Origin: a virus | Lineage: Duplodnaviria > Caudoviricetes | IMG/VR virus record: IMGVR_UViG_3300006467_000134 | Location: 32,001 to 96,000 of that record | Strand: one strand, 5' to 3' | Length of the DNA: 64,000 nucleotides | In this document: positions 1-64,000 of the stretch, piece after piece | How positions within the stretch are numbered: position 1 is the first letter of the stretch | How the letters are laid out: every line of letters begins with the position of its first letter | Notes under the pieces: generated by a model | What the model saw: only the letters and a program-made list of their open reading frames with translations | Told to the model about the DNA's origin: nothing | Database searches by the model: none | Position numbers and translations under genes: made by a program

Positions 1-229
1 TTATTTTTTTCCAGTCTAAGTCATACCCAGCGACAATCTCTCCAATTTTACCGACGCTCAAGATTCCCTGGCGTTCCAGCTCCTCTAGGAGCCGAGCGTA
101 AGACTGAACCAGGTTTGATTGGGTAGCCCGCAGTTGTTCGAGCTGCCCTTCTGAAAATGTGTCGTTGATCTGATCTTCAACAGCCGTCTCAAGGCTAGTT
201 TCATTACTGTAACCCGTTTTCACTTTCAT
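1..229 (-). CDS. Hypothetical protein, 3'-truncated by window edge
   Basis: Manual translation: ATG at 229, MKVKTGYSNETSLETAVEDQ..., open to position 2. Confidence 0.4.
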   Translation of the reverse strand, partial: MKVKTGYSNETSLETAVEDQINDTFSEGQLEQLRATQSNLVQSYARLLEELERQGILSVGKIGEIVAGYDLDWKKI

Positions 230-395
230 TTTTAAACCTTTCTTGTCGTCGTTGATAATTGTAGTTCTGCCAATAGGCGATTTGTGCTTTGTCCTGGCTT
301 CGGTGCCAACTGGTTGTTACCTTACCACAGGAGCAATGGGCTTGGCAATCCCCATTTTTAAAGTCATACCGTGGCTGCTGATGTTTACAGGTCAT
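204..395 (-). CDS. Small hypothetical protein (Cys/His-containing)
   Basis: C-terminal part of track ORF 204..566; ATG at 395 (MTCKHQ) fits gene packing. Confidence 0.4.
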   Translation of the reverse strand: MTCKHQQPRYDFKNGDCQAHCSCGKVTTSWHRSQDKAQIAYWQNYNYQRRQERFKNESENGLQ

Positions 396-852
396 CTGGA
401 TCTTCCTTTTTGCCGTAGTCTTCCAAAAACTCATTGACTCGATAGTGTACATCTGCAATGTTTTCCCCAGTTCCTGAGTCACGGGCCTTACAGAGTGCCT
501 GAAGGACCTCCTCAGCGGCTGCAACTTCAATGGTGGAATCATAACGACCGCAGTCAGTTGGGTCAACCTGGCATCGTAAATGTTCTTCCTTGACGATTTT
601 CATTTCCCGCTGAATCTGGGTTCGCTCTTCCCACAATTTCTGTTGGTAGTGCTCCATCAGCTCGTAGTAGAACTTAGCGTAAGATACGCGATCAGCTGCT
701 CTCGCCCTATTAAGTGGGGTTCGTCCTGTAATGCCGTATGCCCACTGTTTATCGAGCATGTCGATATTGTACAGCTTTACATACAGATTCTTTATTCGTT
801 CCCCGAACCCAGTGTCTTCCACTGGTCCAGGAATCCAAATATTCGACGCCAT
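385..852 (-). CDS. Hypothetical protein
   Basis: 155-aa ORF tightly packed in minus-strand operon. Confidence 0.6.
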   Translation of the reverse strand: MASNIWIPGPVEDTGFGERIKNLYVKLYNIDMLDKQWAYGITGRTPLNRARAADRVSYAKFYYELMEHYQQKLWEERTQIQREMKIVKEEHLRCQVDPTDCGRYDSTIEVAAAEEVLQALCKARDSGTGENIADVHYRVNEFLEDYGKKEDPDDL

Positions 853-854
853 AA

Positions 855-1196
855 CTATTGGTCCTTAGTAATGGTTACCTTGGTTGAAACCCACTCGCCG
901 GCTATCAGCTCGTAGTGATTGGTTACACTGTATGCTGTACAGCCCTCAAGATAATCTGTGAGATCAGGAAATTCAGTAATAGCCGGCTGTTGTAGTAGTT
1001 CAAGAAAGTACTCTTGAGTGCAGACACGATGTCCACTAGGAAGCTCATTTGCATAATAAGTTTTACCATTATCGCAATAGTAGAGATTCTCCGATTTTCC
1101 CTCCCAATCTGTACCGAATTTTTCGTTGATTCTTCTGATAGCCTCTTGTCCAGCAGAGGCCAGATTGTCGGAGCCTTTAAATACGTTAAGTACCAT
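855..1196 (-). CDS. Hypothetical protein
   Basis: 113-aa ORF with 1-2 nt gaps to neighbours. Confidence 0.6.
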   Translation of the reverse strand: MVLNVFKGSDNLASAGQEAIRRINEKFGTDWEGKSENLYYCDNGKTYYANELPSGHRVCTQEYFLELLQQPAITEFPDLTDYLEGCTAYSVTNHYELIAGEWVSTKVTITKDQ

Positions 1197-1197
1197 G

Positions 1198-1650
1198 CTA
1201 TTTTCCTTGTAGTTCTTTGAGTTGTCGGTTTAGATCCCACTTACGCCATTCATCGTAAGCTTTGTTGTATGCTTCCATCTGTGCTGTCCACTCCTCCAAG
1301 TTTTTCTTGAAGAGCCTCATTTTCTCTTTGTAGACTACGAGGTTCTTTTTGTACTGCCTCAGCTGCCGTTTGTAAGTCTCCGTCTGGATCTCGAAACTTT
1401 CATTCTCTACCCGCCGTTTTACATATACCTCGCAGCCTTCGTCATAGTAACCTTCCTGGATACGAATGTCAGTCATCTTGGAATTTGGATATTTTGACCG
1501 AACTTGTTCCACTATCTCTTGAAGCGTTAAGCCTTCACCAGAGAGATTTAGATACACTTCAGTATCTACTTCGATGATTCGATCTGGTTTTTGAGGCTCT
1601 GCAGGCTTGGCAGGCTTACGAGGCTTTTTTGGTTTTACTGGTTTCTTCAT
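1198..1650 (-). CDS. Hypothetical protein with Lys/Pro-rich N-terminus and coiled coil
   Basis: KKPVKPKKPRKPAKP N-terminus; ATGA overlap with upstream gene. Confidence 0.6.
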   Translation of the reverse strand: MKKPVKPKKPRKPAKPAEPQKPDRIIEVDTEVYLNLSGEGLTLQEIVEQVRSKYPNSKMTDIRIQEGYYDEGCEVYVKRRVENESFEIQTETYKRQLRQYKKNLVVYKEKMRLFKKNLEEWTAQMEAYNKAYDEWRKWDLNRQLKELQGK

Positions 1651-2069
1651 CCGAGCTCTTTCGCAATTGCCTGAAGTTCAAGTGCAGCCCGCTTCTCGGG
1701 ACTGATCAAGGTATTAACTTTGTCCTCCATCTGCTGAAGGCGAGCCTTTTTCTGACTAAGCTGCAGACGTGCCAGGCGAGTCTTGCAATCCTCTAGCCAC
1801 TGATCCGCCGAGTAGCCATCAATAATCGTGTCGGTTATATCTAGCCCAAGCTCTCGACAAGATTTGTGATGAAACTCTTTGGCAAAAATAACATCGGCAG
1901 CTACACGAACCAGCTTACTGACGTCGGTGACAACCTGTAGGTTCACAGTGTGGCCATTGATTTTGTAAGAGCAACTGGTTTGCCAGTTAGCCCTTTGAAT
2001 CGAGCTGATTTCAGCTTTTTGAGCTTGGATTGTCTTGAGAAGATCCAGGGCCAATTTGTCATTACTCAT
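1647..2069 (-). CDS. Conserved phage hypothetical protein (coiled coil)
   Basis: 140 aa, ATGA-coupled to upstream gene. Confidence 0.65.
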   Translation of the reverse strand: MSNDKLALDLLKTIQAQKAEISSIQRANWQTSCSYKINGHTVNLQVVTDVSKLVRVAADVIFAKEFHHKSCRELGLDITDTIIDGYSADQWLEDCKTRLARLQLSQKKARLQQMEDKVNTLISPEKRAALELQAIAKELG

Positions 2070-3151
2070 AACGGTCTCCAGTTTTGTATTTCATAGGAAA
2101 ACTTGTGTCCATTGTCTAGAACTGCCACAATCTCGAAAGGATTCTGTGGGATCACATCGAATTTAACACACTTGTGACAGATATACCCAGGGATCGGTGG
2201 TCCCCACTCTACTAACCTTGAGCTGTGCCGAAGATCTGGGAAAATCTTGTAGGCAGATGTAAATGAACCTCCATGAAGGTTTGGAATGAAGGGACCGTAG
2301 ATTTCACCCTCGTGCTTCACAAAGATGTTTTTATTGTTCCACTCAACACTAGACAGCTCAACTGGGATTTCTTCCAGTCTAGCAATCGTCATGTCGCCTG
2401 AGAGATCAATAAACGAGTCAACAAAGCCAGCATAGTCATCACGTTTTTCCGAGGTTACAAGGCTAACCAAGTCCGACTTGCTCTTAATAGCTTGGAACTG
2501 CCGCGACTCCGGATCGATCCCCATGTGATAGTGCTTATCAGCCGTAACGTTGCAATAGTAGGACTTTCTCTTCAGACGATGTCGATTGAGAAACGGATAT
2601 GCAAGCAATCGCCGGCCAATGTACACTAGCTCATGTCCATCTCTGTGCAAGTAGGTAGAGCCTTCCTGGAGATCCCTCAACGGAATACTGTTTCCTACTG
2701 TCTTTGAGAACACATAGCTCTCTTTGAACTCTTTGGTAGTCACTGGTAACAATAGGAGCTCGGTACCATCCCAGCTATAGACGAACTGTCCCTCCAAACC
2801 CTTACCGCGGTTGCAATTGTTGTGCTGCAGGATGTAAAGTAGGTTCGCCACCGAAATCTCAAATTCAAAATCTCGTGGATCATAGATTCGAATGTACTCA
2901 TTTCGGGCATTCCAACCATAAGATTGCCGAACTCCACCTACACCTTTATTGAGAACAAAGCCCTCCAGGGGAATATTGTCAAACTCAATGTTGGGGATGT
3001 TCTTGTCTCGCCATGAGTTCCACGACGTCTCTTTCCGAAGTTTTCCTGCGTTATCGTAGTAAATAACGTAGGCAAGCTTTCCAGTGTACGTATTCGGCCT
3101 CTCTCTGAATCCTACGTTAATCTTGTTGGGGATAAAAAGCCGCGACTTCAT
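2066..3151 (-). CDS. Conserved phage protein of unknown function
   Basis: Start moved to MKSRLFIP (ATGA overlap with upstream stop); N-terminus FIPNKINVGF..R..TYTGKLAYVIYYD..GKLRKETSW recalled from other phage hypothetical proteins. Confidence 0.7.
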   Translation of the reverse strand: MKSRLFIPNKINVGFRERPNTYTGKLAYVIYYDNAGKLRKETSWNSWRDKNIPNIEFDNIPLEGFVLNKGVGGVRQSYGWNARNEYIRIYDPRDFEFEISVANLLYILQHNNCNRGKGLEGQFVYSWDGTELLLLPVTTKEFKESYVFSKTVGNSIPLRDLQEGSTYLHRDGHELVYIGRRLLAYPFLNRHRLKRKSYYCNVTADKHYHMGIDPESRQFQAIKSKSDLVSLVTSEKRDDYAGFVDSFIDLSGDMTIARLEEIPVELSSVEWNNKNIFVKHEGEIYGPFIPNLHGGSFTSAYKIFPDLRHSSRLVEWGPPIPGYICHKCVKFDVIPQNPFEIVAVLDNGHKFSYEIQNWRPL

Positions 3152-3417
3152 TGTAGCCTTTGCTTCAAAGTATAAATCATAACGCCCAAACCAAAACACA
3201 CGCCAGAAAAGATAACTACGCCAAGTATAGCTGGCCAAAGCATAATTGCTGTAAGACCAAACCCACAGAGAATCACTTCAAACAGAACCACATCCAGTGG
3301 TTCATTGCTGAACTGTGTGTTCTTTTCAAAAAACAGAAACCATAGGTTTCCCAGTAGTATGATCAGGACAGATGTAAAACAACCAATCCCAAAATACAGG
3401 ATATCAGTAAGTTCCAT
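3148..3417 (-). CDS. Small membrane protein (paralog 3 of tandem trio)
   Basis: Hydrophobic segments; WPAIL motif. Confidence 0.6.
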   Translation of the reverse strand: MELTDILYFGIGCFTSVLIILLGNLWFLFFEKNTQFSNEPLDVVLFEVILCGFGLTAIMLWPAILGVVIFSGVCFGLGVMIYTLKQRLQ

Positions 3418-3704
3418 TATTCACCTTGATATTTCTTTCGGAGTGTTTCTAGGAGTCCTGCGTAGCCGAACAGCAAGGCAATGCCAATAGCGACTACGAG
3501 TACAGCGGGCCAACCAATAACAATCAAGGCTGCTAAGATCCACCAGCCTATCTGGAAAAGTGGTAACGGGGCTGGATCTCCCCATTCATCACGATAAGGC
3601 CCTTTTGTGATGTAGTGGATGTGGCAACCAATCAACCACAATATAGCCAAGACGATACCGATAATGTAGTAGGAAGTGTGTATGAAGTCTGGACTACAAC
3701 TCAT
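3417..3704 (-). CDS. Small membrane protein (paralog 2 of tandem trio)
   Basis: Start MSCSPD after GGAG; CHIHY...APL...WPAVLVV. Confidence 0.6.
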   Translation of the reverse strand: MSCSPDFIHTSYYIIGIVLAILWLIGCHIHYITKGPYRDEWGDPAPLPLFQIGWWILAALIVIGWPAVLVVAIGIALLFGYAGLLETLRKKYQGE

Positions 3705-3984
3705 GATTGCTTCTCCTATTCTCGTTGACCCTAGCTCGCAAGTATTCCAGGGGAAGGCACAGCACATAAATCACTGCACCGATCAAGAGCACTACTAATA
3801 CAGCCGGCCAAAATGCTGCCACTGCTAGCGAGAGGGCTAAAAATGACACTTGTTGAAAAGACAGCGGAGCCTCACGCCCGTAAGGGTCAATAGGTGTAAC
3901 TACGTAGTGAATGTTACACAAAACTAGTGTGAGAACAAATGTGATTGCCCCACCATAGTAGTATGCAATTTCGTAATTGATCAT
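3694..3984 (-). CDS. Small membrane protein (paralog 1 of tandem trio)
   Basis: CNIHY...APL...WPAVLVV. Confidence 0.6.
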   Translation of the reverse strand: MINYEIAYYYGGAITFVLTLVLCNIHYVVTPIDPYGREAPLSFQQVSFLALSLAVAAFWPAVLVVLLIGAVIYVLCLPLEYLRARVNENRRSNHEL

Positions 3985-4898
3985 CGGTCAACTTCAGTAT
4001 TCAGAGAAACGATCTCTGCCTTAGTTGGGCGATTTCCAAAACCAAACTTTGGATCGCCCTGGGATGGTGTGAGGGTAACGGAGATCCTGATGACATCTCC
4101 ACGCTTCAAAACAGTTTGTACTTGTTCGCCATTAACCTCAGCTTCAAACAGCTGCAGGTCAGAAGGAATCGAGCAGTGCACCAGGTAGCCATCAGTGGTC
4201 TTAATGGTCATCTTGAAACTGTGTCCCCAGGCGGTGTCATTGACAGCCGTCTTCAGAACCGTTGCTTCAATCGTATGACGTCCAGTTGGGCAAGGAAGAG
4301 CTGCAGCCTTTTCAGCTTCTCGTTCTGCCTTAACCTTTTCCCGGTTGTCAATCTTCTCGAACAAGGTGTCCATGAAGTCCCATTGACCCTGGCTTAGGCT
4401 ACCGAACCGAACCAGCTTGGATACCATGTTGTGGATGGTAGCCTCTTCGTACAGCATGTTGACAGGGGATCCACTGTTGTAGATCTCCCAGGCAGCCAGC
4501 TTGTCACGCTCAGCCAGTAGGCCCTCAGCTTTGGCCTTGCCAGCCTTGGCCTTACGCCAGTCGCCAGCAGCTTTGGTTACCTTAGCAAACAGAGCAGGAT
4601 CACCCATGTCCAATTTGTCGGCACAATCGTTACCTACTTTGATGTAGGTGTTGGTGTCGGCATGGTAGAACACCAGCGAGTAGATCAGGCTGTTGCCACA
4701 GACGTGGCATTTTCCGCCTTCCTGGTGGTCAGCAAACTTTCCACCAGTTTTTTCCAGGTGCTCGCGGAAACGGGCTCGTTGCTCCTGCAGGAGGTAAACG
4801 TCACCCATGTCCTCGATTTTCTTGTGCAAAATAGCGATGAACTGGTAGTCTTCAGGTTGAATCACCGAGGGGCGGTGAATGTCAGTGCGAGTTGTCAT
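3981..4898 (-). CDS. Hypothetical early protein (CxxC motif; possible C-terminal OB-like domain)
   Basis: 305 aa; AGGAG RBS and own promoter; CHVCG...GNDC. Confidence 0.7.
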   Translation of the reverse strand: MTTRTDIHRPSVIQPEDYQFIAILHKKIEDMGDVYLLQEQRARFREHLEKTGGKFADHQEGGKCHVCGNSLIYSLVFYHADTNTYIKVGNDCADKLDMGDPALFAKVTKAAGDWRKAKAGKAKAEGLLAERDKLAAWEIYNSGSPVNMLYEEATIHNMVSKLVRFGSLSQGQWDFMDTLFEKIDNREKVKAEREAEKAAALPCPTGRHTIEATVLKTAVNDTAWGHSFKMTIKTTDGYLVHCSIPSDLQLFEAEVNGEQVQTVLKRGDVIRISVTLTPSQGDPKFGFGNRPTKAEIVSLNTEVDR

Positions 4899-4920
4899 AA
4901 TTGTTTCTCCTATGTTAGTG

Positions 4921-4948
4921 ATTCTAACAGACCCTGAAGACCTGTCAA
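4921..4948 (-). promoter_or_regulatory. sigma70-like promoter TTGACA-N16-TAGAAT with extended TG
   Basis: Minus strand ttgacaggtcttcagggtctgttagaat upstream of ATG at 4898. Confidence 0.7.
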
Positions 4949-4951
4949 CAG

Positions 4952-5170
4952 CTAATCTTGTTTTCCTATGTATCTTTCAATCCTGGATTCAATGTTACGC
5001 AGCCGGCTTTCGGCTGTCACGGTTAGGTTTTTATAGTGCACCCACTGGTTGATAAGATCCCTCAGTAGGGGATCCTCAACGTCAGGTACTCTATTCATCT
5101 TCAGCAAGCGAAGGATATAGTCCATCCAAAACCTCCTGGGGGATTCTCCCGCGGTATTGGCGATTCTCAA
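4952..5170 (-). CDS. Hypothetical protein
   Basis: 72-aa ORF; start uncertain. Confidence 0.4.
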   Translation of the reverse strand: MRIANTAGESPRRFWMDYILRLLKMNRVPDVEDPLLRDLINQWVHYKNLTVTAESRLRNIESRIERYIGKQD

Positions 5171-5306
5171 TCACCTCCTCCATGCAGGATAGGCAGTATT
5201 CGTGTGTTTCGTCATAAGGAGTCACGGGAGTGATGTGGCACCGAGCACAGATTTCCTCTCGGTCCTCACCAGCCTCCCATGCCCAGTCGCGTCCGCGATC
5301 TTGCAT
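5091..5306 (-). CDS. Small zinc-finger-like protein
   Basis: CARC...CLSC; AGGAG RBS. Confidence 0.5.
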   Translation of the reverse strand: MQDRGRDWAWEAGEDREEICARCHITPVTPYDETHEYCLSCMEEVIENRQYRGRIPQEVLDGLYPSLAEDE

Positions 5307-5308
5307 AA

Positions 5309-5593
5309 TTAACTCTCCTGATCTTTCTCAAACTTCTCCTGAGCTGCCAGTGCATTCTCGCGAGTAGAATACAAGCGAGTTGGTAGGGGCTCCAGATTTC
5401 CTGGGTCGCCTGTATCCAGGTTGATTCGATTTACAAACGATATCCAGTATCCCTCGTCTGGGCTTCCCTCAATTGAGTGGATTGGTCCAAGATCATAGAC
5501 TTTGTGGATACTATGCGGACTGTGCTCAAAAACAACCATCCCTGGGTACGCCAAAGTTCCGTCAGCCAGTTTTGGTAAATGATCAGTGTTCAT
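5309..5593 (-). CDS. Hypothetical protein
   Basis: AGGAG RBS with promoter directly upstream. Confidence 0.65.
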   Translation of the reverse strand: MNTDHLPKLADGTLAYPGMVVFEHSPHSIHKVYDLGPIHSIEGSPDEGYWISFVNRINLDTGDPGNLEPLPTRLYSTRENALAAQEKFEKDQES

Positions 5594-5622
5594 GATTAAC
5601 TCCTGTTAGGTTTGGAACCTTG

Positions 5623-5650
5623 ATTTTACCCAGTAAACTCTGGTTGTCAA
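5623..5650 (-). promoter_or_regulatory. sigma70-like promoter TTGACA-N16-TAAAAT
   Basis: Minus strand ttgacaaccagagtttactgggtaaaat. Confidence 0.7.
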
Positions 5651-5682
5651 CTAGAGTTTTATGAGTTCATCCAAGTTGTTTC

Positions 5683-5889
5683 CTACCAATAAAAGGTAAT
5701 TACGGGGTTGTTCTCTTTCCAAACGATCTGACCATTAGGATGCCGAGCAAACTCGGCAAACTTGGTGTTTCTTAGGCAAGGGTTTTCTTCGAGCAAAATT
5801 TCATTAACAATCTGGGTGGCATAGTATGCCAGGCGTCCATGGTGTTTAATGTACGCTTTTTTACGCTTTCGGGGAAGCTTCGGTTTCAT
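5683..5889 (-). CDS. Small basic hypothetical protein
   Basis: MKPKLPRKRKK; ATGA overlap with upstream gene. Confidence 0.55.
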   Translation of the reverse strand: MKPKLPRKRKKAYIKHHGRLAYYATQIVNEILLEENPCLRNTKFAEFARHPNGQIVWKENNPVITFYW

Positions 5890-6104
5890 TTTTGATCCCC
5901 TGACAAATTTGGAAGTTCAGTAATCTTTCGCCCGTCCAGGGCTGTTCCGCGGGCATTGCGGATCTGAGGACCACAGTTCGAGAAACCTCGACCTGCATAC
6001 ACCCAGTAGTTTCCATCGTCGCCTTCGTAGTAGGCGGCCAGTTCTTGCCAGGTTCCAACCAAGGTTAATTGAATGCCATTGTGACTTGTTGTTTTTGCGA
6101 ACAT
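5886..6104 (-). CDS. Hypothetical early protein
   Basis: Start moved to MFAKTT, after GGAG and downstream of promoter at 6140-6167. Confidence 0.55.
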   Translation of the reverse strand: MFAKTTSHNGIQLTLVGTWQELAAYYEGDDGNYWVYAGRGFSNCGPQIRNARGTALDGRKITELPNLSGDQK

Positions 6105-6139
6105 TGCGTTTCTCCGTGTTTTCGGTTGCGATGCTGTAG

Positions 6140-6167
6140 ATTTTACCAACCCGTCTGACAATTGCAA
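6140..6167 (-). promoter_or_regulatory. sigma70-like promoter TTGCAA-N16-TAAAAT with extended TG
   Basis: Minus strand ttgcaattgtcagacgggttggtaaaat. Confidence 0.6.
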
Positions 6168-6194
6168 TAGGAAAACTGAAAAATCTTTTTTGTC

Positions 6195-6223
6195 TTGCTT
6201 CTCTGTGGAATTCACTGTAAAAT
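6195..6223 (+). promoter_or_regulatory. Candidate promoter TTGCTT-N17-TAAAAT for plus-strand operon
   Basis: ttgcttctctgtggaattcactgtaaaat; divergent from the 6140-6167 promoter. Confidence 0.45.
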
Positions 6224-6310
6224 GTGGCGAAGTAACAGCGACTGTCAAAGATAACATCGTCAATGTTACCATTCAAACTTTCTGTTATTTTCCCCTTTTA
6301 GGAGACTCAC

Positions 6311-6532
6311 ATGTCCGACCTGAAGAACCTGACCGCCGAACCTCCTCGGCCAAAGACTCCCCGCGTGCGTTCGTTCGCGAGTGAGCTCGTGCCCGCCAGC
6401 CCAGATGCTCGCCGCCTGCGAAACAAGTGGTGGAAGCGTAGTGGCCTGGAGCACTACCAGCTACAAAAGAAACGCGAAGAATTCGTTCGTCGGCACAACC
6501 TCCAACCAATTGCTCCCCAGGTGGTAGAATGA
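6311..6532 (+). CDS. Small basic hypothetical protein
   Basis: AGGAGA RBS; ATGA overlap with next gene. Confidence 0.6.
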   Translation: MSDLKNLTAEPPRPKTPRVRSFASELVPASPDARRLRNKWWKRSGLEHYQLQKKREEFVRRHNLQPIAPQVVE

Positions 6533-6876
6533 ACGAAAAGAACATCCTACATAAAGTTACCAAACACAGTACCTGTCTAAAAGCGTTCGCCACGGGATCT
6601 CGCGTGTACGGACGCCCAAAGCCAGATTCAGACTACGATATCGTTCTCTGGGTTACGGAGGAGGAAAAACAACAGCTTATTTCCGCCAGTGAATCCGATG
6701 ATGGATTGACAATTCGATTTGGTCCGATTAACATCATTGCAGTCACAAACGCAACTGATTACTATCATTGGATGGACGCCAAAGATTGCTGCCGGCGAAA
6801 CTGTCCAGTGACGCGAGAAGAGGCGATTGAGATCCACAAACTGGAGAATATCACCGACGAGGAGTACCCCTTATAA
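6529..6876 (+). CDS. Minimal nucleotidyltransferase (Pol-beta superfamily)
   Basis: Signature ATGSRVYG...DSDYDI (hGS..DxD). Confidence 0.75.
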   Translation: MNEKNILHKVTKHSTCLKAFATGSRVYGRPKPDSDYDIVLWVTEEEKQQLISASESDDGLTIRFGPINIIAVTNATDYYHWMDAKDCCRRNCPVTREEAIEIHKLENITDEEYPL

Positions 6877-6905
6877 GGGAGCCCCTCAAATTCTGGAGAT
6901 TTATC

Positions 6906-7424
6906 ATGTCAAAGATTATGTCAGTGTCTTATACTCAAGGCCTGGCATTCTTGCGACCGGGTAGGCTGTTTACGACTTGGGAATTATTCTCAGTCGTTCT
7001 CAGCCTTTCTTTTTGTTGCTTGATGCCCCGTGCTTTGGAGTTTTCTCCCGAGCTCAGTCCTTGGATTTACTTGGAAGTTGTGCCTGTCCTGGCAGGTATC
7101 CTTACAGGCCTGGAGATCGGGTGGTTCTCCCGACTTAGCTACTGGGATATTTTCGTCAAAGAAAATGGATCAGACCCAACCATGGATAAGATCCTCTACT
7201 GGCCCTCAATCCCAACTCTTTCCCTGGTAGTTGGGTTTCTGAACTTTGCTAGTATCCTGATGCTTTTTGAAGGACAAAACCTCTGGGATCGGCTAACGCC
7301 GTCCTGTTGTTTCATGATTCCGATGTTCATAACTTTCTCTATCCTCGCAAACCTCATCGTTGTAGGCCCTGAGAGCCTCTATGAGGCCTCCTCTGAGTCA
7401 GGCGACTCCGAAGGCGAAATCTGA
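6906..7424 (+). CDS. Multi-pass membrane protein
   Basis: About 4 hydrophobic segments; GGAG RBS. Confidence 0.6.
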   Translation: MSKIMSVSYTQGLAFLRPGRLFTTWELFSVVLSLSFCCLMPRALEFSPELSPWIYLEVVPVLAGILTGLEIGWFSRLSYWDIFVKENGSDPTMDKILYWPSIPTLSLVVGFLNFASILMLFEGQNLWDRLTPSCCFMIPMFITFSILANLIVVGPESLYEASSESGDSEGEI

Positions 7425-7454
7425 GAGAACGTTGATTCTAGGTACCAAATTTTG

Positions 7455-7483
7455 GACAGGAGCTATGCTTCCTGTCTTTTTTT
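7455..7483 (+). terminator. Intrinsic terminator of plus-strand operon
   Basis: gacagga-gctatgct-tcctgtc followed by T7. Confidence 0.75.
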
Positions 7484-7539
7484 ATGCTTACACAGGACCT
7501 GGTCCACAGTTTTCGAAAGTTTTAGCAGACTGCGGGCAT

Positions 7540-7575
7540 AAAAAAACCTACCAGCATCGCTAAATACTGGTAGGT
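7540..7575 (-). terminator. Intrinsic terminator of minus-strand operon
   Basis: Minus strand acctaccagtat-ttagcg-atgctggtaggt followed by a T run. Confidence 0.7.
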
Positions 7576-7651
7576 CCAATCTCAAACAGGAGAGAGCTGC
7601 TTGACTGAAAGATAGATCAAGTTTTTTTTTTCTTTTTTTTTTCTGAAGAAA

Positions 7652-7906
7652 TTAGTTTTCTTCTGAAAATTCTTCTCGAAGACTTTGGACAACCGCGGCA
7701 TGGGCTTTCATCAATTCCTCCAGGAATCCTTTGTGGCCTGAGTGTCCTGAATAACCCTCACCAGCTGGCACAAAGAATGCCACTCTTCCCTTGTCTACAA
7801 TTAGGAGCTGCCTCGGCTTACTGGATTCTTCGGGCTCCAGGACGGCAGTGTATCCCAAGGTCTTGGCGATATTATAGATGATCACCAGGTCATCATAGGT
7901 TAGCAT
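7652..7906 (-). CDS. Hypothetical protein
   Basis: 84-aa ORF, last gene of operon. Confidence 0.55.
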   Translation of the reverse strand: MLTYDDLVIIYNIAKTLGYTAVLEPEESSKPRQLLIVDKGRVAFFVPAGEGYSGHSGHKGFLEELMKAHAAVVQSLREEFSEEN

Positions 7907-8115
7907 ATCTTTGTGTCCTTTGTAGGATAGTTGTCAATGATCTTTTTGGCCGCCTCACAATCATACTTCATTTTCAAGAGTGATTGCTTTAGGATCTCGA
8001 TTGCCTCCTGGCTTATCGATGTCCCCTTGAAGTCCGCCAGTTCCTGTAGGAATTCCTTGACCCACAAGTCTTCCTCTTTGAAGTACAGATGCTGCTTTCC
8101 TTTGGAGCTGCTCAT
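7900..8115 (-). CDS. Ribbon-helix-helix-like DNA-binding protein
   Basis: Short beta strand (QHLYF), then helix-G-TSISQEAIEIL pattern. Confidence 0.5.
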   Translation of the reverse strand: MSSSKGKQHLYFKEEDLWVKEFLQELADFKGTSISQEAIEILKQSLLKMKYDCEAAKKIIDNYPTKDTKIC

Positions 8116-9277
8116 AGAAGTCCTCGAAGCTTGTAGGGTATTGAATGTGGATCTCTTGAGCCTCGGCAGGTGTTAGTTGCCCAGGAACTGGGAGATCGGT
8201 TTCAAGATCATAGTAGATCTTTACCAATCGCTGGAACGTCTTGTTGTTCAAGTACCCAACTTCGAATTGGCGATCCATACGACCAGGTCGCTTGAAGGCT
8301 GGGTCCAAGTTATCTGGGTGATTCGAGGTGAAGATCAAAATACTACCTTCCCCTGCCGTTGGTCCATCGATTAGGTTTAGTAGAGTACTGGTCATCGCTG
8401 ACAGAGGAACTTCATCGATTTCGTCTTGATCTTCCGCATTAAACGGGTCTTCCTCTTTATTAGAGGTTTTACGCTTTTGGGTTGCCTTCTGACAATCGAA
8501 GTCCTCAAAGACAACCACGCAGTCACCCAACTGCAATGCGTTATCAACGTTCCATACGTACTGGGTAAATACGTACAGATCTCGTTGTAGGTAATTGGCA
8601 ATCGCCAAACCCAAAGAGCTCTTACCAGTTCCAGGAGGACCATAAAAGAGATAACCACGTCGATAAGGAATACCTCGGTGCTCATACCATTCCCTGTTGT
8701 TAACAAACCAATCTAAGTCTGCTTTGAGCTCGTCTGAGAAGTCAATGGCCAAGTCTTCCAGACGACGAGTCTTCAGGGTTTTTCTTTCATTGTCGTTGAA
8801 CTTGGCCTTCAATGGAGTAACACTCCGGGCTTTGTTAATGTAGTCCTGTACCTCCTGCTTGACGGCATTACGACGCCAGCCAAAGATATCGATGTGAATA
8901 CTATAGACTACTGGAGGATCGCCTTTCTTGGCCATTTGCATCTCACGTCGGTTGTGATAATAACTCACGTAACACCAACGTGTGAATCCCCATCGGAATC
9001 CGCCAGGGACTTTTTCCTTAAAGTCGGCATCCTCAATGTCAAAGAATGTTCCAAAACTGCTATTACCGTGTTTCTCCATCAAGTATTTACACGCCGGCAC
9101 GTAGTCAGGGGAGCCACTCTCAAAGCGGAGAGTGATGGTCGTGTAATAAGAAAACCTATCCCACACGTATGCGGGATAGGATCGAATCTGATAGAGGAAA
9201 CTGGTTAGCAAGGCCATTACGATACCACCAGACATAAACTGGTTGTTCTGAAGCTGGTTTGCAAACCATTCCCACAT
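7961..9277 (-). CDS. BCS1-like membrane-anchored AAA+ ATPase
   Basis: N-terminal TM (NQFMSGG...); WYEHRGIPYRRGYLFYGPPGTGKSS; Walker B VFEDFD; LLNLIDG; TSNHPDNLDPAFKRPGRMD. Confidence 0.85.
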   Translation of the reverse strand: MWEWFANQLQNNQFMSGGIVMALLTSFLYQIRSYPAYVWDRFSYYTTITLRFESGSPDYVPACKYLMEKHGNSSFGTFFDIEDADFKEKVPGGFRWGFTRWCYVSYYHNRREMQMAKKGDPPVVYSIHIDIFGWRRNAVKQEVQDYINKARSVTPLKAKFNDNERKTLKTRRLEDLAIDFSDELKADLDWFVNNREWYEHRGIPYRRGYLFYGPPGTGKSSLGLAIANYLQRDLYVFTQYVWNVDNALQLGDCVVVFEDFDCQKATQKRKTSNKEEDPFNAEDQDEIDEVPLSAMTSTLLNLIDGPTAGEGSILIFTSNHPDNLDPAFKRPGRMDRQFEVGYLNNKTFQRLVKIYYDLETDLPVPGQLTPAEAQEIHIQYPTSFEDFYEQLQRKAASVLQRGRLVGQGIPTGTGGLQGDIDKPGGNRDPKAITLENEV

Positions 9278-9278
9278 A

Positions 9279-10901
9279 CTATACTCCTACTTTGTCAATA
9301 AGGATTGTTTGAGCTCGGTCTTGAATATCCAGCCAGTCCTGCATGAAGACTTCGCCGTCCAGGAACACTACCTTCAGTTCACCGCCCTCCTCTTCGTCCC
9401 GGGTACAGGATTGCTGAAGAGTGTAGTTTCCATTGGTACCATTCACTCGAAGCAAGCCACAAGCAGACTTTTTGGTTCCACTGTCAGTGACTGGATCTTT
9501 GAACAACTCGTGTTCTACTCCGTCTACCTGAGCCCAGGTTGCCTTACATGCTAATCCGAAAGTATCGCGAGTATTGTACTGATAAGTGAAACTTCCAATA
9601 CCAAGCACAACGTTGGTCGTGGCGAAATCACGTTCCATCAGTCGTTCGAAGATTTCTGTGGCTCGATCATAAGTGATTGCATCGCCGTAAATACAACCAA
9701 CATGTGGATCCAGCTCTTTGAAACCTTTGGAATTGAAGGTAGTACCAAACTCTTCAGCCAGTAGGCGGACAACTCCCTTAATCTCAGGCTCTTTGATTTC
9801 TCGTCCTTCCAATGTCACGTAGCCATCGGAACACTTCATAGCGTCTGCCCGATAGTGAATCAAAGACAGGTAAAGATCCTGGTCTTTCTTCAACTCTCGT
9901 CGAGCTTCCTCGCAGGTTCCATCGTAATCCATAGTACGATATCCGCACAGGATTAGTACTGGATCGCCAGAATCAGGTCGGAAGACGACTTTCCCGTCTC
10001 GCTTCATGATCTTGTCCTTCAGGTGAGGGGCAATCTCAAGCAGCACTTTCCAAAGGTCCCACGTATCGATGACAATACTGATGAAACCTTCTGGATAAAG
10101 CTCCGAGATCAGTCGATCTACAGTGTGGAGCTCGTTTACCTTACCACCAGCACACATCACGGCATGTTCAGTCGCTGGCACGGAAACAGACGTATCCCGG
10201 GGAGCCTTGTACCAGTGCCGAACCGCGGCCTTACCTGGTAGAGTGTCACTGCCTTTGAAGAACAACAGGTGACCCATGTCAGTGGTAATCGAAGATTCCA
10301 CACTGCTCATACCACGCATCGAGAAGTTGTGCCCTTGGAAGGGAACAAAATCAGGGTTGCCAGTACGCTCAGCATAGTCACTCATCAGCTCCCAGAAACG
10401 ACGAGCAATGGTAGCCGCTGTGATTGGGTTCCAAATAGTATTCTGACATACGGTTTCAATCGCATTGGTTAACCAGCCAAAGTTTGGATCAGTATTCTCA
10501 ATAGTAGCCAGTGGAACACCAATTGGACACAATACGCCTTCGGGAAGAGCCTTGATACGAAGTGGGAGGTACCCCAGGTCATGGAGTTCACCATAACGTG
10601 AGACGTCCACAGCACCTGGTCCAAAGTACTCGTCGAAGTATTCTTTGAGCTCTGCCAGAACCCGGGCCTTTGGACGATCAAAGAAATTCGTGTTGAACTC
10701 AACTACCAAGTACTTCAGCATGAAATACTGTAGACCAAAGTTCACAACATGGTTCACACCTGGAATCCGGCTGGTACGAGGAGTAATGTTGGCATTTACG
10801 TACTCCGTGTTTTCCGGGTATTGTGGTGGGTGAGATATCTTGTAGGCATCTGCCAGAATGATTGGGTTGATGCGAAGGTCACTGTATTCAAATCGTGTCA
10901 T
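9279..10901 (-). CDS. nadV: Nicotinamide phosphoribosyltransferase-like protein (Nampt/NadV family; likely Namat of NARP1)
   Basis: ADAYKISH, SVPATEHAVM, SIVIDTWD, RPDSGDP, IYGDAIT, FKDPVTDSGTKKSA; start MTRFEY coupled by ATGA to upstream gene. Confidence 0.9.
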   Translation of the reverse strand: MTRFEYSDLRINPIILADAYKISHPPQYPENTEYVNANITPRTSRIPGVNHVVNFGLQYFMLKYLVVEFNTNFFDRPKARVLAELKEYFDEYFGPGAVDVSRYGELHDLGYLPLRIKALPEGVLCPIGVPLATIENTDPNFGWLTNAIETVCQNTIWNPITAATIARRFWELMSDYAERTGNPDFVPFQGHNFSMRGMSSVESSITTDMGHLLFFKGSDTLPGKAAVRHWYKAPRDTSVSVPATEHAVMCAGGKVNELHTVDRLISELYPEGFISIVIDTWDLWKVLLEIAPHLKDKIMKRDGKVVFRPDSGDPVLILCGYRTMDYDGTCEEARRELKKDQDLYLSLIHYRADAMKCSDGYVTLEGREIKEPEIKGVVRLLAEEFGTTFNSKGFKELDPHVGCIYGDAITYDRATEIFERLMERDFATTNVVLGIGSFTYQYNTRDTFGLACKATWAQVDGVEHELFKDPVTDSGTKKSACGLLRVNGTNGNYTLQQSCTRDEEEGGELKVVFLDGEVFMQDWLDIQDRAQTILIDKVGV

Positions 10902-11674
10902 TTGACTTCTCCAAAGCGAGTGTAAATTTTGGTGATTCCAGCTTCCCGCAAAGGCTCCAAACCTTTGGAGAAAATACCGTGGGTAACGTACAGTCCTACT
11001 TCCCAAACATTGTAAACTCTGTGTAGGAGTTTTGCAGATTCAATGAATGTTCGTCCGCCGTCACAAATATCGTCAACAATCAGAATTCTTTTTGTCCAAT
11101 GCCCATCTTGAGGACTAGCGGTCTCAGACTCCACTGTTAGGTTCAAGATCGCTCCGGTGGAAGGATCTCGCATCTTTCCAAGCACTACCTTTGGTTTGTC
11201 CACCAAGTGACTGTAGCGAATGGCTGCAGTCTTATCAGGGAAGCAAAAGGCAGTGGGTTCAAATTCCTCAGTAGGAATAACCGGTGGTACGTCAATAAGA
11301 ACCAGTCCATACTCTCCATAAGGGAAGCTGGGATTGTGAACATCTTGGGTGTAGATTGTACGGTATCCCACAGCGTATAAGCAGGTCAGAAAGGTGTGCA
11401 AACCAAACGTTGCTTGATTACTGACTGCCTTGTCCTGGCGGGAATACGGTAGAAACGGTACATCTAGGACAGCGTACCCATGATGGAAACTTAGTAGCTG
11501 TCCTAACTGATAGATGAAGGGAAGCTCTCCCTCATCCAAGGGAAAATCGAAACTCCACCTGACGTATGGATAAATATCCATAATATTTGGGATCTTCCAA
11601 GCCTGACAGGTTCCATCAGGAAACTTGGTGGGTTCCACAACAATGTTGTTGTCAGCCGCTCCTACCGTAATCAT
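10898..11674 (-). CDS. prs: Ribose-phosphate pyrophosphokinase-like protein (likely Adps of NARP1)
   Basis: FPDG, PFLPYSRQDK, DVH, FPDKTA, LIVDDICDGGRTF, LYVTHGIFSKG. Confidence 0.9.
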   Translation of the reverse strand: MITVGAADNNIVVEPTKFPDGTCQAWKIPNIMDIYPYVRWSFDFPLDEGELPFIYQLGQLLSFHHGYAVLDVPFLPYSRQDKAVSNQATFGLHTFLTCLYAVGYRTIYTQDVHNPSFPYGEYGLVLIDVPPVIPTEEFEPTAFCFPDKTAAIRYSHLVDKPKVVLGKMRDPSTGAILNLTVESETASPQDGHWTKRILIVDDICDGGRTFIESAKLLHRVYNVWEVGLYVTHGIFSKGLEPLREAGITKIYTRFGEVK

Positions 11675-11675
11675 A

Positions 11676-12404
11676 TCATTCCTCTACAATCTGGAGTTTG
11701 ACACCGAACGCCCGTTCGATAAAGCCAATGTTTGCTTTGAGACTCTGATTGTACTCTTCAACATTGTCACTTGTCAACATCGTTGCACATAAAAACTCCA
11801 ATTTTCCGGAATCTGACTCAATACCATGGACTTTCTCGATGATAGTGAACGTTTTTTCCAGTAATTGGTGCTGTCCTTCAGTCAAAGCGAACTTGTGTTT
11901 CACCCACTTTACGTCCTCTTCGTCAGAGGAGCTCTTCGGTTTTGCCGATTCTTCGTCAGCGTCGTGGATAATTTCCTTCAACTTAGTCTGGGTGTTCTGT
12001 TCGGCAATGTCAAGCATCTCATCAACATTGTCCTGGTCCACCCGGGGTAGAAGCATTTTCAGCTTACCCCAGCCAACACTATTGATACGTTCTTCAGGCT
12101 GGCCGAGTTTTAGAACAAATGTCTCGTAAATACGAATGAAGGTAGAAGTAGACGTGCGGTCGTAGTTGTGTTCAATAAACGCATACTGTTCCACACTGGT
12201 GAAATTTTTAGTTTCTCCGTCTTCCTCGTAGGTCCACTGCTTGTAATATTCCTTCTCCCGGACCTCATAGAGAAGGTGACCCAACGCCACATTGGTTAGG
12301 TCTTTAACCTGACGCAGCTTCACCAAGGCTTCCCGAATAGCATCAGGTCGGTGCTCACTATCTTCAGGTAAGGTTACTAGTTCATTCAAGTTCATCGTCG
12401 TCAT
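11676..12404 (-). CDS. Hypothetical helical DNA-binding-like protein
   Basis: LGHLLYEVREKEYY...F.S...Y pattern and VGWGKL; start MTTMNL. Confidence 0.6.
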   Translation of the reverse strand: MTTMNLNELVTLPEDSEHRPDAIREALVKLRQVKDLTNVALGHLLYEVREKEYYKQWTYEEDGETKNFTSVEQYAFIEHNYDRTSTSTFIRIYETFVLKLGQPEERINSVGWGKLKMLLPRVDQDNVDEMLDIAEQNTQTKLKEIIHDADEESAKPKSSSDEEDVKWVKHKFALTEGQHQLLEKTFTIIEKVHGIESDSGKLEFLCATMLTSDNVEEYNQSLKANIGFIERAFGVKLQIVEE

Positions 12405-12666
12405 CCGATTCTTCCTCCAGAGTCGCAAAAGTGTCATACCCTAAAAGACGGTCCAGCTGGAAGTAGATTACCATGGCCGCCTGACCAGTGAGTAACTTGA
12501 CATCCAAAACTTCACCATCGTTGTCATAGGTCACAAGACCAAAGACGTTGTAGTCGATACCATCCATCGAATCGATCCCCACTACCACAAGATCAACATT
12601 GTTGTACAACATTACCTTGTTTTGGGGATCTAGTGCTTTCTGGAGGTACTGGTTAATTTTTTTCAT
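12382..12666 (-). CDS. Hypothetical protein
   Basis: 94-aa ORF with acidic tail. Confidence 0.55.
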   Translation of the reverse strand: MKKINQYLQKALDPQNKVMLYNNVDLVVVGIDSMDGIDYNVFGLVTYDNDGEVLDVKLLTGQAAMVIYFQLDRLLGYDTFATLEEESDDDDELE

Positions 12667-13009
12667 GGGCTGCTACTGCCTCCTCAATGTATTCAATCGC
12701 CAGGTCAGGACGATCCAAGGTTTCCTTGGCGTTGAGTAGAAGAACTACATAGCCTGCAGTAACCGCGGAACGATACTTAACGATATCATTGGCATGGCTC
12801 TTTGCACTACCACCATGACCATAGCCAGAGCCTTGAACTTCGATAAGGATGTTGGTTCCTTTTATCAGGTAGTCAAAAACCCAACGCCGATGTGAGTTGT
12901 AGTTTAGCTCGTCCACCAGGTCTTTGAATTTGACTTGTTCAATAAGGTAACCTTCGCCAAAGTGGTTCTTAGCCGCTTCGGTTAAGGCAGCCTCTGCTTT
13001 ACTTGGCAC
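12653..13009 (-). CDS. PD-(D/E)xK-type endonuclease (Vsr/DUF559-like)
   Basis: RRWVFDY...LIEVQG...H...D..KY..A...GYVVL. Confidence 0.65.
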   Translation of the reverse strand: MPSKAEAALTEAAKNHFGEGYLIEQVKFKDLVDELNYNSHRRWVFDYLIKGTNILIEVQGSGYGHGGSAKSHANDIVKYRSAVTAGYVVLLLNAKETLDRPDLAIEYIEEAVAAHEKN

Positions 13010-13331
13010 GAATTTTCTCCCACTGCTGGTAGACTCGATTTATAAAGGTAAAGGAAACTGGTTCCTTCCACTCCAGTATAGCGTCGTCATTATTAGGATT
13101 TAAGGTCCCAATCAACTTACCTTCGAGAAGAATCTTGTAAGTATCGGGAAGATGCTCGCATTTTTCCAACACTGGTTCTGGATTGCAGGTGCAGTAGCTC
13201 ATCTCTGTCATACCAGGTCCAATCAACAATCCATCGAAGTCCAAACAAAAATGCCAGCCCTTGCTCATCTCGCCGACTGTAAGACATTCGTCCTGGTTTT
13301 CTATTAGAGAAAAGTACCTAAAATCATCCAT
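12999..13331 (-). CDS. Hypothetical protein
   Basis: Start MDDFRY; GWHFCLDFDGLLIGP...CTC. Confidence 0.5.
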   Translation of the reverse strand: MDDFRYFSLIENQDECLTVGEMSKGWHFCLDFDGLLIGPGMTEMSYCTCNPEPVLEKCEHLPDTYKILLEGKLIGTLNPNNDDAILEWKEPVSFTFINRVYQQWEKIRAK

Positions 13332-14133
13332 TCCAATTTTCCCACACTGGTTTATTCTCACGCTTCTCAGCCAACCAATCTTTGAAGGACATCCCGAGCA
13401 GTTGTTCTTCAGTCTGCCCGTCTTCAAGTGGAAGTGTCTCGTTCTCGATTGCCTGGAATACTGTGGTTGAGAGAGCTGTTGCTGCATTCCAATACATCTC
13501 TTCACCCGGATACCAGAGTGTTCGCATGTTCAACGAACCTTTGTCAATCAACAGGAATAGTGTTCCCTCTTTGTCGATGATCTTCTGGGTGATAGACGCC
13601 TGCGACTTGTAGCCCGGCATGAGATCAGACGCAGTTTTGGTTTGTTGAAACTTGTCAGAACCCATCGTCTTGATTTCCAGATGGAGAAGCTCACCTGGAT
13701 CCTCTGGCAGTTCCTTCGGTGTTGTTGCTCCCAAGGCCTTCATGAAGTCTTTGGCCAACAATCCGTCTAATCTACCTGAGAACCTGTACAAAGGATCGAA
13801 GATTCGAATTTCTTTGTACTTGGGAGTATCGTACTGTGGAAATAGTACGCCTGCAGCATGAAGCTTTTCCTGAACATACTCATGAACCACATTACCAATC
13901 GTGGTGTGAAGCATACTGGTCCAGGTTTGGTTCCATGGTTTTGGATCCCAGTAGTCCAAAACAAACTGGGTTGCTGTGTTGTAGTAGATACCAGACAGCC
14001 ACAGGTTGTCTCGGCGAAACTTGTCACCTGGATCTTCCTGGGTAGTCAAAACACGTTTAATCTCTGCAGCTGTTACAGGAGCCAACTTACGCTTCTGCTT
14101 TTCCTTTTGCTTATAGACATCACCAAATGCCAT
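13324..14133 (-). CDS. Cas4-like / PD-(D/E)xK exonuclease
   Basis: GNVVHEYVQ, FSGRLDG, LEIKT; start MAFGDV by TAATG overlap. Confidence 0.7.
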   Translation of the reverse strand: MAFGDVYKQKEKQKRKLAPVTAAEIKRVLTTQEDPGDKFRRDNLWLSGIYYNTATQFVLDYWDPKPWNQTWTSMLHTTIGNVVHEYVQEKLHAAGVLFPQYDTPKYKEIRIFDPLYRFSGRLDGLLAKDFMKALGATTPKELPEDPGELLHLEIKTMGSDKFQQTKTASDLMPGYKSQASITQKIIDKEGTLFLLIDKGSLNMRTLWYPGEEMYWNAATALSTTVFQAIENETLPLEDGQTEEQLLGMSFKDWLAEKRENKPVWENWNG

Positions 14134-14750
14134 TACAGTCCCCTCTCGATTAGAATCTGTGACCAACTTTCGTACTTGTCTTTGTTAGCCATAATGTTTT
14201 CAACACTGTCCCAGCCGGCATCACCAAGATCTGCCTCATGTGTTTTCAATTCGGGATTCGTGCACACTACGGCGAATACCAATCCCAGGTGTACTTCACC
14301 GACTTCGTCGGAGTTATCGTTGATCACATCAATTGCTGGAGTGATTCGATAATTCCTGACGTCTCCTATGCTGATCTGAAGCTCTTCCCACAATTCTCGT
14401 TGTAGTCCATTGTAGAATGTGTCTCGGAAGCTTCCGTCATAGTCACTTTGGTTGATGTGGCCGCCAAACCCAAGGCTGTATTTTTTGTGAAGCCTCTGTT
14501 CACCACCACCTTTACCCCGTTGGTACCGGAAGTACTGGTTATCATGTACTAAAACAATGTATGGGATTAGTTGTTTGAACTCAGGGGCTTTTTCGGCAAA
14601 CTCTCGGGGCATGAAGGTAGTCATACCGCTATTGAGCAGTTGATTTACGATTCCAACAGCCCGATCCTTATCGTTGGTGACTTTTACTGCGTCATCCAAA
14701 ACTTCGTTGACAAACTGCGTTGGTACAACCAGCACTTGTTCATCGCTCAT
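14133..14750 (-). CDS. NUDIX-family phosphoesterase (COG4112-like)
   Basis: KQLIPY, EQRLH..YSLGFGGHIN, GLQRELWEEL, DEVGEVHLG, ESWS. Confidence 0.8.
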   Translation of the reverse strand: MSDEQVLVVPTQFVNEVLDDAVKVTNDKDRAVGIVNQLLNSGMTTFMPREFAEKAPEFKQLIPYIVLVHDNQYFRYQRGKGGGEQRLHKKYSLGFGGHINQSDYDGSFRDTFYNGLQRELWEELQISIGDVRNYRITPAIDVINDNSDEVGEVHLGLVFAVVCTNPELKTHEADLGDAGWDSVENIMANKDKYESWSQILIERGL

Positions 14751-15090
14751 TAATCAGTTCCTCAAAATCTACCTGAGGCATCATCACCCAGGTTCCTGGT
14801 GTTCCAAAAGGCGGACTTTCCAACTGCAGAAGTAGTCCTGGTCGTTTGCCGGCTTCCCGGGCTTCTCTGTTAATCTTGGCTAGTTGTGTAGCAGAAATTG
14901 TCAACGAATACCTGCAGGTGTACTTACTATCGAGAAGGAAGTCTTTTACTCGAATGTCACCTTTCTGAGCAGGAAGAGCACCAGAAAGGGGGACTCTCGT
15001 CCCCCCAAGATCCTGTGCTTGTTTTTGTTCCCGCCTGTTGGCATCGGTCTTTCGATCTCTACTCGGTCCCAGCTTCCCTTTCTTCGTCAT
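14740..15090 (-). CDS. Holliday junction resolvase-like nuclease
   Basis: E...A..LGG.RVPLSGA....KGD......LDSK (Hjc-like). Confidence 0.65.
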   Translation of the reverse strand: MTKKGKLGPSRDRKTDANRREQKQAQDLGGTRVPLSGALPAQKGDIRVKDFLLDSKYTCRYSLTISATQLAKINREAREAGKRPGLLLQLESPPFGTPGTWVMMPQVDFEELINER

Positions 15091-16147
15091 CTGGTCCTCC
15101 AGTAATGAGAGAATAGACCATTGAGCGAACGTACGCATAAAAGGCTGGGTCGTTCATACGGTCCTTGAAGTCATCCTGAACTCGGTATTCCTCACCCAAG
15201 ATATTCCAAACCTTCCCATCCTTGTAGCACCAGTTTGCCTGGCTTTTTACGATGTTCCACAAAGTCTTTTGATTGTCAACATATCCGGCAGGATGTCCAT
15301 CAACAGGCTGTGTAGCCATGTCGAAGCTAAACACTGCTTTTGGTCTGGCAGTCTTATTCTTATGAAGTAGACCGCCAAAGGTTCCCATACCAAAGTTCTT
15401 TGTTCCATCCTTCTGTAGGTTACCTCTGTTCATGTAGGTAATCGTAGACGAATAGAAGATCTGACCATTGCCTCCCGGAATAGTTCTTGGGTCGCCCATC
15501 ATTGTGATCTTATGGCGAAACTGATTCAATCCGATAAGGGTTGTGTTAAGCCATGGAGTATCTTTCTGCTTGGCATCAATACCAGCTTGGGTCCACTGAC
15601 GATAGCCTTCATTCAAGACTCTGGCTCGTCCCCCTAGTCCAGCAGATTCTTCTGCCGAAATTTCGGTCTGCTTTTTACTCATCACTGGTTCCCACGAGTC
15701 GCCAATGATTAGAGATACTCGCCGGCCTAGAATGATGTTCTTGACAATGTCAATTAACTGCTCACCAAAGGACGGCTGAATCACAATGAAGTGATCCTCA
15801 TGGTTTCGTCCACAAAGAACACCGTTCGCCCGAGCCCACTCTTCGTCGAAAGTGTTTTCAAGGTCAACAAAGGCTACTTTACAGGGATCGGAATAACTGG
15901 CATCGAACTTTCCAGTCTGCCGGTTAATCTTCTGAACCTCTGCCGCGGTTTTGAGAGCCAAGGTGGTTTTAGCACTAGATTCCCAACCAACAATCAGATG
16001 ATTCAATCCGGCTTTGAAGCCTCCTCCGAGAGCTTGATCATAGGCTACAACTCCCGAAGAAAACCGGAATCCTTCACTGGATTGGTCTAGGCGAACAGTG
16101 TCACCATAGGCTGTTCCAAGATCTTTTCGGAGATCGTCCAAGCTCAT
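15059..16147 (-). CDS. recA: RecA/UvsX recombinase
   Basis: SSGVVAYDQALGGG, GWESSAKTT, FVDLENTFD, LNQFR, PGGNG..FYSS. Confidence 0.9.
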   Translation of the reverse strand: MSLDDLRKDLGTAYGDTVRLDQSSEGFRFSSGVVAYDQALGGGFKAGLNHLIVGWESSAKTTLALKTAAEVQKINRQTGKFDASYSDPCKVAFVDLENTFDEEWARANGVLCGRNHEDHFIVIQPSFGEQLIDIVKNIILGRRVSLIIGDSWEPVMSKKQTEISAEESAGLGGRARVLNEGYRQWTQAGIDAKQKDTPWLNTTLIGLNQFRHKITMMGDPRTIPGGNGQIFYSSTITYMNRGNLQKDGTKNFGMGTFGGLLHKNKTARPKAVFSFDMATQPVDGHPAGYVDNQKTLWNIVKSQANWCYKDGKVWNILGEEYRVQDDFKDRMNDPAFYAYVRSMVYSLITGGPDDEEREAGTE

Positions 16148-16476
16148 TAAATAAGTCCTCGGTCTTTCAGAATCTGTTCAAACTCAGCCAACGTGGGTTC
16201 CAAGGCTGCCTCTACCTTAGCATTGGCGACCGCAGTAGCTGCATCGATTTCTTCTAAGTAGGAAGGAACGGTTACCATGACGTCAATACGAATACTATTG
16301 AAGTCACCCAGATTTTTGGTTAGGCCTGCCTTTACGCTCACGGACGCTGTTGGTACATCTTGGAATGTAAAGACTTCCACTTTCTCCGAATCATCCTCAA
16401 AGGTGTCCAGGACCTTACCGTAGCTCGTTTTGGTGTAAACTCGTTCTACGGACAATTTACTTGGGATTTCTTTCAT
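16147..16476 (-). CDS. Hypothetical protein
   Basis: VSVKAGLTKNLGDFNSIRIDV; coupled to recA. Confidence 0.6.
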   Translation of the reverse strand: MKEIPSKLSVERVYTKTSYGKVLDTFEDDSEKVEVFTFQDVPTASVSVKAGLTKNLGDFNSIRIDVMVTVPSYLEEIDAATAVANAKVEAALEPTLAEFEQILKDRGLI

Positions 16477-17771
16477 AACTTCCTTTCTTTGAAGCCGAGA
16501 CCGGCAAACTGCTTTCGTATCTTCCAGCTAATGGCAATGAGATAATCAGTTTGCACAATAGGGTATAGAACGTAGGGAGCCCGCTTGTCTTTGTTTTTGC
16601 GGGTTATCCTACCGGCGACCTGCTCAATATCGCCAAAGGGGGTACAACAGACCAGCGTGTCTAGCTCTGGGAGATCTACACCCTCGGCAAACTTTCGTTC
16701 TGTTGACAGAATAATTGGGTAATCGCGTAACTTGTCTTTATCGCTTTTCTTGGTTTTACCTGAGTACATTATAGAGTTTAGCCCACGGGAATCAAGGGCT
16801 ATTTCCAATAGTTCAAGTTGTCGAGTCCGGTGGCTGATTACAAGAACCTTTCGCCCGGCTTCCACCATCTTGGCAATATGGCTACAAAGCAACCAATTGT
16901 ACTCTTCGTTCTCGGCAAGTACTGTCAGATATTTCGAGTGATTGACTTTCCCCCGATGTTTTACCTCATCTTCATCAATCTTCAGGTTGACTGGAAGAAA
17001 CGAGACATATCGGTTCTTTTCTTGATTCTTGTCTTTAAACTTCTGGCCAACAGGACCCATGTGAACCTGCCAAACTCTATCCAGTTTGTCGCGTCGTCTC
17101 CAGGTAGCACTTACTCCCAATCGGTACATTGAGGGGATTTTCTTAAGAATATTTTGAATAGTGTCACAGGGACTGTGGTGACCTTCATCAAATATTGTCA
17201 ATCCGAAGTGCTCAAGAAATCCTGGAGGTAGGCTTCCTAGCTTGGGTCCGAGGCTCTGCATCGTCGCTACGGCTACAGGCTTCTGCCAGTCCCACTTTTC
17301 AATATCCCCCTGGATAATCCCCCAATCAACACCGAAGAGCTTCTCAGCGGTATCCCCCCACTGATCGATCAAGCTGGATTGATTTACAATCACCAGTGCA
17401 TTTGTAGACAGCCTCTCGGCAACATGAATACCAATGAAAGTCTTACCAAATCCAGTATGAGCCCACAGTAGGTGCGATCCATGGTTTTCCATGCCGGCCA
17501 TGCACTGCTGGACTGCCTCCCATTGTTGGTCGCGATACTCGTGTTCCAAGTTTGGCCAGGCTACAATTGGGCAGGAGGCAAGGTTACGCCCCTGTAGACC
17601 TTGCCTACGTGCCCAGTATACTGGAAGCCCAATCATATTGTCCTGGAGCTCCCAACAATCAACTATCTTATCTCCGACAAAGTCGGATCCAGTAACACGC
17701 AGCTCTTTCTTGATGAACCGCATATCAACATTTTTTTGCTCGGTCCAATATAGACCTTCGTAGTAGCTCAT
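16473..17771 (-). CDS. Superfamily 2 DNA helicase (UvsW/XPB-like)
   Basis: HTGFGKT, DEGHH, SAT, EGVDLP, QVAGRITR. Confidence 0.9.
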   Translation of the reverse strand: MSYYEGLYWTEQKNVDMRFIKKELRVTGSDFVGDKIVDCWELQDNMIGLPVYWARRQGLQGRNLASCPIVAWPNLEHEYRDQQWEAVQQCMAGMENHGSHLLWAHTGFGKTFIGIHVAERLSTNALVIVNQSSLIDQWGDTAEKLFGVDWGIIQGDIEKWDWQKPVAVATMQSLGPKLGSLPPGFLEHFGLTIFDEGHHSPCDTIQNILKKIPSMYRLGVSATWRRRDKLDRVWQVHMGPVGQKFKDKNQEKNRYVSFLPVNLKIDEDEVKHRGKVNHSKYLTVLAENEEYNWLLCSHIAKMVEAGRKVLVISHRTRQLELLEIALDSRGLNSIMYSGKTKKSDKDKLRDYPIILSTERKFAEGVDLPELDTLVCCTPFGDIEQVAGRITRKNKDKRAPYVLYPIVQTDYLIAISWKIRKQFAGLGFKERKL

Positions 17772-17965
17772 TTTGACAGATCACTAATTTCAAAGATTTC
17801 CTGGCTCTTATGTAGAAGTGTTGGTAGACAATTCGAACATAAAAACTGAAGTGTTCTCTTGTTATTGCTTAACACCCGAACGGTGTCATCCACTTTGTAG
17901 CATTTTTCGCACTGGGGTCCACTGTAGTAAGGAACACACTTATAGGTAGTGCTTTTTGTTTTCAT
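17768..17965 (-). CDS. Small zinc-finger protein
   Basis: CEKC...CSNC. Confidence 0.5.
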   Translation of the reverse strand: MKTKSTTYKCVPYYSGPQCEKCYKVDDTVRVLSNNKRTLQFLCSNCLPTLLHKSQEIFEISDLSK

Positions 17966-18440
17966 TTCGGACTTCCAATGGAATAGACTCTAATCCCAAA
18001 CCGTCAGCCACTCCCTGTGGATCGGTAATCAATGATTCGTAGGTAACAGTTAGTACTCTGTCATGCCGAATCACGGGATAGATGAAGGAAAGAGCTCGTG
18101 CTTGTTCTTTGTAGGCTTCACCTGTGTCTTTTACATGTTCCGCCTTTACCGCACTGGGTGCTGCAAACATACAAGAGCGTACCGTAACCACTACCCAGGG
18201 ATCATATTGAAGATCCAAGGCTTTCTCGTATTGGTCGGCAAAAGCATTCCAGTCATTACCGTGAGGCACACTTCTGCGGATTACGATCTTCTCTTCGTTG
18301 ATCGGGATCGATGTAACATGTGGTTGTTGATGCCCATCACTACCCCAATAACCATTTCGTAGAAAGATCCTCGTCATTAGGCGAGTTCCACTGGATTCTG
18401 GGCCAAAAACAAAGACTAGATCTTTTTCGCTTGCTTGCAT
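17940..18440 (-). CDS. Sulfotransferase-like P-loop protein
   Basis: VFVFGPESSGTRLM (5'-PSB-like loop), VVVTVR, VTYESLITDP; start MQASEK. Confidence 0.6.
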   Translation of the reverse strand: MQASEKDLVFVFGPESSGTRLMTRIFLRNGYWGSDGHQQPHVTSIPINEEKIVIRRSVPHGNDWNAFADQYEKALDLQYDPWVVVTVRSCMFAAPSAVKAEHVKDTGEAYKEQARALSFIYPVIRHDRVLTVTYESLITDPQGVADGLGLESIPLEVRNENKKHYL

Positions 18441-18456
18441 TGGTATGTCCTTAAAT

Positions 18457-18481
18457 GAAGAAAGCCCCATTTCCTGGGGCT
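18457..18481 (-). terminator. Putative intrinsic terminator after phoH
   Basis: Minus strand agcccca-ggaaa-tggggct-ttcttc. Confidence 0.45.
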
Positions 18482-18486
18482 AGTGT

Positions 18487-19146
18487 TTAGAGTCGTCGTA
18501 AAACCTGTTTGACAATTGCATGTCTCATATTGTCGTCTTCTGTCATCTCGCAGGCTGCCACACCAGGACAACCATAAAGCCGCTCAATAACAGAAACGAA
18601 TCCTGAGCCTTCTGCAATATCATTCTGGTCTGTGTCACCATTAACTACCATCTTTGAATTGAGGCCAATACGGCTCAAGAACATCTTAAGTTGTCCGTAT
18701 GTGGCATTCTGAGCCTCATCCAAGATTACAAAAGAGTCATTGAAAGTTCGTCCCCTCATGTATGCTAGTGGTGCGAACTCAATAATCCCTTTACTCATCA
18801 AATAACGAACTGTCTTGGGAGTCAGGATTGACTCAAGCTCCGTTCGTAGAGGAATCATGTAAGGATGTAGCTTCTCGTTTAGATCGCCAGGCAAAGCTCC
18901 AGTATCTTCATCCACCTGTACCAAGGGGCGAGTCAAGATAATGTGCTTCACCTTTCGGTTTGCCAGTGCCATGCAGGCCTGGTAGACTGCCAAAGCAGTT
19001 TTTCCAGTACCTCCAGGTCCTGAACACAGAGTGATAGTCTCTTCCTGCATCGCTAGAACATATTCCGCATGATTTTCCGTACGGGGTTTCACCTTACGAA
19101 GCAGCGAAATTGCATCGAGTTCTTCCGCATTTTCCGGTTTTGACAT
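18487..19146 (-). CDS. phoH: PhoH family ATPase
   Basis: GPGGTGKT, LTRP, LPGDLNEK, YMRGRTF, DEAQN, GDTDQND, RH. Confidence 0.95.
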   Translation of the reverse strand: MSKPENAEELDAISLLRKVKPRTENHAEYVLAMQEETITLCSGPGGTGKTALAVYQACMALANRKVKHIILTRPLVQVDEDTGALPGDLNEKLHPYMIPLRTELESILTPKTVRYLMSKGIIEFAPLAYMRGRTFNDSFVILDEAQNATYGQLKMFLSRIGLNSKMVVNGDTDQNDIAEGSGFVSVIERLYGCPGVAACEMTEDDNMRHAIVKQVLRRL

Positions 19147-19156
19147 TCAACACTTT

Positions 19157-19363
19157 CTATTTTTTAAAGGCAAGTTCCAAAAGACTTAAGAATAGTACTA
19201 CAGGCCAAATCACAAACATAACAATTCTTATGAATAGTAGCATTCCTGTATCCTCTTCTCGTAGAGTACCCTGCTCTAAAGCATAACGAGCTGCAGCCTC
19301 TTGAAACAAGCCTCCGTAAATTGTATAGAGGACAATCGCGATCCCAATTAAAATTTCTGTCAT
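19157..19363 (-). CDS. Small membrane protein
   Basis: Two hydrophobic segments; IWPVVL; ATGA-coupled to polA. Confidence 0.5.
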   Translation of the reverse strand: MTEILIGIAIVLYTIYGGLFQEAAARYALEQGTLREEDTGMLLFIRIVMFVIWPVVLFLSLLELAFKK

Positions 19364-21237
19364 TTTCCGTCCGCCCAATTGGCAACAATTTTTGGGTCAG
19401 CCCTTAAGGGCACACGAAGTTGAATGCACTGTTCCATACAATCCCGAAGGTCAATAGCTACTTCCTCAATAATATCGAGGTCACATTCAACTACAATTTC
19501 GTCATGAATGGAATTAACTAAGAATACCTTGGTTAACCACCATCCTTTTTTCTTCATCAGGTTTCTGAATTTGATCTGCCCCATCTGAATAATGAGAGCA
19601 CCTGCCCATTGCATAGGGAAGTTATTCAGCTTGTTTAACCCGCCTTTGTAGTATCTCGCCTTTTCCTCTGGAGGAATTCGCCTTTGACGTCCGAGTAGCC
19701 CCATTACAGGCATATTGTTTTGGTAGAGTTTTTCCACCCGTTTAATATTTCTGGTTACACCAGGTCTTTTACGGAGGTATTCGTCCTTAATTCGCTCACA
19801 GACATCCATAGGAATGTGCTTCTGCGAAAAGTGTAATCTTCCAGCACTACCATTGTAGATCAACAGGAAATTACAGGTCTTGGCTGCCTGTCGATCTCCA
19901 TTAAGCATTTCGATAGCATTAGCGGTGTCTGTGTGGAGGTCAAGTCCATGCCAAAAGCCTTCCTTCTCATTTTCCTCTGCACCACACTTCGGACAGGTTC
20001 TCAGAAGTTTCTTACTCTTACCTTCGGCACCACACGGGCACTTGTAGGATAGATAGGCTTCTAAAAAACTAGGATCCTGAGTTTCGTGAGCTGCAGTGCG
20101 GAGCTCCAACTGCGAGTGGTCGGCAACGATCAGACCGCGGCCTTCCTCAGCAATAAAACACTCTCGTACGTTAACCCCATAGAGTGACTCGAACCGTTCA
20201 TCCTTGTACTCTGTGGGAACATTCTGCAGGTTGTGATCGCTGCACCGGGTTCTCCCAGAATCTGAGTGGACCGAGTAGGATCCATGCACCCTACCATCAA
20301 AGGATGTAGCAGCCTCGTGCGTTAGGGGTTGGACATACGTACCTATCAGCTTTTTGATCTTTCGGTATTCAAGGATCAGCTTACAGACTTTGTATTTCTT
20401 TGACAGCTTGGTCATAGACTCGTCGTTAAGCTGAATCTTTCCTTTATCCGTCAGGTTCAATCCGGTGCTGTCGTACCCCAAATCTCGGAAGAACCTATTG
20501 CGTAGTTGGTCGTCACTAGAAATATTGATCTTACCGATCTTACGGTGAATCTCTTTCTCTAGTTTGATTGACCGACTTAGCAAATCAAGGTAGAGCTTTC
20601 GAGCTCGTTCGATGTCCCACTTCATACCAGTGTACATGATATCTGAAAACACCAGTATCGACTTCATGAGCACTAGGTACAGATCCCAGCACCCCTTAGC
20701 TTTTACTTTCGGTCTGAAGTCCAAGTACAGTCGCAGTTCCCAGTAGACGTCGTCTTTTCCATACTGATAGAATTCTTCAGTATCGAGACCACCCGCGGAG
20801 GCAGTTTTATAATCCACCATCTCTTTGTTGTAGATTGATGGAACCAAGTCCTTCAAACCATAAGACATCATGTTCTCATCATAGAGATTGAGGAGAACGA
20901 TGGTATCGCGGATTAGTGGGTCGCTATACGTGTAGCCGGCCCGCTTGAGGATCTTAAGGTCAAACTGACTGTTGTGAGCAATACATTCAACCTCCCCATC
21001 AAAGGCGGCATCTATGATTGCTTGAATGTCTTCCCGGTCAGTGTAATACTCATTTATGATCTTACCATCTTCAATGGTGGCAAAACCGCACCCATGAATA
21101 TCAAACTCTTCATCCAACCACGATTCTGTTTCTTCGTGCTCGATATCGAAACAACAAAGCTTACTGGACTTTATCGCCTGGATCAGACGCTGCCTGCTCA
21201 CCGTTGGGGTTGGTAAGGTGGATCTTAGTGAAGCCAT
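19360..21237 (-). CDS. polA: Family A DNA polymerase with 3'-5' exonuclease domain
   Basis: Exo motifs FDIE, AHNSQFD, YGKDD; motif A ADHSQLELR; motif B RQAAKTCNFLLIY; motif C IHDE. Confidence 0.95.
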   Translation of the reverse strand: MASLRSTLPTPTVSRQRLIQAIKSSKLCCFDIEHEETESWLDEEFDIHGCGFATIEDGKIINEYYTDREDIQAIIDAAFDGEVECIAHNSQFDLKILKRAGYTYSDPLIRDTIVLLNLYDENMMSYGLKDLVPSIYNKEMVDYKTASAGGLDTEEFYQYGKDDVYWELRLYLDFRPKVKAKGCWDLYLVLMKSILVFSDIMYTGMKWDIERARKLYLDLLSRSIKLEKEIHRKIGKINISSDDQLRNRFFRDLGYDSTGLNLTDKGKIQLNDESMTKLSKKYKVCKLILEYRKIKKLIGTYVQPLTHEAATSFDGRVHGSYSVHSDSGRTRCSDHNLQNVPTEYKDERFESLYGVNVRECFIAEEGRGLIVADHSQLELRTAAHETQDPSFLEAYLSYKCPCGAEGKSKKLLRTCPKCGAEENEKEGFWHGLDLHTDTANAIEMLNGDRQAAKTCNFLLIYNGSAGRLHFSQKHIPMDVCERIKDEYLRKRPGVTRNIKRVEKLYQNNMPVMGLLGRQRRIPPEEKARYYKGGLNKLNNFPMQWAGALIIQMGQIKFRNLMKKKGWWLTKVFLVNSIHDEIVVECDLDIIEEVAIDLRDCMEQCIQLRVPLRADPKIVANWADGK

Positions 21238-21589
21238 GTGTTATGTTCCATGTGTTCGTGATTGGTTCAGCTAACTCAATGTAGACAATTGATCCAGGTT
21301 CGATTGTGCGATATTTATCAGGGTCTACGTTGAACTCATTGAGAAGATCCATCTCCTCGTCATATTCCACGTATAGACGCCCTGATTCAGTCTCTTGCAC
21401 CACACATTCAATGACCCGTGAATTAGGGTCAGTCCAAGGTGTACCCTCATTGGCAAAAAAGAGACCAGTGAAAATACATACAATAGTTCCAACAGCAGCT
21501 GCAGGAAAATTATCGTAATGGGCTGATACAGCCACCAAAATTACCCAAAGGATAACTATCAAAATAATAACTAGCATCGAAATCTCCAA
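21161..21589 (-). CDS. Membrane protein
   Basis: Two N-terminal TM segments. Confidence 0.55.
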   Translation of the reverse strand: MEISMLVIILIVILWVILVAVSAHYDNFPAAAVGTIVCIFTGLFFANEGTPWTDPNSRVIECVVQETESGRLYVEYDEEMDLLNEFNVDPDKYRTIEPGSIVYIELAEPITNTWNITHGFTKIHLTNPNGEQAASDPGDKVQ

Positions 21590-21595
21590 AGAGGT

Positions 21596-21625
21596 GAAAA
21601 TAAGGGACCAGAAACCTGATCCCCC
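21596..21625 (-). terminator. Putative terminator after SSB gene
   Basis: Minus strand gggatcag-gttt-ctggtccc-ttatttt. Confidence 0.45.
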
Positions 21626-21646
21626 ATTTTACACTACCAGTTTGAT

Positions 21647-22345
21647 TTAGTCAAGGTCATAACTTACGTCATCACCAGATTGATTTTCGACGGAATCTTC
21701 AGGAGCCGAGCCAGATTTGATGCCCCAGGCTTGTTCAGCCAATTCGGCAATCTTTTCGGGATCTGTCTCAATAGTTGAAGCCACCTCTTCCAAGGTAAAC
21801 GGCTTGAGTTGGTCTTCGGTGAATCCCTTCTCCAACAGTTCTTCCTTGGTGTAGTGTCCTTTGAACCGATACTTGTCGCCAGTGATTGGTGGACTTGGAG
21901 TTCCAGCCTTTCCTCTGGAGACTAGTACACGAGCCATGACAAAGTTGCCATCAGCCTCATCGTTCATCTCGGAAACAATAAGTTCGTAGCTCTTACTGGT
22001 TGCTGCCAAAATCTTTCGGTCACCAGGAACTTCCTGACCATTTCGAGTGAATGGATTCAGATCCAAAATCGAGAAGAATGCACAAGGTGCCTGACGAGCA
22101 TCCTTTTTACCAGCCGCAAAGGCTTGGCAAGCGGGACAGTTGTCACCCAGGCAAACTACTGGATGGGTTCGGTTACCAACGCGAATCTTGTGAATGAATT
22201 CCGTTGGTACGTCTTCCAAAGCTTCCAGCAGAACGATCTCTCGGTTCTTCTCCTCGTACTTCATTTTGAAGTTCCATGGAGTGTTGCTTTGCTTCTCGAC
22301 TTGTTCTTGGTGATCGTTAAAAAGCTTTGAGCCTTTAGTAAACAT
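21647..22345 (-). CDS. Single-stranded DNA-binding protein (gp32-like)
   Basis: H...C....CPAC zinc motif, acidic C-terminal tail, position between primase and polA. Confidence 0.7.
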   Translation of the reverse strand: MFTKGSKLFNDHQEQVEKQSNTPWNFKMKYEEKNREIVLLEALEDVPTEFIHKIRVGNRTHPVVCLGDNCPACQAFAAGKKDARQAPCAFFSILDLNPFTRNGQEVPGDRKILAATSKSYELIVSEMNDEADGNFVMARVLVSRGKAGTPSPPITGDKYRFKGHYTKEELLEKGFTEDQLKPFTLEEVASTIETDPEKIAELAEQAWGIKSGSAPEDSVENQSGDDVSYDLD

Positions 22346-23272
22346 TCAGAGTGTCTTTCTAAATTCGTCTTTTGTGAACTCGCCTGAATCTTTTACTTGG
22401 CCCTTTGAGTTCAGAAAGGACCAGTAAACACGAAAGATTAAGCGAGATGGATACATAGACCGAAGTTCAGTCCATCCATGCTCTCCCGCTTTATCTTGGT
22501 CGAAGTAGCAGTACGGTACCTTACCACTACCTGCGATGAGGTCTACCTGTGAGCTTGAGATGTTAGCCGTCCATGTACAACATGTATCATAGCCTTCCTC
22601 GTTCGCCCATGGGTAGATGTTTAGCATATCTGTGAAGCCTTCTACTACAATTAGTTTGGGGTTGTCACTGAAGTGATCTTCGCCCCCAAGGAATGTGGCT
22701 GTATCACAGAAATACTTTAGGTGCTTTTGTGCCGGGTTATCTTCAATTGACCGCCCGATCATGCCCAAAAGCCCATGTTTATCCCTTACAGGAAAGATTA
22801 CTCGTTTCTGCCGCGGATCCCACCGTAGTCCGAATGTATCACATACGGACAGATCGTATCCACGATCTTGCTCCAAGTATTCCTCTGCAGGCGTTCCTCG
22901 AAAATCAGGGAACGTCTGCAGTAAGTCGTCATCAAAATACTCTTTCACTTTCCGAGTTTTTGTTTCAACGACCTTTCGTAGCTCCATTTTTAGTCGGTAG
23001 GTATCTTCATTCCAGACCTTAAGCAGAAGTGCTGCTTCAGGGTCATTACTTAAACGATGATATTCCGATAAAAACTTGTGGTAGGAGCCCTTCATACCAC
23101 AAGCGTAGCACTGAAAAAAATCAATGTCTGGCCAGATAACCAACGATTTGCTGTTATCCGTGCCTTTGGCGTGAGTCCAGGGAGCAAACGGACAATGACA
23201 AATGTACCCCTTGGAATATTCTTTGTGAATAATTCCCAGGTTTGTCAAGTCTTGGCTTATGTTCCAGGACAT
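22346..23272 (-). CDS. dnaG: DNA primase (zinc finger + Toprim)
   Basis: CPFAPWTH...CYAC; IFPV...GR; VVEGFTD; FDQDKAG. Confidence 0.85.
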   Translation of the reverse strand: MSWNISQDLTNLGIIHKEYSKGYICHCPFAPWTHAKGTDNSKSLVIWPDIDFFQCYACGMKGSYHKFLSEYHRLSNDPEAALLLKVWNEDTYRLKMELRKVVETKTRKVKEYFDDDLLQTFPDFRGTPAEEYLEQDRGYDLSVCDTFGLRWDPRQKRVIFPVRDKHGLLGMIGRSIEDNPAQKHLKYFCDTATFLGGEDHFSDNPKLIVVEGFTDMLNIYPWANEEGYDTCCTWTANISSSQVDLIAGSGKVPYCYFDQDKAGEHGWTELRSMYPSRLIFRVYWSFLNSKGQVKDSGEFTKDEFRKTL

Positions 23273-23664
23273 ACTTCCTCCATTGACATTGCGTTCTCGC
23301 GAACGTTGAATGAGGATTTCCTTCTGGCAACCTCAGCCAATACATCTGGATCCAAATGTGGGTTGAAAATACTTGCGTTCTTGTATCGGAACCACTCGTG
23401 AACCTCGTGAAGTTCTGCCTGCTTAATCAACCCGAAAATAACTCCCACTATTTCTTGCCGGCACATGTGTTGAGAAAGGAATCGTTTACCACTTTTCCAA
23501 GGAACTCTGGTGCCATCACGGGAAGCACTATCTAGAGAAGCGTCACTTTCCTCTGAAACAGAAATCTGAATGAACAGTCGATCTCCTGATTCTTTCACTA
23601 GTATAGTCCAGCCGGGTTTGTAGGTACATTTCTCTACGATCTCGCGTATCTCGTCGTTTGTCAT
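23257..23664 (-). CDS. Hypothetical protein
   Basis: 135 aa; ELHEVHEWFRY...FNPH. Confidence 0.6.
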   Translation of the reverse strand: MTNDEIREIVEKCTYKPGWTILVKESGDRLFIQISVSEESDASLDSASRDGTRVPWKSGKRFLSQHMCRQEIVGVIFGLIKQAELHEVHEWFRYKNASIFNPHLDPDVLAEVARRKSSFNVRENAMSMEEVCPGT

Positions 23665-23700
23665 TCTCGTCTTTCCTTGTGTGTGTTTGGTGATAGCACG

Positions 23701-23961
23701 TTAATCGCTTAAACCAACCAAGTCTGCAGGCTCTTTGGTTACCCATCGCCAGTGGGCATAGTTATCTTCTCCAACGTATCGCTCGGCATAACCAAGATCT
23801 ACTGCCTCCTGTTGCAAATCTTCGAGCTTTTGCTTATGGATATTGGGGGATGTCCAGTAAAGTAGTCCCGAGACAAGTAAAAAGACGCCAAGCAAAGTAA
23901 AGAAAAAAGCCAAAATTAGATCACTTTCCGTACTACCAATCCTTAAGTTACGAGATGACAT
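23701..23961 (-). CDS. Small membrane protein
   Basis: One TM segment. Confidence 0.5.
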   Translation of the reverse strand: MSSRNLRIGSTESDLILAFFFTLLGVFLLVSGLLYWTSPNIHKQKLEDLQQEAVDLGYAERYVGEDNYAHWRWVTKEPADLVGLSD

Positions 23962-24406
23962 CTGCAGTATTCTCCAAAATCTTGACTAACTGCGGTGAGA
24001 TTCCAAAACGATCAGCACAAACATCGATGGACTTACGAATGTTGCCGTCGTGTTGTCTTTCACTGGCTGCCTTCCAGTCGCAAAACATTTCAAGGACGTC
24101 AAACAAATTCATGTCTTCAATACCATTTTTGAAATGCTCTGGGTGGTGGCGATTCTTCGCGTAGTGATGTTCCCTGGCAGTATCTAAGGCTTTCAGAGAT
24201 TCCTTATATTCTTCTGAATCAAAGGTAAGCTCTTTTAGCTTAGGACCATGTTCCGTGAAACCCTCAACCTCTGGGGACGCTAGTTTACTGGCATCATGTA
24301 CTTCCCCACGCTTAATCAACGTGAACGCAGATGTGTTTAGTAGCTCCTGTACCCGTTGAATGTGTTGGTAGGTTTCTACCCTACCAGTGTCTAAATGTCG
24401 TTCCAT
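23948..24406 (-). CDS. HD-domain-like protein (DUF5662-like)
   Basis: H...HDASKL...HHYAKNRHHPEHF...EMFCDW. Confidence 0.65.
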   Translation of the reverse strand: MERHLDTGRVETYQHIQRVQELLNTSAFTLIKRGEVHDASKLASPEVEGFTEHGPKLKELTFDSEEYKESLKALDTAREHHYAKNRHHPEHFKNGIEDMNLFDVLEMFCDWKAASERQHDGNIRKSIDVCADRFGISPQLVKILENTADVIS

Positions 24407-25653
24407 TAGTATTCAAGTCCCTCAACACTGATTTCTTCGTCCTGCGAACGCTCGTAGAACTTTTTGTTTTCATGATCCCAGTGGATCTCGAATGTCGTAT
24501 CCCTGGTGGGATTGGTGGCATCTTTCATCTTTGTGATTCGTACGGTAGCCAGGTTCATGTTGCGTTGATCCTCCGATGCCTGTAGAAGGAACATATTAGT
24601 CGCAGCAACTCGCCAATCCTTACCATACCTGGTCTGATTTCCCGCATCTGCGTTACTGAGTGTTTTCTTGACAGTGGTTGACTGCTGAGTCGTTACAACC
24701 CACGGCAAATTGGTTACCCGGGCAGCATTTTGTAGCTGTTCAGTGATCATTTTGATCTTCTGCCATTCGTCTGACTGGCCAACCTGTAGTCGGTAACCTG
24801 CATCAACGATCACTAAATCAGGTTGATAACTTTCAGTCAGGAGCAGGATATCGCCAACTGATCGAACATCTGAGGGTGCAAAGAAAATATCACCTTTAGC
24901 ATTCTCGATCTGCTCCAAACGGTTCTTGAATTTGATCTCTTCCATCAACCTAAGCTTGTGATGCCTCAAGCGACCATAGCTTACTTCGTAGATTAAGCTC
25001 TCGGTTCGCTCCTGAACTACCTTGTTGGAGTCCTCCAGGCTCACCATAAGAACTTTATGTCCTTGTTCAAAACCAAGGGCTGCGGATATACAACTAATCC
25101 AGGTTTTACCTACGTTGGGTTCCGCCGACCATACGTGAACACCAGCTTTTGTCCATCCTCCACAAAGCTCGTTGATCGTTTCCCAAACTGTGGGGATGCC
25201 AAGTTCGCCCTGTCTCTTTTCTTCTCGATATTCTAAGTACCTTTCTTTTGCCGAGGACTTAAATGAAACAATACCTTTTCCTGGATTGACTACTGAGCCC
25301 ACCGACATAAATTTGGCAACGGCTGCCTGTGGGTCGTCTGCAAGTAGATTGATTGCCTCTTCGCCGATCTTAGCAATTCGTTGCTGATTCAGATACTTGG
25401 TATAGGAATCAACCGCAAAGTCCTCACTTTCGACGTCAGGAAGATCTACATCCAACTCGTCCAGGATAGTGTCTTTGTTTGGCCACTGCGAGTAAGTATT
25501 GTTGAAGTTTTGGATAAACTCAACAACAGTGTAGCCGGCTCTGTCAAATTCCTGGATGTGACTGAAAGTGATGTTGTTATCAAGTAACGGCGAGAAGCTT
25601 TGCTTACTTAGGCATAGGCTCAGTAACCTTTTTGATGATTGGTGCAATATCAT
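24406..25653 (-). CDS. dnaB: DnaB-like replicative helicase
   Basis: GIPT.W..IN...GG, AEPNVGKTW, VSLE, VIVD, TTQ. Confidence 0.85.
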   Translation of the reverse strand: MILHQSSKRLLSLCLSKQSFSPLLDNNITFSHIQEFDRAGYTVVEFIQNFNNTYSQWPNKDTILDELDVDLPDVESEDFAVDSYTKYLNQQRIAKIGEEAINLLADDPQAAVAKFMSVGSVVNPGKGIVSFKSSAKERYLEYREEKRQGELGIPTVWETINELCGGWTKAGVHVWSAEPNVGKTWISCISAALGFEQGHKVLMVSLEDSNKVVQERTESLIYEVSYGRLRHHKLRLMEEIKFKNRLEQIENAKGDIFFAPSDVRSVGDILLLTESYQPDLVIVDAGYRLQVGQSDEWQKIKMITEQLQNAARVTNLPWVVTTQQSTTVKKTLSNADAGNQTRYGKDWRVAATNMFLLQASEDQRNMNLATVRITKMKDATNPTRDTTFEIHWDHENKKFYERSQDEEISVEGLEY

Positions 25654-26237
25654 TTATGTGGTCTAAATAGATGGGAGCTGTCTGTCGTAACAAAATCTAC
25701 GGACTCTGTTAACACTCGAAAGAATGAAGGATACACTTCCTCGAATGTCTTTGGTCCGATGTTGGATGTGATGATGGTGGCTTTTTTGGCATCTATTCGC
25801 CTGCGAACCATCATCTCTATCATCCGTTCTCGCTCGCCTACTCGTGCAACTTTCCTACCTTTCTCGCTTTTCACTGACAAAACAAATTCATCAAGTACCA
25901 GAAGAGGGACCGTTTCCGCCCTTTGGACAACAGTCATGTCATCGTCAAACTCATAGTCTTCAATAATGTACTTGGGAACTTGGTCACAGGCCAACCATAA
26001 TCCGCTGTGTCCTTTACTCAAGGCCGCCTTAAGGCAGATAGCAGCAATGGCTGACTTGCCTGTTGATTGCTTGAAACTCAGATATAAACCACGACCATTG
26101 CTAACATTATACGTTATATTCTCCACGTAGTCAACAATCTGTTCTTTGTGGCTCGCCTTATCAGGAATTTCTGATAGGCGGGCATCCCAGTGATTCCTGG
26201 GTAGGTTCATCCGATTAAGTAAATCTTCTACTCCCAT
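25650..26237 (-). CDS. DnaC/IstB-like helicase loader ATPase
   Basis: GLYL....STGKS, LLVLDE, TIITSN; adjacent to dnaB. Confidence 0.8.
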   Translation of the reverse strand: MGVEDLLNRMNLPRNHWDARLSEIPDKASHKEQIVDYVENITYNVSNGRGLYLSFKQSTGKSAIAAICLKAALSKGHSGLWLACDQVPKYIIEDYEFDDDMTVVQRAETVPLLVLDEFVLSVKSEKGRKVARVGERERMIEMMVRRRIDAKKATIITSNIGPKTFEEVYPSFFRVLTESVDFVTTDSSHLFRPHK

Positions 26238-26791
26238 TCTCTATCCGCTAACCCTTCTGATGGATCTTTCTTTTTGGTGGGAATTCCAACTAGTCGCCAT
26301 CGTTCTAGTTCTCGAATATGGACAATGCTAAGCAGTTGGTAAATCTCATACGGCTTTAAGTCCTCCTGGTTATCTTGAACCCATTTGTACAAGCGAAGTA
26401 GATCATCTTCAGGGAGAGCCATTCGAGCTTGCTTAGCAAACTTGCGGTACTTTGGGGAGTACTCGTTGGAGCCGCTAATATAAAAGTCACTGGGTATCAC
26501 ATCCCAATTTTCTACAAACCAGTCAAGAACTGAGTCTTTCTTACGATTGCCTGCTGGCCTCTTACCTTGACGAGCCATTAATCCTATTGGGAATAATTCC
26601 TCAGGATCCTTTATCTCAGTCACTAGAAATGGGCCAGTCCCTTCATACTTTAGCCAGCCCATCTGCTGGTACTCATCCAAATAGTAGTCCTGCTTATTCT
26701 CTACCTCTCGGTCGGTCATTAGAAGCAGTTCTACATAAGGAAGTATTCGATGTCCATATTCTTTGTACATCTTTTTCAGTGATTTTATCAT
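26228..26791 (-). CDS. Hypothetical protein, possible replication initiator
   Basis: Position upstream of loader and helicase; no motif recognised. Confidence 0.5.
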   Translation of the reverse strand: MIKSLKKMYKEYGHRILPYVELLLMTDREVENKQDYYLDEYQQMGWLKYEGTGPFLVTEIKDPEELFPIGLMARQGKRPAGNRKKDSVLDWFVENWDVIPSDFYISGSNEYSPKYRKFAKQARMALPEDDLLRLYKWVQDNQEDLKPYEIYQLLSIVHIRELERWRLVGIPTKKKDPSEGLADREWE

Positions 26792-26807
26792 ATCGACGTG
26801 ATCTTTC

Positions 26808-27629
26808 TTAGCTTTGCATTTCCCAAAAAGTATGTCTCAATCTCTCTCTTAACGAGCCTGTTATAAAGCATTCTGTGCTGCACCCCGCAAAAAATCTACT
26901 GGGCTTATATGGTTCCAAATTCTGCTTGATGTGATTTTCTGTATCCCATACTAATTTAGGGTCACCTCGCCAAGAAAAATATTCTACGATATCGTAGTTA
27001 GCTCTGGATCTACCGTTGGAGTACCGTTTACCTACAGTGCGAGAAGTAATTCCGATTTTCCCAAATTTCTCACCAGTTTGACTATCTTCAAAGAATGCTA
27101 CATATATCTCTCCGAGTCCATCTCCTCGGTCGCAAGCCTCCTTAAACTTAGTAAAACTATAAACCGATGGGCAGATAGGGTCCATATGTGAGCACGCCTC
27201 ATCCAACCATCCATTTAGTCTCGCCTTCCTGTACTCTGTTGGGTACTTAGTGGCAAACTCTTTTCGGCCCACACAAGTTTTGGCGGCTTTCAAGACCTCA
27301 GACTTACTTACTTTCTTCACCTTTCGGTCTTTAGGCATATGTGAGCACGCCTTGTCTAGCAATCCTTTACGATGTAGCCACATATAACAAGCTGCCTCGT
27401 TAAGGCGGAACTCCTGCCTATTTTTGTATTTAACAGCGATTGTTTTAGCCCTTTTGAAGGTCCATGATTTTCTGGTTGACACCATGTGTGCACACGCTTC
27501 GTCTAACCAACCCTTTCTCCAAGCTTTTTGATACTGGAGATCAGCTTCCCTGCTAGACTTTCTCCAAGCCATCTTTGTTTTAAATTGCTTTGCGGATTTT
27601 ATTATTTCAGATTTATCTAGGTAGTTCAC
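26808..27629 (-). CDS. Putative free-standing endonuclease: three tandem repeats plus GIY-YIG/T5orf172-like domain
   Basis: 3x K...F.......Y.....GWLDEAC.HM; C-terminal GEIYV...KIGIT....KRY...E...K....F.G.STECF. Confidence 0.65.
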   Translation of the reverse strand: MNYLDKSEIIKSAKQFKTKMAWRKSSREADLQYQKAWRKGWLDEACAHMVSTRKSWTFKRAKTIAVKYKNRQEFRLNEAACYMWLHRKGLLDKACSHMPKDRKVKKVSKSEVLKAAKTCVGRKEFATKYPTEYRKARLNGWLDEACSHMDPICPSVYSFTKFKEACDRGDGLGEIYVAFFEDSQTGEKFGKIGITSRTVGKRYSNGRSRANYDIVEYFSWRGDPKLVWDTENHIKQNLEPYKPSRFFAGCSTECFITGSLRERLRHTFWEMQS

Positions 27630-27762
27630 ATTATCCCTTTACTAGTTGAGAGAATTGGTAAAAAAGTCCCTTCCTATTTAAATGTACGGGAGTAAGAGGT
27701 AAAATACGCACAAATATTTGTTATCCTTGTAATTTAACCTAAAATAGGCGAACTAAGATTTC

Positions 27763-29928
27763 CTAAATATTACATATCTTCCTTAGTCGCCAACCATCAA
27801 CAACGAAGCCTACAGGATCCGCACAAACTCCCAACGAAAATTGGATAGTAAAACTTGACCCTGTACATGTCCAGGTCTCACTGAAGTACGTTCGAGTTCC
27901 TGTATTCAGGATACCCTGCGAGCCAGTCTGACTATTGGTGTAGGTAATGGGCTGAATAATACCAGCACCACTTCCGAGAGGATGGATACCCGTGATTGGG
28001 TAAATCTTCTGAACGTAGCAATCAAAAATGTATTCATCACCAACACTGGCATCTGCGTGATTATACGTGCATTGGGGAGTGCCTGCACCTGATTGAGCAA
28101 TCGTAAGTGTAAGATCCTGGAAGTTCACGAACTCAGTACTACTGGCATTACCAATAGTGAAGTAGGGATCTACTGATTGATATCCACCATTTCTGGCAGC
28201 AATCAAGTTACCACTAATGAGATCTCGTGTTCCGTCCAAACATGAAAAATCCTGCACTGTCAAATTCATAGTCAGGTCATGCGGTGCTGAGTAGTCCACT
28301 TGAATCCCGACCACCAAAGCAGTTACTTCTCGTCGCTCGATCTCGCTGGTTCCCATAGTGGTGAACGTTATCACGTCATTCAGACGTATGTCAGCAATAT
28401 ATGGCACTGTCAAGGACATGGTGGCATTATCAAGAAACAACTCCTGGTAACGCCTTTTAAGAATCCGAGTTAGCTTCTCAGGTGAGTCTGCATACTTGTT
28501 TGAAATAGTTTCAACTGTCCACCCACATTCACCTGTTTGGTTGTTATCCTTCAAGCTGGCCGTTACCGCCGTCGTTGGATTTGAACCAGGATTTAGTATT
28601 GGACGCTGCAATGGAAGCTGCCTTATGTTTTTCTGACCTGCTCCACCAGCAGGACCACCAATAAGATTACCGAGAGGTACAATAGGTGGTTTAGCAACTT
28701 TCTTGATCTCAAATTTGCGAGCAAGCTTATTTTCTTCCTCGATCTTCTGCTCTACCTTCGGAGGTGCAGCTGGAGGATTGACCATCTCACTAATACGCTT
28801 GACAGTGTTGGCCTCCATTTTCTTGGCCCTGTCGTTAACCGCTTCCTGGTGTGCTTGCCCAGTGGCTATACGGTTGTGTACCTGGTTAATGGCATTTTCG
28901 TAGGCCTTCAACCATTCTGGTGTTGCCTCTTTAGTTGGTCGAATCTGCCCAGTCAAACCAAGATTGATCAGCTCGTCGGAAACAAAGGTTCCATCTTTCT
29001 TACGAGCTTTGATTCTAGTAAGACCGTCTCCCAACACTGTTTGAGTATACAGATTGATGTCATCAGAAACTAACTCAACGTTCAAAAGATCTTTTTCGTT
29101 CGCTGAGATGTTTGCGACTTGAATCTCCGGTGTCTTATTTCCAATACCAGAAATTACACGGGTGTTATAGTTTCCAGGTACGGACCCAAAACCGTTTGTG
29201 TTGTCCGCAGTTCTAGAGTCCGTCAGTACCTTGTACCCTGAGGAGGCTACTGCAGTATTTGCTCCAGTGCCATTGATCAAGTATGTATTCTGAGGACCAA
29301 CAGATTTCTTGCTGACATAGATCGTCCACTCAGGTGGAATTACATGGTCTACAGAACTATTTTGATCCTTCCAATCACCAAACTCAATGTTGCCTCCCGC
29401 CTGTACATACATTGTTCCACCAGCTGCCTGGGCAAGCTGTTTTAATTCTTCCCAAGCAGACTCTCCGTCTACGCGAGTAGACAAAGTAAATGTGCTGGTA
29501 AGATTGTTGGTAACCAATGCCGAAGGAACACCAAGATATGTATCTAGGATTGTGTCAATCAGATCTGGGATCGAACTACTAAATATCTCAGTAGTCAGAG
29601 GAATCTGATTCAATCTGAAATAGTAAGAGGACAGTTGAACTGTCAGCTGATCAGTGGTAGTATCTTGGTACTCGTCATAGGTACCAATCAAACCGGCGAT
29701 CCAGCTCGGAGTGGTACTGTATAAATCGGCGTCTGGTGTTCCAGTAATATCCGATCCATACGTTTGTGTTGTCGGAAATTGGTAGACCAGGGGAACACAG
29801 GTATCATAACATCCTGCATAGAACTGTCCACCTTGATTAGCAAGTACTACAGTTGCACTATAGTCGGAACTTAGTGACAAGGTTGCACTTGCTTTTATCA
29901 AATTGTCTTCAAGCTCAGTTAGGCTCAT
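27763..29928 (-). CDS. Tail tip/baseplate hub-like structural protein
   Basis: 721 aa; hub-like pattern (SAWEELKQLAQAAGGTMYVQAGGNIEF; IRLNDVIT); last gene of tail module. Confidence 0.55.
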   Translation of the reverse strand: MSLTELEDNLIKASATLSLSSDYSATVVLANQGGQFYAGCYDTCVPLVYQFPTTQTYGSDITGTPDADLYSTTPSWIAGLIGTYDEYQDTTTDQLTVQLSSYYFRLNQIPLTTEIFSSSIPDLIDTILDTYLGVPSALVTNNLTSTFTLSTRVDGESAWEELKQLAQAAGGTMYVQAGGNIEFGDWKDQNSSVDHVIPPEWTIYVSKKSVGPQNTYLINGTGANTAVASSGYKVLTDSRTADNTNGFGSVPGNYNTRVISGIGNKTPEIQVANISANEKDLLNVELVSDDINLYTQTVLGDGLTRIKARKKDGTFVSDELINLGLTGQIRPTKEATPEWLKAYENAINQVHNRIATGQAHQEAVNDRAKKMEANTVKRISEMVNPPAAPPKVEQKIEEENKLARKFEIKKVAKPPIVPLGNLIGGPAGGAGQKNIRQLPLQRPILNPGSNPTTAVTASLKDNNQTGECGWTVETISNKYADSPEKLTRILKRRYQELFLDNATMSLTVPYIADIRLNDVITFTTMGTSEIERREVTALVVGIQVDYSAPHDLTMNLTVQDFSCLDGTRDLISGNLIAARNGGYQSVDPYFTIGNASSTEFVNFQDLTLTIAQSGAGTPQCTYNHADASVGDEYIFDCYVQKIYPITGIHPLGSGAGIIQPITYTNSQTGSQGILNTGTRTYFSETWTCTGSSFTIQFSLGVCADPVGFVVDGWRLRKICNI

Positions 29929-31463
29929 AGGTCGTACCTCGGATTACGAAAGTCTTTACAGAAGACTTTAACGTCGGCATATTTTTGAAGATCGTATCGT
30001 GGGACAAACATGTTAAATGTTGTCTGAAGTGGTTCGGCTGGATCATCCCAATCTTGAACATTGTTGTAAACCAAAACTACCCAAGAGAATCTACTGGCTT
30101 GCTTTAGGATCCTCCGACGCTCGTCACTTGGCTTACTGCGAAAATCAGTAAGTACCAGAACTTCTCCTGTAACTGAGCCTAGTTGTTTGGTTTGAGTTAC
30201 TGAGTAGTCTTGTACTTTCAGAGCCTCAGTTAAAGGACCGGTATCGTAACAAACAATGCCTTTTCCTAATTCAAGAATCTGATTCGCCGGTGCAACAGAG
30301 TTATCTAGTGTCCTGATTGACTGTACTGACCCTTTTACAAAGCCATTTACATCTTTCTCGATGAAGCTTAACCATTTAGGACCCACGCTCTCAATGCGAA
30401 AACGTCTGTCGTTCCATAAAGGGGTTCTGGTTCTTTGTAGATGCTGAACCATAGTGTACATACGATTAAGAGTTTCCTCGACACTGACGATCTGGTAGTA
30501 GGAGTTGTGCCGATAGGATAGATGATCGATTGGAACAAACGTTCCTTGTGGATCAATCTCCATGAAGACTCCAAGTGCTGGTACTACCTGAGGTAGTCCT
30601 ATCAATCGAGACTCCAAATAGGAAACACCAAACCCTTCCCCTGCGGTAAGATTTAAGGTTGCATCACTTAATTTGTAGAGCTCAATCAAATCCTCTTTAG
30701 GGAGACTCTGAGGAATCAAAGTAAACTTGTCTTCTACTCCAAAAGTCTTAACCGCCCGAGAAACATTAAACGAGTCTGGAGTGACTCGATCATGACATCT
30801 TCCAAGGTAACGAACATTATCGTAACCTAAACCAGCGAGAGCTTGAAGAGCTAGATCCCAATGTTTCCGCCAGTAGTTGGCATTTACATTCACAAAAATA
30901 TAGTCTTCCGGACGAAGATCTACCTTTAATTTGTCAGACCACTTTTCACGCAGCTCAGCTACTTCGTTGTGGTCATACTTAGTGAAGGCAAACTCAGGAT
31001 CAGCCATGTGATAGGCAACCCGGTTTGTTGGAAAGATATCCTTCCAAAGATCCGCGGCAAACTTGCTCATGTGGATCACGGAATTGGGTCGAAGAGACTT
31101 TCCATAGGTATTTGCATATTGGCTGTAGTTATCAGTTGAAACTCCCTCAAACGCCCACCAATAGTACACAGGGCAATTGTGCATTACTTCATTCATTTCA
31201 AACAACTTAACCGTTGTCCAGCTACCAGCCAACACAATTACTGCATCTGGTTGTAGGTTTCGAATCTCCGATTCAACCTCGAATGAGTCATTGATATCAT
31301 TTAGTAGGGTAATATCGTATCCCTCTCGCCCACAATTACCAAGATTATAGGTAAGGTAATGACATTGGTGTCCTTGGGAAACAAAATAATCCCCAAGCAG
31401 CTGGGCCTGATGACCGAAGCCGGTGGGGATCTTTGGGCTGTCTGAAACAAATACAATCTTCAT
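29925..31463 (-). CDS. GT-B glycosyltransferase (GT4-like)
   Basis: SDSP..PTGFG; VNANYWRKH; GEGFGVSYLES (EX7E). Confidence 0.85.
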   Translation of the reverse strand: MKIVFVSDSPKIPTGFGHQAQLLGDYFVSQGHQCHYLTYNLGNCGREGYDITLLNDINDSFEVESEIRNLQPDAVIVLAGSWTTVKLFEMNEVMHNCPVYYWWAFEGVSTDNYSQYANTYGKSLRPNSVIHMSKFAADLWKDIFPTNRVAYHMADPEFAFTKYDHNEVAELREKWSDKLKVDLRPEDYIFVNVNANYWRKHWDLALQALAGLGYDNVRYLGRCHDRVTPDSFNVSRAVKTFGVEDKFTLIPQSLPKEDLIELYKLSDATLNLTAGEGFGVSYLESRLIGLPQVVPALGVFMEIDPQGTFVPIDHLSYRHNSYYQIVSVEETLNRMYTMVQHLQRTRTPLWNDRRFRIESVGPKWLSFIEKDVNGFVKGSVQSIRTLDNSVAPANQILELGKGIVCYDTGPLTEALKVQDYSVTQTKQLGSVTGEVLVLTDFRSKPSDERRRILKQASRFSWVVLVYNNVQDWDDPAEPLQTTFNMFVPRYDLQKYADVKVFCKDFRNPRYDL

Positions 31464-31467
31464 GTTT

Positions 31468-31695
31468 TTACCAACGGTTGTCTGGGCAGGATTCGCTTTT
31501 CAAAGTAGTCTTTTCCGGAAGGTAGCACCAACATTCACCACATCGGTCTTCTACACGTAGATCACATGCTGAGCATTTTGCCAGGCGGCTGGCTTGTTCA
31601 GGAACAGTTGCTCGTTCATATCCCGACTGCATTGCTCTCCATTGAGCTTTCAAACATCGGAAGGGTCCAATAAAGATGAAGGATAACCAGCTCAT
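31468..31695 (-). CDS. Small Cys-rich protein (DUF6171-like)
   Basis: RLAKCSAC....RCGECWCYL..K......CP..RW. Confidence 0.6.
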   Translation of the reverse strand: MSWLSFIFIGPFRCLKAQWRAMQSGYERATVPEQASRLAKCSACDLRVEDRCGECWCYLPEKTTLKSESCPDNRW

Positions 31696-31946
31696 TTAGG
31701 CAGACTCCCTTTTGGGGTACAGTCCTCACATGAATCACAAATGCGAAGATCCTTGTCATTTGGTGGTGCGTGTGTAGCACATCGAAGCTGATATAGTGCA
31801 CAGTCATAGACGTATTCTCTGTAGCGAGATCCACCACAAGTACAGCCTTTTCCATTAGGCCTATAGCGTGATGGATCTTTTTTGCTACGATAAATACAAG
31901 AGTTGATCTCTTTATCTGTAAAACCGTTTGGGTTCTCTTTACTCAT
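31692..31946 (-). CDS. Small Cys-rich protein
   Basis: Start MSKENP; CIYR...CTCGG...C....C...CDSCEDC. Confidence 0.5.
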   Translation of the reverse strand: MSKENPNGFTDKEINSCIYRSKKDPSRYRPNGKGCTCGGSRYREYVYDCALYQLRCATHAPPNDKDLRICDSCEDCTPKGSLPK

Positions 31947-32220
31947 TCTTGTTCCTATATCCGAGTTTGTAGAGAATTTCGGCCAGCACTTTGCCGGCAT
32001 CATCAATTGCTTCCTCGTCTAGATCCCAAAAGCAGGCGTGTAGAATTTCATGGCATATTACCTCAAGTTTTTCTTCACCTTTGAGGTCCTTGTCTATTTG
32101 GATCTTACGTGGATATTTTTTCGTAGGTTTATCACAAACTCCCTTAACCTTCTCATTTTCATGATGAAGGTCCTTGACGAACTTTAAAATATACGCTTTT
32201 CCTCTTACTCGAATTCGCAT
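31939..32220 (-). CDS. Small HExxH metallopeptidase-like protein
   Basis: G.CD...I.ID...EVICHEILHA...E. Confidence 0.65.
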   Translation of the reverse strand: MRIRVRGKAYILKFVKDLHHENEKVKGVCDKPTKKYPRKIQIDKDLKGEEKLEVICHEILHACFWDLDEEAIDDAGKVLAEILYKLGYRNKNE

Positions 32221-33086
32221 GGCCGAAGATCCTCAGGATTCAAACTGTGCTTTAGCTGTATAATCCGTTGGTGTTCGTCATGTTCCATATCCAAAGTAGA
32301 GGCATAATAGGGAGAGTCGTCCATCCAACAAACAATGGGGTTGCTGTCCTCAGGTGTTGGCGGAACTCCATATTCAGCTCTTGTGTAGTTCAATGCTGAT
32401 AGTCCTTCCATCATTCTTAATACGGGGAGCCATCGCTTATACATCGACTTGTATTCGCGAACTGCGTCCAACCATAAAGTCCAGTACTTCAGGAATTGTT
32501 TGTGAGCTGCCTTTGCTTTCTCGTTATACTCTTGGTGCATTGGACCTACCGTAGAGTCTCTCTTGGTCGCCCATTTGATTCTCTCCGATTCCCACTTATC
32601 CATCAAAGGTTTATTCTGGCGAATACGGTCTCCTATTTTCTTTAGTGGAGGTAGTGGCCAATATTGTCGTCCAAGAGGTCCATACTTCTGTATAAATCTC
32701 TTAGCTTCGTTGGGGCACATGAACTTCTGCCGGCTGGCATTTGGGTGCATCAAGCAATTGTATGATGTTGATGCCGCATGTCCCCAAGCACAGAATTTAG
32801 GATTTCCCCACAAGTGGCAAAACTCGTGGGGCATTGCATTGAAAGTCCACCAATCCGCTGATATCTTTCTGGTAGTGTCAAACCAAATATGGTTTTGATA
32901 GGTTGCTGCCGCCCACTTACCAGAAGGATATCCGGAAATAGTAAACTCAGGTTGACTTGAGTACACGAATCGAACATTCGCCAAGTTGGACAAGACATCC
33001 AATCCTCGTCGAATATGACTATAGGTTTGTTGTTGGGTATGTCCCTTAGTATTAAAGGGATACCAGGCAAACTTGATAACGGTCAT
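32205..33086 (-). CDS. Metzincin-like zinc metallopeptidase
   Basis: HEFCHLWG.......GH......CLMHP (Met-turn); start MTVIKF. Confidence 0.6.
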   Translation of the reverse strand: MTVIKFAWYPFNTKGHTQQQTYSHIRRGLDVLSNLANVRFVYSSQPEFTISGYPSGKWAAATYQNHIWFDTTRKISADWWTFNAMPHEFCHLWGNPKFCAWGHAASTSYNCLMHPNASRQKFMCPNEAKRFIQKYGPLGRQYWPLPPLKKIGDRIRQNKPLMDKWESERIKWATKRDSTVGPMHQEYNEKAKAAHKQFLKYWTLWLDAVREYKSMYKRWLPVLRMMEGLSALNYTRAEYGVPPTPEDSNPIVCWMDDSPYYASTLDMEHDEHQRIIQLKHSLNPEDLRPCEFE

Positions 33087-33087
33087 G

Positions 33088-33213
33088 CTAATTTCCAAAA
33101 AGAACTGCAAATATCTGGTCTGGGTTACCAACGTTGATAACACCGTATGCAATGGCGAGCATGATCAATATCGTGATACTAAGTGGTGATCTGGAAATTC
33201 TTTCTTCGTCCAT
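33088..33213 (-). CDS. 41-aa membrane peptide (not in ORF track)
   Basis: Manual translation MDEERISRSPLSITILIMLAIAYGVINVGNPDQIFAVLFGN fills the gap between neighbours. Confidence 0.4.
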   Translation of the reverse strand: MDEERISRSPLSITILIMLAIAYGVINVGNPDQIFAVLFGN

Positions 33214-34408
33214 CGCTTGGGAAAGTATGGAGCTCGAACTGCTCGTACTTCAAAGTGAGGTACTCTTGGGGATTTGTTCGGTCGTCCAGCAATTTCACAC
33301 GCGATACATCTGGGCAAATGCGTAGCCATCCTTTATTGTCTGTTAGTACAATAAGAGCTGACTCTAAACTAGAATCCAAGTTAGGCAAGGCTCGTCCACG
33401 ACGGGTAAGAGAATCGCCAGATGGTTCAACTCCATCATCTGAGGTGCGGAAATTTTGTAGTGCTTTGGTGCGTAACCAATCTTGGATAGTTCGGTGTGGT
33501 CGGCGGTTGTAAGGACCTTTGAGAAACAAATCACGGAACTTATCAAGATCTTGTTCAATGGTTCGGTATACTTGTGCAGACAGGCTGTAAGCTCTTAGAT
33601 CCTCAGTAAAGGTTACCTTTACTACATCTGCGTAATCTTTATCGGTCTTTAGATTACCCGTCCATCCTTGGATAATTCCAATATTACTGTCTGCCGCTTT
33701 CCGTACCTGGCGAATGTATTGTGGCAAATTCACAGCCACTTCCATATTGGCATCCAAGACAGTGACCTCTTTATACCCTTGATTGAACAGCTCTTTTAAG
33801 CTGTGGAGTAGCAAGCGGCCATGACCAATGTCCTTGACTTTAAAAACTTGCATCCCGTGCTGCTCGGCATAACCAAGTAGTTCGGATTGTCGAGCTTCTG
33901 TGTAGGGGCTCTTTGAGTCAATGATGGCTACCGCGGCAACGTCAACACCTTTAAATCTTGCCACATCATCCAATGTAGTGTGTGTTGTAGGAAGTGACTC
34001 AATCAGTACCAAAACGGCATGATCATGCTTTTTCTTCATCGGTAGAGGATCCTCTAACAGATGATAGTTGAACTCAATCGGGGGAGCGTCCTTGTATTTG
34101 AAGGATTCTCCAGTAGCATCATCGAGCCGGCGATGTCCCTTCCAAGGTTCCTTGTCCTTTGGAATTAGACGCACTTCTGCCAGAGAGGATCGTCCAACAA
34201 ATTCAGCATCTTTGTCCCAATAAAGCATAACGAATTTGTAGGTATTACCCTTGAAAAACTTTAGCTTTGGCCGCTCGTTAGGATCATTAGTGTACTCGTA
34301 ACGATCCACTTCACCCAGCTCATCTTTAACTTCGCCTTCACCTAGGACAACATCCCGGGCACCAATCAATGTTTGTAGTTTGTATTCTTCTGTTTTCAGT
34401 TCGGACAT
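33179..34408 (-). CDS. Possible divergent GT-A glycosyltransferase
   Basis: In GT cluster; LF...Y.EVTVLDANM resembles a degenerate DxD region; C-terminal RICPDVSRV. Confidence 0.4.
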   Translation of the reverse strand: MSELKTEEYKLQTLIGARDVVLGEGEVKDELGEVDRYEYTNDPNERPKLKFFKGNTYKFVMLYWDKDAEFVGRSSLAEVRLIPKDKEPWKGHRRLDDATGESFKYKDAPPIEFNYHLLEDPLPMKKKHDHAVLVLIESLPTTHTTLDDVARFKGVDVAAVAIIDSKSPYTEARQSELLGYAEQHGMQVFKVKDIGHGRLLLHSLKELFNQGYKEVTVLDANMEVAVNLPQYIRQVRKAADSNIGIIQGWTGNLKTDKDYADVVKVTFTEDLRAYSLSAQVYRTIEQDLDKFRDLFLKGPYNRRPHRTIQDWLRTKALQNFRTSDDGVEPSGDSLTRRGRALPNLDSSLESALIVLTDNKGWLRICPDVSRVKLLDDRTNPQEYLTLKYEQFELHTFPSDGRRKNFQITT

Positions 34409-35103
34409 CTTGGTTCCTGAATAAGTTTGGTGTATAGTTCGTAGGTCAGGTCATCAAAAACTGGGGCGATCACACTTACAGGCTTTCGGTACTGTGGTTG
34501 ATGCTTGCTATACTCCACAGAACTGGAATGCCTGGCATGTGTGTCTTGCCAGCGGTACAGGTATGAAGGACAGGTAAGCTCTGGTTCCTGGTGTTTGGTT
34601 AGATCGGAGATAAACTGCAGATCGAAGCTACTGGCGGTTGACCAATATCCTACATGACCCATAGCTCCTCTGGAAACAACCAAGGTTCCATGGAAACGTC
34701 CTTTAGTGTTCTCTTCCAACCAGTAAGTACCGTCTGGTTTGTCATAGGTGGTCCAAATCTTACCACATTTTGACCAACCGTCTTTATTCTTACTGGCCGC
34801 CTCTACTCCCTGGCTCAAATGCCAAGGAAGATAGAGATCGTCGTCGTCCCAAAGAGCAAAGTAATTCCAAGCAGTTGGCATTACCTTCAACATGTGCATG
34901 TACTTCTCACCGAGACTTGGGAATCTAGTGGAAGTGCTGAGTAACGCCCAGTTATCGCCTTTTTGCTCGGGGTAGTTACCCTGGTCATCGAGAATTAGCA
35001 AATACTTGTCCTGGTAGTCCTGAGCTAGGAACATTGCCAAGGTATTTTGAATCATCGATGGGTGACGCCCATAGGTGGGGCATAAGCAAACGACTTTACT
35101 CAT
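34396..35103 (-). CDS. GT2-family glycosyltransferase
   Basis: CLCPTYGR, FLAQDY, LILDD, LGEK, WDDDDLYLPWHL. Confidence 0.85.
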   Translation of the reverse strand: MSKVVCLCPTYGRHPSMIQNTLAMFLAQDYQDKYLLILDDQGNYPEQKGDNWALLSTSTRFPSLGEKYMHMLKVMPTAWNYFALWDDDDLYLPWHLSQGVEAASKNKDGWSKCGKIWTTYDKPDGTYWLEENTKGRFHGTLVVSRGAMGHVGYWSTASSFDLQFISDLTKHQEPELTCPSYLYRWQDTHARHSSSVEYSKHQPQYRKPVSVIAPVFDDLTYELYTKLIQEPRCPN

Positions 35104-37084
35104 AGTACCAGGCTTCCTCTTTGGCAATAGTCTTGCGAGCTCGCTTAATACACTTTTTGATCATTCTAGTAATCTGTCCAGATTGATCAGCAAGCCAGAA
35201 AGCTTTTTGCTTTTTCATTTTCTCGGCATTATTCTTGAGCTGCTCCCGGATTACCTCGATGTTCTCTTCACACCAGTTAGGACCCATTCGATCCATGTGA
35301 GCTGCAAACTTATTGCAGGAACAGTTAGCTCCTGGCTTCATACCAAAAAACTCCAGGTACTTTTTCAATTCAGTGCCCGGTCCATAACCTGGTGTCCAAG
35401 GACGAATTGGTTCCTGTGGTTTTAATTCTGGTACTTTAGACAGTACAGTCATTCCGCCCTGTTGTGGCACATGATCAACAATAAACCAGTCTGTTTTCCT
35501 AATCCAAGGTTCGATAGCGTGACGTACACCAGGTAGATGATTATCACCTACTTTAGGTCCTCGTTCGCCATAATCTTGAGTACCATGAATGAAGATGAAC
35601 TTGTTTACCTTATCGCCATGCTTGTTCAAACAGGCTGACAGATATCCAGCGTCGGAGCGAACATCCAAGTACAAAAGGTCACATTGTTCGATCTCGGTTT
35701 CTACCGCCTCTCCAGACTCAAAGTTGTGACCCTCCATACCTGCGAACTCAAGCTTGAATTTCCAGTTAGGATCGTTCTTGAGAATCACGTTGTAGCTTGG
35801 GTCAAGCTCTGTCTGGAAGCTGTGTAGGAACTCAGCATCCTCGGGCAGCGAGCCAGCAAAAGCCAAAGTACTCTCTCGAATGTTTGAGAACTCCGTAACA
35901 CTCTTGCTCATCTCGGTGTATCGTTTGATAGCACCAAAATGATCTCTGAGGTACCTAGGCTTTTTCTCCATCCAAGGAATTAGCTCAGAGAGCTTGGTAC
36001 TTGGAGGCGGACCCTCTTGAGGTGTGCGGTGGCACTTACCTACAGTCTCCGTAGCCCCGAGAGGCTTGTTGACGTTGATTGGGTCTTGGGCAATAGTGTT
36101 CCACTGAATCAAAGGAAGCTTTCGCTCATTGATAAAGTGGTGACGCATAGTGGTAGTGTCAAGTCCCAGTTCCTGCCACTCGATCATGTAGTTTCGTACA
36201 CGATTGTACTGAGTGTTGGGAAATGGAGTCTTGCTAGTCTTGCCACGGAATCGATGAAACCACTTGAAGGACGAAAGACAGACAGCCCGCTTACCAGCCT
36301 GCCTGAATTTCTCGTGCATATAGAACTCTTCGCCGCCGAAACCATCCACATGGGGATTGAAGCCTTCCCAGTGCTCTTTACGACATGCAAATAAGCCCAT
36401 CCCCATAGAGGGAATCTCAAAGACTTCTGCAACCGAGTCAGTCTTTACAAGACCAAAATCATGCAGGTTTGCGGGACTAATATCCTTGGGAATAATTCTC
36501 CCATCTAGTTCCTCCAGGGGCGGCTGGGTTTGGCAGTCGTGAAATATGTTCCACAATCGCCATTGCTGTGGCTCTCCCTGTGGTGTGGGAATGCGAACAC
36601 AGGCAACGTCCGTCTCCCCGTCAGGGAAGCGATAAGCCTGTGCCCATCGTCCGTACATCTCGTTTGACCAGATGCCTTGGAAGTGAGTTTCTCCGCGAAC
36701 ACCCGGATCGTAGACAAGAGGACCTTGTACAAGATCAGAGCATTCTGGGTTTGACAGATACTTTATAGCATCCAGCAATCCAGAGAAACTGACAGAGACG
36801 TGGCAGTCCATGACTACCACAATCTCTCCAGTTGCTTGCTCAAACACCATGTTCTTTGCCTTGAAGGCACTCTGTTTGGCCAGAGGAACATAGTGAACAT
36901 CAGGAAGACCTGAAATCCAATTCTTCAGGTCTTTACCCTCTTCCTTTGAAGGGTTGTTGTCAACGACAATATACTCCACTTCAAAATCCTGCGGGTTGTC
37001 CATGAAACACATTCGCATGTGCTGTAGCGTACCCCAGACTCCGTCGAAGTCGTCATAGGTCGCCATTCCAATCGTTACTTTCAT
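35096..37084 (-). CDS. GT2 glycosyltransferase fused to methyltransferase-like and Cys-containing C-terminal domains
   Basis: TIGMATYDD, VVDNNP, MDCH, GFGGEE; CDLLYLD...IFIHGT; GPGTELK...CSC. Confidence 0.8.
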   Translation of the reverse strand: MKVTIGMATYDDFDGVWGTLQHMRMCFMDNPQDFEVEYIVVDNNPSKEEGKDLKNWISGLPDVHYVPLAKQSAFKAKNMVFEQATGEIVVVMDCHVSVSFSGLLDAIKYLSNPECSDLVQGPLVYDPGVRGETHFQGIWSNEMYGRWAQAYRFPDGETDVACVRIPTPQGEPQQWRLWNIFHDCQTQPPLEELDGRIIPKDISPANLHDFGLVKTDSVAEVFEIPSMGMGLFACRKEHWEGFNPHVDGFGGEEFYMHEKFRQAGKRAVCLSSFKWFHRFRGKTSKTPFPNTQYNRVRNYMIEWQELGLDTTTMRHHFINERKLPLIQWNTIAQDPINVNKPLGATETVGKCHRTPQEGPPPSTKLSELIPWMEKKPRYLRDHFGAIKRYTEMSKSVTEFSNIRESTLAFAGSLPEDAEFLHSFQTELDPSYNVILKNDPNWKFKLEFAGMEGHNFESGEAVETEIEQCDLLYLDVRSDAGYLSACLNKHGDKVNKFIFIHGTQDYGERGPKVGDNHLPGVRHAIEPWIRKTDWFIVDHVPQQGGMTVLSKVPELKPQEPIRPWTPGYGPGTELKKYLEFFGMKPGANCSCNKFAAHMDRMGPNWCEENIEVIREQLKNNAEKMKKQKAFWLADQSGQITRMIKKCIKRARKTIAKEEAWYYE

Positions 37085-37093
37085 TATCTAATC

Positions 37094-40000
37094 CTAAGGT
37101 AAGGCAACAGTAGTTGTACTTGTTGTAGGTCCACCGCCAGTGCAGTTAGCCTCAGCACAGGTAAGCCCTTCATACCACGTTCCATACAGGCTATCAGTAC
37201 AATAAGTCTCACTTACATCTGGCTCACAGGCACCACCTTCGAATCCGTGACAACATGCTCCCAAAGGTGCGGTTGTAGTGGACGTAGTGGTAGTAGTCCA
37301 GCTTCCACAAGGCTCAAAGCCTGTGCAATCTGAAGCACCATCCCACGTATAACCACTGCCAGTATCCATCTCACTGCAAGTAGATTCATTAACATACCAG
37401 CAAGTAACAAAGCCGGTCACACAGCACTGACCCAGTGGAGCAGTAGTTGTGGAGGTAGTCGTGGTAGTCGATGTTGTGATATCTGGACCAAGGCTCCCGC
37501 AGTCAGTGAACTTGTGGGTGCCGGGCCGAGGATATGTGCCGGGGTGACTGCAAGGACATTCGTCAGGACAAGGATCTACAAGTAGCGTCCAACCATTGTA
37601 AGGTCCACCATTTGCCAGCCAATCACACCGCTTGGAACAGTCTTCTCCAGCAACAGTGGTTGTACTTGACGCACACCATAAGTCACATTCGGAAAACTCG
37701 CCCTCGTCATAAGGTATGGAGCGTTCACATTCTGTACTGACTACTAGGCAGTAAGCATAAGGATCATCAGGTATCTCTGAAGGTCTACGACAGTCACAAA
37801 AACTGCCGGTACACAGTCCGCAGATTCTTACCCATGCCTCGGATGCAGGATTCCAGATGAATACACACGGCTCCACCTGTGCACATGGAACATGAGGCTC
37901 AGTGCCAGCATCCCGTACACAAGTAGTGGCGATCTCTACTCCACACTCAACGGTGTCAGGGTCCTGCTCTGGCTCCTCACAACAGCATTGACTGTAATAG
38001 GTGAAATCAGTAGTGTATCCGTCTTGATGATCGCTACAAGTAGGCCCCTCTGTTAAGCAGTTAGCACTTGGAATAACAGCACTGTATCCATCACAACTGC
38101 TGGTTGTACCTGTGCAGTCTGCTATCAGTACCCAACTCTTTGTCCCGCAGCCACCAATCTGGTATAAGGCTCTCCATAAACATTCTGAGTCTGTGCACGT
38201 TTCGCAATCGCATGTTGATGAGGTGGTACTACAGTTATCTGGCTGAGGAATTACGTAACCAGTAGTACATCCTGTCTCTATAGTAAACTCGTCATAAGGT
38301 CCGCAGAAATCAGGCTCAACACACTCACAGTAGAAAAGCTCACCGTTGACATTAGTCATCTCAATGTCGTCAATGAAGTACGTGTCTGAGGGAACGTCAT
38401 CCGTGGACCCAGCAGACCGCCGTAAAACTACCTCTACCAATGCACCGCCTTCTACAGTAGCATAGCTTTTCTGTGTCCAGCTAGAGGGAACTGGATCAAT
38501 AACTTCCTGACTAACGCCATTAAGGTATACCTCGATCTCAACTCCAAGAGCAGAGGCAGGACCCTTAACATAAAAGGAAGCAGTTCCTCCCCCACTACCT
38601 ACTGTGGACTTCCAACCGAGAATAAACTCTTGCTCCTCGGTAGTATCTGAGTGGTCAATTAGCTCCGAGGTTGTTAGGCTGTTTGAGGTGCTGTTTGAGT
38701 CTGTGGCTGTTTTGATCCAAGCCTCTCCAGTATCATCTTCCTCATCCACATAATCGTACATGTGGTTAGTGTAGAAGGTAATACCGTCAGTAGCCCAACA
38801 CATCTCAGCAAAGTGGTCACCGGTCTCACAGTCAATAGTAGCTGTATCGCCTGCGGCTGTTGATGTAGAGCTTGTGCTAGTTGTGGTTGTAGGGCAGCCG
38901 CAATCCACAGGCTCTGGTACAACTTGCCCTTCAGACGTAGTAGAGGTTGTAGTGGTTCTCTTAAAACAATCGTTGTCAGTAAGAGTCCACTGACCATACG
39001 AATCGTACCACGTCCACTGGCAAGAGCCTTCACACGGATCAACAATAGGTGGATCGTTCGCTGGATCGAGACATGGGTCGCTATACTCTGTAGTCTGAGG
39101 ATTGGCTACGTAAAACTCACACTCGTTTACCCTGTGGCAAACATGCCAGTTGTACTCTGCGTCAGTTTCAAAGATGTTGTAGACCGTCTCTCGCCGGATT
39201 TCCCCGTTCTCATCCAGCACAGGTACGAATTCCCCGTCCTGAATCTTGTAGATACAACAAGACTCACTGCCGGGAGTGGTGCCTGTTCTAGCTGGAATCA
39301 CCGAATCAAAATATGGAATGCAAACATAGGCATCATCGTGAGAACCTACAAATACCTGCTTTTCAATCGTGACATCAAACGTTGCCGCTGTTAATTGATT
39401 CTCAAAGGTAATTGTACACTTCAAATTTGCCAGGTATGGCTCAGCTTCCTCATCCGCCGTTAACCCGGCGTCATCCTTCCTACAGAAGGAAGCAGTTACC
39501 ATGTTTGGTTTTGGGAAATTTTCTTGAACGGTAGATTCCGTTGTGACTTCGGCTTCGATTTCCCAAGTCTTGGAAAGAATCAAACAAAGATCTCGCCCCG
39601 CTGCGTCTTGCTCAATGTAACTGAGCTCCAGAGAATAGACGTCTTCCTCGCAGAACTTAACGAAGTCTGGTCCAAGAATCTTTCCTTGGATATCGAAGTT
39701 CAAAGAGCTTTGACCAAGAGTGTCTGAAGATTGGGGGCAGTTATAGGTTACCTGATAGGTGTCAGATTTCCGAGAAATGCCACCCCCCGTTTCATCGATA
39801 GCGATTACCTGCCAGTAGACAGTCTGACCTAAGCTAATGTCAGTGATTGCTGTCAAAGATTGGTAGGTGTTAGCTGTTTTTTCTTGGCGAACACTAGGAC
39901 CCGAGAATTCCGGATTGTCAGCCCACATCACAATGTAGTGTGTAGCGTCAGTTACCGATCCCCACACGAGAACAATACCCGTGGCGGCAAACTTGGACGT

Positions 40001-40135
40001 TCCCAGGCACACAACCGATTGGTCCTTAGGTGCCAAAAGATACGGAGTATCCAGCACAATTTGGCTGGACCACTCCGCAGGTGTTGTAATGGCATCAGCA
40101 CAAACTTCCTGAGCCATTGAATAATCGTATGTCAT
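37094..40135 (-). CDS. Large acidic Cys/Thr-rich virion protein (tail fibre/adhesin-like)
   Basis: N-terminal FN3-like segment (LVWGSV..ATHY...VYWQVIA); poly-Thr linkers; repeated Cys/Trp modules; follows Dit-like gene. Confidence 0.65.
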   Translation of the reverse strand: MTYDYSMAQEVCADAITTPAEWSSQIVLDTPYLLAPKDQSVVCLGTSKFAATGIVLVWGSVTDATHYIVMWADNPEFSGPSVRQEKTANTYQSLTAITDISLGQTVYWQVIAIDETGGGISRKSDTYQVTYNCPQSSDTLGQSSLNFDIQGKILGPDFVKFCEEDVYSLELSYIEQDAAGRDLCLILSKTWEIEAEVTTESTVQENFPKPNMVTASFCRKDDAGLTADEEAEPYLANLKCTITFENQLTAATFDVTIEKQVFVGSHDDAYVCIPYFDSVIPARTGTTPGSESCCIYKIQDGEFVPVLDENGEIRRETVYNIFETDAEYNWHVCHRVNECEFYVANPQTTEYSDPCLDPANDPPIVDPCEGSCQWTWYDSYGQWTLTDNDCFKRTTTTSTTSEGQVVPEPVDCGCPTTTTSTSSTSTAAGDTATIDCETGDHFAEMCWATDGITFYTNHMYDYVDEEDDTGEAWIKTATDSNSTSNSLTTSELIDHSDTTEEQEFILGWKSTVGSGGGTASFYVKGPASALGVEIEVYLNGVSQEVIDPVPSSWTQKSYATVEGGALVEVVLRRSAGSTDDVPSDTYFIDDIEMTNVNGELFYCECVEPDFCGPYDEFTIETGCTTGYVIPQPDNCSTTSSTCDCETCTDSECLWRALYQIGGCGTKSWVLIADCTGTTSSCDGYSAVIPSANCLTEGPTCSDHQDGYTTDFTYYSQCCCEEPEQDPDTVECGVEIATTCVRDAGTEPHVPCAQVEPCVFIWNPASEAWVRICGLCTGSFCDCRRPSEIPDDPYAYCLVVSTECERSIPYDEGEFSECDLWCASSTTTVAGEDCSKRCDWLANGGPYNGWTLLVDPCPDECPCSHPGTYPRPGTHKFTDCGSLGPDITTSTTTTTSTTTAPLGQCCVTGFVTCWYVNESTCSEMDTGSGYTWDGASDCTGFEPCGSWTTTTTSTTTAPLGACCHGFEGGACEPDVSETYCTDSLYGTWYEGLTCAEANCTGGGPTTSTTTVALP

Positions 40136-40512
40136 TAACTACATCCGTCACTTGTGACCGAGACAATTAAAAGCTCACCAGAAACGGTGAAGAGGTTTAG
40201 TCCGATTTGTTTGGAAGACAGAGCAACCATACGAACAGTCCATTCTTCACCATTATACCCGATGAACGTCAAAGGTAAAGTGTCATAAGGGGCAACTCGG
40301 TTATAAATGTCAGAAAACTGACATTTTTCGGCCTGGCATACCCCCTCACACTTAAAATTGACTGTTTCTCCACCATACCGGAAGGGAACGCATCCCTCCT
40401 GGTATACGTGGGTTTGAGCAGTTTCAGTCGTGGTGTACCGGAGCGTAGGAAAGAAATCATCGTATTGGAACTGCTGTGGCAGATCCTGCCCAGCAATAGT
40501 GGCTACAGCCAT
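40135..40512 (-). CDS. Distal tail protein-like
   Basis: Directly after tape measure gene; 125 aa. Confidence 0.55.
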   Translation of the reverse strand: MAVATIAGQDLPQQFQYDDFFPTLRYTTTETAQTHVYQEGCVPFRYGGETVNFKCEGVCQAEKCQFSDIYNRVAPYDTLPLTFIGYNGEEWTVRMVALSSKQIGLNLFTVSGELLIVSVTSDGCS

Positions 40513-40521
40513 AAAGAGCTC

Positions 40522-43500
40522 CTAGATAAACGGTGTAATTTCATCCGCACTGGTAACAGTGATGTTGAAGATTCGGTTGTCATTAACCGAGGAACCACTT
40601 TGATCCGCTCGGGCAATAGGCGTATTTGCTGTAGGCATTGGTTGATTCATCTGGATTTGGAATCCTTGAAGATTGGCCTTAAATGCCTCAGCGATAGATT
40701 CACCCCACTGAGCTCCTAGATTCGCTACGAACCCTGGATCCAGTAAAGATGCCTGCAGTCCAGAAACATTAATGCCCTGGGCTCCTGCATTAGTACGCTG
40801 AACATTCAGATCTGCATCACTTAAACGTTTATCCGAAATTGCTCGTTGGAGGTCAAGGACATCCTGCAGTTTACGGATTTGCTCGTCTACATTGACGCCG
40901 CCGATACCAGCAGCCTTACGCTGCTGGAGCAATCTTAGTCGATCTTCAAGCTTCAACTGCTCTTTGAATTCCTTTTTAGCCCGGGCTTCATTACGAGCCT
41001 GGATTACATTACGGAATTCTAGGAGAGCATTGGCTTGACCAATCGTCTGTAATTGTCTAATCAGCTGATCAGTGATAGAGTTCTCGATTTCTAGGTTTTT
41101 GCTCTTTTCCTTGGTTTCCTTTTCTGCTTCCTTATTCTTCGCTTCCTGGAATGCAGCATCAATGGCTGCCAGGTCCTGATTAAGGATGGCATCAAGGTCG
41201 GCTTTGACTTGGGCCTGGCGATTCTTGATCACCTGGTCAGTCTCACCTTCCAAGGCTTCGGCAACTTTCTCAAACTCTTTCTTTTCCCGAGCTGCGGCTT
41301 CCTCAATTAGAAGCTGACGTTCCGCCAGGTACTTTTGATCTTCATCAAGAATACCATTGACAATCTCACGTCTACGAGCAAGCTCGTCATCGGCAAGATC
41401 ATCATTACGTCGTTTACGCTCTTCAGCAATCGCATCTTCGAAAGTTTTGACGTCGTTTTCACGTTTCTCAACGCCTTGCTCCAAAGCCTCAATAACTTTC
41501 TGCTCTGCATTTTGATCCTTAGCTACCTGCAATCGCTCACGTTCAGTATCCAGAAGTTCCTGGGTTTTATCCCTGAGCTCCTGAAGCTCTGTCAGGCGAT
41601 TACCGCGGCTGTTTTCTTCGGCTAAATCCAGAAGAGCTTGATCAACCTCTGCAGCTTTTTCAGCAAGCTTGTCAGCTTCCGTACGAGCATCAGCGAAGAT
41701 CTTAGCGATTGCGATCAACCCTTCCTCAACGCTGGCAACAGTGTTCTTACTAAAGTATTCTGCAATTGCATCAGCTTGAGGAATAATCTTGTTCAGGAAA
41801 CCAGATCGATTTAGAATTTCCTCAATTGCTGTGTTGAGCTCAGGAATCGCTTCCCTAATCTGCTCAAAGCTTGACTCAGGAGTCAAGTTAATCCCAACCT
41901 TATTTAGCTCTGCTTGGTACTTAGCAATAAACTGTTTGAATGCCTCACCATCGTCACGACGGAATAAGGTTTGGGCATCACGCAGCTCTGCATAAACATC
42001 CTGTAGGACTTCTGCTTGATCAAGTAGGCCTTGACGTTCGGCAATCAACTCGTCTTTAGGTTTCAACAGATCGTCGATTGTCTGTTCCGCACCTTTAGCA
42101 GCTGTCTTTAGCTTATCAAAAGCAGCGGAATACTTCTCAATCAGATCATCGACACCACTTGTAGATTGCCCGGCTTCTTGTAGTTCCATCCGTTTCTTAG
42201 CTAGTTCAGCAAGGCTGTCATTCAAAACCTGCATCTCAGCTTTAATTTCCGATAGTCCTGCTCGACCGAATAGATTTTCTAACTCATCAGCTTGGACACC
42301 TGTCAAATCAGGGATCTTATTGATAAGTTCGATAACCTTATTAAGGCGGGTTTGTACGTCGGACGAAACATCTAGAGAATCGCTGAATTTCTTGAACTGC
42401 TTGACGTCCATTTTGTTCAGACGTTCATAGAGCTCATCCAAAGAGGCCAACGTATCCTGGGAACTATTCTCAACCTCTTCTAGTGCCGCGGCAAATTCAC
42501 GAAGTCGATCTACTGGTACGTAACCATAAGCAGCTGCTTCAAAGGCCGCCTGAGCTGCAATAGCTGCTGCCTTCCATTGACGGGTCAACTCTTGCAGAGC
42601 AATGATCAAACCGTGTACAGCTGCAACCATTCGGAATAGAACTTCGACACCAGTGTTTACAAAGTCAATGATCGCCGTTTTGTTGATTCGTAGAACACGT
42701 ACAAACTGAGTCATCAGTTTGACAGCTTCTGTTAAAACAACTCCAACTAAAGCTCCAAATTCCTTAAAGGAATCAGTGTTTCGCTCACTTTCAAAACCAA
42801 GCTCAATAAACAGAGCTTGTAGCTCCGTTAGGAACTCTTTGAACGCGGGAACCAATTGAGCTTCAACTGTTTTCTGGAATTCTTCAATAGCTGGAAGGAC
42901 AGTGTTTCCAAGAATCACACCAATCGAGTCCAAGACTTGATTGAACGTTTCGGCACTTTCCTTAACAGTATTGATTACACCAGTACCAAAGGCAGTGGTA
43001 ATTGCTGCTGCAAATCCAGCCAGAAGCCCAGTTATCGCAATAATGGGCAGAGTGATAGCTGTCAGTGTCGCCCCAATCAGCAAAAGTGCTGGGAGGAACT
43101 CAATGCTAAGAGCTGTAGCTACGGCAGTAACAACAGATCCCATAACACCAATGGCTGAGATTGTAGATCCAAAGGCAATAACCAAGGGAACGATGGCAGC
43201 TGCTAAGCTACCCAGTAAAAACAGAAACGCTCCTGCTGCCGTTGAAGTTGCCCCAAAAGCTGCGGTGATCTTAGCAATCGTAGCTACAAGCTCATTGTTG
43301 CTATTAATAAAGCTTGTGATCTTCGTAGTTATCTGTGTGAAGGTCTGTACAAAGATACGGATCTCGTCATTCACCAATCCACCAATAGTGATCTTTAGAC
43401 TCTCAAAAGCACTATTAAGGATTTTGATGTCACCCACTAAGGTGTCAAGTTTGATCTGTGAAATTGTTCGAGCAAGGCCAGCAGAGTTTTCAATTTGTAC

Positions 43501-44967
43501 ATTAAGCAAACGTAAAGACTGTGAACCTTGGTTGATAAGAGCTTGCAGTGATCGGAAGGCTCGTTGATCAAACAATTGACCAAGTGTTGTTGCTCCAACC
43601 CCAAGACGTTCGAACTCTTCCACAATCTGTGAGATGCTGTTTCTCCGAGGGTCAATAGCATCGAAGCTTGAACCAAGTCGTCGAAGAACCTCATCAGCCA
43701 ATTCGGCATTTTCTACCAACTGGGTGAGAACTCTGGACAAGCCAGTTCCAGCGATACTTCCCCTGAGACCTGCGTTAGCCAGGACACCCAAGGCTGCAGA
43801 TGTTTCTTGAATCGATTGACCGAATGCTGCAGCTGCCGGAGAGACAATCTTGAAAGACTCTTTCAGTCGATTAATATCTGTGTTTGCGTTGGTTACGGTA
43901 GCTGTTAGAACGTCAGCAACCTCTTTGGCACTGTCTGCCGTTAGGCCAAACGAACGAATAATCGATGCCATTAGGTCGGCAGCATCCTTAATAGATGCAC
44001 CTGTAGCTGCTGCTAGTTGGCCAACGCCTTCGAGGGAGTTACTTACTTCATCAAACGTGAAACCCGCCAAACCTAATACTTGGGCTGCCTGAGCAATCTC
44101 AGTTGCCGTAAATACGGTTGTTTCTGCTAAGCGGAGAATCTCATTTGATAGTGCATTGATTTTTCCGATTGTTCTATCACTACCATCTTGCAATCCATTG
44201 ATTACAGCGGTAGTATCTGCAATTGCTTGCTCGAACTCTGCGTTCGCTTTAGCAAACAATGCTATGAGTCCAGTAATAGCCACACCAATGGCCAGTAACT
44301 GAACACCTGCATCCCGAAGGATGAAACTAAATTGTCGTAATGAATACCCAAACTGGGTAATGCGTTGACCGGCTGATACAAGACTTGATGCTATCTGTGC
44401 TGCACCATTGATAATGCCCTTGCCTAAAAGAGAAAAGGCCTTCCCCAATGACCGGAATCCCTTTCCATACTGTCCTCGAAAGAACCTACGGAAAGCGACA
44501 CCAGTCCGAGCAAGACCTTTTCCAATGTTGCCAAAGCTGTCATCAAAGGCCTTTTTAATATCCTCTGCTTGAGCTCGCAACTCGTTGACATAGTTTGCCC
44601 CAGCAATATCCCGTTTACGTTGCCGTACTTCGGTATTCGTCTGAGGTTGGTCAGCCGGCGAACCAGTATTGCTGTTTCGTTGGCCAGGTAGGCGGGCAAT
44701 CTGTTGTCGGAGTCGTAAGATCCGAGTCAGAATACGCACAGTGTACAACAAGGCTCGATTTAGACGGTTAACGCTTTTGGTGACTTTGTTAACAAACTTG
44801 GCACCGTCTCCGAAATTAGCCAAAGCTGATTTTACTTTGATCAGGCTTTGGTATGTGGAGAGGGCTGATTGTCGAACTACTTTCAGAGCCGCGGGTACTC
44901 GGGCAAGACGATTGAAGCCTTGTACGACAGCCTTTACTCGAAAGACAGCTTCACCTAGGTTAGCCAT
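40522..44967 (-). CDS. Tail tape measure protein (TP901-like core)
   Basis: About 1480 aa helical; TTVFTATEIAQA...LGLAGF, NANTD, LANAGLRGS.AGTGL; hydrophobic middle. Confidence 0.95.
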   Translation of the reverse strand: MANLGEAVFRVKAVVQGFNRLARVPAALKVVRQSALSTYQSLIKVKSALANFGDGAKFVNKVTKSVNRLNRALLYTVRILTRILRLRQQIARLPGQRNSNTGSPADQPQTNTEVRQRKRDIAGANYVNELRAQAEDIKKAFDDSFGNIGKGLARTGVAFRRFFRGQYGKGFRSLGKAFSLLGKGIINGAAQIASSLVSAGQRITQFGYSLRQFSFILRDAGVQLLAIGVAITGLIALFAKANAEFEQAIADTTAVINGLQDGSDRTIGKINALSNEILRLAETTVFTATEIAQAAQVLGLAGFTFDEVSNSLEGVGQLAAATGASIKDAADLMASIIRSFGLTADSAKEVADVLTATVTNANTDINRLKESFKIVSPAAAAFGQSIQETSAALGVLANAGLRGSIAGTGLSRVLTQLVENAELADEVLRRLGSSFDAIDPRRNSISQIVEEFERLGVGATTLGQLFDQRAFRSLQALINQGSQSLRLLNVQIENSAGLARTISQIKLDTLVGDIKILNSAFESLKITIGGLVNDEIRIFVQTFTQITTKITSFINSNNELVATIAKITAAFGATSTAAGAFLFLLGSLAAAIVPLVIAFGSTISAIGVMGSVVTAVATALSIEFLPALLLIGATLTAITLPIIAITGLLAGFAAAITTAFGTGVINTVKESAETFNQVLDSIGVILGNTVLPAIEEFQKTVEAQLVPAFKEFLTELQALFIELGFESERNTDSFKEFGALVGVVLTEAVKLMTQFVRVLRINKTAIIDFVNTGVEVLFRMVAAVHGLIIALQELTRQWKAAAIAAQAAFEAAAYGYVPVDRLREFAAALEEVENSSQDTLASLDELYERLNKMDVKQFKKFSDSLDVSSDVQTRLNKVIELINKIPDLTGVQADELENLFGRAGLSEIKAEMQVLNDSLAELAKKRMELQEAGQSTSGVDDLIEKYSAAFDKLKTAAKGAEQTIDDLLKPKDELIAERQGLLDQAEVLQDVYAELRDAQTLFRRDDGEAFKQFIAKYQAELNKVGINLTPESSFEQIREAIPELNTAIEEILNRSGFLNKIIPQADAIAEYFSKNTVASVEEGLIAIAKIFADARTEADKLAEKAAEVDQALLDLAEENSRGNRLTELQELRDKTQELLDTERERLQVAKDQNAEQKVIEALEQGVEKRENDVKTFEDAIAEERKRRNDDLADDELARRREIVNGILDEDQKYLAERQLLIEEAAAREKKEFEKVAEALEGETDQVIKNRQAQVKADLDAILNQDLAAIDAAFQEAKNKEAEKETKEKSKNLEIENSITDQLIRQLQTIGQANALLEFRNVIQARNEARAKKEFKEQLKLEDRLRLLQQRKAAGIGGVNVDEQIRKLQDVLDLQRAISDKRLSDADLNVQRTNAGAQGINVSGLQASLLDPGFVANLGAQWGESIAEAFKANLQGFQIQMNQPMPTANTPIARADQSGSSVNDNRIFNITVTSADEITPFI

Positions 44968-45157
44968 GTATCTCAATACCTTTGCTGGTTAAAAACTCTT
45001 TGAAACCATGCTCATTAGCATGGTTCCCGGCACGGACTGCCTCAGCGAGGTATCCGTAGTGTTTGCTATTGTTCTTGATCTTTCTTTCGTATAGCACAAA
45101 GATCTGGTACAGAGAAAGCTCTAAAAACTCATCTGCACCAAATCCAAGTTCAAGCAT
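44960..45157 (-). CDS. Tail assembly chaperone C-terminal extension (gpT-like; likely made by -1 frameshift)
   Basis: Lies in the -1 frame of the upstream chaperone and is open back to the slippery site at 45256-45262. Confidence 0.7.
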   Translation of the reverse strand: MLELGFGADEFLELSLYQIFVLYERKIKNNSKHYGYLAEAVRAGNHANEHGFKEFLTSKGIEIHG

Positions 45158-45177
45158 AGCATCGGCTAGGAATTCTC

Positions 45178-45657
45178 CTAAGCCGTAGGTTGGTCCTGTT
45201 GGTCCGGACTCAAAAAGTCCAGCAGGGCTTGCGGAGCCTTGATCCCCGCCAGAGTAAAATTTTTCTTGATTGCTGCCACGTCATAAGTGAACCGGCAAGC
45301 AACAATAATTTCACTGATATCAGAGAGTTGAATATCGTCGCCAAACTTGTCTTCCTTCTCCCCAATAGATTGGTAGACAAATTTCTTGACAAACTCAAAC
45401 ACTTGGTCGTTAGTTAGAAACTGTGCGATAGTTTCTACTGTGTCTTGGTCGCTGGAAGTATCCATAGCACTCAGAAGGTGCAAGAGATTGAATCCTTCGC
45501 TAATCAGCCTGGTTAGCTTTCGCACTCCCAAAGGCTTGAAGTCATACTCACCAATAGTCAGTTTGACTGGATAAGGAAGACCAGCTAGTTTAGCAGGATC
45601 AATTGCAGATTCGTCCTGCTTGGTTGACTGGGCATCTTGGCCCAAATCCTTAGACAT
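45178..45657 (-). CDS. Tail assembly chaperone (gpG-like)
   Basis: Position before TMP; KKNF slippery segment; start MSKDLG. Confidence 0.75.
   Translation of the reverse strand: MSKDLGQDAQSTKQDESAIDPAKLAGLPYPVKLTIGEYDFKPLGVRKLTRLISEGFNLLHLLSAMDTSSDQDTVETIAQFLTNDQVFEFVKKFVYQSIGEKEDKFGDDIQLSDISEIIVACRFTYDVAAIKKNFTLAGIKAPQALLDFLSPDQQDQPTA
45256..45262 (-). promoter_or_regulatory. -1 ribosomal frameshift heptamer A-AAT-TTT
   Basis: In-frame X XXY YYZ; shifted frame reads ...FYSGGDQG...FLADAMLELGF without a stop. Confidence 0.75.
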
Positions 45658-45955
45658 GCTTATTACCTCGCTTCGAGTGATTTCGCAGGTGGTCACGCAG
45701 TTGACCCATTTTCTTGTCGTAGGTCAAAGGTTCAACGCAAGTCTCGCCATTGGTATATGAGAAGATGAGAGAGTTAAGTTCCTCTTCAACATCGCGAGTA
45801 TCATCCGTAGGGGTTACTTCAAAGACAAAGTAAAAGATATTGTCTTCCCCTGGGATTGGCTCAAGGCCGGCAAATCTAGTGTTTACAGTTAGTTGAGCCC
45901 AAAGAAAGGCTGCCTGCTTCAGATCACGAGTGTGATGTTTGTATGGTGTAGTCAT
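45650..45955 (-). CDS. Hypothetical protein (DUF5659-like)
   Basis: TRDL..AAFL...YFVF...VEPL.Y pattern. Confidence 0.5.
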   Translation of the reverse strand: MTTPYKHHTRDLKQAAFLWAQLTVNTRFAGLEPIPGEDNIFYFVFEVTPTDDTRDVEEELNSLIFSYTNGETCVEPLTYDKKMGQLRDHLRNHSKRGNKHV

Positions 45956-46035
45956 TTTCTACTCTGTAAGTCTTCCTGAAATGGAATAAAAATCAAAAAT
46001 CCTAATCTTAATAGTAGTCCTACGCTGAATTAGAC

Positions 46036-46392
46036 TTAGTAGATATACTCGAATGGAGCTTCTACGGTCAGATCGTCTTCAACGATGGTGTGGCCTGTTT
46101 CTGGGAAGGTGTATCGGACCTTCTTGTCATTCCAGTAGAACGCACCTTCGGCAGGACCGAAAGCACAACCACATTCACCCGAGTCACAAGGACGCGAGTC
46201 CAAGCTATTGTCAACGCGGTAGTCACCTACAGCAGCAGACAGAATAGCTTTAATCAAACCAGATTCGCTCAACAGGTTGTTGGGGTCGGTGATTTGAAAA
46301 TCAGCAACGGCAGCAGGAGGAGGCGTTACTTCCGTAACGGTGACAGTCCAGCTGCTCAAGTCGATAGCTTTATTGCAAAGACTCATTATCAA
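46036..46392 (-). CDS. Hypothetical structural protein
   Basis: 118-aa ORF after tail tube gene. Confidence 0.55.
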   Translation of the reverse strand: MIMSLCNKAIDLSSWTVTVTEVTPPPAAVADFQITDPNNLLSESGLIKAILSAAVGDYRVDNSLDSRPCDSGECGCAFGPAEGAFYWNDKKVRYTFPETGHTIVEDDLTVEAPFEYIY

Positions 46393-46403
46393 TTACCTTT
46401 CAA

Positions 46404-46922
46404 TTAGGCACAAGCGACAGTACCAGCGTAGGTACAACCATCAGTAACAATTCCGAACGTATCGGAGTTGTTGGGGTCTTTCATGATTTCGAATTCCATA
46501 GCCAATCGTACCTCTTCGGCGAAGTTCATTACGTACTCCGATTCCGAGTTACTAACGGCACGGTAGAATTCAAAAGTTCGACAACCACAGGACGGACCAG
46601 GTCCTTTGATTGCGATAGTGTGCTCACTAGCAGCACAACCATCATTGTAGCCAAGGGTCAAAACAGATCCGACCAAATTAGCCGAGGGGTAACCCAAAGC
46701 AATTCGCAACAGATCCAAAGTAACTTCCTGGGCGGTAAACGTAACGAAGTATTGTTCGCTAGTACGAACCGACTTCATGGTACCAGCGTACTGGTCACTT
46801 GAAACCGACAAGAACTGAGGAGAGTACCGAACGGTACAACCGCCAGTCGTCGAGCCGATGTCAGTATCGTCGATACACACAGTGTACGTACCGATGATCA
46901 GATTATCGGGAGTGATAGCCAC
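46404..46922 (-). CDS. Major tail (tube) protein
   Basis: NLIIG...DIGSTTGG..V.Y.P......DQY; GTG start after GGAG; canonical position. Confidence 0.8.
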   Translation of the reverse strand: MAITPDNLIIGTYTVCIDDTDIGSTTGGCTVRYSPQFLSVSSDQYAGTMKSVRTSEQYFVTFTAQEVTLDLLRIALGYPSANLVGSVLTLGYNDGCAASEHTIAIKGPGPSCGCRTFEFYRAVSNSESEYVMNFAEEVRLAMEFEIMKDPNNSDTFGIVTDGCTYAGTVACA

Positions 46923-46933
46923 TACATAAACTC

Positions 46934-47461
46934 CTAACAAATATCCCCATCAGGATCGCGGGGATCAGAAACTGGCTCGGCTGCCTCGATATCAACAGAA
47001 GTATCGGAATCGCAAGCGATTCTCCAAGTTAACTGTACATCTAAGGACCGAGAATGAATATCGGAATGTTCTTCAAAATCGTTTTCGTTTACCATATCTG
47101 AAACGAGTAACTCAGTCCAAGCATTATTGATATAACTATTGGAAACATCCCAAAAGTCATTGCTTGTGTCGGTTATATCCTCGATTATTGAATCAAGAAG
47201 TTGTTCTGGCATCAGACTACCACCAGTGTGGGCTGCCCCATAGGTCGTAATACGGACAACTGTTTTGTGAATCACATTTACAGTTGAGCTCCGTGGATTA
47301 GACCGTTGGACGTGAACACTTACATAAGGCAACCTGTCTTTCACATCTGATAAATATTGACCGATGTGAGTCTTTCCTGTTCCAGTGGGAAGCAGGGCAG
47401 TTAGACTGGCATTAGCCTTAAGCTTGTTGATCACTGCCTCTTTCAAACGTATTGAGCTCAT
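46934..47461 (-). CDS. Tail terminator protein
   Basis: L..AV...LKA...L.AL...LPYV; precedes tube gene. Confidence 0.7.
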   Translation of the reverse strand: MSSIRLKEAVINKLKANASLTALLPTGTGKTHIGQYLSDVKDRLPYVSVHVQRSNPRSSTVNVIHKTVVRITTYGAAHTGGSLMPEQLLDSIIEDITDTSNDFWDVSNSYINNAWTELLVSDMVNENDFEEHSDIHSRSLDVQLTWRIACDSDTSVDIEAAEPVSDPRDPDGDIC

Positions 47462-47979
47462 GATTTAAAGATCCTTCTAATTAGAGGTTTGACTTTGTCT
47501 GCAAAGACGCCGGCAAACTCCCGACGATGTTCGGAAACAACAGGTAGAATGATCGGATAAGCTCGGTTACCATAACTGGTAATACGCCGATAGATACGAA
47601 GGGTAACCTTCTCCAGCTCCTCACCACTTAAACCAAATCGAAAAGCAACCCATCGCTTCAGTGTAGCAAAAGACACGTCGTGTGGGCCAATTCTTTTTCG
47701 TCTAGGTTTAGGTTCGATGTGCATACCATAGTCAACAAAGTATCCAAAATCGACATAGTCTTTTCCGGCTTTTGACTCAGTAGCGTTATAGAGGCTCTGG
47801 GTAAACAGGTGGTCTTTCCAAGGTGGTCGAGGATCTGTCCGTAGGCGTTCTTTAATTCGCTCTACAAACACTTCATCAACTGTCTCTTGGATTGGTTCCA
47901 TGAACTCTGTTGGAAGTTCATTTATTTTCCTAGCTGCTATGACAAGTGCAGTGAACCCTGTTAGTTCAATATCTATCAT
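47458..47979 (-). CDS. Neck/tail completion protein (HK97 gp10-like)
   Basis: T.SL....YG.HIE...LKRWV...G.RAYP.I.P pattern. Confidence 0.65.
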   Translation of the reverse strand: MIDIELTGFTALVIAARKINELPTEFMEPIQETVDEVFVERIKERLRTDPRPPWKDHLFTQSLYNATESKAGKDYVDFGYFVDYGMHIEPKPRRKRIGPHDVSFATLKRWVAFRFGLSGEELEKVTLRIYRRITSYGNRAYPIILPVVSEHRREFAGVFADKVKPLIRRIFKS

Positions 47980-48602
47980 TAGATTCTAGGGTTTGGATCA
48001 TCCATGTCCGCCAATTCTGCCTGGATCGTCGTATGATGCCATAGACCTCTGATGGTCTTTTGGTGCTCATAACGAATGATCTTGTAGTAAATTGAAGGAC
48101 CGGTGAACCGGTAGAAATCGAAACCGTCTGGAAAGTCATTACAATACCGGAAACTGGTAATTGTGTAGTCTGTTCCATCATAGGTTAAGGTATAGTCACT
48201 CTCACCAACAGTAATTTGAGTAGTCCCATTAACCCACTTGGTTCCATCCCAAGTTAGAAGTACATCCCCTCCAGGAGTGGAGATCCACATTTGAGGCCCA
48301 GTATTATCAGGGGCTCCCTGAGGCACTTGAACGTTAGGTAAAGTACCCCAGTCAATACGAACAAAATCACCGTTCTCAATCTTACTTGGGATCGAGGGTC
48401 CGGTGATTAATATCCGTCTCATGAAAGCTGAAGATTCTCCCATCCCTTTAGGGTGGTCGAAGTTTTCAGAGAAGAACCTAAGTTCCCCGACTCTTCCTTG
48501 CACGTTTGCGTGGAGTACTGTGTCCGTTGTCCCCGGCACTATCTGTCCCATCACTACCCGTTCCGACCGCCTCACTAGGTTCAGCCGGTGGATGCTCGTC
48601 AT
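47979..48602 (-). CDS. Head closure/stopper-like protein
   Basis: Position after adaptor; C-terminal YKI.......HH..I; start uncertain (MTSIHR or MGQIVP). Confidence 0.5.
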   Translation of the reverse strand: MTSIHRLNLVRRSERVVMGQIVPGTTDTVLHANVQGRVGELRFFSENFDHPKGMGESSAFMRRILITGPSIPSKIENGDFVRIDWGTLPNVQVPQGAPDNTGPQMWISTPGGDVLLTWDGTKWVNGTTQITVGESDYTLTYDGTDYTITSFRYCNDFPDGFDFYRFTGPSIYYKIIRYEHQKTIRGLWHHTTIQAELADMDDPNPRI

Positions 48603-48783
48603 CCGTGTCGGACTTCTCTTCACTTGCGTCCTCCTCAGACAATATAATAGGAGAGGCATCTGTGTAATGATCAGGCAAAGTAAAATCCTGAAGGTTAATT
48701 TGTTGTCCCTCTGTGAAGAGCAATCGACCTTCTTTTACTCGCACTGATTTACCTGCAGGCACCGTAAAAACTTTTAACACCAT
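48478..48783 (-). CDS. Hypothetical protein with acidic/low-complexity tail
   Basis: 101 aa; overlaps the 5' end of the next gene. Confidence 0.5.
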   Translation of the reverse strand: MVLKVFTVPAGKSVRVKEGRLLFTEGQQINLQDFTLPDHYTDASPIILSEEDASEEKSDTDDEHPPAEPSEAVGTGSDGTDSAGDNGHSTPRKRARKSRGT

Positions 48784-49436
48784 CGTCCACTTCCTCCGTT
48801 ACAATCGTCATCTGAGGCATCACTAATAAAACTGATACCAAACTGGGCAAAAGGATTGATATACGCTTGGATCCTCTCATCGAGTTCTGTAAACCCTGTA
48901 GATCCTCGCAAATTCAACAAAGTGTAGTCTTGTTGATATGACTGACTTGTATCTTCAAAGTCCTCACGAACCAATCGACTTGGACGAAGACCAGAAGAAC
49001 CTGGAGTAATGTATTCCCGGGCTAAAGTAAAGACAATATCTTTGTAGCCAGCAGGCATCGTCTCACCAAATGTCCCGCAGACTCGTACGTCGCGGGTTGG
49101 GAAACAATCATTACAGTACCTAATGTATCTTGGGAAGACTTCGATATAGTCAGTATCAACTGTTTCCCAATCGTCGCAGGAATTGCTGCATTCTCGGATT
49201 TCCACTGACGTTAGAGACGTCAGAGGTTTCTCGGTGACTGGGAAAAGGAACAAGTCTTGTTTGCCTGTACCCAGGACGATAATACATTCAGAAGATGGGC
49301 AGTAATCCTGCCCTGTTAACTTATCAACTAATTCCAAGGCAACGTCCAGTTTTGTTTGAACGTATGCCTCAGAACAGCAGAGCGACTCAGTGTCGCATGA
49401 AAAATAGTCAAGCAAATCAGAAGCTAGTAGACACAT
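48774..49436 (-). CDS. Head-tail adaptor protein
   Basis: LD.A.ELVDKLTGQ.Y, G.G...L.L...PL.SLTSV, FG..MP pattern. Confidence 0.75.
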   Translation of the reverse strand: MCLLASDLLDYFSCDTESLCCSEAYVQTKLDVALELVDKLTGQDYCPSSECIIVLGTGKQDLFLFPVTEKPLTSLTSVEIRECSNSCDDWETVDTDYIEVFPRYIRYCNDCFPTRDVRVCGTFGETMPAGYKDIVFTLAREYITPGSSGLRPSRLVREDFEDTSQSYQQDYTLLNLRGSTGFTELDERIQAYINPFAQFGISFISDASDDDCNGGSGRWC

Positions 49437-49698
49437 AAGATCGCCTCCTCCAAAATCTCTTGAAAAACCGTTTTCTCTGATATGGATCGGGATCTACAGT
49501 ATCTTCATCTTTTGATTCATCTTGCTGACGGTCACGAAATCGTTCCCACCAGGGTTCACGATCCTCACGTTGCTCCTGTCTATCATGTCTCCACTGCTCA
49601 AAGAAATCAATGATCGGTGTAGATCTGTAGTTACAGGATTGCACCAAGAGGATAAGACAGACAAGGATCACAATCGTGAGAATCATGTACGATTTCAT
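49417..49698 (-). CDS. Small membrane protein / possible lipoprotein
   Basis: Hydrophobic N-terminus ending LVQSC; charged C-terminus. Confidence 0.55.
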   Translation of the reverse strand: MKSYMILTIVILVCLILLVQSCNYRSTPIIDFFEQWRHDRQEQREDREPWWERFRDRQQDESKDEDTVDPDPYQRKRFFKRFWRRRSYVSTSF

Positions 49699-50189
49699 TA
49701 GTAGCAGCCATTAGGCCCACATGTGCGAGCTCGGCCACCAAATACACCGCGGAATACTCTCCGTGGTTGGGCTACCTGACGAACAGGAGCCTGGTAGGTT
49801 TGAGCTGGACGGTATGTAGGCTTAGCAACAGGAGCTGCATATCCAGTTACACCACCGTAGCTTACTGGAGGAACAGGAATTCCGTTGATAGCCGTTAGAG
49901 TTTCACCAGGTCGCAAACTAGCAACTGCTTGGTCGTAGTCAGACTGAGCTACGCCAGCCACAACTTGACCAGCCGGTACAGATTGAACCGTAGTGGCTGG
50001 TGCTTCCAGGCCACATTGGCAACGTGCGTCCAAAGCATCAACACGATCTTCCAGATCGTCAACTCGGCCAATCAAAGCCGACAAGGATACGTCATAAAAC
50101 GTGGCGGCAATTGGCTCGCCGTCTTGTACGGGAATAGTTCCCAGTCCGCCCAAAAAGGACAGAGAATAGATCAAAGCATTCTTCAACAT
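49698..50189 (-). CDS. Secreted/membrane protein with coiled coil and C-terminal CGPNGC
   Basis: Signal-like N-terminus; RVDDLEDRVDALDARCQC; ends RTCGPNGCY. Confidence 0.6.
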   Translation of the reverse strand: MLKNALIYSLSFLGGLGTIPVQDGEPIAATFYDVSLSALIGRVDDLEDRVDALDARCQCGLEAPATTVQSVPAGQVVAGVAQSDYDQAVASLRPGETLTAINGIPVPPVSYGGVTGYAAPVAKPTYRPAQTYQAPVRQVAQPRRVFRGVFGGRARTCGPNGCY

Positions 50190-50199
50190 CGAGAATTCC

Positions 50200-51081
50200 T
50201 TACAGGTTTGAGTTTTCGGGGTCTTCTACAGCCCCAGTGATTACGTAAAAGTCGTGATACTTGCGGCATTGGAAAGCGGATTCCATAGTCATCAGACCAA
50301 ATCCGCCTTCTCCCCAACCACTGCCCTGTGGACCATACATTGCATCCTTGGAGGGTCCCCAAGAATTGCACAGGTCGGGGTGTACTAGATCTCGCCCACC
50401 TACCCACTTACCAGCGTGGAAGAATGAGGCATGGTTACCAGGACCGCGGCCTTGAACGGCATAACCGTTTTGTAGACGCATCGAGCTATTTGCAACATGC
50501 CATGCCATGACAATTGGATATTCTCGGGCAATGGCGGTAACAATCGTTTGCTTGAAGCCTTCGTAGTCTTCAGGGACTCGGTAAGGTTCCCAGCCTTTGA
50601 ATCGGTGAGCGGCTGCGTCAGCCTCTCGGCGAATAGCTTCTGGCACTTGGCGTTCGTTGTATACCAGGTGGCCAATTTCACCAGATGGAAGAACGCGAGG
50701 AGCAAATCCTTGGTTCTTCAAAAATGCCATTCCGTCATCCAGCATCGAACCACGATCTTGACCACCATTGATGTGGTAGTACATGTAGTTGTCTGCCAAG
50801 GCTACGTGCTTCTGTCCCGTGATATCACGGTTTCGATACATAGCACCAGCTGCTGCCGAGGTGTTACATTTACCAACAGACGATTGGTTGATCATCCATT
50901 TGGCAAACTTAGTTCGGATTTTCTTGTAATCCTTTGCCTTGATTAGGCGTTCTGCCTCTGATGCGTCAAGCAATTCTGCTTGCGGAAACTCCGCGTAAAC
51001 ACGAGGCAATTCATCAGGAACCAAGTTACCAGTAGACACCAACGTGCCATCAGGTAACTTAAACTGTTCTACTTCTGCCAT
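50200..51081 (-). CDS. Papain-like (C1) cysteine peptidase
   Basis: NQ..VGKC (oxyanion Q and catalytic C), GNHA, CNSWG, WGEGGFG. Confidence 0.85.
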   Translation of the reverse strand: MAEVEQFKLPDGTLVSTGNLVPDELPRVYAEFPQAELLDASEAERLIKAKDYKKIRTKFAKWMINQSSVGKCNTSAAAGAMYRNRDITGQKHVALADNYMYYHINGGQDRGSMLDDGMAFLKNQGFAPRVLPSGEIGHLVYNERQVPEAIRREADAAAHRFKGWEPYRVPEDYEGFKQTIVTAIAREYPIVMAWHVANSSMRLQNGYAVQGRGPGNHASFFHAGKWVGGRDLVHPDLCNSWGPSKDAMYGPQGSGWGEGGFGLMTMESAFQCRKYHDFYVITGAVEDPENSNL

Positions 51082-51647
51082 GACTTAATCACCTCCTCAA
51101 GTTTCGACACAGAGTCGGGAAGAGGAGCGAACTTAACTACCTCTCCACCACGAGTAACATATACGCCAGGAGCTGGCTGTTTAGCCAAATAGGGCTGTGC
51201 TGCTGGCTGTTCATCATCCCACTTTCGGTACTCAGCAAACCCGTACTTTTCCCAGATACCCTGTCCTTCAAGAGGTCGCATGGCATCTACCAAGTCTTGC
51301 TGGGTTACCGTAGTTTCAGAGTCAACAACCAGAACCAAAGTGGCATCTGCAAAGTCGATACCGTCCTTTCGCTCGTCCTGTTGGTCATCCTTCTGGTCGT
51401 CCTGCTGGTCTTCGTCCTGCTTATCGTCCTTGTCGTTGTCATCAATTTGACCTTGGTCATCTTGATTCTGGTCAAATGGCCACAGATCGTTATTATCTGC
51501 GTACCACCCATAACCCAGCAAGGCAATAATAAGGATGATCAGAAAAGTAGGAAAACTGCCTGAACTCTGAGGAACTGGCTGAACTGGTTGTACAGCTTGC
51601 TGTTGTTGCTTTAGCAACTGAGCCAAAATGCTGTTCTGTTCATTCAT
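51069..51647 (-). CDS. Membrane-anchored protein with Asp/Gln-rich linker
   Basis: One TM; DDQQD repeats; C-terminal alpha/beta domain. Confidence 0.6.
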   Translation of the reverse strand: MNEQNSILAQLLKQQQQAVQPVQPVPQSSGSFPTFLIILIIALLGYGWYADNNDLWPFDQNQDDQGQIDDNDKDDKQDEDQQDDQKDDQQDERKDGIDFADATLVLVVDSETTVTQQDLVDAMRPLEGQGIWEKYGFAEYRKWDDEQPAAQPYLAKQPAPGVYVTRGGEVVKFAPLPDSVSKLEEVIKSWQK

Positions 51648-51649
51648 TA

Positions 51650-52183
51650 TTATTCTTCCTCGCAAGTTAGTTGTTGCCCGGTCAGAGCTCCGTAAACTTC
51701 AGCCAATGTAGCACTGTCTTTTTCATGGCTGGCTTTAATCAAAGCAATCTCCAGCAACTGTTGTTGTTCTGCAGTCAATCGTGGCTGTGGTTTAGTTACC
51801 TGCTCCAGGATATCCCGGGCTGTTGGATCCGCGAAGTTTCCTCCAGATGGAGTTACTGTGTCGATTGGATCTTGCTGAGTGAAGTTATCAAACTGCTCAC
51901 GTCCCCAGTTGAAGACATAGCTTACAAAATACCAACCTACTCCACCGACAGTGATAATGAAGTTGATGAATCCAGTTGTCCATTCAACGAATGCCGCGGA
52001 AGGTGCTTCCTGATAAACAGTGACGCCGGCAGCGTTGACAGTTTCGACATCAGGAGGCATTACGGCTGGGAGGGTAAACCACAGGAGTGTTCGAAAGGCG
52101 ATATACCCAATGAACAAACCAAACAGAAGTTTCGCCCAACGATAATCTTCGTCGAGCTTCAAGTCTTTCAAAAAATCAAGCAT
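51650..52183 (-). CDS. Two-TM membrane protein (holin-like candidate)
   Basis: Two hydrophobic helices; start MLDFLK. Confidence 0.5.
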   Translation of the reverse strand: MLDFLKDLKLDEDYRWAKLLFGLFIGYIAFRTLLWFTLPAVMPPDVETVNAAGVTVYQEAPSAAFVEWTTGFINFIITVGGVGWYFVSYVFNWGREQFDNFTQQDPIDTVTPSGGNFADPTARDILEQVTKPQPRLTAEQQQLLEIALIKASHEKDSATLAEVYGALTGQQLTCEEE

Positions 52184-53234
52184 TGCTGTCTTTCCCCGCC
52201 GTATACCAGGCATTCCTGATACCTCTAGGCAGATTCAAATAATGGGACATAAAGAGATCCTTGAAGTCCCCGATGTGGATCTCAACCATCAGGTCCTTCA
52301 CAAGTATCAGATGAACGTCCTCTTCATCATCAACTATCTGAAATCCGTCTAAGTAATCTGGCAATGTGTTGTCAGCGTCGTTTGAGATCTTAACTTTGAT
52401 CTTTCTAGACGTATCCGTTTTGGTGTAGGACTGACAGTGACTTATGCCGAGAAACTCGCAGATTTGGTCGGCTGTAATAGATTCAGCCAGGGCCTTAGAA
52501 ACCGGACAATAGGGTTGTAGACTATGTGTTGGTTGTAGGCCGAGCTCGTCGAAGTTCTCAATCCCGAGAACTGTTGGGTATCTTTGTATTACATTATACC
52601 CTGTATTGGTTAAAATGCAAGAACTTTCTACCCCCAATACTCCAGAAATATGAATAAATCCAGAATCTATCCCCACAAATCTACTACAAGTAGCCAAAAG
52701 CTGGGTTTGTTCAAGTAAATCTTCGGTCCAGTCAGACACCTTGTAGATATGATTTACCTTATCTGTGAACCCATAGTCACCAGAGGTACCCAGGAAATAC
52801 ACATGCCATCCTGCTTTGGAGGCACTATATGCCACTTCGTCCCAAACATTCTTTGGAATGTGCCGATTGGGATTAGTAGCTGTAGTGTGAATCGCTAGGG
52901 TTTGTTGTATTGGATCTACTTGAATTCTAAAACTACCAATACTTGGTTTATTCTGATTGAGCCTTTTTGCAGCCAACTCGTAGTAGTCAAACTTGTACAA
53001 CTTATCGTAGTTCGCCAGAAACATGTCTGATCGAATTACTTTGTCGTACTCTTCATCCAGGTCCAAGTTCTTGAACTCGGGACTGTGTACGTCGAACGTT
53101 TTGTTGACATTAGTCAGTTGAGAAATCAGAGGACGTTGTGCATCTCTGATAGCCACATCTACTAAGTCCTGGCAAGCTCCAATTAAGATAATTGAATCGC
53201 CAATTCCACCATCACAAATGATCAGCTTTTTCAT
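52176..53234 (-). CDS. GT9-family (heptosyltransferase-like) glycosyltransferase
   Basis: GGIGDSII; AIH..AT...R; FVGIDSGFIHISG. Confidence 0.85.
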   Translation of the reverse strand: MKKLIICDGGIGDSIILIGACQDLVDVAIRDAQRPLISQLTNVNKTFDVHSPEFKNLDLDEEYDKVIRSDMFLANYDKLYKFDYYELAAKRLNQNKPSIGSFRIQVDPIQQTLAIHTTATNPNRHIPKNVWDEVAYSASKAGWHVYFLGTSGDYGFTDKVNHIYKVSDWTEDLLEQTQLLATCSRFVGIDSGFIHISGVLGVESSCILTNTGYNVIQRYPTVLGIENFDELGLQPTHSLQPYCPVSKALAESITADQICEFLGISHCQSYTKTDTSRKIKVKISNDADNTLPDYLDGFQIVDDEEDVHLILVKDLMVEIHIGDFKDLFMSHYLNLPRGIRNAWYTAGKDSNA

Positions 53235-53796
53235 GTCGTTCCTTAATCTTTTTAGTGGTTTCCCAACCTAACTTATAAAGCACCCATTCCAACCCATACC
53301 AAATTCTAAGTCCATCTATTACTGGATTAAGATAATTAGTCATTGGACAGAATTTGTAGCCAGCTAAGTGTTTCGGGATCAGCTTTTTCATTGATCGGTG
53401 GTGAAGATCATGTTCCTCGGCGGATTGAAATAATCCTACTCGTTGCATGAACTTTATAGACCAATGAAGCTGTCTTTGAGGAACATGAGACCAGCGATGA
53501 ATTAGATTACCAACACTGGTAAATAGAACCCCTAACCAGAGAATCCTTGGTGCTCCAACCAACCACAGTATAGACGCTAAGGGTACCGCGGCTATTACCG
53601 ATGATTTTATGTTTGTCCAGGGTGTTCCGAGCAGCATGGCTGTTGGCTGACGATGGTGAAGATCGTTGTCCTCGGCTATTGAGTCAAGGAAGCTTAGAGA
53701 ATAATTCCCATCTAAGTAACGATCTTCCCACCAATGAACAGCACCTGAAATGAGATCGGCCAGTAACCAAGCTGCCAGAATCTCAATTAGGATCAT
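53212..53796 (-). CDS. CarF/TMEM189(PEDS1)/FAD4-family membrane lipid desaturase
   Basis: ADLISGAVHWWED, LHHRQP, NLIHRWSH, EHDLHH, FCPMTNYLNP, WYGLE: eight-His pattern of the family. Confidence 0.85.
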   Translation of the reverse strand: MILIEILAAWLLADLISGAVHWWEDRYLDGNYSLSFLDSIAEDNDLHHRQPTAMLLGTPWTNIKSSVIAAVPLASILWLVGAPRILWLGVLFTSVGNLIHRWSHVPQRQLHWSIKFMQRVGLFQSAEEHDLHHRSMKKLIPKHLAGYKFCPMTNYLNPVIDGLRIWYGLEWVLYKLGWETTKKIKERHEKADHL

Positions 53797-54380
53797 GCCT
53801 TCACCAACATCACAATCTCGGCATCAGCCAACACAGCGGTATCTGTTACCAGATACAGGTTTGCCTTGCTATAAAGCATCAGCATTTCTGCGTCAGTAGG
53901 CTCGTAGTGGTTGTTTGTAGTCGTGAAGCTGAACAGTTCCTGAGGATCATTGTAGCTGCCGTCAAAATAGACGGTGATTACATCTCCGTTGAACTCGTCA
54001 GGAGCATAGAAGCTGCCACCATGATATGGTGCGAAGTTCTGTACGTCAGAATCAGTCTCTCCAGATGCAATCGAGAAGATCAACTCTGATCCACCTTGAA
54101 GGCTATCTGTGCTTCCTGCGGTTCCAGAGGCCTTACAGCTACTGATAAACTGCCTAACCAGAGCGTAGGTTAGAGCATCACCTGACCCACTACTAGCTAA
54201 AGCATCGTCGTCGTGAATTGCCTCAGTTCCGCTTCGAAGTGACTGTACAACCCATTTACCGTCCGTAACAAGACGAACTTCTGCTTGTGTGAGGTCGATG
54301 TCTACGGTGTGTCCCGCAGAGTTATTGAAGATCAGGTTACACCCATCAAGGGTGTAACTTTCGTATGAACAACATGCCAT
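53793..54380 (-). CDS. Hypothetical acidic protein (likely structural)
   Basis: 195 aa; AGGAG RBS. Confidence 0.6.
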   Translation of the reverse strand: MACCSYESYTLDGCNLIFNNSAGHTVDIDLTQAEVRLVTDGKWVVQSLRSGTEAIHDDDALASSGSGDALTYALVRQFISSCKASGTAGSTDSLQGGSELIFSIASGETDSDVQNFAPYHGGSFYAPDEFNGDVITVYFDGSYNDPQELFSFTTTNNHYEPTDAEMLMLYSKANLYLVTDTAVLADAEIVMLVKA

Positions 54381-54416
54381 TTACTGGCTCCTATGGATAG
54401 ATTGGTTATTAAGAGA

Positions 54417-56588
54417 CTATGCCCAAGTATGGGAAACGCCCGGAGTTCCAGCTACAACGACCCACAAGGTTGATGTCACCGCTTCCAGAGTCAGGGCCGA
54501 ATTAGCTGCCATCGTGATTGACCCGCCAGTACCGGCAGTTGTCGAATCAGCCCCACCGACTACCTGAACACTTGCTGGCTGGGCAATCGTCACCGTTCCG
54601 CCTGCTGAAATATATTGGTGTCTTTGTCCAACTTCTGCAGTTGTCGGCAACGTGTAGGTCGTTGTACCAGTGGCGGAAATGTACGACTCACCCGGCAGCG
54701 TCGTTTTGTCAGCGTTTCGAACCTGAGTCTTTGGCGTCGACAGTCCTCGATAGAATCCAGACACTCGCCCAGACACATCGTTGTAGGAGTTTTGCAGCGA
54801 CAGGACGTTTCCGCTGGACTTCACGCCATAGCTGCCGTCTTGGTCATCGCCAAGGAACTTAAACCACTCGTAGGGCCTGCTAGGGTTCGACGCGATAGAT
54901 GTATCGTGCGTACTGATCCTGAATCGCTCATTCCCGTTAATGTCAAAGAACTTGAACGCGTTGACGTTTCCTTCTGTGTTCGGATTCGGGAGAAACTGTA
55001 AAACAGAATTAACCTTATCGTATTCTACGGTAAACGCTTTTTCTCGCGTTCCTAGGTTAAGTTTATCGGTGAAAATTTCGGCGTTGGCAATGTCATAAAA
55101 TGAATAGCGGTTAGGTCCAATCATAAGACAAGACAGCTCACTAAGCATCATTGCGGACAAGTAGTCATTTGCAGTATCTGGCAAATGCGTTCCGTCACCT
55201 TCCCAGCTCAAATCTGTTAATGCCGAATACGTCTTAAAATGCCGGTAGGCGTCAAACCAATACAGCCCACGATCCTCAGCATATTGGCGAACAAGTGCGT
55301 TTTCTGCGTATGTGTCGTTCTCAGTTTCGGCCCCTGTGTCTGAACTGTCAGGCGATGTCAGTATCAATACAAATTCAGTGTTCGCCGCAGCAATAACTGC
55401 ATCTAGATAATTTATGAATCCGCCTGTTTCATAGCGGGCAACATTCTCCTTGTTCTCGCAGAACCAAAGCGTTGGACACACGTCTGCCAACATCGCATCA
55501 CGAGTAGAAGTATCCCAGTCCAAATAATCCTCAAAATTCATGCCGCCGCGTTGCATACTGTGTTCAACGAAAGCGTTCTTCGACAGAGCATTGAAGATTA
55601 CCCGAGTTATCCTAACACGACCGCCTGATACGTGGACCGCCTTGATACCTCGTGAGCCGAAATCACTCCTAAGAAGGATTCGACCGTATGTCGTGGTTGG
55701 GTTGTCGCAGTCAATCGACGTGTAGCCTGTGATGTCAGACCATGAACTTGGCGATCCTTCGTCGGTGCTTTCCTGCAACTTGAAGATTCCAGCTCCCGAT
55801 TCCTTCACGTAATAGACAACGATGAAATCGCATTCTGGGTTGTTTCCATTTACGCTATAGGCAGCTTCACCTCCACTACCAATAGAAGTATAGGTTCCAG
55901 CGAAGTTTACTTCGTAGTCGTATTCCTTGCCGCTGGTGCCATCTGCATCCCATGCGTCGCCAGACAGCGACTTAGTTTGAAGGTAAATATCTTTTTCAAA
56001 AGTCGCCGCCCACTTGGCTCGAAATTGGTTGTATACTTTTGGGGCAACACTGTCTCCGGTTGAACCAGTTACAAGCTGTGCCTTTAGCGTGGCAGTGATT
56101 GTCCCTGTTGCCGGTGTGGTTGGCGTTTGGTCGGTGGCCATCTCGCAAGTGAAAGTCGTGCTACTTGGAACCGTCAAGATTCGCCAACCGTTGTTGTAGT
56201 CAGTTTCGTTTGCACCAGAGATCAGCACCGAATCGCCAACAATGAACAGGTGGTCAGTCGCGGTCGTGACAGTCATAGTTGTGCCGGATCGCGTGATACT
56301 CGATACGGAAACTGCAGATTGCGTAGTATTCACAATGTCCAGTTTACGCATAGTACGTTTGAAATTCTTCAAAGGTGCGTTGGCATCTACTAAGAAAGAG
56401 GAGTCTCTAAGAGTTTCTGCAATCTGCTTGAGGTTCTCGTTTAGGAGAATTTTTCCCTCCATAGAGTCAATTGACATCTCTTGTCGAAAGAGTCCCAACA
56501 TCTCATACGCAATACCATGTGACTGCATAAGAGGAGTAGGAGAGGTTGCTCCGGGGGAGGCGTCTGGGTAACGTGTCCAGTCTGACAT
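54417..56588 (-). CDS. Virion fibre/decoration protein with SGNH/GDSL esterase-like domain
   Basis: N-terminal 60 aa paralogous to upstream gene; SITRSG...HLF.VGD.V.ISGA....YN module; TGDSV and DGTH motifs. Confidence 0.7.
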   Translation of the reverse strand: MSDWTRYPDASPGATSPTPLMQSHGIAYEMLGLFRQEMSIDSMEGKILLNENLKQIAETLRDSSFLVDANAPLKNFKRTMRKLDIVNTTQSAVSVSSITRSGTTMTVTTATDHLFIVGDSVLISGANETDYNNGWRILTVPSSTTFTCEMATDQTPTTPATGTITATLKAQLVTGSTGDSVAPKVYNQFRAKWAATFEKDIYLQTKSLSGDAWDADGTSGKEYDYEVNFAGTYTSIGSGGEAAYSVNGNNPECDFIVVYYVKESGAGIFKLQESTDEGSPSSWSDITGYTSIDCDNPTTTYGRILLRSDFGSRGIKAVHVSGGRVRITRVIFNALSKNAFVEHSMQRGGMNFEDYLDWDTSTRDAMLADVCPTLWFCENKENVARYETGGFINYLDAVIAAANTEFVLILTSPDSSDTGAETENDTYAENALVRQYAEDRGLYWFDAYRHFKTYSALTDLSWEGDGTHLPDTANDYLSAMMLSELSCLMIGPNRYSFYDIANAEIFTDKLNLGTREKAFTVEYDKVNSVLQFLPNPNTEGNVNAFKFFDINGNERFRISTHDTSIASNPSRPYEWFKFLGDDQDGSYGVKSSGNVLSLQNSYNDVSGRVSGFYRGLSTPKTQVRNADKTTLPGESYISATGTTTYTLPTTAEVGQRHQYISAGGTVTIAQPASVQVVGGADSTTAGTGGSITMAANSALTLEAVTSTLWVVVAGTPGVSHTWA

Positions 56589-56599
56589 TAGTAATTCCT

Positions 56600-56633
56600 A
56601 AAAACAAAAAGAGAGCCTCTATTACAGAGGCTC
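56600..56633 (-). terminator. Intrinsic terminator after the 155-aa decoration gene
   Basis: gagcctct-5 nt-agaggctc followed on minus strand by tctttttgttttt. Confidence 0.75.
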
Positions 56634-56639
56634 AGTGAC

Positions 56640-57107
56640 TTACGCCAAAATATCCCATTCGCCGGTTGCACCTGCTACCAAAGTAACAGAAGCGTTATCA
56701 GCCAACGAAGCAAGAGTTCCATTGATCGTAGCAGCAGTGGAGACCGTCCACGAGTTACCGGATACGTTGTTGATCCGCAGGATCTTGCCAACATCAGCAG
56801 CAGCTGGGCTGTGCAGAGTCAAAGTTTTGCTCGCACCGGCAGTCAGTCGAATGTAGGTACCAAAGTCAGCGGATACCGTAGTGTAATCATCTGTCTTAGA
56901 TTGAATCGTGAGTTTGAACAAGCTCAGCATCGTCTCAGCGATCTGCTTAAAGTTCTCGTTCAAAAGAATTTTGCCGTTTTCCGAGTCTACCGAGTCTGTC
57001 ATGTTGAACAGAGCCAACATTTCATACGCATATCCATTTGCAGACATGAACGTAGTAGGCGAGGTAGCTTGGGCAGTGGCGTCATCAAAACCGGGCCAAA
57101 CTGGCAT
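56640..57107 (-). CDS. Head decoration/short fibre protein
   Basis: Near capsid gene; SKTDDYT...TLTL...VGK.L.I.N fibre-like C-terminal domain. Confidence 0.65.
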   Translation of the reverse strand: MPVWPGFDDATAQATSPTTFMSANGYAYEMLALFNMTDSVDSENGKILLNENFKQIAETMLSLFKLTIQSKTDDYTTVSADFGTYIRLTAGASKTLTLHSPAAADVGKILRINNVSGNSWTVSTAATINGTLASLADNASVTLVAGATGEWDILA

Positions 57108-57130
57108 AGTAAAGGACCTTTCAAAGTTAA

Positions 57131-57207
57131 ATGGCTGCCATCATCAGGCACTGCCCACCACGGTCAGTGCGAAACAAGGCAGTCCGAAGACTGCCCTGCT
57201 TTTCGGC
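57131..57207 (-). ncRNA. Type II hammerhead ribozyme (HH2), predicted cleavage UUC| between 57171 and 57170
   Basis: GCC-GAAA-AGCAGGGCAGUC(UUCG)GACUGCCUUGUU-UC|GCACUG..CAGUGC-CUGAUGA-U-GGC; loop GUGGU can pair with downstream GCCAU. Confidence 0.85.
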
Positions 57208-57209
57208 TT

Positions 57210-57875
57210 TTATTCAGGGAAATTTAGGTAGGCAAATTCACCAAACAGCTCTTTTGCTTTTTCATCATAAGCCTTTGCAGCTTCCAGTGCTGTATTGAAC
57301 CTACCAAGATGGTGAATTTTTCCCTTATGCTGGAGTCTAGCAATATATTGATACTTGGTTTTGTTCTTCATTAGGCGTTTAGTTACTCCTTTATAACCAG
57401 ATTTACAGTTTTTCTGCGGACCTGAATTTAAAACGTTTTGAGTCAAAGAGCATAAACGCAAGTTCGACTTTCTATTGTTTAGTGGGTTTCTATCAATATG
57501 ATCCACTATTTCATCGGGAAGAAGGGATCTTCCTAAAGAAAGCTCCATTACCAATCTATGAAGTTTCGTCGGTCTGGGTCTATGTGAAAAACCGTACCCA
57601 TTTTGTAGGTGCCAGTTCTGCTTATAAAGTGTATCCCAATATTCGGGATCTACCAAAAGCTTATCTCCTGCTTTAGTGTATATAACAGATTTATCTTCTT
57701 GATCTGGAAAATTCAAAGGGAGATAAGGACTAATATCTTTGGCCTTTTTATCGTAGGCTCTGGCAGCTTCCTCAGGGGTTGGAAATGTGCCAAGATAATG
57801 GCGTTTCTTGTCTACTTGAATTTCAGCGGCAAATTTCCCATCTTTTTTGGGCCATACACCACGTAACTTTTTCAT
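57210..57875 (-). CDS. HNH homing endonuclease with two AP2 DNA-binding domains
   Basis: AP2 (YLGTF.TPEEAARAYD..LNFP), HNH (LHRLVM...DHIDRNPLNNRKSNLR), AP2 (SGYKGV...LGRF.TALEAAKAYD...GEFAYLNFP). Confidence 0.92.
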   Translation of the reverse strand: MKKLRGVWPKKDGKFAAEIQVDKKRHYLGTFPTPEEAARAYDKKAKDISPYLPLNFPDQEDKSVIYTKAGDKLLVDPEYWDTLYKQNWHLQNGYGFSHRPRPTKLHRLVMELSLGRSLLPDEIVDHIDRNPLNNRKSNLRLCSLTQNVLNSGPQKNCKSGYKGVTKRLMKNKTKYQYIARLQHKGKIHHLGRFNTALEAAKAYDEKAKELFGEFAYLNFPE

Positions 57876-57889
57876 TTTACTTCCTTTGT

Positions 57890-57962
57890 AACCTATGACT
57901 CATCAGGAGGCTTTCGGTCGATAGCCTCGACTAAGAAGACAGTAAGTCTTCTTAGTTTCGTC
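57890..57962 (-). ncRNA. Type II hammerhead ribozyme (HH1), predicted cleavage GUC| between 57929 and 57928
   Basis: GAC-GAAA-CUAAGAAGAC(UUACU)GUCUUCUUAG-UC|GAGGCU..AGCCUC-CUGAUGA-GUC; loop GACC can pair with downstream GGUU. Confidence 0.9.
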
Positions 57963-57989
57963 TTACTTGAAATTATCAAGTATTTAAAC

Positions 57990-59048
57990 CTAACTAGGGT
58001 CAGTCGGGTTGTGATTAACTGGAGCCGTACCAGCCGAGCAGATGCCAGTAGCTGGCGTTCCGCACAGACGCAGGTTCTTAACCAGGACAACCATGTCAGG
58101 GTTTTCAACCATGAAGTCAGCTTCCCACCACATGGTGTATTCGAAGCTGTCACAACGAGGCTTACGTTCACGCTCAATCGACAATTCGCGACCGGTAACG
58201 TAGATCAGGTTGCTCAATGGCGTGTAAACCATGTAAGTACCGTCAGTTTCCCCGCCACCATTGTCCAGGTTTTCTGGCCAGTTGTTAACGCGGAAGACAG
58301 ATTCACCAAGTGGGTTGACGCCTTGGCCGCCACTCAGGATGATCTGATCACCCAGGTTGGTAGCTCGGCTGGTCAACTGCTGTACCCATCGGTTGTACAG
58401 GCGAGGACCCAGTACCCATCGATACTGATCCAATTCGCTCAAATACTCAACAGGGATGCGGTTCTGGATTTCGAACAACAGTTCGGTAGAGATACCAGCA
58501 CCAGCAGCGTCGATAATTTGGGTGGAGGGAACGCAAGACTTCAACAGACGGATGAAACCGTCGTTAACGCCCAACAGGTTGTTCAGATCGGATTGACTGT
58601 CGCCAGTAGGAATAGCGGTGTCGCCCATAACAGCGGCACGTTCCATGTCAACAGCAATACGCTTCTGGAATTGACCCAGCAACGTTTGGGTTACTTGCTC
58701 CCGTTCGACGTTGTAACGCAGGAAGTCACTCTTTACCGAAAAGAAGCTTCCATACTTTTCCAAGTCGTAGGTCAGCATCGAGTCGGTAGGACGAGATTCC
58801 TGAGGGCAGCTCGTAGCATGAGCACCCTGAGAAACAACACCACCGAGGTCCAGACGGTGGATCTTACCTTTACGGTTGTCCACTCGCATGGTACGAATAT
58901 TTTGCAACAGGTTTGAGGTGTTGCGAACCATGTCGAAGAAACGGTCGGACTGAGTCCGATCCAACATGGCGTTAGGGTTGGTTGCTTCGCTGATCGGGAT
59001 TTGACAGCCCTTAATCAGATCAACCATTTCAAGTTTGCCACTCATCAA
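57990..59048 (-). CDS. Major capsid protein (HK97 fold)
   Basis: LDRTQSDRF....NTS.LL; DME..A..GD; NDGF; position after protease/scaffold. Confidence 0.9.
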   Translation of the reverse strand: MMSGKLEMVDLIKGCQIPISEATNPNAMLDRTQSDRFFDMVRNTSNLLQNIRTMRVDNRKGKIHRLDLGGVVSQGAHATSCPQESRPTDSMLTYDLEKYGSFFSVKSDFLRYNVEREQVTQTLLGQFQKRIAVDMERAAVMGDTAIPTGDSQSDLNNLLGVNDGFIRLLKSCVPSTQIIDAAGAGISTELLFEIQNRIPVEYLSELDQYRWVLGPRLYNRWVQQLTSRATNLGDQIILSGGQGVNPLGESVFRVNNWPENLDNGGGETDGTYMVYTPLSNLIYVTGRELSIERERKPRCDSFEYTMWWEADFMVENPDMVVLVKNLRLCGTPATGICSAGTAPVNHNPTDPS

Positions 59049-59057
59049 GTGTTTTCC

Positions 59058-60518
59058 TTATACGAAAAATTGGCCGAACAAGTCCTGGTCAGTCACTTCG
59101 CCGCTGTCGCCCTTAGCGACTTCTCGGCGTTCCTCACGGTTGGTCAAGTTGATCTTCAGGAGACCAGACAGATCATTCAAGATTTCACTCTTGATGGCTT
59201 CTGCCAATTCTTCTGCGGATTCTTGAGCAGGTGCTGACTCTTGCTTAGGGGGATCTTGTTCTTGTTCTTGAGAGGGCAATCGAGCTTCAAAAGCTTCGAA
59301 TCGCTTGTTGAAGTCATCCTGCATTTTAGCCAACTGGGCTACCAGGGCATCATTTGCAGAAGGTTCTTGTGTTGGTTCTTGAGTTGCTTCAGCAGCTGGT
59401 TCAGTGGCCTTAGCAGGTTCTGCAGGAGCAGCCTGTAGTGCTTCAAAATCAGCTTCTTGCAAATCAATGTGTACAACTTCTTGCTTTGCTGCTTCACCTT
59501 CTTCATTGGTGATTTCTTCCGACTTCAGAACTTCCTTTTTGCAATTTGGGAAGTACTTGTCGATCAGACCTTCATCAACCAGGCAGACTCGCAAGGACTT
59601 AACTACTTGAGTTTCTTCACTCACAGTGTTATCCTCTACTGGAATATCATTAAGTTCGCCGACTTGCTCGGCATTAGAAGAATCATGATCTAATCGTGCA
59701 GCAGTGACGACCGAAACATCACCTAGCTTAACTAGGTAACTCTTTTCGATGTCAAACTGAGCCTGGTCTTGAACCACAGCAAAGTAGTCCGTGTCATTCT
59801 CAGTGATGGATGTATATTCAATTCCCCGAGCCTGTAAATAAGCTTTCGCTACATCAACAGTTGGGTAGTAACTCTTGGACAGTTTGAATTTGATAATCTC
59901 AGTAGGCACAGCCTCAGAGGTTTCAAAATCAACAGATTTTCCAATAGTCAGGGCAGACGAAGTGTGCTGCGGCATGTGTACGATACTGATTTCCTTGAGG
60001 TCAATCATCTTCAGTAGGTCATAAGGTTGTCCGATATCGACACCTTTAACCAACTGAACAAGACCACGCCAGGAAAATGCACCTAGATGCCCTTTCAGTA
60101 CTTCCTCTTTGGCCAAATCATTTGTTACTTCTGCAACAACAAAGAGTCCGCGGTCACCGACTTTCAAATCGGGGTAGCGTTTTACAGGAAGTCGATTAAT
60201 GACTTCCATGTTTCTAGCAGAAGAGATAACAAACTCATCGTCCTCTTGGTCGGAAATAAAGGCAGCTTCAGCCTCCCTGACTACACCTGCAGAAACATCA
60301 TTCCCGTGAGGGTCTTTGATGAACTTGTGATCCCGCAGCAAAGTACCAGTGTTGAGAAATGTGTCAACATTGAACTCGGAAGCAGGAGCGAAGTGATTTT
60401 GTCGATCAGGAGACTCAACAGAAGCAAAACCCTTAACGAATACCGACTGATCCGATTCTTGAATGTCCGCAGCTAACGCTGAAGAACCTTCAATCATTTC
60501 GTAGGTTGGTAGAGACAT
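59058..60518 (-). CDS. Prohead protease fused to scaffold region
   Basis: VKGFASVESPDRQ, LLRDH, GAFS, EISIV..P; acidic Ala/Glu/Pro-rich C-terminus. Confidence 0.85.
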   Translation of the reverse strand: MSLPTYEMIEGSSALAADIQESDQSVFVKGFASVESPDRQNHFAPASEFNVDTFLNTGTLLRDHKFIKDPHGNDVSAGVVREAEAAFISDQEDDEFVISSARNMEVINRLPVKRYPDLKVGDRGLFVVAEVTNDLAKEEVLKGHLGAFSWRGLVQLVKGVDIGQPYDLLKMIDLKEISIVHMPQHTSSALTIGKSVDFETSEAVPTEIIKFKLSKSYYPTVDVAKAYLQARGIEYTSITENDTDYFAVVQDQAQFDIEKSYLVKLGDVSVVTAARLDHDSSNAEQVGELNDIPVEDNTVSEETQVVKSLRVCLVDEGLIDKYFPNCKKEVLKSEEITNEEGEAAKQEVVHIDLQEADFEALQAAPAEPAKATEPAAEATQEPTQEPSANDALVAQLAKMQDDFNKRFEAFEARLPSQEQEQDPPKQESAPAQESAEELAEAIKSEILNDLSGLLKINLTNREERREVAKGDSGEVTDQDLFGQFFV

Positions 60519-62275
60519 TAAGTTTGCTCACTTTCAGGATCAACATTATCATCCGTAGATGGAGGAGTATCCTGCGTTTGAGTCGCTGTTTGGTCTACAG
60601 CAGTCGTTGGTAAATCATTTAAATCCTGAATCTTCAAAATCTGTCCACCAGATGTGCGGAGGAAGTTAACATTACCACCAGGAATGGATTCCATTCCAAG
60701 GTTAGTACGAACTTCATTGATATCCTTAACACCATTCAACAAGTACATTTGATCAACTTCAGCCTGCATTCGCATATCGCGAACATCGTAAGGATCAAAC
60801 TTGATGTAGCTGTGAATAATTCCCAGGCCTTTAGAGAGTAGCCTGTAGATTTGGTTTTGCCAGTATTTCTGGCGAGGTGTTACGATACGATCTTTGTACA
60901 GTTCAGCTTGAGACAATCCTTTACCTGAGCCAAGCTCTGCGGACTCAGCGATACCAAGAATTGCTGGGCTTGTTCCATGAGCTACCTGAATAGCTTGTGA
61001 GTTTGCTTTGTAAGTCTCAAGGAAGTCTGCTTCCTTTCGATCAGCCTCAACTCGTTCGAACTTTACAGAGACAGTCTTTCCGGCTCTATGTGGAATCGCC
61101 AATACCATTGTCTTATGGTATTGACCACGTACTTCCTTCGAAAAGTATTCCGTAATCGTCTTGCGGAACTCTGCATCGACATTGGCACCCTCAACAATAA
61201 CAGCATATCGTGGTACTGTATTGTTGTCGAAGAATTGACTAGTATAGTCTTTGATTCGGGTGTTCGTTTGAATCGCTGAGAGAGCTGGTATTGCATCACA
61301 GAAGCCATAGTAGATAGTATTAGGGTGTGAGTTAACTAACCACAAAACTTCATTTGCTGATTCCAAGACATTATCAGTAGTTTCTCCAGTTTTTGGATCT
61401 ACGAGGTTCCACTCGGCTTTAGCCTTATCCAACGGCCCGTGCTTGACTGGGTCGTACGGTTCATAATAATCACGTTTCTTGGATCCGACTTTAATTGATT
61501 TTCGTACACGAACCTTCTCACCGAAATTCTGATAGTAGGTATATTGCGTTGTACCATTGACATCGCTCTCCTCTACAAAACCTTCCCAGTTACGAAGGAC
61601 TTTTATCCTAGCAGCCGGAATGTGTTGGATGTGCTCGATCTTTTTCGTGATGGGGTTACGAGTAACCTCGATAGCAGCCCATCCAATAGCTTCCCAATCT
61701 TGGGCTGCATTTCGGAGAACTTCTTCAAATCCCAACCGCGGATTGCAGTCATGGATAAAGGTTCTAATCTCTTCCAGTTCGGAATTGAACAACGACTTTG
61801 GAATTACTTCCTGACCCTCAGCTAGCTGTTCAATCTCGTCGTCCTCGATGACCTTTTTGAAGGAGTCAATCGTGTAGTTTCGATTTACAGCATCTGTGAC
61901 TTTGGTTCGTACTGCTCGGTAGTGAACTTCATTAGTGTGTAAAAGATCAGCTACTTTTCGTGGGCAGTATGGAGGATCAATAACGTGCCATTTACCTTGC
62001 AGAGCATAATGGTAAATGTCTGACTGATTAATCTCATCTGCACTCTGATTTAACCCTTCGATACCTTTAAGAACTTCTGTTCTTTTAAAGCCAGGGATAT
62101 CAATTTCGGTGTAGGTATCCACCTTTCTGGTGGAAAGACCACTCCAAATTTCAGAGATTCCCTTTGCTAGGTCAGCAGATAAGGTGAAGTGAACTTCTCC
62201 GTCAGAGCCTTCAGTAATGAAGCCAGTGACTACAGGCTCTTCGAATTCAGTTGTTTGCTTCATTCTTTTATCCAA
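60518..62275 (-). CDS. Portal protein
   Basis: GWAAIEV.R, HIPA, NEV, YYG, FFDNNTVP, INEVR..LGM..IPGG. Confidence 0.92.
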   Translation of the reverse strand: MDKRMKQTTEFEEPVVTGFITEGSDGEVHFTLSADLAKGISEIWSGLSTRKVDTYTEIDIPGFKRTEVLKGIEGLNQSADEINQSDIYHYALQGKWHVIDPPYCPRKVADLLHTNEVHYRAVRTKVTDAVNRNYTIDSFKKVIEDDEIEQLAEGQEVIPKSLFNSELEEIRTFIHDCNPRLGFEEVLRNAAQDWEAIGWAAIEVTRNPITKKIEHIQHIPAARIKVLRNWEGFVEESDVNGTTQYTYYQNFGEKVRVRKSIKVGSKKRDYYEPYDPVKHGPLDKAKAEWNLVDPKTGETTDNVLESANEVLWLVNSHPNTIYYGFCDAIPALSAIQTNTRIKDYTSQFFDNNTVPRYAVIVEGANVDAEFRKTITEYFSKEVRGQYHKTMVLAIPHRAGKTVSVKFERVEADRKEADFLETYKANSQAIQVAHGTSPAILGIAESAELGSGKGLSQAELYKDRIVTPRQKYWQNQIYRLLSKGLGIIHSYIKFDPYDVRDMRMQAEVDQMYLLNGVKDINEVRTNLGMESIPGGNVNFLRTSGGQILKIQDLNDLPTTAVDQTATQTQDTPPSTDDNVDPESEQT

Positions 62276-63971
62276 TGGTTAGGCAATCTGCCGATAAAGT
62301 ATCTTGGTTCATTTCGTTGTGAGCTAGGATGTCATATACGTCAGCATGACGAGAGTGATCCTGGTTGGATCCAACCCATTCATTCTTTGGGTTGCCTTTT
62401 TTGTCCTCAGTATAATTTCTTACCAAGGCCTTCATTTCCTTTAAGTAATCACCACCGTAGACAAACTCAACACCTTGGGGTAGTTGATTTCTCTTAGACC
62501 TTAGTTGTGCATATCCGCGGTCTAATGCTTCAGTACGATCAATGGAAATGATCATGTCGTTGTAATTGTACTTCTGAGTACGGTCAGTACCCTCACCCAA
62601 GTATTTACAACGCCAAACGACACAATTGGCTTCCTTTTGGAAGTCTTGAGCTAACTTCGACTCAGGGCCTGAGTCAATGACTGCTACCTTGACATTGTAT
62701 CTCTCGATGAGATTGTGAAGGTCAGCCCAGCCAGTAGTTGTATCCAGTTTTCCAAAGAATACTGCTTGTCGCTTACCCTTTACTGATCTACTAATACGAA
62801 CGTCTAACCTACTAGGAGCGACGTCAATACCCATTGAGCAAGGTTCCTCAACACTATCGGATGGTATGTAGGACATCTCAGGAAGATGTACCATCTCGAT
62901 ACCTGTAGCACATTGCTTAAGGAGATCGCCAGTAACAGAGTTACCTTGGGCTGAGAATGGCAAACCAAGACGCATATTGTAAAAATAACGCATCTTGGAG
63001 GGGTTGGTTAACCCAGCCTGAAACTCTGCATAAAGTTCAGCAACGGTAACCAGGGGAGAGACGATAGAAGGAACATGATACCCTTCAATGTTCTCGGGAC
63101 TGTGGGCATGTGGTAGCCAATGACAGTCATCGTCAAAACGTTGAACGATTCCTTCTGAGCAGTGAGGACATTTGATATAAATATCTCTCCCACAACCTGG
63201 CGTCCACTCTTTATCCCGCAGTTGATAACTGACAATGCTGCCAGCACTATCCTTAATAGGATCAACTACAGTTTCAAACCAGTCCATATTACAGAACTTA
63301 CCGCACGAATCACATGGAGCCATCCATCTTCTCTGATCCGACTTCAGAAACATCTGGTGGATCTTACCATCTGGAGTGGATGGGTTCGATAGGTAGATCT
63401 GAAACTTGTACTGGCTGGACGCCAGGCGTGACATTCCTAACTCAACATTTTCCCAGGTTTGTACCTGGTCAGTTTCGTCAACGCAGTAGAGATCGCCGGC
63501 AAATTCAACGAAATCAGACTCTACATTAGCTCCAACAAAGCGAAGCATTCCCTTACCAAAGGACAGAGTGACAGTCGAGTTCATGTTACCATCGCGAACA
63601 ATCGACTGGTATTCAGTAGATTGGTTGATTGGCCTTTTTACCCGTGAAAGTACGTATGATTCTTTCATTTCGTACTTAGGCAAAATACAGAACACATTGC
63701 ACCCACAATATGCAGTTGCTAACATGTTGATGACCATGAATTCAGACTTACAAATCTGAGCAGCTCCCATCAAGACCATGTGAGGGCTTAATGATTCGTA
63801 CCATGCAATGCAATGCTTGAACTTCTGGAAATCCATTGGTTCGTTACGAGTTGTCTTGTGGTACTCAGTTGCGAACCTAATCCTTGTGTTTCGGATCTCG
63901 ATCAATCGTGATAACTTCTTCAGCTCCACTTCGCTCAGATCCAACACTGCGTTCGTCAAGTTGCTCGACAT
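62268..63971 (-). CDS. terL: Terminase large subunit (lambda GpA-like)
   Basis: AAQICKSE (Walker A), VDETD (Walker B), SNPS, SDQRRW..PC..C...CPHC, nuclease MGIDV, DHSRHAD. Confidence 0.92.
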   Translation of the reverse strand: MSSNLTNAVLDLSEVELKKLSRLIEIRNTRIRFATEYHKTTRNEPMDFQKFKHCIAWYESLSPHMVLMGAAQICKSEFMVINMLATAYCGCNVFCILPKYEMKESYVLSRVKRPINQSTEYQSIVRDGNMNSTVTLSFGKGMLRFVGANVESDFVEFAGDLYCVDETDQVQTWENVELGMSRLASSQYKFQIYLSNPSTPDGKIHQMFLKSDQRRWMAPCDSCGKFCNMDWFETVVDPIKDSAGSIVSYQLRDKEWTPGCGRDIYIKCPHCSEGIVQRFDDDCHWLPHAHSPENIEGYHVPSIVSPLVTVAELYAEFQAGLTNPSKMRYFYNMRLGLPFSAQGNSVTGDLLKQCATGIEMVHLPEMSYIPSDSVEEPCSMGIDVAPSRLDVRISRSVKGKRQAVFFGKLDTTTGWADLHNLIERYNVKVAVIDSGPESKLAQDFQKEANCVVWRCKYLGEGTDRTQKYNYNDMIISIDRTEALDRGYAQLRSKRNQLPQGVEFVYGGDYLKEMKALVRNYTEDKKGNPKNEWVGSNQDHSRHADVYDILAHNEMNQDTLSADCLTIG

Positions 63972-64000
63972 CTGTAATCGCCCTTAAGGTCCTAATAGAT

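What the first reader, a model, noticed from the sequence alone, without database searches (positions are those of the whole stretch)
57131..57962. Homing endonuclease gene bracketed by two hammerhead ribozymes: a self-excising RNA cassette in the capsid operon
Seen in sequence: both intergenic gaps around the intact AP2-HNH-AP2 gene are almost entirely filled by sense-strand type II hammerheads. The two share the core and topology but not stem sequences, so structure appears to be under selection. Established: hammerhead cleavage leaves 5'-OH and 2',3'-cyclic phosphate ends, which are substrates for RtcB-type or ribozyme ligation. Prediction: double cleavage releases a 758-nt RNA (57928-57171) holding the RBS and the whole HNH ORF. 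Inference: (a) this RNA circularises, as ribozyme-flanked RNAs do in retrozymes; (b) the flanks rejoin, a hammerhead-based analogue of an intron; or (c) cleavage insulates capsid and decoration mRNAs from the invading gene and tunes their stability. Either ligation junction would rebuild a chimeric hammerhead with a mismatched stem II, which would disfavour re-cleavage. Single phage hammerheads are known; I do not know of a described pair enclosing a homing endonuclease.
Basis: partly seen in the sequence, partly recalled or inferred. Interest (0 to 1): 0.95.

Follow-up and report, generated by a model that had tools for sequence, protein, structure and literature searches.

The report
Two hammerhead ribozymes flanking a homing endonuclease
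A selfish DNA-cutting (HNH) gene sitting behind the capsid gene of an uncultured phage really is flanked by two self-cutting hammerhead RNAs, but one is the phage's own post-capsid ribozyme and the other came in with the selfish gene, so the layout is best read as ordinary phage mRNA trimming, a pattern described in 2011, rather than a new kind of RNA intron or circle.

Summary
Two type II hammerheads lie on the coding (minus) strand at 57897-57962 (HH1) and 57129-57207 (HH2). They fill the gaps around an intact AP2-HNH-AP2 gene, and the predicted cuts at 57929|57928 and 57171|57170 would release 758 nt. They are the only such motifs in the 105.6-kb genome (0.017 expected by chance). Across six homologous copies, 12 of 19 stem pairs show compensatory changes.

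Relatives explain the layout. An HNH-free relative (L135) carries the HH2 orthologue (89% nt identity, above the Rfam cut-off) directly after the capsid stop codon and before the same 155-aa gene. HH2 is therefore the resident ribozyme, and spacer+HH1+HNH was inserted exactly between the stop codon and that ribozyme. HH1-type ribozymes also occur after the capsid gene without any HNH (L003 lineage), or with a different HNH and no HH2 (L002 lineage). More distant relatives have an intrinsic terminator at this position.

The most likely function is processing of the late head mRNA, which keeps the native ends of the capsid and 155-aa messages despite the insertion. Circular or spliced RNA is untested and nothing here supports it. 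Hammerhead pairs around single phage genes, and these same hypotheses, were published in 2011 (PMC3088659). This scan holds only first-reader notes on this same DNA.

The parts
57990..59048 (-). Major capsid protein gene (352 aa), ending NHNPTDPS-stop
   Evidence: PHROG 1623 virion structural protein, E 6e-58; weak Pfam Phage_cap_P2; tblastn hits to annotated major capsid proteins
57897..57962 (-). HH1, type II hammerhead. Stem II GAC 57960-57962 / GUC 57897-57899; GAAA 57956-57959; stem III hairpin 57930-57956; C17 at 57929 (cut 57929|57928); stem I hairpin 57907-57928; CUGAUGA 57900-57906. Possible pseudoknot between loop GACC 57916-57919 and tail GGUU 57890-57893.
   Evidence: Homologues after the capsid gene in L010, L002 and L003 with compensatory changes. 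Not recognised by Rfam RF02276.
57210..57875 (-). AP2-HNH_3-AP2 free-standing homing endonuclease gene (221 aa); RBS AAGGAAG lies 5 nt before the ATG
   Evidence: Pfam AP2 8e-14 and HNH_3 2e-11; PHROG 99 HNH endonuclease 3e-57. It is the only HNH_3 gene in the genome. It is absent from the same site in L135 and L003.
57129..57207 (-). HH2, type II hammerhead and the resident post-capsid ribozyme. Stem II GCC 57205-57207 / GGC 57137-57139, with one inserted U at 57140; GAAA 57201-57204; stem III 57172-57201; C17 at 57171 (cut 57171|57170); stem I hairpin 57148-57170; CUGAUGA 57141-57147; pseudoknot tail AGCCAUUU 57129-57136.
   Evidence: RF02276 35.1 bits, E 4.5e-5. Its orthologue in L135 is 89% identical, scores 38.4 bits (above the cut-off of 37), and lies directly after the capsid stop codon.
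56640..57107 (-). 155-aa gene of unknown function, the first gene downstream of the resident ribozyme
   Evidence: No Pfam or PHROG hit. Homologues follow the ribozyme in L135, L002 and L010.
56613..56633 (-). Intrinsic terminator-like hairpin plus U-tract, just after the 155-aa gene
   Evidence: 9-bp stem with 5 GC pairs, tail TCTTTTTGTT

Best explanation
Both elements are functional cis-cleaving type II hammerheads in the late head-gene transcript, which runs portal, 486-aa gene, capsid, HNH and the 155-aa gene, and ends at the terminator at 56613-56633.

HH2 is the phage's own post-capsid ribozyme. In the HNH-free relative L135 it starts right at the capsid stop codon. It cuts the polycistronic RNA so that the capsid message ends in the stem III hairpin with a 2',3'-cyclic phosphate. 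The 155-aa message then begins with a 5'-OH and the stem I hairpin. In more distant relatives an intrinsic terminator fills this position.

A free-standing AP2-HNH-AP2 homing endonuclease gene later entered exactly between the capsid stop codon and this ribozyme. It brought (or was co-converted with) a second ribozyme, HH1, of the type that is resident after the capsid gene in other lineages.

Result: HH1 restores a short hairpin-capped 3' end to the capsid mRNA. HH2 keeps the native 5' end of the downstream mRNA. The HNH message is released as a separate 758-nt RNA with its own RBS. The twin layout is therefore a by-product of homing that happens to insulate the host operon.

Shown here: the motifs, their conservation and covariation, the empty site, and the mosaic distribution. 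Inferred: cleavage in vivo, the effects on mRNA stability, and the direction and mechanism of the insertion.
For: - The motifs are real. They are the only two in the genome against 0.017 expected. 93.9% of cells pair and 12 of 19 pairs are compensatory. Rfam gives 35.1 bits for HH2 and 38.4 bits for its L135 orthologue.
- Empty site. L135 reads capsid (..NHNPTDPS-stop) - hammerhead - 155-aa gene with no HNH. Its hammerhead is 89% identical to window HH2, and its 155-aa gene is 82% identical at the nucleotide level.
- HH1-type ribozymes occur without HNH in the L003 lineage. They also occur with a different HNH (41% aa identity), its own promoter-like TTGACT-17-TATAAT and no HH2 in the L002 lineage.
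- L010 has HH1 (82% nt identity to the window's) plus an HNH (73% aa identity) plus a second hammerhead. Its HNH C-terminus runs into a copy of the capsid tail (..YLN|NPTDPA-stop; direct repeat 3862-3877 / 4653-4668). This fits an insertion into the capsid tail upstream of a resident ribozyme.
- Mosaicism. The 155-aa gene is 86.5% identical between window and L002 but 52% between window and L010. HNH is 73% identical between window and L010 but 41% between window and L002.
- Relatives with 45-60% capsid identity have an intrinsic terminator at this position.
- Literature. Multiple hammerheads flank single genes in prophages, all cleave in vitro, and processing into single-gene mRNAs was proposed (PMC3088659). 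The 2019 review PMC6765202 says the same.
Against: - Cleavage, 3'-end protection and any effect on expression are unproven.
- HH1 is not recognised by Rfam's type II model.
- HH2 carries an inserted U between A9 and G10.1, whose effect on activity was not tested.
- Only five lineages carry the ribozyme, so the order of events rests on parsimony. It is not settled whether HH1 came as part of the mobile cassette or as the donor's flank.
- Among 125 other IMG/VR hammerheads, the upstream genes show no enrichment for capsid genes. A 'post-capsid ribozyme' is therefore specific to this lineage, not a general rule.
Confidence: 0.7

Rival explanations
1. Ribozyme-insulated mobile cassette. HH1 is a functional, co-mobile part of the selfish element, so HH1+HNH travel as one unit. 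It was selected because it repairs the capsid mRNA 3' end that the insertion would otherwise destroy. This would be analogous to the way a self-splicing intron makes its endonuclease harmless, but by cleavage rather than splicing.
For: HH1 and HNH are shared between window and L010 (82% nt, 73% aa), although the right flanks differ strongly (155-aa gene 52% aa). Three of four HH1-type ribozymes sit immediately upstream of an HNH gene (window, L010, L002). The insertion in the window lies exactly between the capsid stop codon and the resident ribozyme, so without HH1 the capsid mRNA would carry about 780 nt of extra 3' sequence.
Against: An HH1-type ribozyme occurs after the capsid gene with no HNH in the L003 lineage (five contigs). 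Simple co-conversion of the donor's resident ribozyme explains the same data. Among 118 other hammerhead-bearing IMG/VR loci only one, besides the copy of the L002 contig, has an HNH_3-like gene, and that gene is not flanked by hammerheads. The L002 HNH has its own promoter-like site between the ribozyme and the gene.
Confidence: 0.2
2. Hammerhead-based excision with ligation. After double cleavage the 758-nt HNH RNA is circularised, as in retrozymes, and/or the flanking capsid and 155-aa RNAs are rejoined, giving an intron analogue. Ligation would be by ribozyme reversal or by a host RtcB-type ligase.
For: The ends produced (2',3'-cyclic phosphate and 5'-OH) are RtcB substrates (established chemistry). 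In L010 the chimeric junction hammerheads would have a matched GAC/GUC stem II. The phage encodes an Rnl-family ligase (PF09414 plus a PHA02142 OB-fold).
Against: - The phage has no RtcB and no polynucleotide kinase/phosphatase, so its Rnl-type ligase could not seal these ends unaided.
- In the type II topology the two cleavage fragments are held together only by a 3-bp stem II.
- Chimeric stem II is mismatched in the window (GAC/GGC and GCC/GUC) but matched in L010, so there is no conserved design.
- Rejoining has no evident benefit, because each gene has its own RBS.
- The L002 lineage keeps an HNH with a single ribozyme.
- Perreault et al. looked for spliced and circular products in comparable phage arrays and found none (PMC3088659).
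Confidence: 0.07
3. One or both motifs are inactive relics, or act mainly as hairpins. Stem III of HH2 could act as a leaky terminator, and stem III of HH1 as a 3' stabiliser, without catalysis.
For: Stem III of HH2 is a GC-rich hairpin followed by UUGUUU. Distant relatives use true terminators at this position. HH2 has a core insertion. HH1 fails the Rfam model.
Against: All invariant core nucleotides are intact in all six copies, while the stems covary. The inserted U and the loop/tail pseudoknot partners of HH2 are conserved in L135. The loop I/tail pairing covaries among HH1-type copies: GACC/GGUU, GACUU/AAGUU, UAAC/GUUG (read). A plain hairpin would not need CUGAUGA and GAAA.
Confidence: 0.05

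Closest known systems
Clustered type II hammerheads flanking single genes in prophages (Perreault et al. 2011, PLoS Comput Biol, PMC3088659; Rfam RF02276)
   Same: Same ribozyme class and topology, with a pseudoknot between loop I and the 3' tail. The copies lie on the same strand in consecutive intergenic gaps of a phage operon and bracket one gene. The proposed role is also the same, cutting a polycistronic RNA into single-gene mRNAs.
   Different: Here the bracketed gene is a homing endonuclease in the capsid operon. Relatives also show how the pair arose, as a resident ribozyme plus one imported with the insertion. HH1 belongs to a subtype that the Rfam model does not score.
Free-standing HNH homing endonuclease genes inserted behind phage capsid genes (T4-type mob/seg genes; earlier scan note e1-5161334 on another phage, with a 22-base duplication of the capsid 3' end)
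   Same: An AP2/HNH_3 gene sits immediately after the capsid stop codon. It is present or absent among close relatives. In L010 the capsid tail is duplicated at the right junction. Its phylogeny disagrees with that of the flanking genes.
   Different: The insertion is bracketed by self-cleaving RNAs. Nuclease activity and the target site were not tested.
Group I intron plus homing endonuclease; retrozymes and viroid-like hammerhead circles
   Same: A selfish gene or RNA lies between catalytic RNA elements that could remove it at the RNA level. The cleavage chemistry gives ligatable ends.
   Different: Nothing here supports ligation or circularisation. The flanked RNA interrupts no ORF, so no splicing is needed. 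There is no reverse transcriptase and there are no repeats, unlike retrozymes.
Post-capsid intrinsic terminators / 3' stabilising hairpins in phage late operons
   Same: The position immediately after the capsid stop codon is the same in relatives with 45-60% capsid identity (L136-L143). Both elements leave the capsid mRNA ending in a stable hairpin.
   Different: The ribozyme cuts the RNA without stopping the polymerase, so downstream genes are still transcribed.

Membership tests
Hammerhead ribozyme, type II (RF02276) | Conserved core: C3-U4-G5-A6-N7-G8-A9, G12-A13-A14, an A15.1-U16.1 pair, and H17 (not G) at the cleavage site | tested here: met
   HH1 has CUGAUGA, GAAA, A-U and C17. HH2 has the same plus one extra U after A9. 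The core is intact in all six homologous copies.
Hammerhead ribozyme, type II (RF02276) | Three helices around the core with type II permutation: stems I and III closed by loops, stem II open | tested here: met
   Order: stem II strand - GAAA - stem III hairpin - cut - stem I hairpin - CUGAUGA - stem II strand. MFE folds recover stems I and III.
Hammerhead ribozyme, type II (RF02276) | Helices supported by covariation | tested here: met
   93.9% of cells pair; 12 of 19 pairs have changes on both sides; 0 of 500 shuffles reach this; slid controls give at most 3 pairs.
Hammerhead ribozyme, type II (RF02276) | Score at or above the Rfam gathering threshold (37 bits) | tested here: inconclusive
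   HH2 scores 35.1 bits, just below. Its orthologue in L135 scores 38.4 bits, above. HH1-type copies get no type II hit at E<=1 (window at E<=10).
Hammerhead ribozyme, type II (RF02276) | Pseudoknot between loop I and the 3' tail, typical of the family | tested here: met
   The HH2 loop CGUGGUGG and tail AGCCA align to the Rfam consensus. HH1-type copies pair GACC/GGUU (window, L010), GACUU/AAGUU (L002) and UAAC/GUUG (L003); these were read by eye and not scored formally.
Hammerhead ribozyme, type II (RF02276) | Site-specific self-cleavage | not testable with these tools
Free-standing HNH homing endonuclease gene | HNH nuclease domain with DNA-binding modules, intact ORF | tested here: met
   AP2 x2 plus HNH_3; PHROG 99; 3266 homologues.
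Free-standing HNH homing endonuclease gene | Sporadic presence or absence at one locus among close relatives, and a phylogeny that disagrees with the flanks | tested here: met
   Absent in L135 and L003, present in window, L010 and L002. Identity matrix.
Free-standing HNH homing endonuclease gene | Cleaves the HNH-free allele near the insertion site | not testable with these tools
   Needs an enzyme assay on L135-type DNA.
Ribozyme-flanked circular RNA (retrozyme/viroid-like) or hammerhead 'intron' | A circular or rejoined RNA product exists | not testable with these tools
   No RNA data. No RtcB or PNK in the phage.
Ribozyme-flanked circular RNA (retrozyme/viroid-like) or hammerhead 'intron' | The two ribozymes are always present together with the enclosed element | tested here: not met
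   The L002 lineage has an HNH with one ribozyme. L135 and L003 have a ribozyme without HNH.

The most novel reading that the evidence does not exclude
HH1+HNH is a single mobile unit: a homing endonuclease that carries its own hammerhead. Wherever it lands behind a highly expressed gene, the host message is cut free with a proper hairpin end, and the nuclease gets its own short mRNA with a 5'-OH and a hairpin cap. This would be a cleavage-based counterpart to the intron-endonuclease partnership. It may use the conserved ribozyme-coding DNA at the capsid stop codon as its homing target.
Probability: 0.2. Interest if true: 0.7.

Novelty: new member of a known kind. Interest (0 to 1): 0.4.

Why it matters
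The biological role of the hundreds of phage hammerheads is still open (PMC6765202). This locus offers a natural experiment: the same capsid operon exists with a terminator, with one ribozyme, with one ribozyme plus a selfish gene, and with two ribozymes around that gene. It makes two ideas testable. One is that a ribozyme can replace a terminator to set the 3' end of the capsid mRNA while letting transcription continue. The other is that a selfish insertion is tolerated because a second ribozyme restores that end. It does not provide evidence for a new RNA-splicing or circular-RNA mechanism.

Tried and rejected
- Rfam at the gathering threshold over the whole window found nothing. Only a local E-value search finds HH2.
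- DNA search of the INPHARED phage collection found no match. Capsid tblastn there gave only relatives of at most 26% identity.
- IMG/VR searches with the capsid, the capsid alignment, the HNH and the 155-aa protein gave only two lineages. The metagenome scan added near-duplicates. The informative relatives (L010, L135) came from exact-protein look-ups.
- General link between hammerheads and HNH genes: rejected. Among 118 IMG/VR loci found with the HH1 core pattern, only the copy of the L002 contig and one other locus (L077) contain an HNH_3-like ORF, and the L077 gene is not flanked.
- General link between hammerheads and capsid genes: rejected. The ORFs upstream of 125 other hammerheads are mostly PHROGs of unknown function.
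- 'The PTDPS capsid tail is co-converted with the cassette': rejected, because the HNH-free L135 has the same tail.
- Direct repeats around the insert in the window: none convincing. Only L010 shows the duplicated capsid tail.
- Phage-encoded RtcB or PNK: none found.

Full report
**What is there**

The window is part of a complete 105,608-bp IMG/VR virus genome with direct terminal repeats. On the minus strand the order is: portal gene (60518-62275), a 486-aa gene, the major capsid gene (57990-59048), an AP2-HNH_3-AP2 gene (57210-57875), and a 155-aa gene of unknown function (56640-57107). An intrinsic terminator-like hairpin follows at 56613-56633.

Both gaps around the HNH gene contain a sense-strand type II hammerhead.
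- HH1 (57897-57962) reads GAC-GAAA, a perfect stem III, GUC|, stem I GAGGCU/AGCCUC, CUGAUGA-GUC.
- HH2 (57129-57207) reads GCC-GAAA, a 13-pair stem III, UUC|, stem I GCACUG/CAGUGC, CUGAUGA-U-GGC.

**Is it more than chance?**

A descriptor scan of the whole genome on both strands finds only these two sites with stems of at least 6 bp. Sixty dinucleotide shuffles give 0.017 sites per genome.

Rfam gives no hit at the gathering threshold. In a local search HH2 scores 35.1 bits for Hammerhead_II (cut-off 37) at E 4.5e-5, and its loop and tail align to the family's pseudoknot consensus. HH1 is not scored as type II.

Homologous copies were found in relatives: HH1 in L010, L002 and L003; a second hammerhead in L010; and an HH2 orthologue in L135. 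In a six-sequence alignment (five of these copies plus window HH1; the L135 copy was not included), 93.9% of cells pair and 12 of 19 pairs carry changes on both sides. No shuffle of 500 reaches this, and controls with slid partners give 36-46% pairing and at most 3 such pairs. All core nucleotides are invariant. I take both as genuine hammerheads. Cleavage itself is inferred.

**Relatives explain the layout**

| Lineage | Capsid aa identity to window | After the capsid gene |
|---|---|---|
| Window, plus six near-identical contigs from other samples | – | HH1 - HNH - HH2 - 155-aa gene |
| L135 | 78% | One hammerhead starting at the stop codon, then the 155-aa gene (82% nt); no HNH |
| L010 | 77% | HH1 (82% nt) - HNH (73% aa) - second hammerhead - divergent 159-aa gene (52% aa) |
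| L002 lineage (five contigs) | 84% | HH1-type ribozyme, promoter-like TTGACT-17-TATAAT, a different HNH (41% aa), no second ribozyme, 155-aa gene (87% aa) |
| L003 lineage (five contigs) | 75% | HH1-type ribozyme; no HNH and no 155-aa gene |
| Relatives L136-L143 | 45-60% | An intrinsic terminator instead of a ribozyme; L138/139 also have an unrelated HNH_3 gene between two terminators |

- The L135 hammerhead is 89% identical to window HH2. It has the same stem I, loop, inserted U and tail, and it scores 38.4 bits, above the Rfam cut-off.
- The L010 HNH C-terminus reads ..YLN|NPTDPA-stop. That end repeats the capsid tail (direct repeat 3862-3877 / 4653-4668) directly before the second hammerhead.

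**Reading**

HH2 is the resident post-capsid ribozyme. Relative to L135, the window has an insertion of spacer+HH1+HNH placed exactly between the capsid stop codon and the first base of that ribozyme.

HH1 belongs to a ribozyme subtype that is itself resident after the capsid gene in other lineages. The simplest history is that the endonuclease first sat downstream of such a ribozyme. When it invaded genomes of the L135 type, the donor's ribozyme was carried along and the recipient's ribozyme was kept. The capsid-tail remnant in L010 looks like the scar of such an event. The HNH (window close to L010) and the 155-aa gene (window close to L002 and L135) give conflicting groupings, which shows that the block moved horizontally.

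**How it most likely works**

The transcript is cut at both ribozymes.
- The capsid mRNA ends about 60 nt after its stop codon, in the 10-bp stem III hairpin with a cyclic phosphate.
- The 155-aa mRNA keeps its native 5'-OH end capped by the stem I hairpin.
- The HNH message becomes a separate RNA with its own RBS.

This matches what the terminator does in distant relatives, except that transcription continues downstream. This step is inference. It fits the 2011 proposal for phage hammerhead clusters, where all tested ribozymes cleaved in vitro, and the 2019 review.

**Circular RNA or splicing**

Nothing here supports either.
- The phage has no RtcB and no end-healing kinase/phosphatase. It has only an Rnl-family ligase.
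- After cleavage a type II hammerhead holds its two fragments by a 3-bp stem II only.
- The mismatched chimeric stem II is specific to the window. In L010 both chimeras would be perfectly matched.
- The L002 lineage maintains an HNH with a single ribozyme.
- Perreault et al. looked for such products in comparable arrays and found none.

I could not examine RNA, so this remains untested rather than excluded.

**How unusual is it?**

About 40 of them have two or more same-strand hammerheads, and one has 12 within 5.4 kb (L087). Pairs around single genes are therefore common.

There is no general tie to HNH genes or to capsid genes.

The new elements are modest. The flanked gene is a homing endonuclease. 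The state series among relatives shows how a pair can arise. And the ribozyme and a terminator are interchangeable at the capsid 3' end.

The earlier notes of this scan on this stretch are first-reader notes on the same genome. One of them, e1-5842902 ('insertion into, or duplication of, a single post-capsid hammerhead'), is borne out by L135 as far as insertion next to a single resident ribozyme goes.

**Verdict**

It is a new member of a known kind, of moderate interest.

Noticed in passing
L002:3293-3321 (also L144-L146): The different HNH gene of the L002 lineage is preceded by a near-consensus sigma-70-like promoter (TTGACT, 17 nt, TATAAT) lying between the hammerhead and the gene. The window's HNH has no such site and only an RBS.
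   Followed up: partly
L002:4100-4180: In the L002 lineage the 155-aa homologue has lost the conserved ATG. The N-terminal ..AVWPGF.. is in frame behind ATT AGG, and a TAA lies just upstream. The resident ribozyme seen in L135 and the window is missing there. This may be a deletion linked to that HNH insertion, or use of an ATT start.
   Followed up: partly
L138:3540-4500 and L139: A relative with 57% capsid identity has an unrelated HNH_3 gene directly behind the capsid gene, bracketed by two different intrinsic terminators. This is a terminator version of the twin-ribozyme layout.
   Followed up: partly
L087 (IMGVR_UViG_3300025889_000748), about 4100-9550 on the minus strand: Twelve same-strand type II hammerhead candidates lie within about 5.4 kb, roughly one per small gene. 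L066 and L131 have 7-9.
   Followed up: no
G000:C1:4566-5825 (outside the window; L147:946-2205): The phage encodes an Rnl-family RNA ligase (PF09414 with a PHA02142 OB-fold domain) between thymidylate synthase and a 5'-nucleotidase. No RtcB or PNK was found in the genome.
   Followed up: partly
L010:4757-4772: A run of about 14 C directly follows the second hammerhead of L010. It could be an assembly artefact or a homopolymer tract.
   Followed up: no
window 56613-56633 (-): A strong intrinsic terminator-like hairpin right after the 155-aa gene marks the probable end of the head-gene transcript.
   Followed up: no
window 59058-60518 (-) and 56640-57107 (-): The 486-aa gene between portal and capsid and the 155-aa gene after the ribozyme have no Pfam or PHROG match. 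Calling the 155-aa protein a 'decoration' protein is unsupported.
   Followed up: partly

Follow-up and report, generated by a model that had tools for sequence, protein, structure and literature searches.

The locus lies on a complete 105,608-bp phage genome from IMG/VR with direct terminal repeats, and the window analyzed here (64 kb) covers its bases 32001-96000. The minus strand is the coding strand of all genes in this neighborhood. The major capsid gene (352 aa; 57990..59048, minus strand), which belongs to PHROG 1623 and weakly matches the P2-family capsid, is followed directly after its stop codon by a canonical type II hammerhead, HH1 (57897..57962, minus strand), with a GUC triplet and predicted cleavage after C57929. 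HH1 was recognized with a structural descriptor, and its orthologues carry compensatory changes. Between HH1 and a second hammerhead, HH2 (77 nt; 57131..57207, minus strand), sits an AP2-HNH-AP2 gene resembling homing endonucleases (221 aa; 57210..57875, minus strand; Pfam AP2 and HNH_3, PHROG 99), and a search of the phage's own genome showed that this is its only HNH_3 gene. Downstream of HH2 lies the gene for a 155-aa protein, p155 (56640..57107, minus strand), without a Pfam or PHROG match; the label "decoration protein", given to this gene in a preliminary description of the DNA, thus finds no support in either collection. A terminator scan detected an intrinsic terminator after p155 (56613..56633, minus strand), which consists of GAGCCUCUGUAAUAGAGGCUC and then a U tract, and the next open reading frame encodes a 723-aa protein (54417..56588, minus strand). 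p155 and the 723-aa protein have a common N-terminal stretch of about 60 aa with 57% identity, and might be head or fibre proteins that serve as alternatives on a shared anchor domain.

HH2 begins where the HNH gene ends: the stop codon TAA (57212..57210) is followed by AA and then by G57207, the first nucleotide of the ribozyme. Its parts follow in the order stem II 3' strand, GAA, stem III hairpin, C17, stem I hairpin, CUGAUGA, a U insert, stem II 5' strand and pseudoknot tail. The invariant hammerhead core is present as CUGAUGA at 57147..57141 and GAA at 57204..57202 (G12, A13 and A14), A57201 is A15.1 and U57172 is U16.1; all 13 core nucleotides are canonical. Stem II contains 3 bp (G57207-C57206-C57205 with G57139-G57138-C57137). 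Stem III, evident from both sequence and fold (57172..57201, minus strand), pairs 57201..57189 with 57172..57184; including A15.1-U16.1, it comprises 13 bp capped by a C(UUCG)G tetraloop, and the pairs nearest the core are weak (A-U, A-U, G-U). The preliminary description had given the same helix as 12 bp plus the core A-U pair, without mentioning its two G-U wobbles (G57199-U57174 and G57196-U57177). Stem I is formed by GCACUG (57170..57165) and CAGUGC (57153..57148), with 6 bp and an 11-nt loop. Stems I, II and III are free of mismatches.

Applying hammerhead numbering to this sequence and fold places the predicted scissile bond 3' of C57171 (C17), between 57171 and 57170 on the minus strand. 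The A57201-U57172 pair is followed by C57171 at position H17, and the resulting triplet, UUC, satisfies the NUH rule. The p155 ATG is at 57107, so that the predicted new 5' end, G57170, is 63 nt upstream of it; this distance and the 2 nt separating HH2 from the HNH stop codon are exactly those proposed earlier. G57139-C57205 and G57170-C57148 are paired next to the core, and an extra U (57140, minus strand) parts A9 from G10.1, which is a departure from the strict consensus. Base for base, the sequence matches the previously proposed stem I, CUGAUGA, single inserted U and 3-bp stem II (GGC/GCC). One nucleotide past stem II, in the tail AGCCAU, begins the 3' element GCCAU (57135..57131), which can pair with GUGGU of loop I (57161..57157) in the register of the subclass pseudoknot described below. 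The complementarity that had been pointed out between these two elements is real, with five pairs, two of them G-U, although for HH2 alone the pseudoknot is no better than with a shuffled tail (5 vs 4.5).

The minimum-energy fold of 57212..57125 is a three-way junction without any imposed constraint (-36.8 kcal/mol, z -3.4). Both this fold and the cmscan alignment, which covers model positions 1-66, show type II topology, in which stems I and III are capped and stem II is open. The Rfam model RF02276 (Hammerhead_II) aligns over its whole length to 57208..57129 and scores 35.1 bits, corresponding to E values of 1.1e-4 in a 3.2-kb search and 8.7e-7 in the genome, and the pseudoknot core of HH2, UGG/CCA, is that of the Rfam consensus. 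As the curated gathering cut-off of RF02276 is 37 bits, HH2 falls 1.9 bits short, which is why a default Rfam search is silent on it; at the gathering threshold, no Rfam family matched anywhere in the window. Two further searches were made. Our own strict type II descriptor, which demands the core, no fewer than 4 bp in stems I and III and no fewer than 3 bp in stem II, matched the 105.6-kb genome at HH1 and HH2 and nowhere else, compared with 0.03 matches per shuffled genome. A covariance model, R1, was trained on 21 other phage hammerheads with a U insert, HH2 being left out; in the 64-kb window its single match was HH2 (57208..57128, 33.1 bits, E 1.6e-6). Two covariance models, the descriptor scan and the predicted fold thus all point to a type II hammerhead that has an additional U, UUC at the cleavage site and a pseudoknot joining loop I to the 3' tail, and they support the interpretation given in the preliminary description. 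We consider it probable that HH2 is a functional-looking type II hammerhead of the pseudoknot-stabilized family RF02276, belonging to a common phage subclass and predicted to cleave itself.

These searches also bear on whether HH2 is only an intrinsic terminator or stabilizer hairpin with hammerhead-like flanks that arose by chance. A long, G+C-rich hairpin directly past a stop codon would suit such a role, and stem III had been expected to mimic a terminator. However, a simple terminator scan flagged only the antisense strand as terminator-like, and the sense strand was left unflagged because no free U tract follows the hairpin. Moreover, the full ribozyme is found by both covariance models and by a descriptor with an expectation of 0.03 per genome, and the genuine terminator stands one gene downstream (56633..56613, minus strand). 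A plain hairpin is therefore exceedingly improbable. Nevertheless, with family members scoring below the Rfam cut-off, the HH2 hairpin could be annotated as something else.

The inserted U of HH2 was then compared with other viral hammerheads. IMG/VR was scanned with the pattern CCGAAA...TC...CUGAUGAUGG, followed by the descriptor filter, which yielded more than 30 clean type II hammerheads with the same insertion and the common layout GCC-GAAA...CUGAUGA-U-GGC-A-[tail]. Within the subset run through Rfam, nine exceeded the gathering cut-off (38-65 bits), and the one Rfam alignment inspected (L017, 65 bits) shares the "ug" insertion when set against the model. When 21 members were aligned without HH2, strong covariation appeared in every helix, with 88% of cells paired; none of 500 shuffles reached the observed value, and slid registers gave 28-43% paired. 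The pseudoknot between loop I and the tail was 94% paired, and all five of its pairs had changed on both sides. Sequences were selected on stems I-III, so that the covariation counts of these stems are biased upward, whereas the pseudoknot played no part in the selection. Because R1, built from this subclass alignment, finds HH2 as its single match in the window, we place HH2 in the same subclass. The inserted U is a common trait of that subclass and is not novel. Accordingly, what had been called a variant core does contain the additional U and the UUC triplet, but it represents a common subclass inside Rfam Hammerhead_II and not a new form.

De la Pena and Flores reportedly analyzed, in 2001, an extra nucleotide at A9/G10.1 in a viroid hammerhead, CChMVd (+) (cited in PMC1636495 and PMC4209133). 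An extra nucleotide between A9 and G10.1 is also conserved in the hammerheads of Penelope-like elements (PMC4209133). HH2 resembles both in having a one-nucleotide insertion at exactly this position; they are, however, type I/III ribozymes of eukaryotes or viroids without a 3'-tail pseudoknot, whereas the insert of HH2 is a U in a phage type II hammerhead. Relative to RF02276 as a whole, HH2 has the same topology, the same core, the UGG/CCA pseudoknot directly past stem II and the same phage context. It differs in its score (35.1 bits against the 37-bit cut-off), in its unusually long stem III (13 bp with a UUCG loop) and in its 15.2-16.2 pair, where A-U replaces C-G and the triplet is consequently UUC in place of GUC. 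Perreault et al., 2011 (PMC3088659) described the type II topology, the pseudoknot between loop I and the 3' tail and the importance of the latter for cleavage speed, and a crystal structure of a pseudoknot type II hammerhead exists (PMC11300833). HH2 is an ordinary member of this known ribozyme family, with no new chemistry or architecture.

Subclass members tend to start close to the end of a gene: 27 of 36 (IMG/VR loci L005-L121) begin between -2 and +14 nt from the stop codon of the upstream open reading frame, and HH2 does likewise. Such a position would suit an element that defines the 3' terminus of the preceding message. A type III hammerhead at 57175..57116 was considered as an alternative and dropped, as its helices consist of G-U pairs only.

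IMG/VR and JGI metagenomes were searched for relatives of the locus by means of its HNH, capsid and p155 proteins, which yielded just two other lineages. With the locus as query, blastn matched none of 50,697 phage records, and a search of p155 against 5.8 billion proteins returned only p155 itself and the form in a sister lineage. Both lineages (L002/L209-L218 and L004/L123/L124) carry an HH1 orthologue after the capsid stop codon. In the three HH1 copies (window 57897-57962, minus strand; L002 2079-2148; L004 4069-4127), the sequences of stem I, stem III and the pseudoknot differ and the helices are kept, that is, the changes are compensatory. As HH1 occupies the same spot with its helices preserved in three lineages, it is both old and conserved in these phages. 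Standard annotation misses it, since its Rfam score is no more than 16.9 bits and falls under type III. The antisense of HH1 (57897-57982, plus strand) weakly matches the IS1222 frameshift element (Rfam, 26.8 bits, below the cut-off), a match that most likely just mirrors the HH1 hairpins.

The history of HH2 differs from that of HH1. Three independent assemblies of the window lineage carry HH2 without a single difference, and there is no covariation at its orthologous site, where these three copies are the same and the sister lineage (L002/L209-L218) has no hammerhead. The sister proteins are 84-88% identical to those of the window for capsid and p155 and 45% identical for HNH. Behind its HNH gene, the sister lineage has a short hairpin; ahead of the gene, between HH1 and HNH (L002 2167-2195), it has a perfect TTGACT-17-TATAAT promoter. 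No such promoter was found ahead of HNH in the window, suggesting that the window HNH gene relies on read-through from the late operon. In the pairwise DNA alignment, homology falls right after the HH1 tail and returns about 10 nt past the HH2 tail; HH2 therefore lies within a fast-changing HNH cassette. The third lineage (L004) is without the HNH, p155 and 723-aa genes, and its capsid gene and HH1 are followed by a homologue of the window gene at 53793..54380. HH1 and HH2 also come from different sublineages, as model R1 matches HH2 and not HH1.

The idea that the HNH cassette had split a single post-capsid hammerhead was rejected, since HH1 is complete and orthologous both with and without HNH. 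HH2 is of a different sublineage and lies inside the non-homologous cassette, and a chimeric stem II would have a central mismatch, all of which also speaks against such a split. In at least ten sister assemblies (L002 2992-3054, the same in L209-L218), the p155 homologue has AGG at the position of the window's ATG. The 20 codons before the next ATG are nevertheless kept with synonymous changes, which suggests an ATT start one codon upstream.

The absence of HH2 from the sister lineage indicates that the ribozyme is dispensable, and HH2 might be a decaying or very slow relic that arrived with the HNH cassette, its stem III being merely a 3' stabilizer or a weak pause site. In line with this, its Rfam score is under the cut-off, its pseudoknot contains two G-U pairs, the A-U, A-U and G-U pairs at the base of stem III could slow cleavage, and its triplet is rare: the subclass has GUC in 29 members, CUC in two, GUU in one and UUC in one of 33, namely HH2. 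On the other hand, UUC is among the listed and accepted active NUH sites (PMC3138052). Decay would also have to be reconciled with the intact invariant core, the mismatch-free stems I, II and III, the consensus UGG/CCA of the pseudoknot and the identical sequence in three assemblies. We therefore regard a relic as unlikely and favor a self-cleaving HH2.

From established hammerhead chemistry, we infer how the two ribozymes would act. The late capsid operon transcript, made from the minus strand, would carry HH2, which would fold and cut itself 3' of C57171. The upstream product would then end with the stop codon, GCCGAAA, the 13-bp UUCG hairpin and UUC bearing a 2',3'-cyclic phosphate. G57170 would carry the 5'-OH of the p155 mRNA, with the stem I hairpin sealing this end 63 nt ahead of the start codon; beyond this hairpin, the p155 leader is not notably structured. 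As stem II has only 3 bp, the products are expected to part quickly, making the cut effectively irreversible. Together with cleavage of HH1 after C57929, cleavage of HH2 would release a monocistronic HNH mRNA of about 758 nt with the stem III hairpin as its 3' terminus. Most likely, then, the HNH message is cut out of the long capsid-operon transcript by HH1 and HH2. The cuts would probably serve to separate a mobile endonuclease gene from its structural neighbors on both sides, so that each message would have its own ends and its own stability. In Desulfovibrio vulgaris, cleavage by type II hammerheads has been demonstrated in vivo (PMC8782182), and the processing of polycistronic phage RNA into units of differing stability is a proposed, still unproven role of such ribozymes (PMC3088659, PMC6765202).

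Two ribozymes bracketing one mobile-type gene also bring to mind an intron-like element. Capsid RNA ending in a 2',3'-cyclic phosphate would be joined to the 5'-OH of p155 RNA, or the HNH RNA would be circularized, through reversal of the hammerhead reaction or by a host RtcB-type ligase. By established hammerhead chemistry, both cuts would leave ligatable ends, and this possibility was raised by Perreault et al. for clustered hammerheads; yet the same authors sought spliced and circular products and found none (PMC3088659). In our locus, the chimeric hammerheads required would have a central mismatch, G-A or U-C, in the 3-bp stem II. Furthermore, the capsid and p155 genes are separate open reading frames with their own ribosome-binding sites, so that there is no evident gain from joining them. 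We consider ligation very improbable, and release of a separate HNH mRNA remains our preferred reading.

It is conceivable, though we give it a low probability, that HNH and HH2 travel together as a homing-endonuclease cassette insulated by ribozymes, which brings its own 3' ribozyme and lands beside a resident post-capsid ribozyme. If this were true, the cassette could sit in an essential late operon with the mRNAs of its neighbors undisturbed, and would be a functional, protein-free counterpart of homing endonucleases carried by introns. In general, AP2-HNH genes do not come with hammerheads, since 80 other AP2-HNH loci (256 kb) contained no hammerhead of any type. Our literature search on hammerheads together with homing endonucleases or HNH in phages found nothing relevant.

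Group I intron-encoded HNH homing endonucleases occur in phage structural genes, where the catalytic RNA removes the gene from the host message. The HH1/HH2 locus is alike in having a mobile endonuclease gene inside late genes with catalytic RNA alongside; it differs in lacking both an intron fold and exon ligation, and its gene stands between open reading frames, not within one. RNase III and RNase E sites in polycistronic phage mRNAs, such as the R sites of T7, also provide intercistronic cuts and hairpin-protected ends. Cleavage by HH2, in contrast, is predicted to be protein-independent and to leave 2',3'-cyclic phosphate and 5'-OH ends. The closest likeness in arrangement is to prophages, in which hammerheads often flank single genes of varying identity and cleavage was shown in vitro and in E. 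coli (PMC3088659). In prophage clusters such as that around ardA in Agrobacterium tumefaciens, two ribozymes likewise bracket one accessory gene in a long phage transcript, and processing into single-gene mRNAs was proposed as their role (PMC3088659). Here, however, the ribozymes enclose an AP2-HNH endonuclease gene, which has the capsid gene on one side and a head-region gene on the other, and the two ribozymes are of different sublineages.

For the question of what the many phage hammerheads do, this locus is a clean and testable case. In a complete phage genome, the only two type II hammerheads that the descriptor found stand on either side of the single homing-endonuclease gene, amid the capsid operon. 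The sister lineage offers a natural comparison, having the same gene order with a promoter and a plain hairpin in place of HH2. The pair around the sole homing-endonuclease gene is a good experimental case and no new kind of system. The locus also illustrates that the Rfam cut-off misses real family members, HH2 by 1.9 bits and HH1 at 16.9 bits under the wrong type.

Hammerheads of the U-insert type II subclass often occur in pairs or triplets with one small open reading frame between them (L027, L029, L041, L046, L101 and L113). The genes bracketed by these other pairs had no common function and were small open reading frames without Pfam or PHROG names, in agreement with the varying identity that Perreault et al. 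noted for single prophage genes flanked by hammerheads (PMC3088659). The viral contig of L027, which bears two type II hammerheads, also holds a ROOL RNA (382 bits) and a tRNA gene array (8921-10279).

Follow-up and report, generated by a model that had tools for sequence, protein, structure and literature searches.

A very probable type II hammerhead ribozyme between the capsid and AP2-HNH genes of an uncultured phage

Type II hammerhead ribozymes, together with their pseudoknot, their abundance near phage genes, and their occurrence in pairs or triplets flanking prophage genes, were described in 2011 (Perreault et al., PMC3088659). Cleavage in vitro and in E. coli has been demonstrated for type II hammerheads with this pseudoknot and for several hammerheads that flank single prophage genes (PMC3088659). 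The pseudoknot, a pairing of 4 to 7 bp that links loop I with the strand immediately 3' of stem II, is the standard tertiary contact of the type; mutation shows that it is needed for fast cleavage (PMC3088659). The role proposed for prophage units with multiple hammerheads is the processing of single-gene mRNAs (PMC3088659), and reviews of hammerhead function in phages and bacteria merely suggest polycistronic mRNA processing (PMC6765202). Within the library searched, a full-text literature search returned no paper tying hammerheads to homing endonucleases or to phage capsid genes. In synthetic insulators of the RiboJ type, a hammerhead is combined with a hairpin: cleavage strips the upstream RNA and leaves a 5' hairpin before the ribosome-binding site.

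The hammerhead analyzed here, HH1, is a well-supported new example of this known element class, not a new class. It lies in the genome of an uncultured phage whose record comprises 105,608 bases with direct terminal repeats. The window, i.e., the whole stretch of 64,000 nucleotides that was analyzed, corresponds to bases 32001 to 96000 of that record (features are given in Table 1). All genes around HH1 are on the minus strand, in the order portal gene, 486-aa gene, capsid gene, HNH gene, and 155-aa gene. The catalytic core of HH1 is identical to that of bacterial and prophage type II hammerheads (PMC3088659, RF02276), with which HH1 also shares a sense-strand intergenic site in a phage operon; their pseudoknot between loop I and the tail 3' of stem II has a candidate counterpart in HH1. 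As in other IMG/VR examples, it begins after the upstream stop codon and ends ∼20 to 25 nt before the next start. It differs from the Rfam type II consensus in its loop and tail sequences and in an extra hairpin adjoining stem II. HH1 and a second hammerhead, HH2, recall the triple arrangement around ardA in an A. tumefaciens prophage, where same-strand hammerheads likewise bracket one gene in a polycistronic unit (PMC3088659). Unlike in the ardA case, the bracketed gene here encodes an AP2-HNH protein, the upstream neighbor is the probable major capsid gene, and an HNH-less relative shows an "empty" state with one hammerhead. RiboJ-type insulators differ in another respect: they are engineered type III hammerheads, whereas HH1 is a natural type II element.

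Table 1. Features around HH1, with positions counted in the window
Feature	Position	Strand	Basis or remark
Portal gene	62275-60518	minus	two genes ahead of the capsid gene
486-aa gene		minus	between the portal and capsid genes
Probable major capsid gene, 352 aa	57990-59048	minus	PHROG; stop codon TAG at 57992-57990
7-bp AU-rich hairpin in the capsid-HH1 gap	57964-57982	minus	sequence and MFE folds; adjoins stem II
HH1, predicted type II hammerhead ribozyme including 3' pseudoknot strand	57890-57962	minus (coding)	descriptor, fold, covariation
HH1 stem II	GAC 57962-57960 with GUC 57899-57897	minus	3 bp, from sequence
HH1 core G12-A14 (GAA)	57959-57957	minus	from sequence
HH1 stem III hairpin	57956-57946 with 57940-57930	minus	11 bp including A15.1-U16.1; loop UUACU
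HH1 cleavage triplet GUC	C17 = 57929	minus	from sequence
HH1 predicted scissile bond	C17 (57929) / G1.1 (57928)	minus	hammerhead consensus, GUC triplet
HH1 stem I hairpin	57907-57928: GAGGCU 57928-57923 with AGCCUC 57912-57907	minus	6 bp, 10-nt loop
HH1 core CUGAUGA, then stem II 3' strand GUC	57906-57900, then 57899-57897	minus	sequence
HH1 candidate pseudoknot	loop I GACC 57919-57916 with GGUU 57893-57890	minus	one G-U pair
AP2-HNH homing-endonuclease-like gene, 221 aa	57210-57875	minus	Pfam AP2, HNH_3; between HH1 and HH2
HH2, second predicted type II hammerhead	57129-57208	minus	strict scan, RF02276; just 3' of the HNH stop codon
155-aa gene	57107-56640	minus
First intrinsic-terminator-like hairpin and T-run downstream of the capsid gene	56613-56633	minus	after the 155-aa gene

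The product of the 352-aa gene upstream of HH1 matched PHROG 1623, annotated "virion structural protein" (head and packaging), with an E value of 6e-58, and PHROG 70, "major head protein," with an E value of 1.6e-6. A weak match to Pfam Phage_cap_P2 was also found, and a profile of its relatives matched PDB 7jw1 (the P2 capsid protein gpN) with an E value of 0.005. From these matches, the gene product is probably the major capsid protein. The 221-aa AP2-HNH protein matched PHROG 99 (HNH endonuclease; E value, 3e-57); its sole close relative is encoded at the locus of a capsid relative, L146 (75% identity), the next best being 43% identical. No terminator-like site was found between the capsid gene and the 155-aa gene of the window. 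Beyond the terminator that follows the 155-aa gene, a 723-aa gene (start, 56588; minus strand) begins MSDWTRYPD, and the 159-aa L146 homolog of the 155-aa gene (L146 4966) begins MSDWTHLPD. Judging by these residues, the small gene and the N terminus of the 723-aa gene may be paralogous.

Read 5' to 3', HH1 consists of the stem II 5' strand, GAAA, the stem III hairpin, GUC, the stem I hairpin, CUGAUGA, and the stem II 3' strand. [quoted passage not shown] Consensus nucleotides occupy every core position (C3 to A9, G12 to A14, A15.1-U16.1, C17, and G10.1-C11.1), bearing out the canonical-core hammerhead that the initial annotation had read at this site. The stem lengths given there agree with ours for stem I (6 bp) and for stem II, which is short at only 3 bp; the 10 bp given for stem III become 11 if A15.1-U16.1 is counted. 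The cut had been placed after position 57929, and by consensus this is where C17 of the GUC triplet falls. HH1 had also been said to stand directly after the capsid stop codon. That wording needs correction, as 27 nt separate the two, yet the sole content of this gap is the AU-rich hairpin, whose UACUUGA/UCAAGUA-type arms were likewise annotated and are present. The statement that the capsid RNA would end in two hairpins after cleavage follows from the sequence and hammerhead chemistry. The annotated pairing between the GACC loop and the GGUU tail exists as well, with 4 bp, the GGUU lying 3 nt ahead of the Shine-Dalgarno sequence AAAGGAAG (57887 to 57880) of the HNH gene, which starts with ATG at 57875. 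In HH2, an additional U separates A9 from G10.1, stem III is 13 bp long and capped by UUCG, and the cut is predicted after C57171.

A strict type II descriptor, which demanded the core with its A15.1-U16.1 pair, any base but G at position 17, and stems free of interruptions, gave exactly two matches on the two strands of the 105,608-base genome. These were HH1 and HH2, both on the sense strand and both intergenic. With tight stem limits, no match was obtained in 150 dinucleotide-shuffled genomes; with loose limits, the mean was 0.27. The bare heptamer CUGAUGA occurs at the frequency expected by chance, so the signal resides in the whole architecture. The minimum free energy (MFE) fold of the 82-nt HH1 element is exactly the hammerhead secondary structure (−27 kcal/mol; z = −3.9). 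Within a 126-nt context, the MFE fold has −37.7 kcal/mol, versus −33.9 kcal/mol for the hammerhead fold. In that longer fold, the capsid stop region (57986 to 57995) pairs with part of the core (57902 to 57906) and with stem II (57959 to 57962), all on the minus strand. We give this alternative little weight because nearest-neighbor folding models leave out the pseudoknot and the ribosomes covering the stop codon. Should the alternative fold be real, ribosomes terminating on the capsid open reading frame (ORF) would favor the active fold.

At gathering thresholds, Rfam gave no match anywhere in the window. The type II model RF02276 did not match HH1 even when E values up to 10 were allowed on short stretches. 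At relaxed thresholds, partial or misregistered matches of HH1 to Hammerhead_3 (16.9 to 21.2 bits) and a match to the RAGATH-1 hammerhead (15.5 bits) were seen, the search displaying only the best match among overlapping related hammerhead families. HH2 scored 35.1 bits with RF02276, against a gathering threshold of 37 bits that is a curated score cutoff rather than a defining structural feature; HH1 was unreported. Canonical-core type II hammerheads can escape both the curated Rfam model and its threshold. A plus-strand match to the IS1222 frameshift element (26.8 bits; cutoff, 45 bits) was rejected as an antisense reading of the same hairpins.

In a large protein collection, 41 relatives of the capsid protein were found, and ∼145 loci around capsid relatives were gathered from IMG/VR, JGI metagenomes, and assemblies. 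Throughout the close clade, whose capsids are 76 to 84% identical, a hammerhead lies 0 to 28 nt past the capsid stop codon in all five arrangement types (the window, L002, L003, L146, and L147); seven distinct hammerhead sequences underlie this comparison. The gene after this hammerhead varies, being an HNH gene of one lineage or another, the 155-aa gene, or a 201-aa gene. At L146 (capsid identity, 77%), a hairpin, an HH1 ortholog (85% identical), a close HNH gene (75%), a second hammerhead, and a 155-aa-gene homolog follow one another, and the HH1 ortholog has C in place of U7, at the variable position. At L147 (78%), an ortholog of the window's HH2 adjoins the capsid stop codon and is directly followed by a homolog of the 155-aa gene, with no HNH gene. 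L002 (84%) has an HH1-like ribozyme, a near-consensus sigma-70 promoter, and another AP2-HNH gene (43% identical), with no second ribozyme. L003 (76%) has its own hammerhead, the 201-aa gene, and a GT9 glycosyltransferase gene, with neither an HNH gene nor a 155-aa gene. The next ORF is ∼110 nt from the ribozyme in L002, where the promoter follows the ribozyme, and ∼100 nt from it in L003. A 7-bp hairpin of different sequence is found in L146 at the place of the window's AU-rich hairpin; L002, L003, and L147 have none. Searched with blastn against 50,697 GenBank phages, the locus gave no match, a pattern specific to HH1 matched only L002 in IMG/VR, and the HNH protein as a single query retrieved no related IMG/VR locus.

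Several further features of these relatives were observed. Between the hammerhead and the AP2-HNH gene of L002 (3290 to 3320, plus strand), and also in L148 to L151, the promoter reads TTGACT, 17 nt, TATAAT; the L002 AP2-HNH gene has no hammerhead downstream and, by sequence, seems to be served by a promoter of its own. The L002 homolog of the 155-aa gene (∼4110 to 4125) has no ATG, GTG, or TTG at its conserved N terminus (AVWPGF), and its one plausible start is an ATT after a Shine-Dalgarno-like AAAGG. Past the second hammerhead of L146 (4917 to 4950) stands a run of 14 C residues, which may be an assembly or sequencing artifact or a slippery homopolymer.

In an alignment of eight clade hammerheads, including HH1 of the window, the core columns are invariant except for position 7 (U or C). 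Cells of the paired columns pair in 93.4% of cases, versus 35 to 46% when the 3' partners were slid by 1 to 3 columns, and in stem I the proportion is 100%. Changes on both sides were seen in 13 of 19 pairs (stem III, 7 of 10; stem I, 5 of 6; stem II, 1 of 3), and the covariation score was reached in none of 500 shuffles. This covariation among relatives supports all three helices of HH1. A covariance model, R1, was built from eight clade hammerheads, HH1 and HH2 among them; in the genome, it scored HH1 at 82.6 bits and HH2 at 78.5 bits, as expected by construction, and matched nothing else. When R1 was run on 136 loci from capsid relatives with ≤60% identity, it detected no hammerhead, a negative result that counts because the model recovers unrelated type II hammerheads in other IMG/VR phage contigs. 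A relaxed descriptor applied to all capsid-relative loci returned nothing but noise inside coding regions. We conclude with high confidence that HH1 is a real hammerhead.

A helix of 4 to 7 bp between loop I and the tail is possible in all five hammerhead lineages, the tail lying 1 to 3 nt past stem II. No two lineages share its sequences: HH1 has GACC/GGUU, L002 a helix of 7 bp, L003 UAAC/GUUG by eye or AAUU/AGUU as the best pairing found by script, and the other two GACU/AGUC and GUGGU/GCCAU. Taken alone, the HH1 pseudoknot is not significant, as one equally good arises in 21% of shuffles (P of about 0.2); pseudoknots as good in the five lineages jointly arise in 4 of 3,000. One pseudoknot pair shows a compensatory change, from C-G in the window to U-A in L002, with alignment columns and register unchanged. 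An exact-pattern scan of IMG/VR gave at least 118 stretches; for comparison, we used 99 type II hammerheads, located in 80 other IMG/VR loci and taken among the matches listed. The median distance from the ribozyme to the start of the next ORF is 25 nt in these 99 (among the matches listed). The ribozyme itself starts ≤12 nt from the upstream same-strand stop codon in 76 of 93 cases (median, 2 nt; again among the matches listed). By this sample, it is usual for a phage type II hammerhead to lie close to the following ribosome-binding site, and HH1 is not special in this respect. Arrays of three to five same-strand type II hammerheads spaced by 300 to 1,500 nt were observed in many IMG/VR contigs among the matches listed, including L161, L162, and L170, and each hammerhead begins no more than a few bases from the stop codon upstream of it.

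Among distinct distant capsid relatives, 39 of 71 have a GC-rich hairpin of 10 to 14 bp with a T-run ≤150 nt past the capsid stop codon (median, 25 nt), versus 5 of 72 control stretches inside the capsid ORF. With a hammerhead in the clade and a terminator-like hairpin in the distant relatives, the ribozyme appears to occupy the slot of a terminator or stabilizer. HH1 has the same position as the terminators or 3'-stabilizer hairpins that follow phage major capsid genes, and either element would leave the capsid mRNA hairpin-capped at its 3' end. Unlike a terminator, HH1 would make this end by cleavage, with a cyclic phosphate, and transcription would run on into the downstream genes. A separate observation concerns three loci of distant relatives, L069 (∼3127 onward), L138 (∼489 onward), and L116 (∼1838 onward), in which the capsid match ends early, at residue 226 or 304, and is followed by an in-frame stop codon and a conserved noncoding stretch. 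There follows, in two of them (L069 and L138), an ORF that has a LAGLIDADG-like motif. By their sequences, these early ends look like insertions of the intron or intein type in the capsid gene; no group I intron was found at the Rfam gathering score in these loci.

The best overall explanation of these data, which we consider likely, is an active hammerhead with a role in mRNA processing. HH1 is very probably an active type II hammerhead self-cleaving ribozyme, and it most likely separates the capsid cistron from the AP2-HNH cistron by cutting the late polycistronic RNA between them. What the data show is the motif with its conservation, covariation, and position; cleavage and all of its downstream effects are inferred. 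HH1 would be transcribed within the minus-strand head-gene operon that runs from the portal gene to the 155-aa gene, and its RNA would fold as three helices around the canonical core, the GACC/GGUU pseudoknot keeping stems I and II parallel. It would then cut its own backbone after C57929. In the hammerhead family, cleavage after position 17 is established to yield a 2',3'-cyclic phosphate and a 5'-OH. The capsid mRNA would thereby gain a fixed 3' end, made up of stem III (a hairpin of 11 bp), a single unpaired C, and the cyclic phosphate. This end would be a poor substrate for 3' exonucleases and poly(A) polymerase and should resist exonucleolytic attack and polyadenylation. The downstream RNA would begin with the 5'-OH and the stem I hairpin and would retain the ribosome-binding site of the HNH gene. 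HH1 and HH2 together would split the operon RNA into separate messages for the capsid gene, the HNH gene, and the 155-aa gene, possibly uncoupling message stability and translation while transcription is not halted. In this clade, the ribozyme would replace the post-capsid terminator or stabilizer hairpin of the more distant relatives. The stabilizing and uncoupling effects of ribozyme-made ends are drawn from general knowledge of RNA decay, and toward the processing role as set out here we lean with modest confidence. Two broader ideas were set aside. Stem III length is a poor argument for 3'-end protection: the 11 bp of HH1, versus a median of 8 bp in 80 other phage type II hammerheads among the matches listed, are not unusual. 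Nor do phage type II hammerheads generally follow capsid genes, as none of 10 large upstream ORFs among the matches listed was recognizably a capsid gene.

Other readings of HH1 were weighed against this explanation. It is very unlikely that HH1 is an inactive relic, a structure-only element (RNase III sites or stabilizer hairpins), or a chance match. In favor of such a reading, Rfam gives no call for HH1, and an alternative fold is predicted in the longer context, but the single-stranded core is invariant across lineages while the three helices change by compensatory substitutions, and the tight match is absent from all 150 shuffled genomes. Selection on hairpins alone would not yield an invariant core together with compensatory helices, which argues against the structure-only version. 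The initial annotation had suggested that, through the GACC/GGUU pairing, HNH translation might depend on how the ribozyme folds. In that case, the loading of ribosomes and the activity of the ribozyme would be either mutually exclusive or mutually favorable. The GGUU does lie inside the expected footprint of a ribosome initiating at the HNH ATG, and L146 keeps the same spacing between GGUU and the Shine-Dalgarno sequence; L002 and L003, however, do not. The pseudoknot is the known tertiary contact of the family, can form in all five lineages whatever lies downstream, and therefore requires no special tie to HNH translation. Moreover, nearness to the next start codon is general (the median of 25 nt given above, among the matches listed), and the pseudoknot is no longer needed once the RNA is cleaved. 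The coupling proposal is unsupported, and we regard it as improbable.

A further reading concerns the origin of HH1 and its beneficiary and is compatible with the processing explanation, to which it adds these two elements: HH1 may be the 5' ribozyme of a mobile unit made up of the hairpin, HH1, and the AP2-HNH gene. The message of the inserted HNH gene would then be cut out of the head-operon transcript, the capsid mRNA would keep a ribozyme-made hairpin end, and the next gene would still begin at the resident HH2. The window and the HNH-less L147 differ by one clean indel of ∼780 bp, from the capsid stop codon to just before HH2, which contains exactly the hairpin, HH1, and the HNH gene. Such presence/absence polymorphism at one site in otherwise collinear relatives is what is looked for in a free-standing homing endonuclease cassette. 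The flanks are also better conserved than the capsid ORF (HH2, 92% at aligned positions; start of the 155-aa gene, 82%; capsid ORF, 75%), and in L146, a member of the other capsid subclade, the same HH1 (85%) stands before the only close relative of the HNH gene. Hammerheads flank this HNH gene on both sides in both genomes that have it, and the two HNH-less arrangements have a single hammerhead. On the other hand, all clade members have a post-capsid hammerhead, whether or not they have an HNH gene, and in L002 an HH1-like ribozyme precedes a different HNH gene (43%) that has its own near-consensus promoter and no downstream hammerhead. The divergence between the window and L146 also equals that of the capsid (HNH DNA, 69%; capsid, 75%). 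A cassette as diverged as the capsid shows no sign of recent transfer, and recent horizontal transfer of the HH1-HNH unit was rejected. Outside the clade, an AP2-HNH gene flanks none of the 99 other phage type II hammerheads among the matches listed, and a hammerhead is near none of the seven other AP2-HNH relatives examined; the AP2-HNH HMM was verified on positive controls. On these counts, a general association between hammerheads and AP2-HNH genes was also rejected. We take HH1 as part of a mobile unit to be a tentative possibility, and the fuller version, in which a selfish AP2-HNH gene travels with its own ribozyme, has inserted between the capsid gene and a resident hammerhead, and has its message excised at both ends, to be rather doubtful. 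A ribozyme-insulated homing-endonuclease cassette is, on the comparative evidence, possible but unproven. Highly improbable, finally, is circularization of the HNH RNA between HH1 and HH2 by a host RtcB-type ligase or by a re-formed hammerhead. The chemistry of the ends (5'-OH and 2',3'-cyclic phosphate) would fit, and in L146 the two ribozymes share the GAC/GUC stem II, such that the ends could rebuild one hammerhead; but the hybrid stem II of the window contains a mismatch (GCC with GUC), and Perreault et al. sought circular or spliced products of multi-hammerhead prophage transcripts and found none (PMC3088659).

If the cassette reading is correct, both neighbors of the HNH gene would keep ribozyme-defined mRNA ends, and the unit would correspond to a homing endonuclease carried by an intron, but at an intergenic site and with no ligation. 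Under that reading only, it resembles the homing endonucleases borne by group I introns, in which a selfish endonuclease gene is tied to a catalytic RNA that could limit harm to expression of the host gene. It differs from them in that splicing and ligation are not involved, the insertion is intergenic, and the association is confined to a small clade. Under either reading, processing alone or processing of an inserted cassette, the locus provides an unusually clean natural comparison: what comes after the same capsid gene is a ribozyme in one clade and a terminator-like hairpin in the relatives of that clade, and within the clade there is either one ribozyme without an HNH gene or two with the HNH gene between them. 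Two questions thereby become testable. One is whether, on an mRNA expressed at very high levels, a ribozyme-made 3' end can take over from a terminator hairpin, and the other is whether an operon into which a selfish gene inserts is buffered by its hammerheads.
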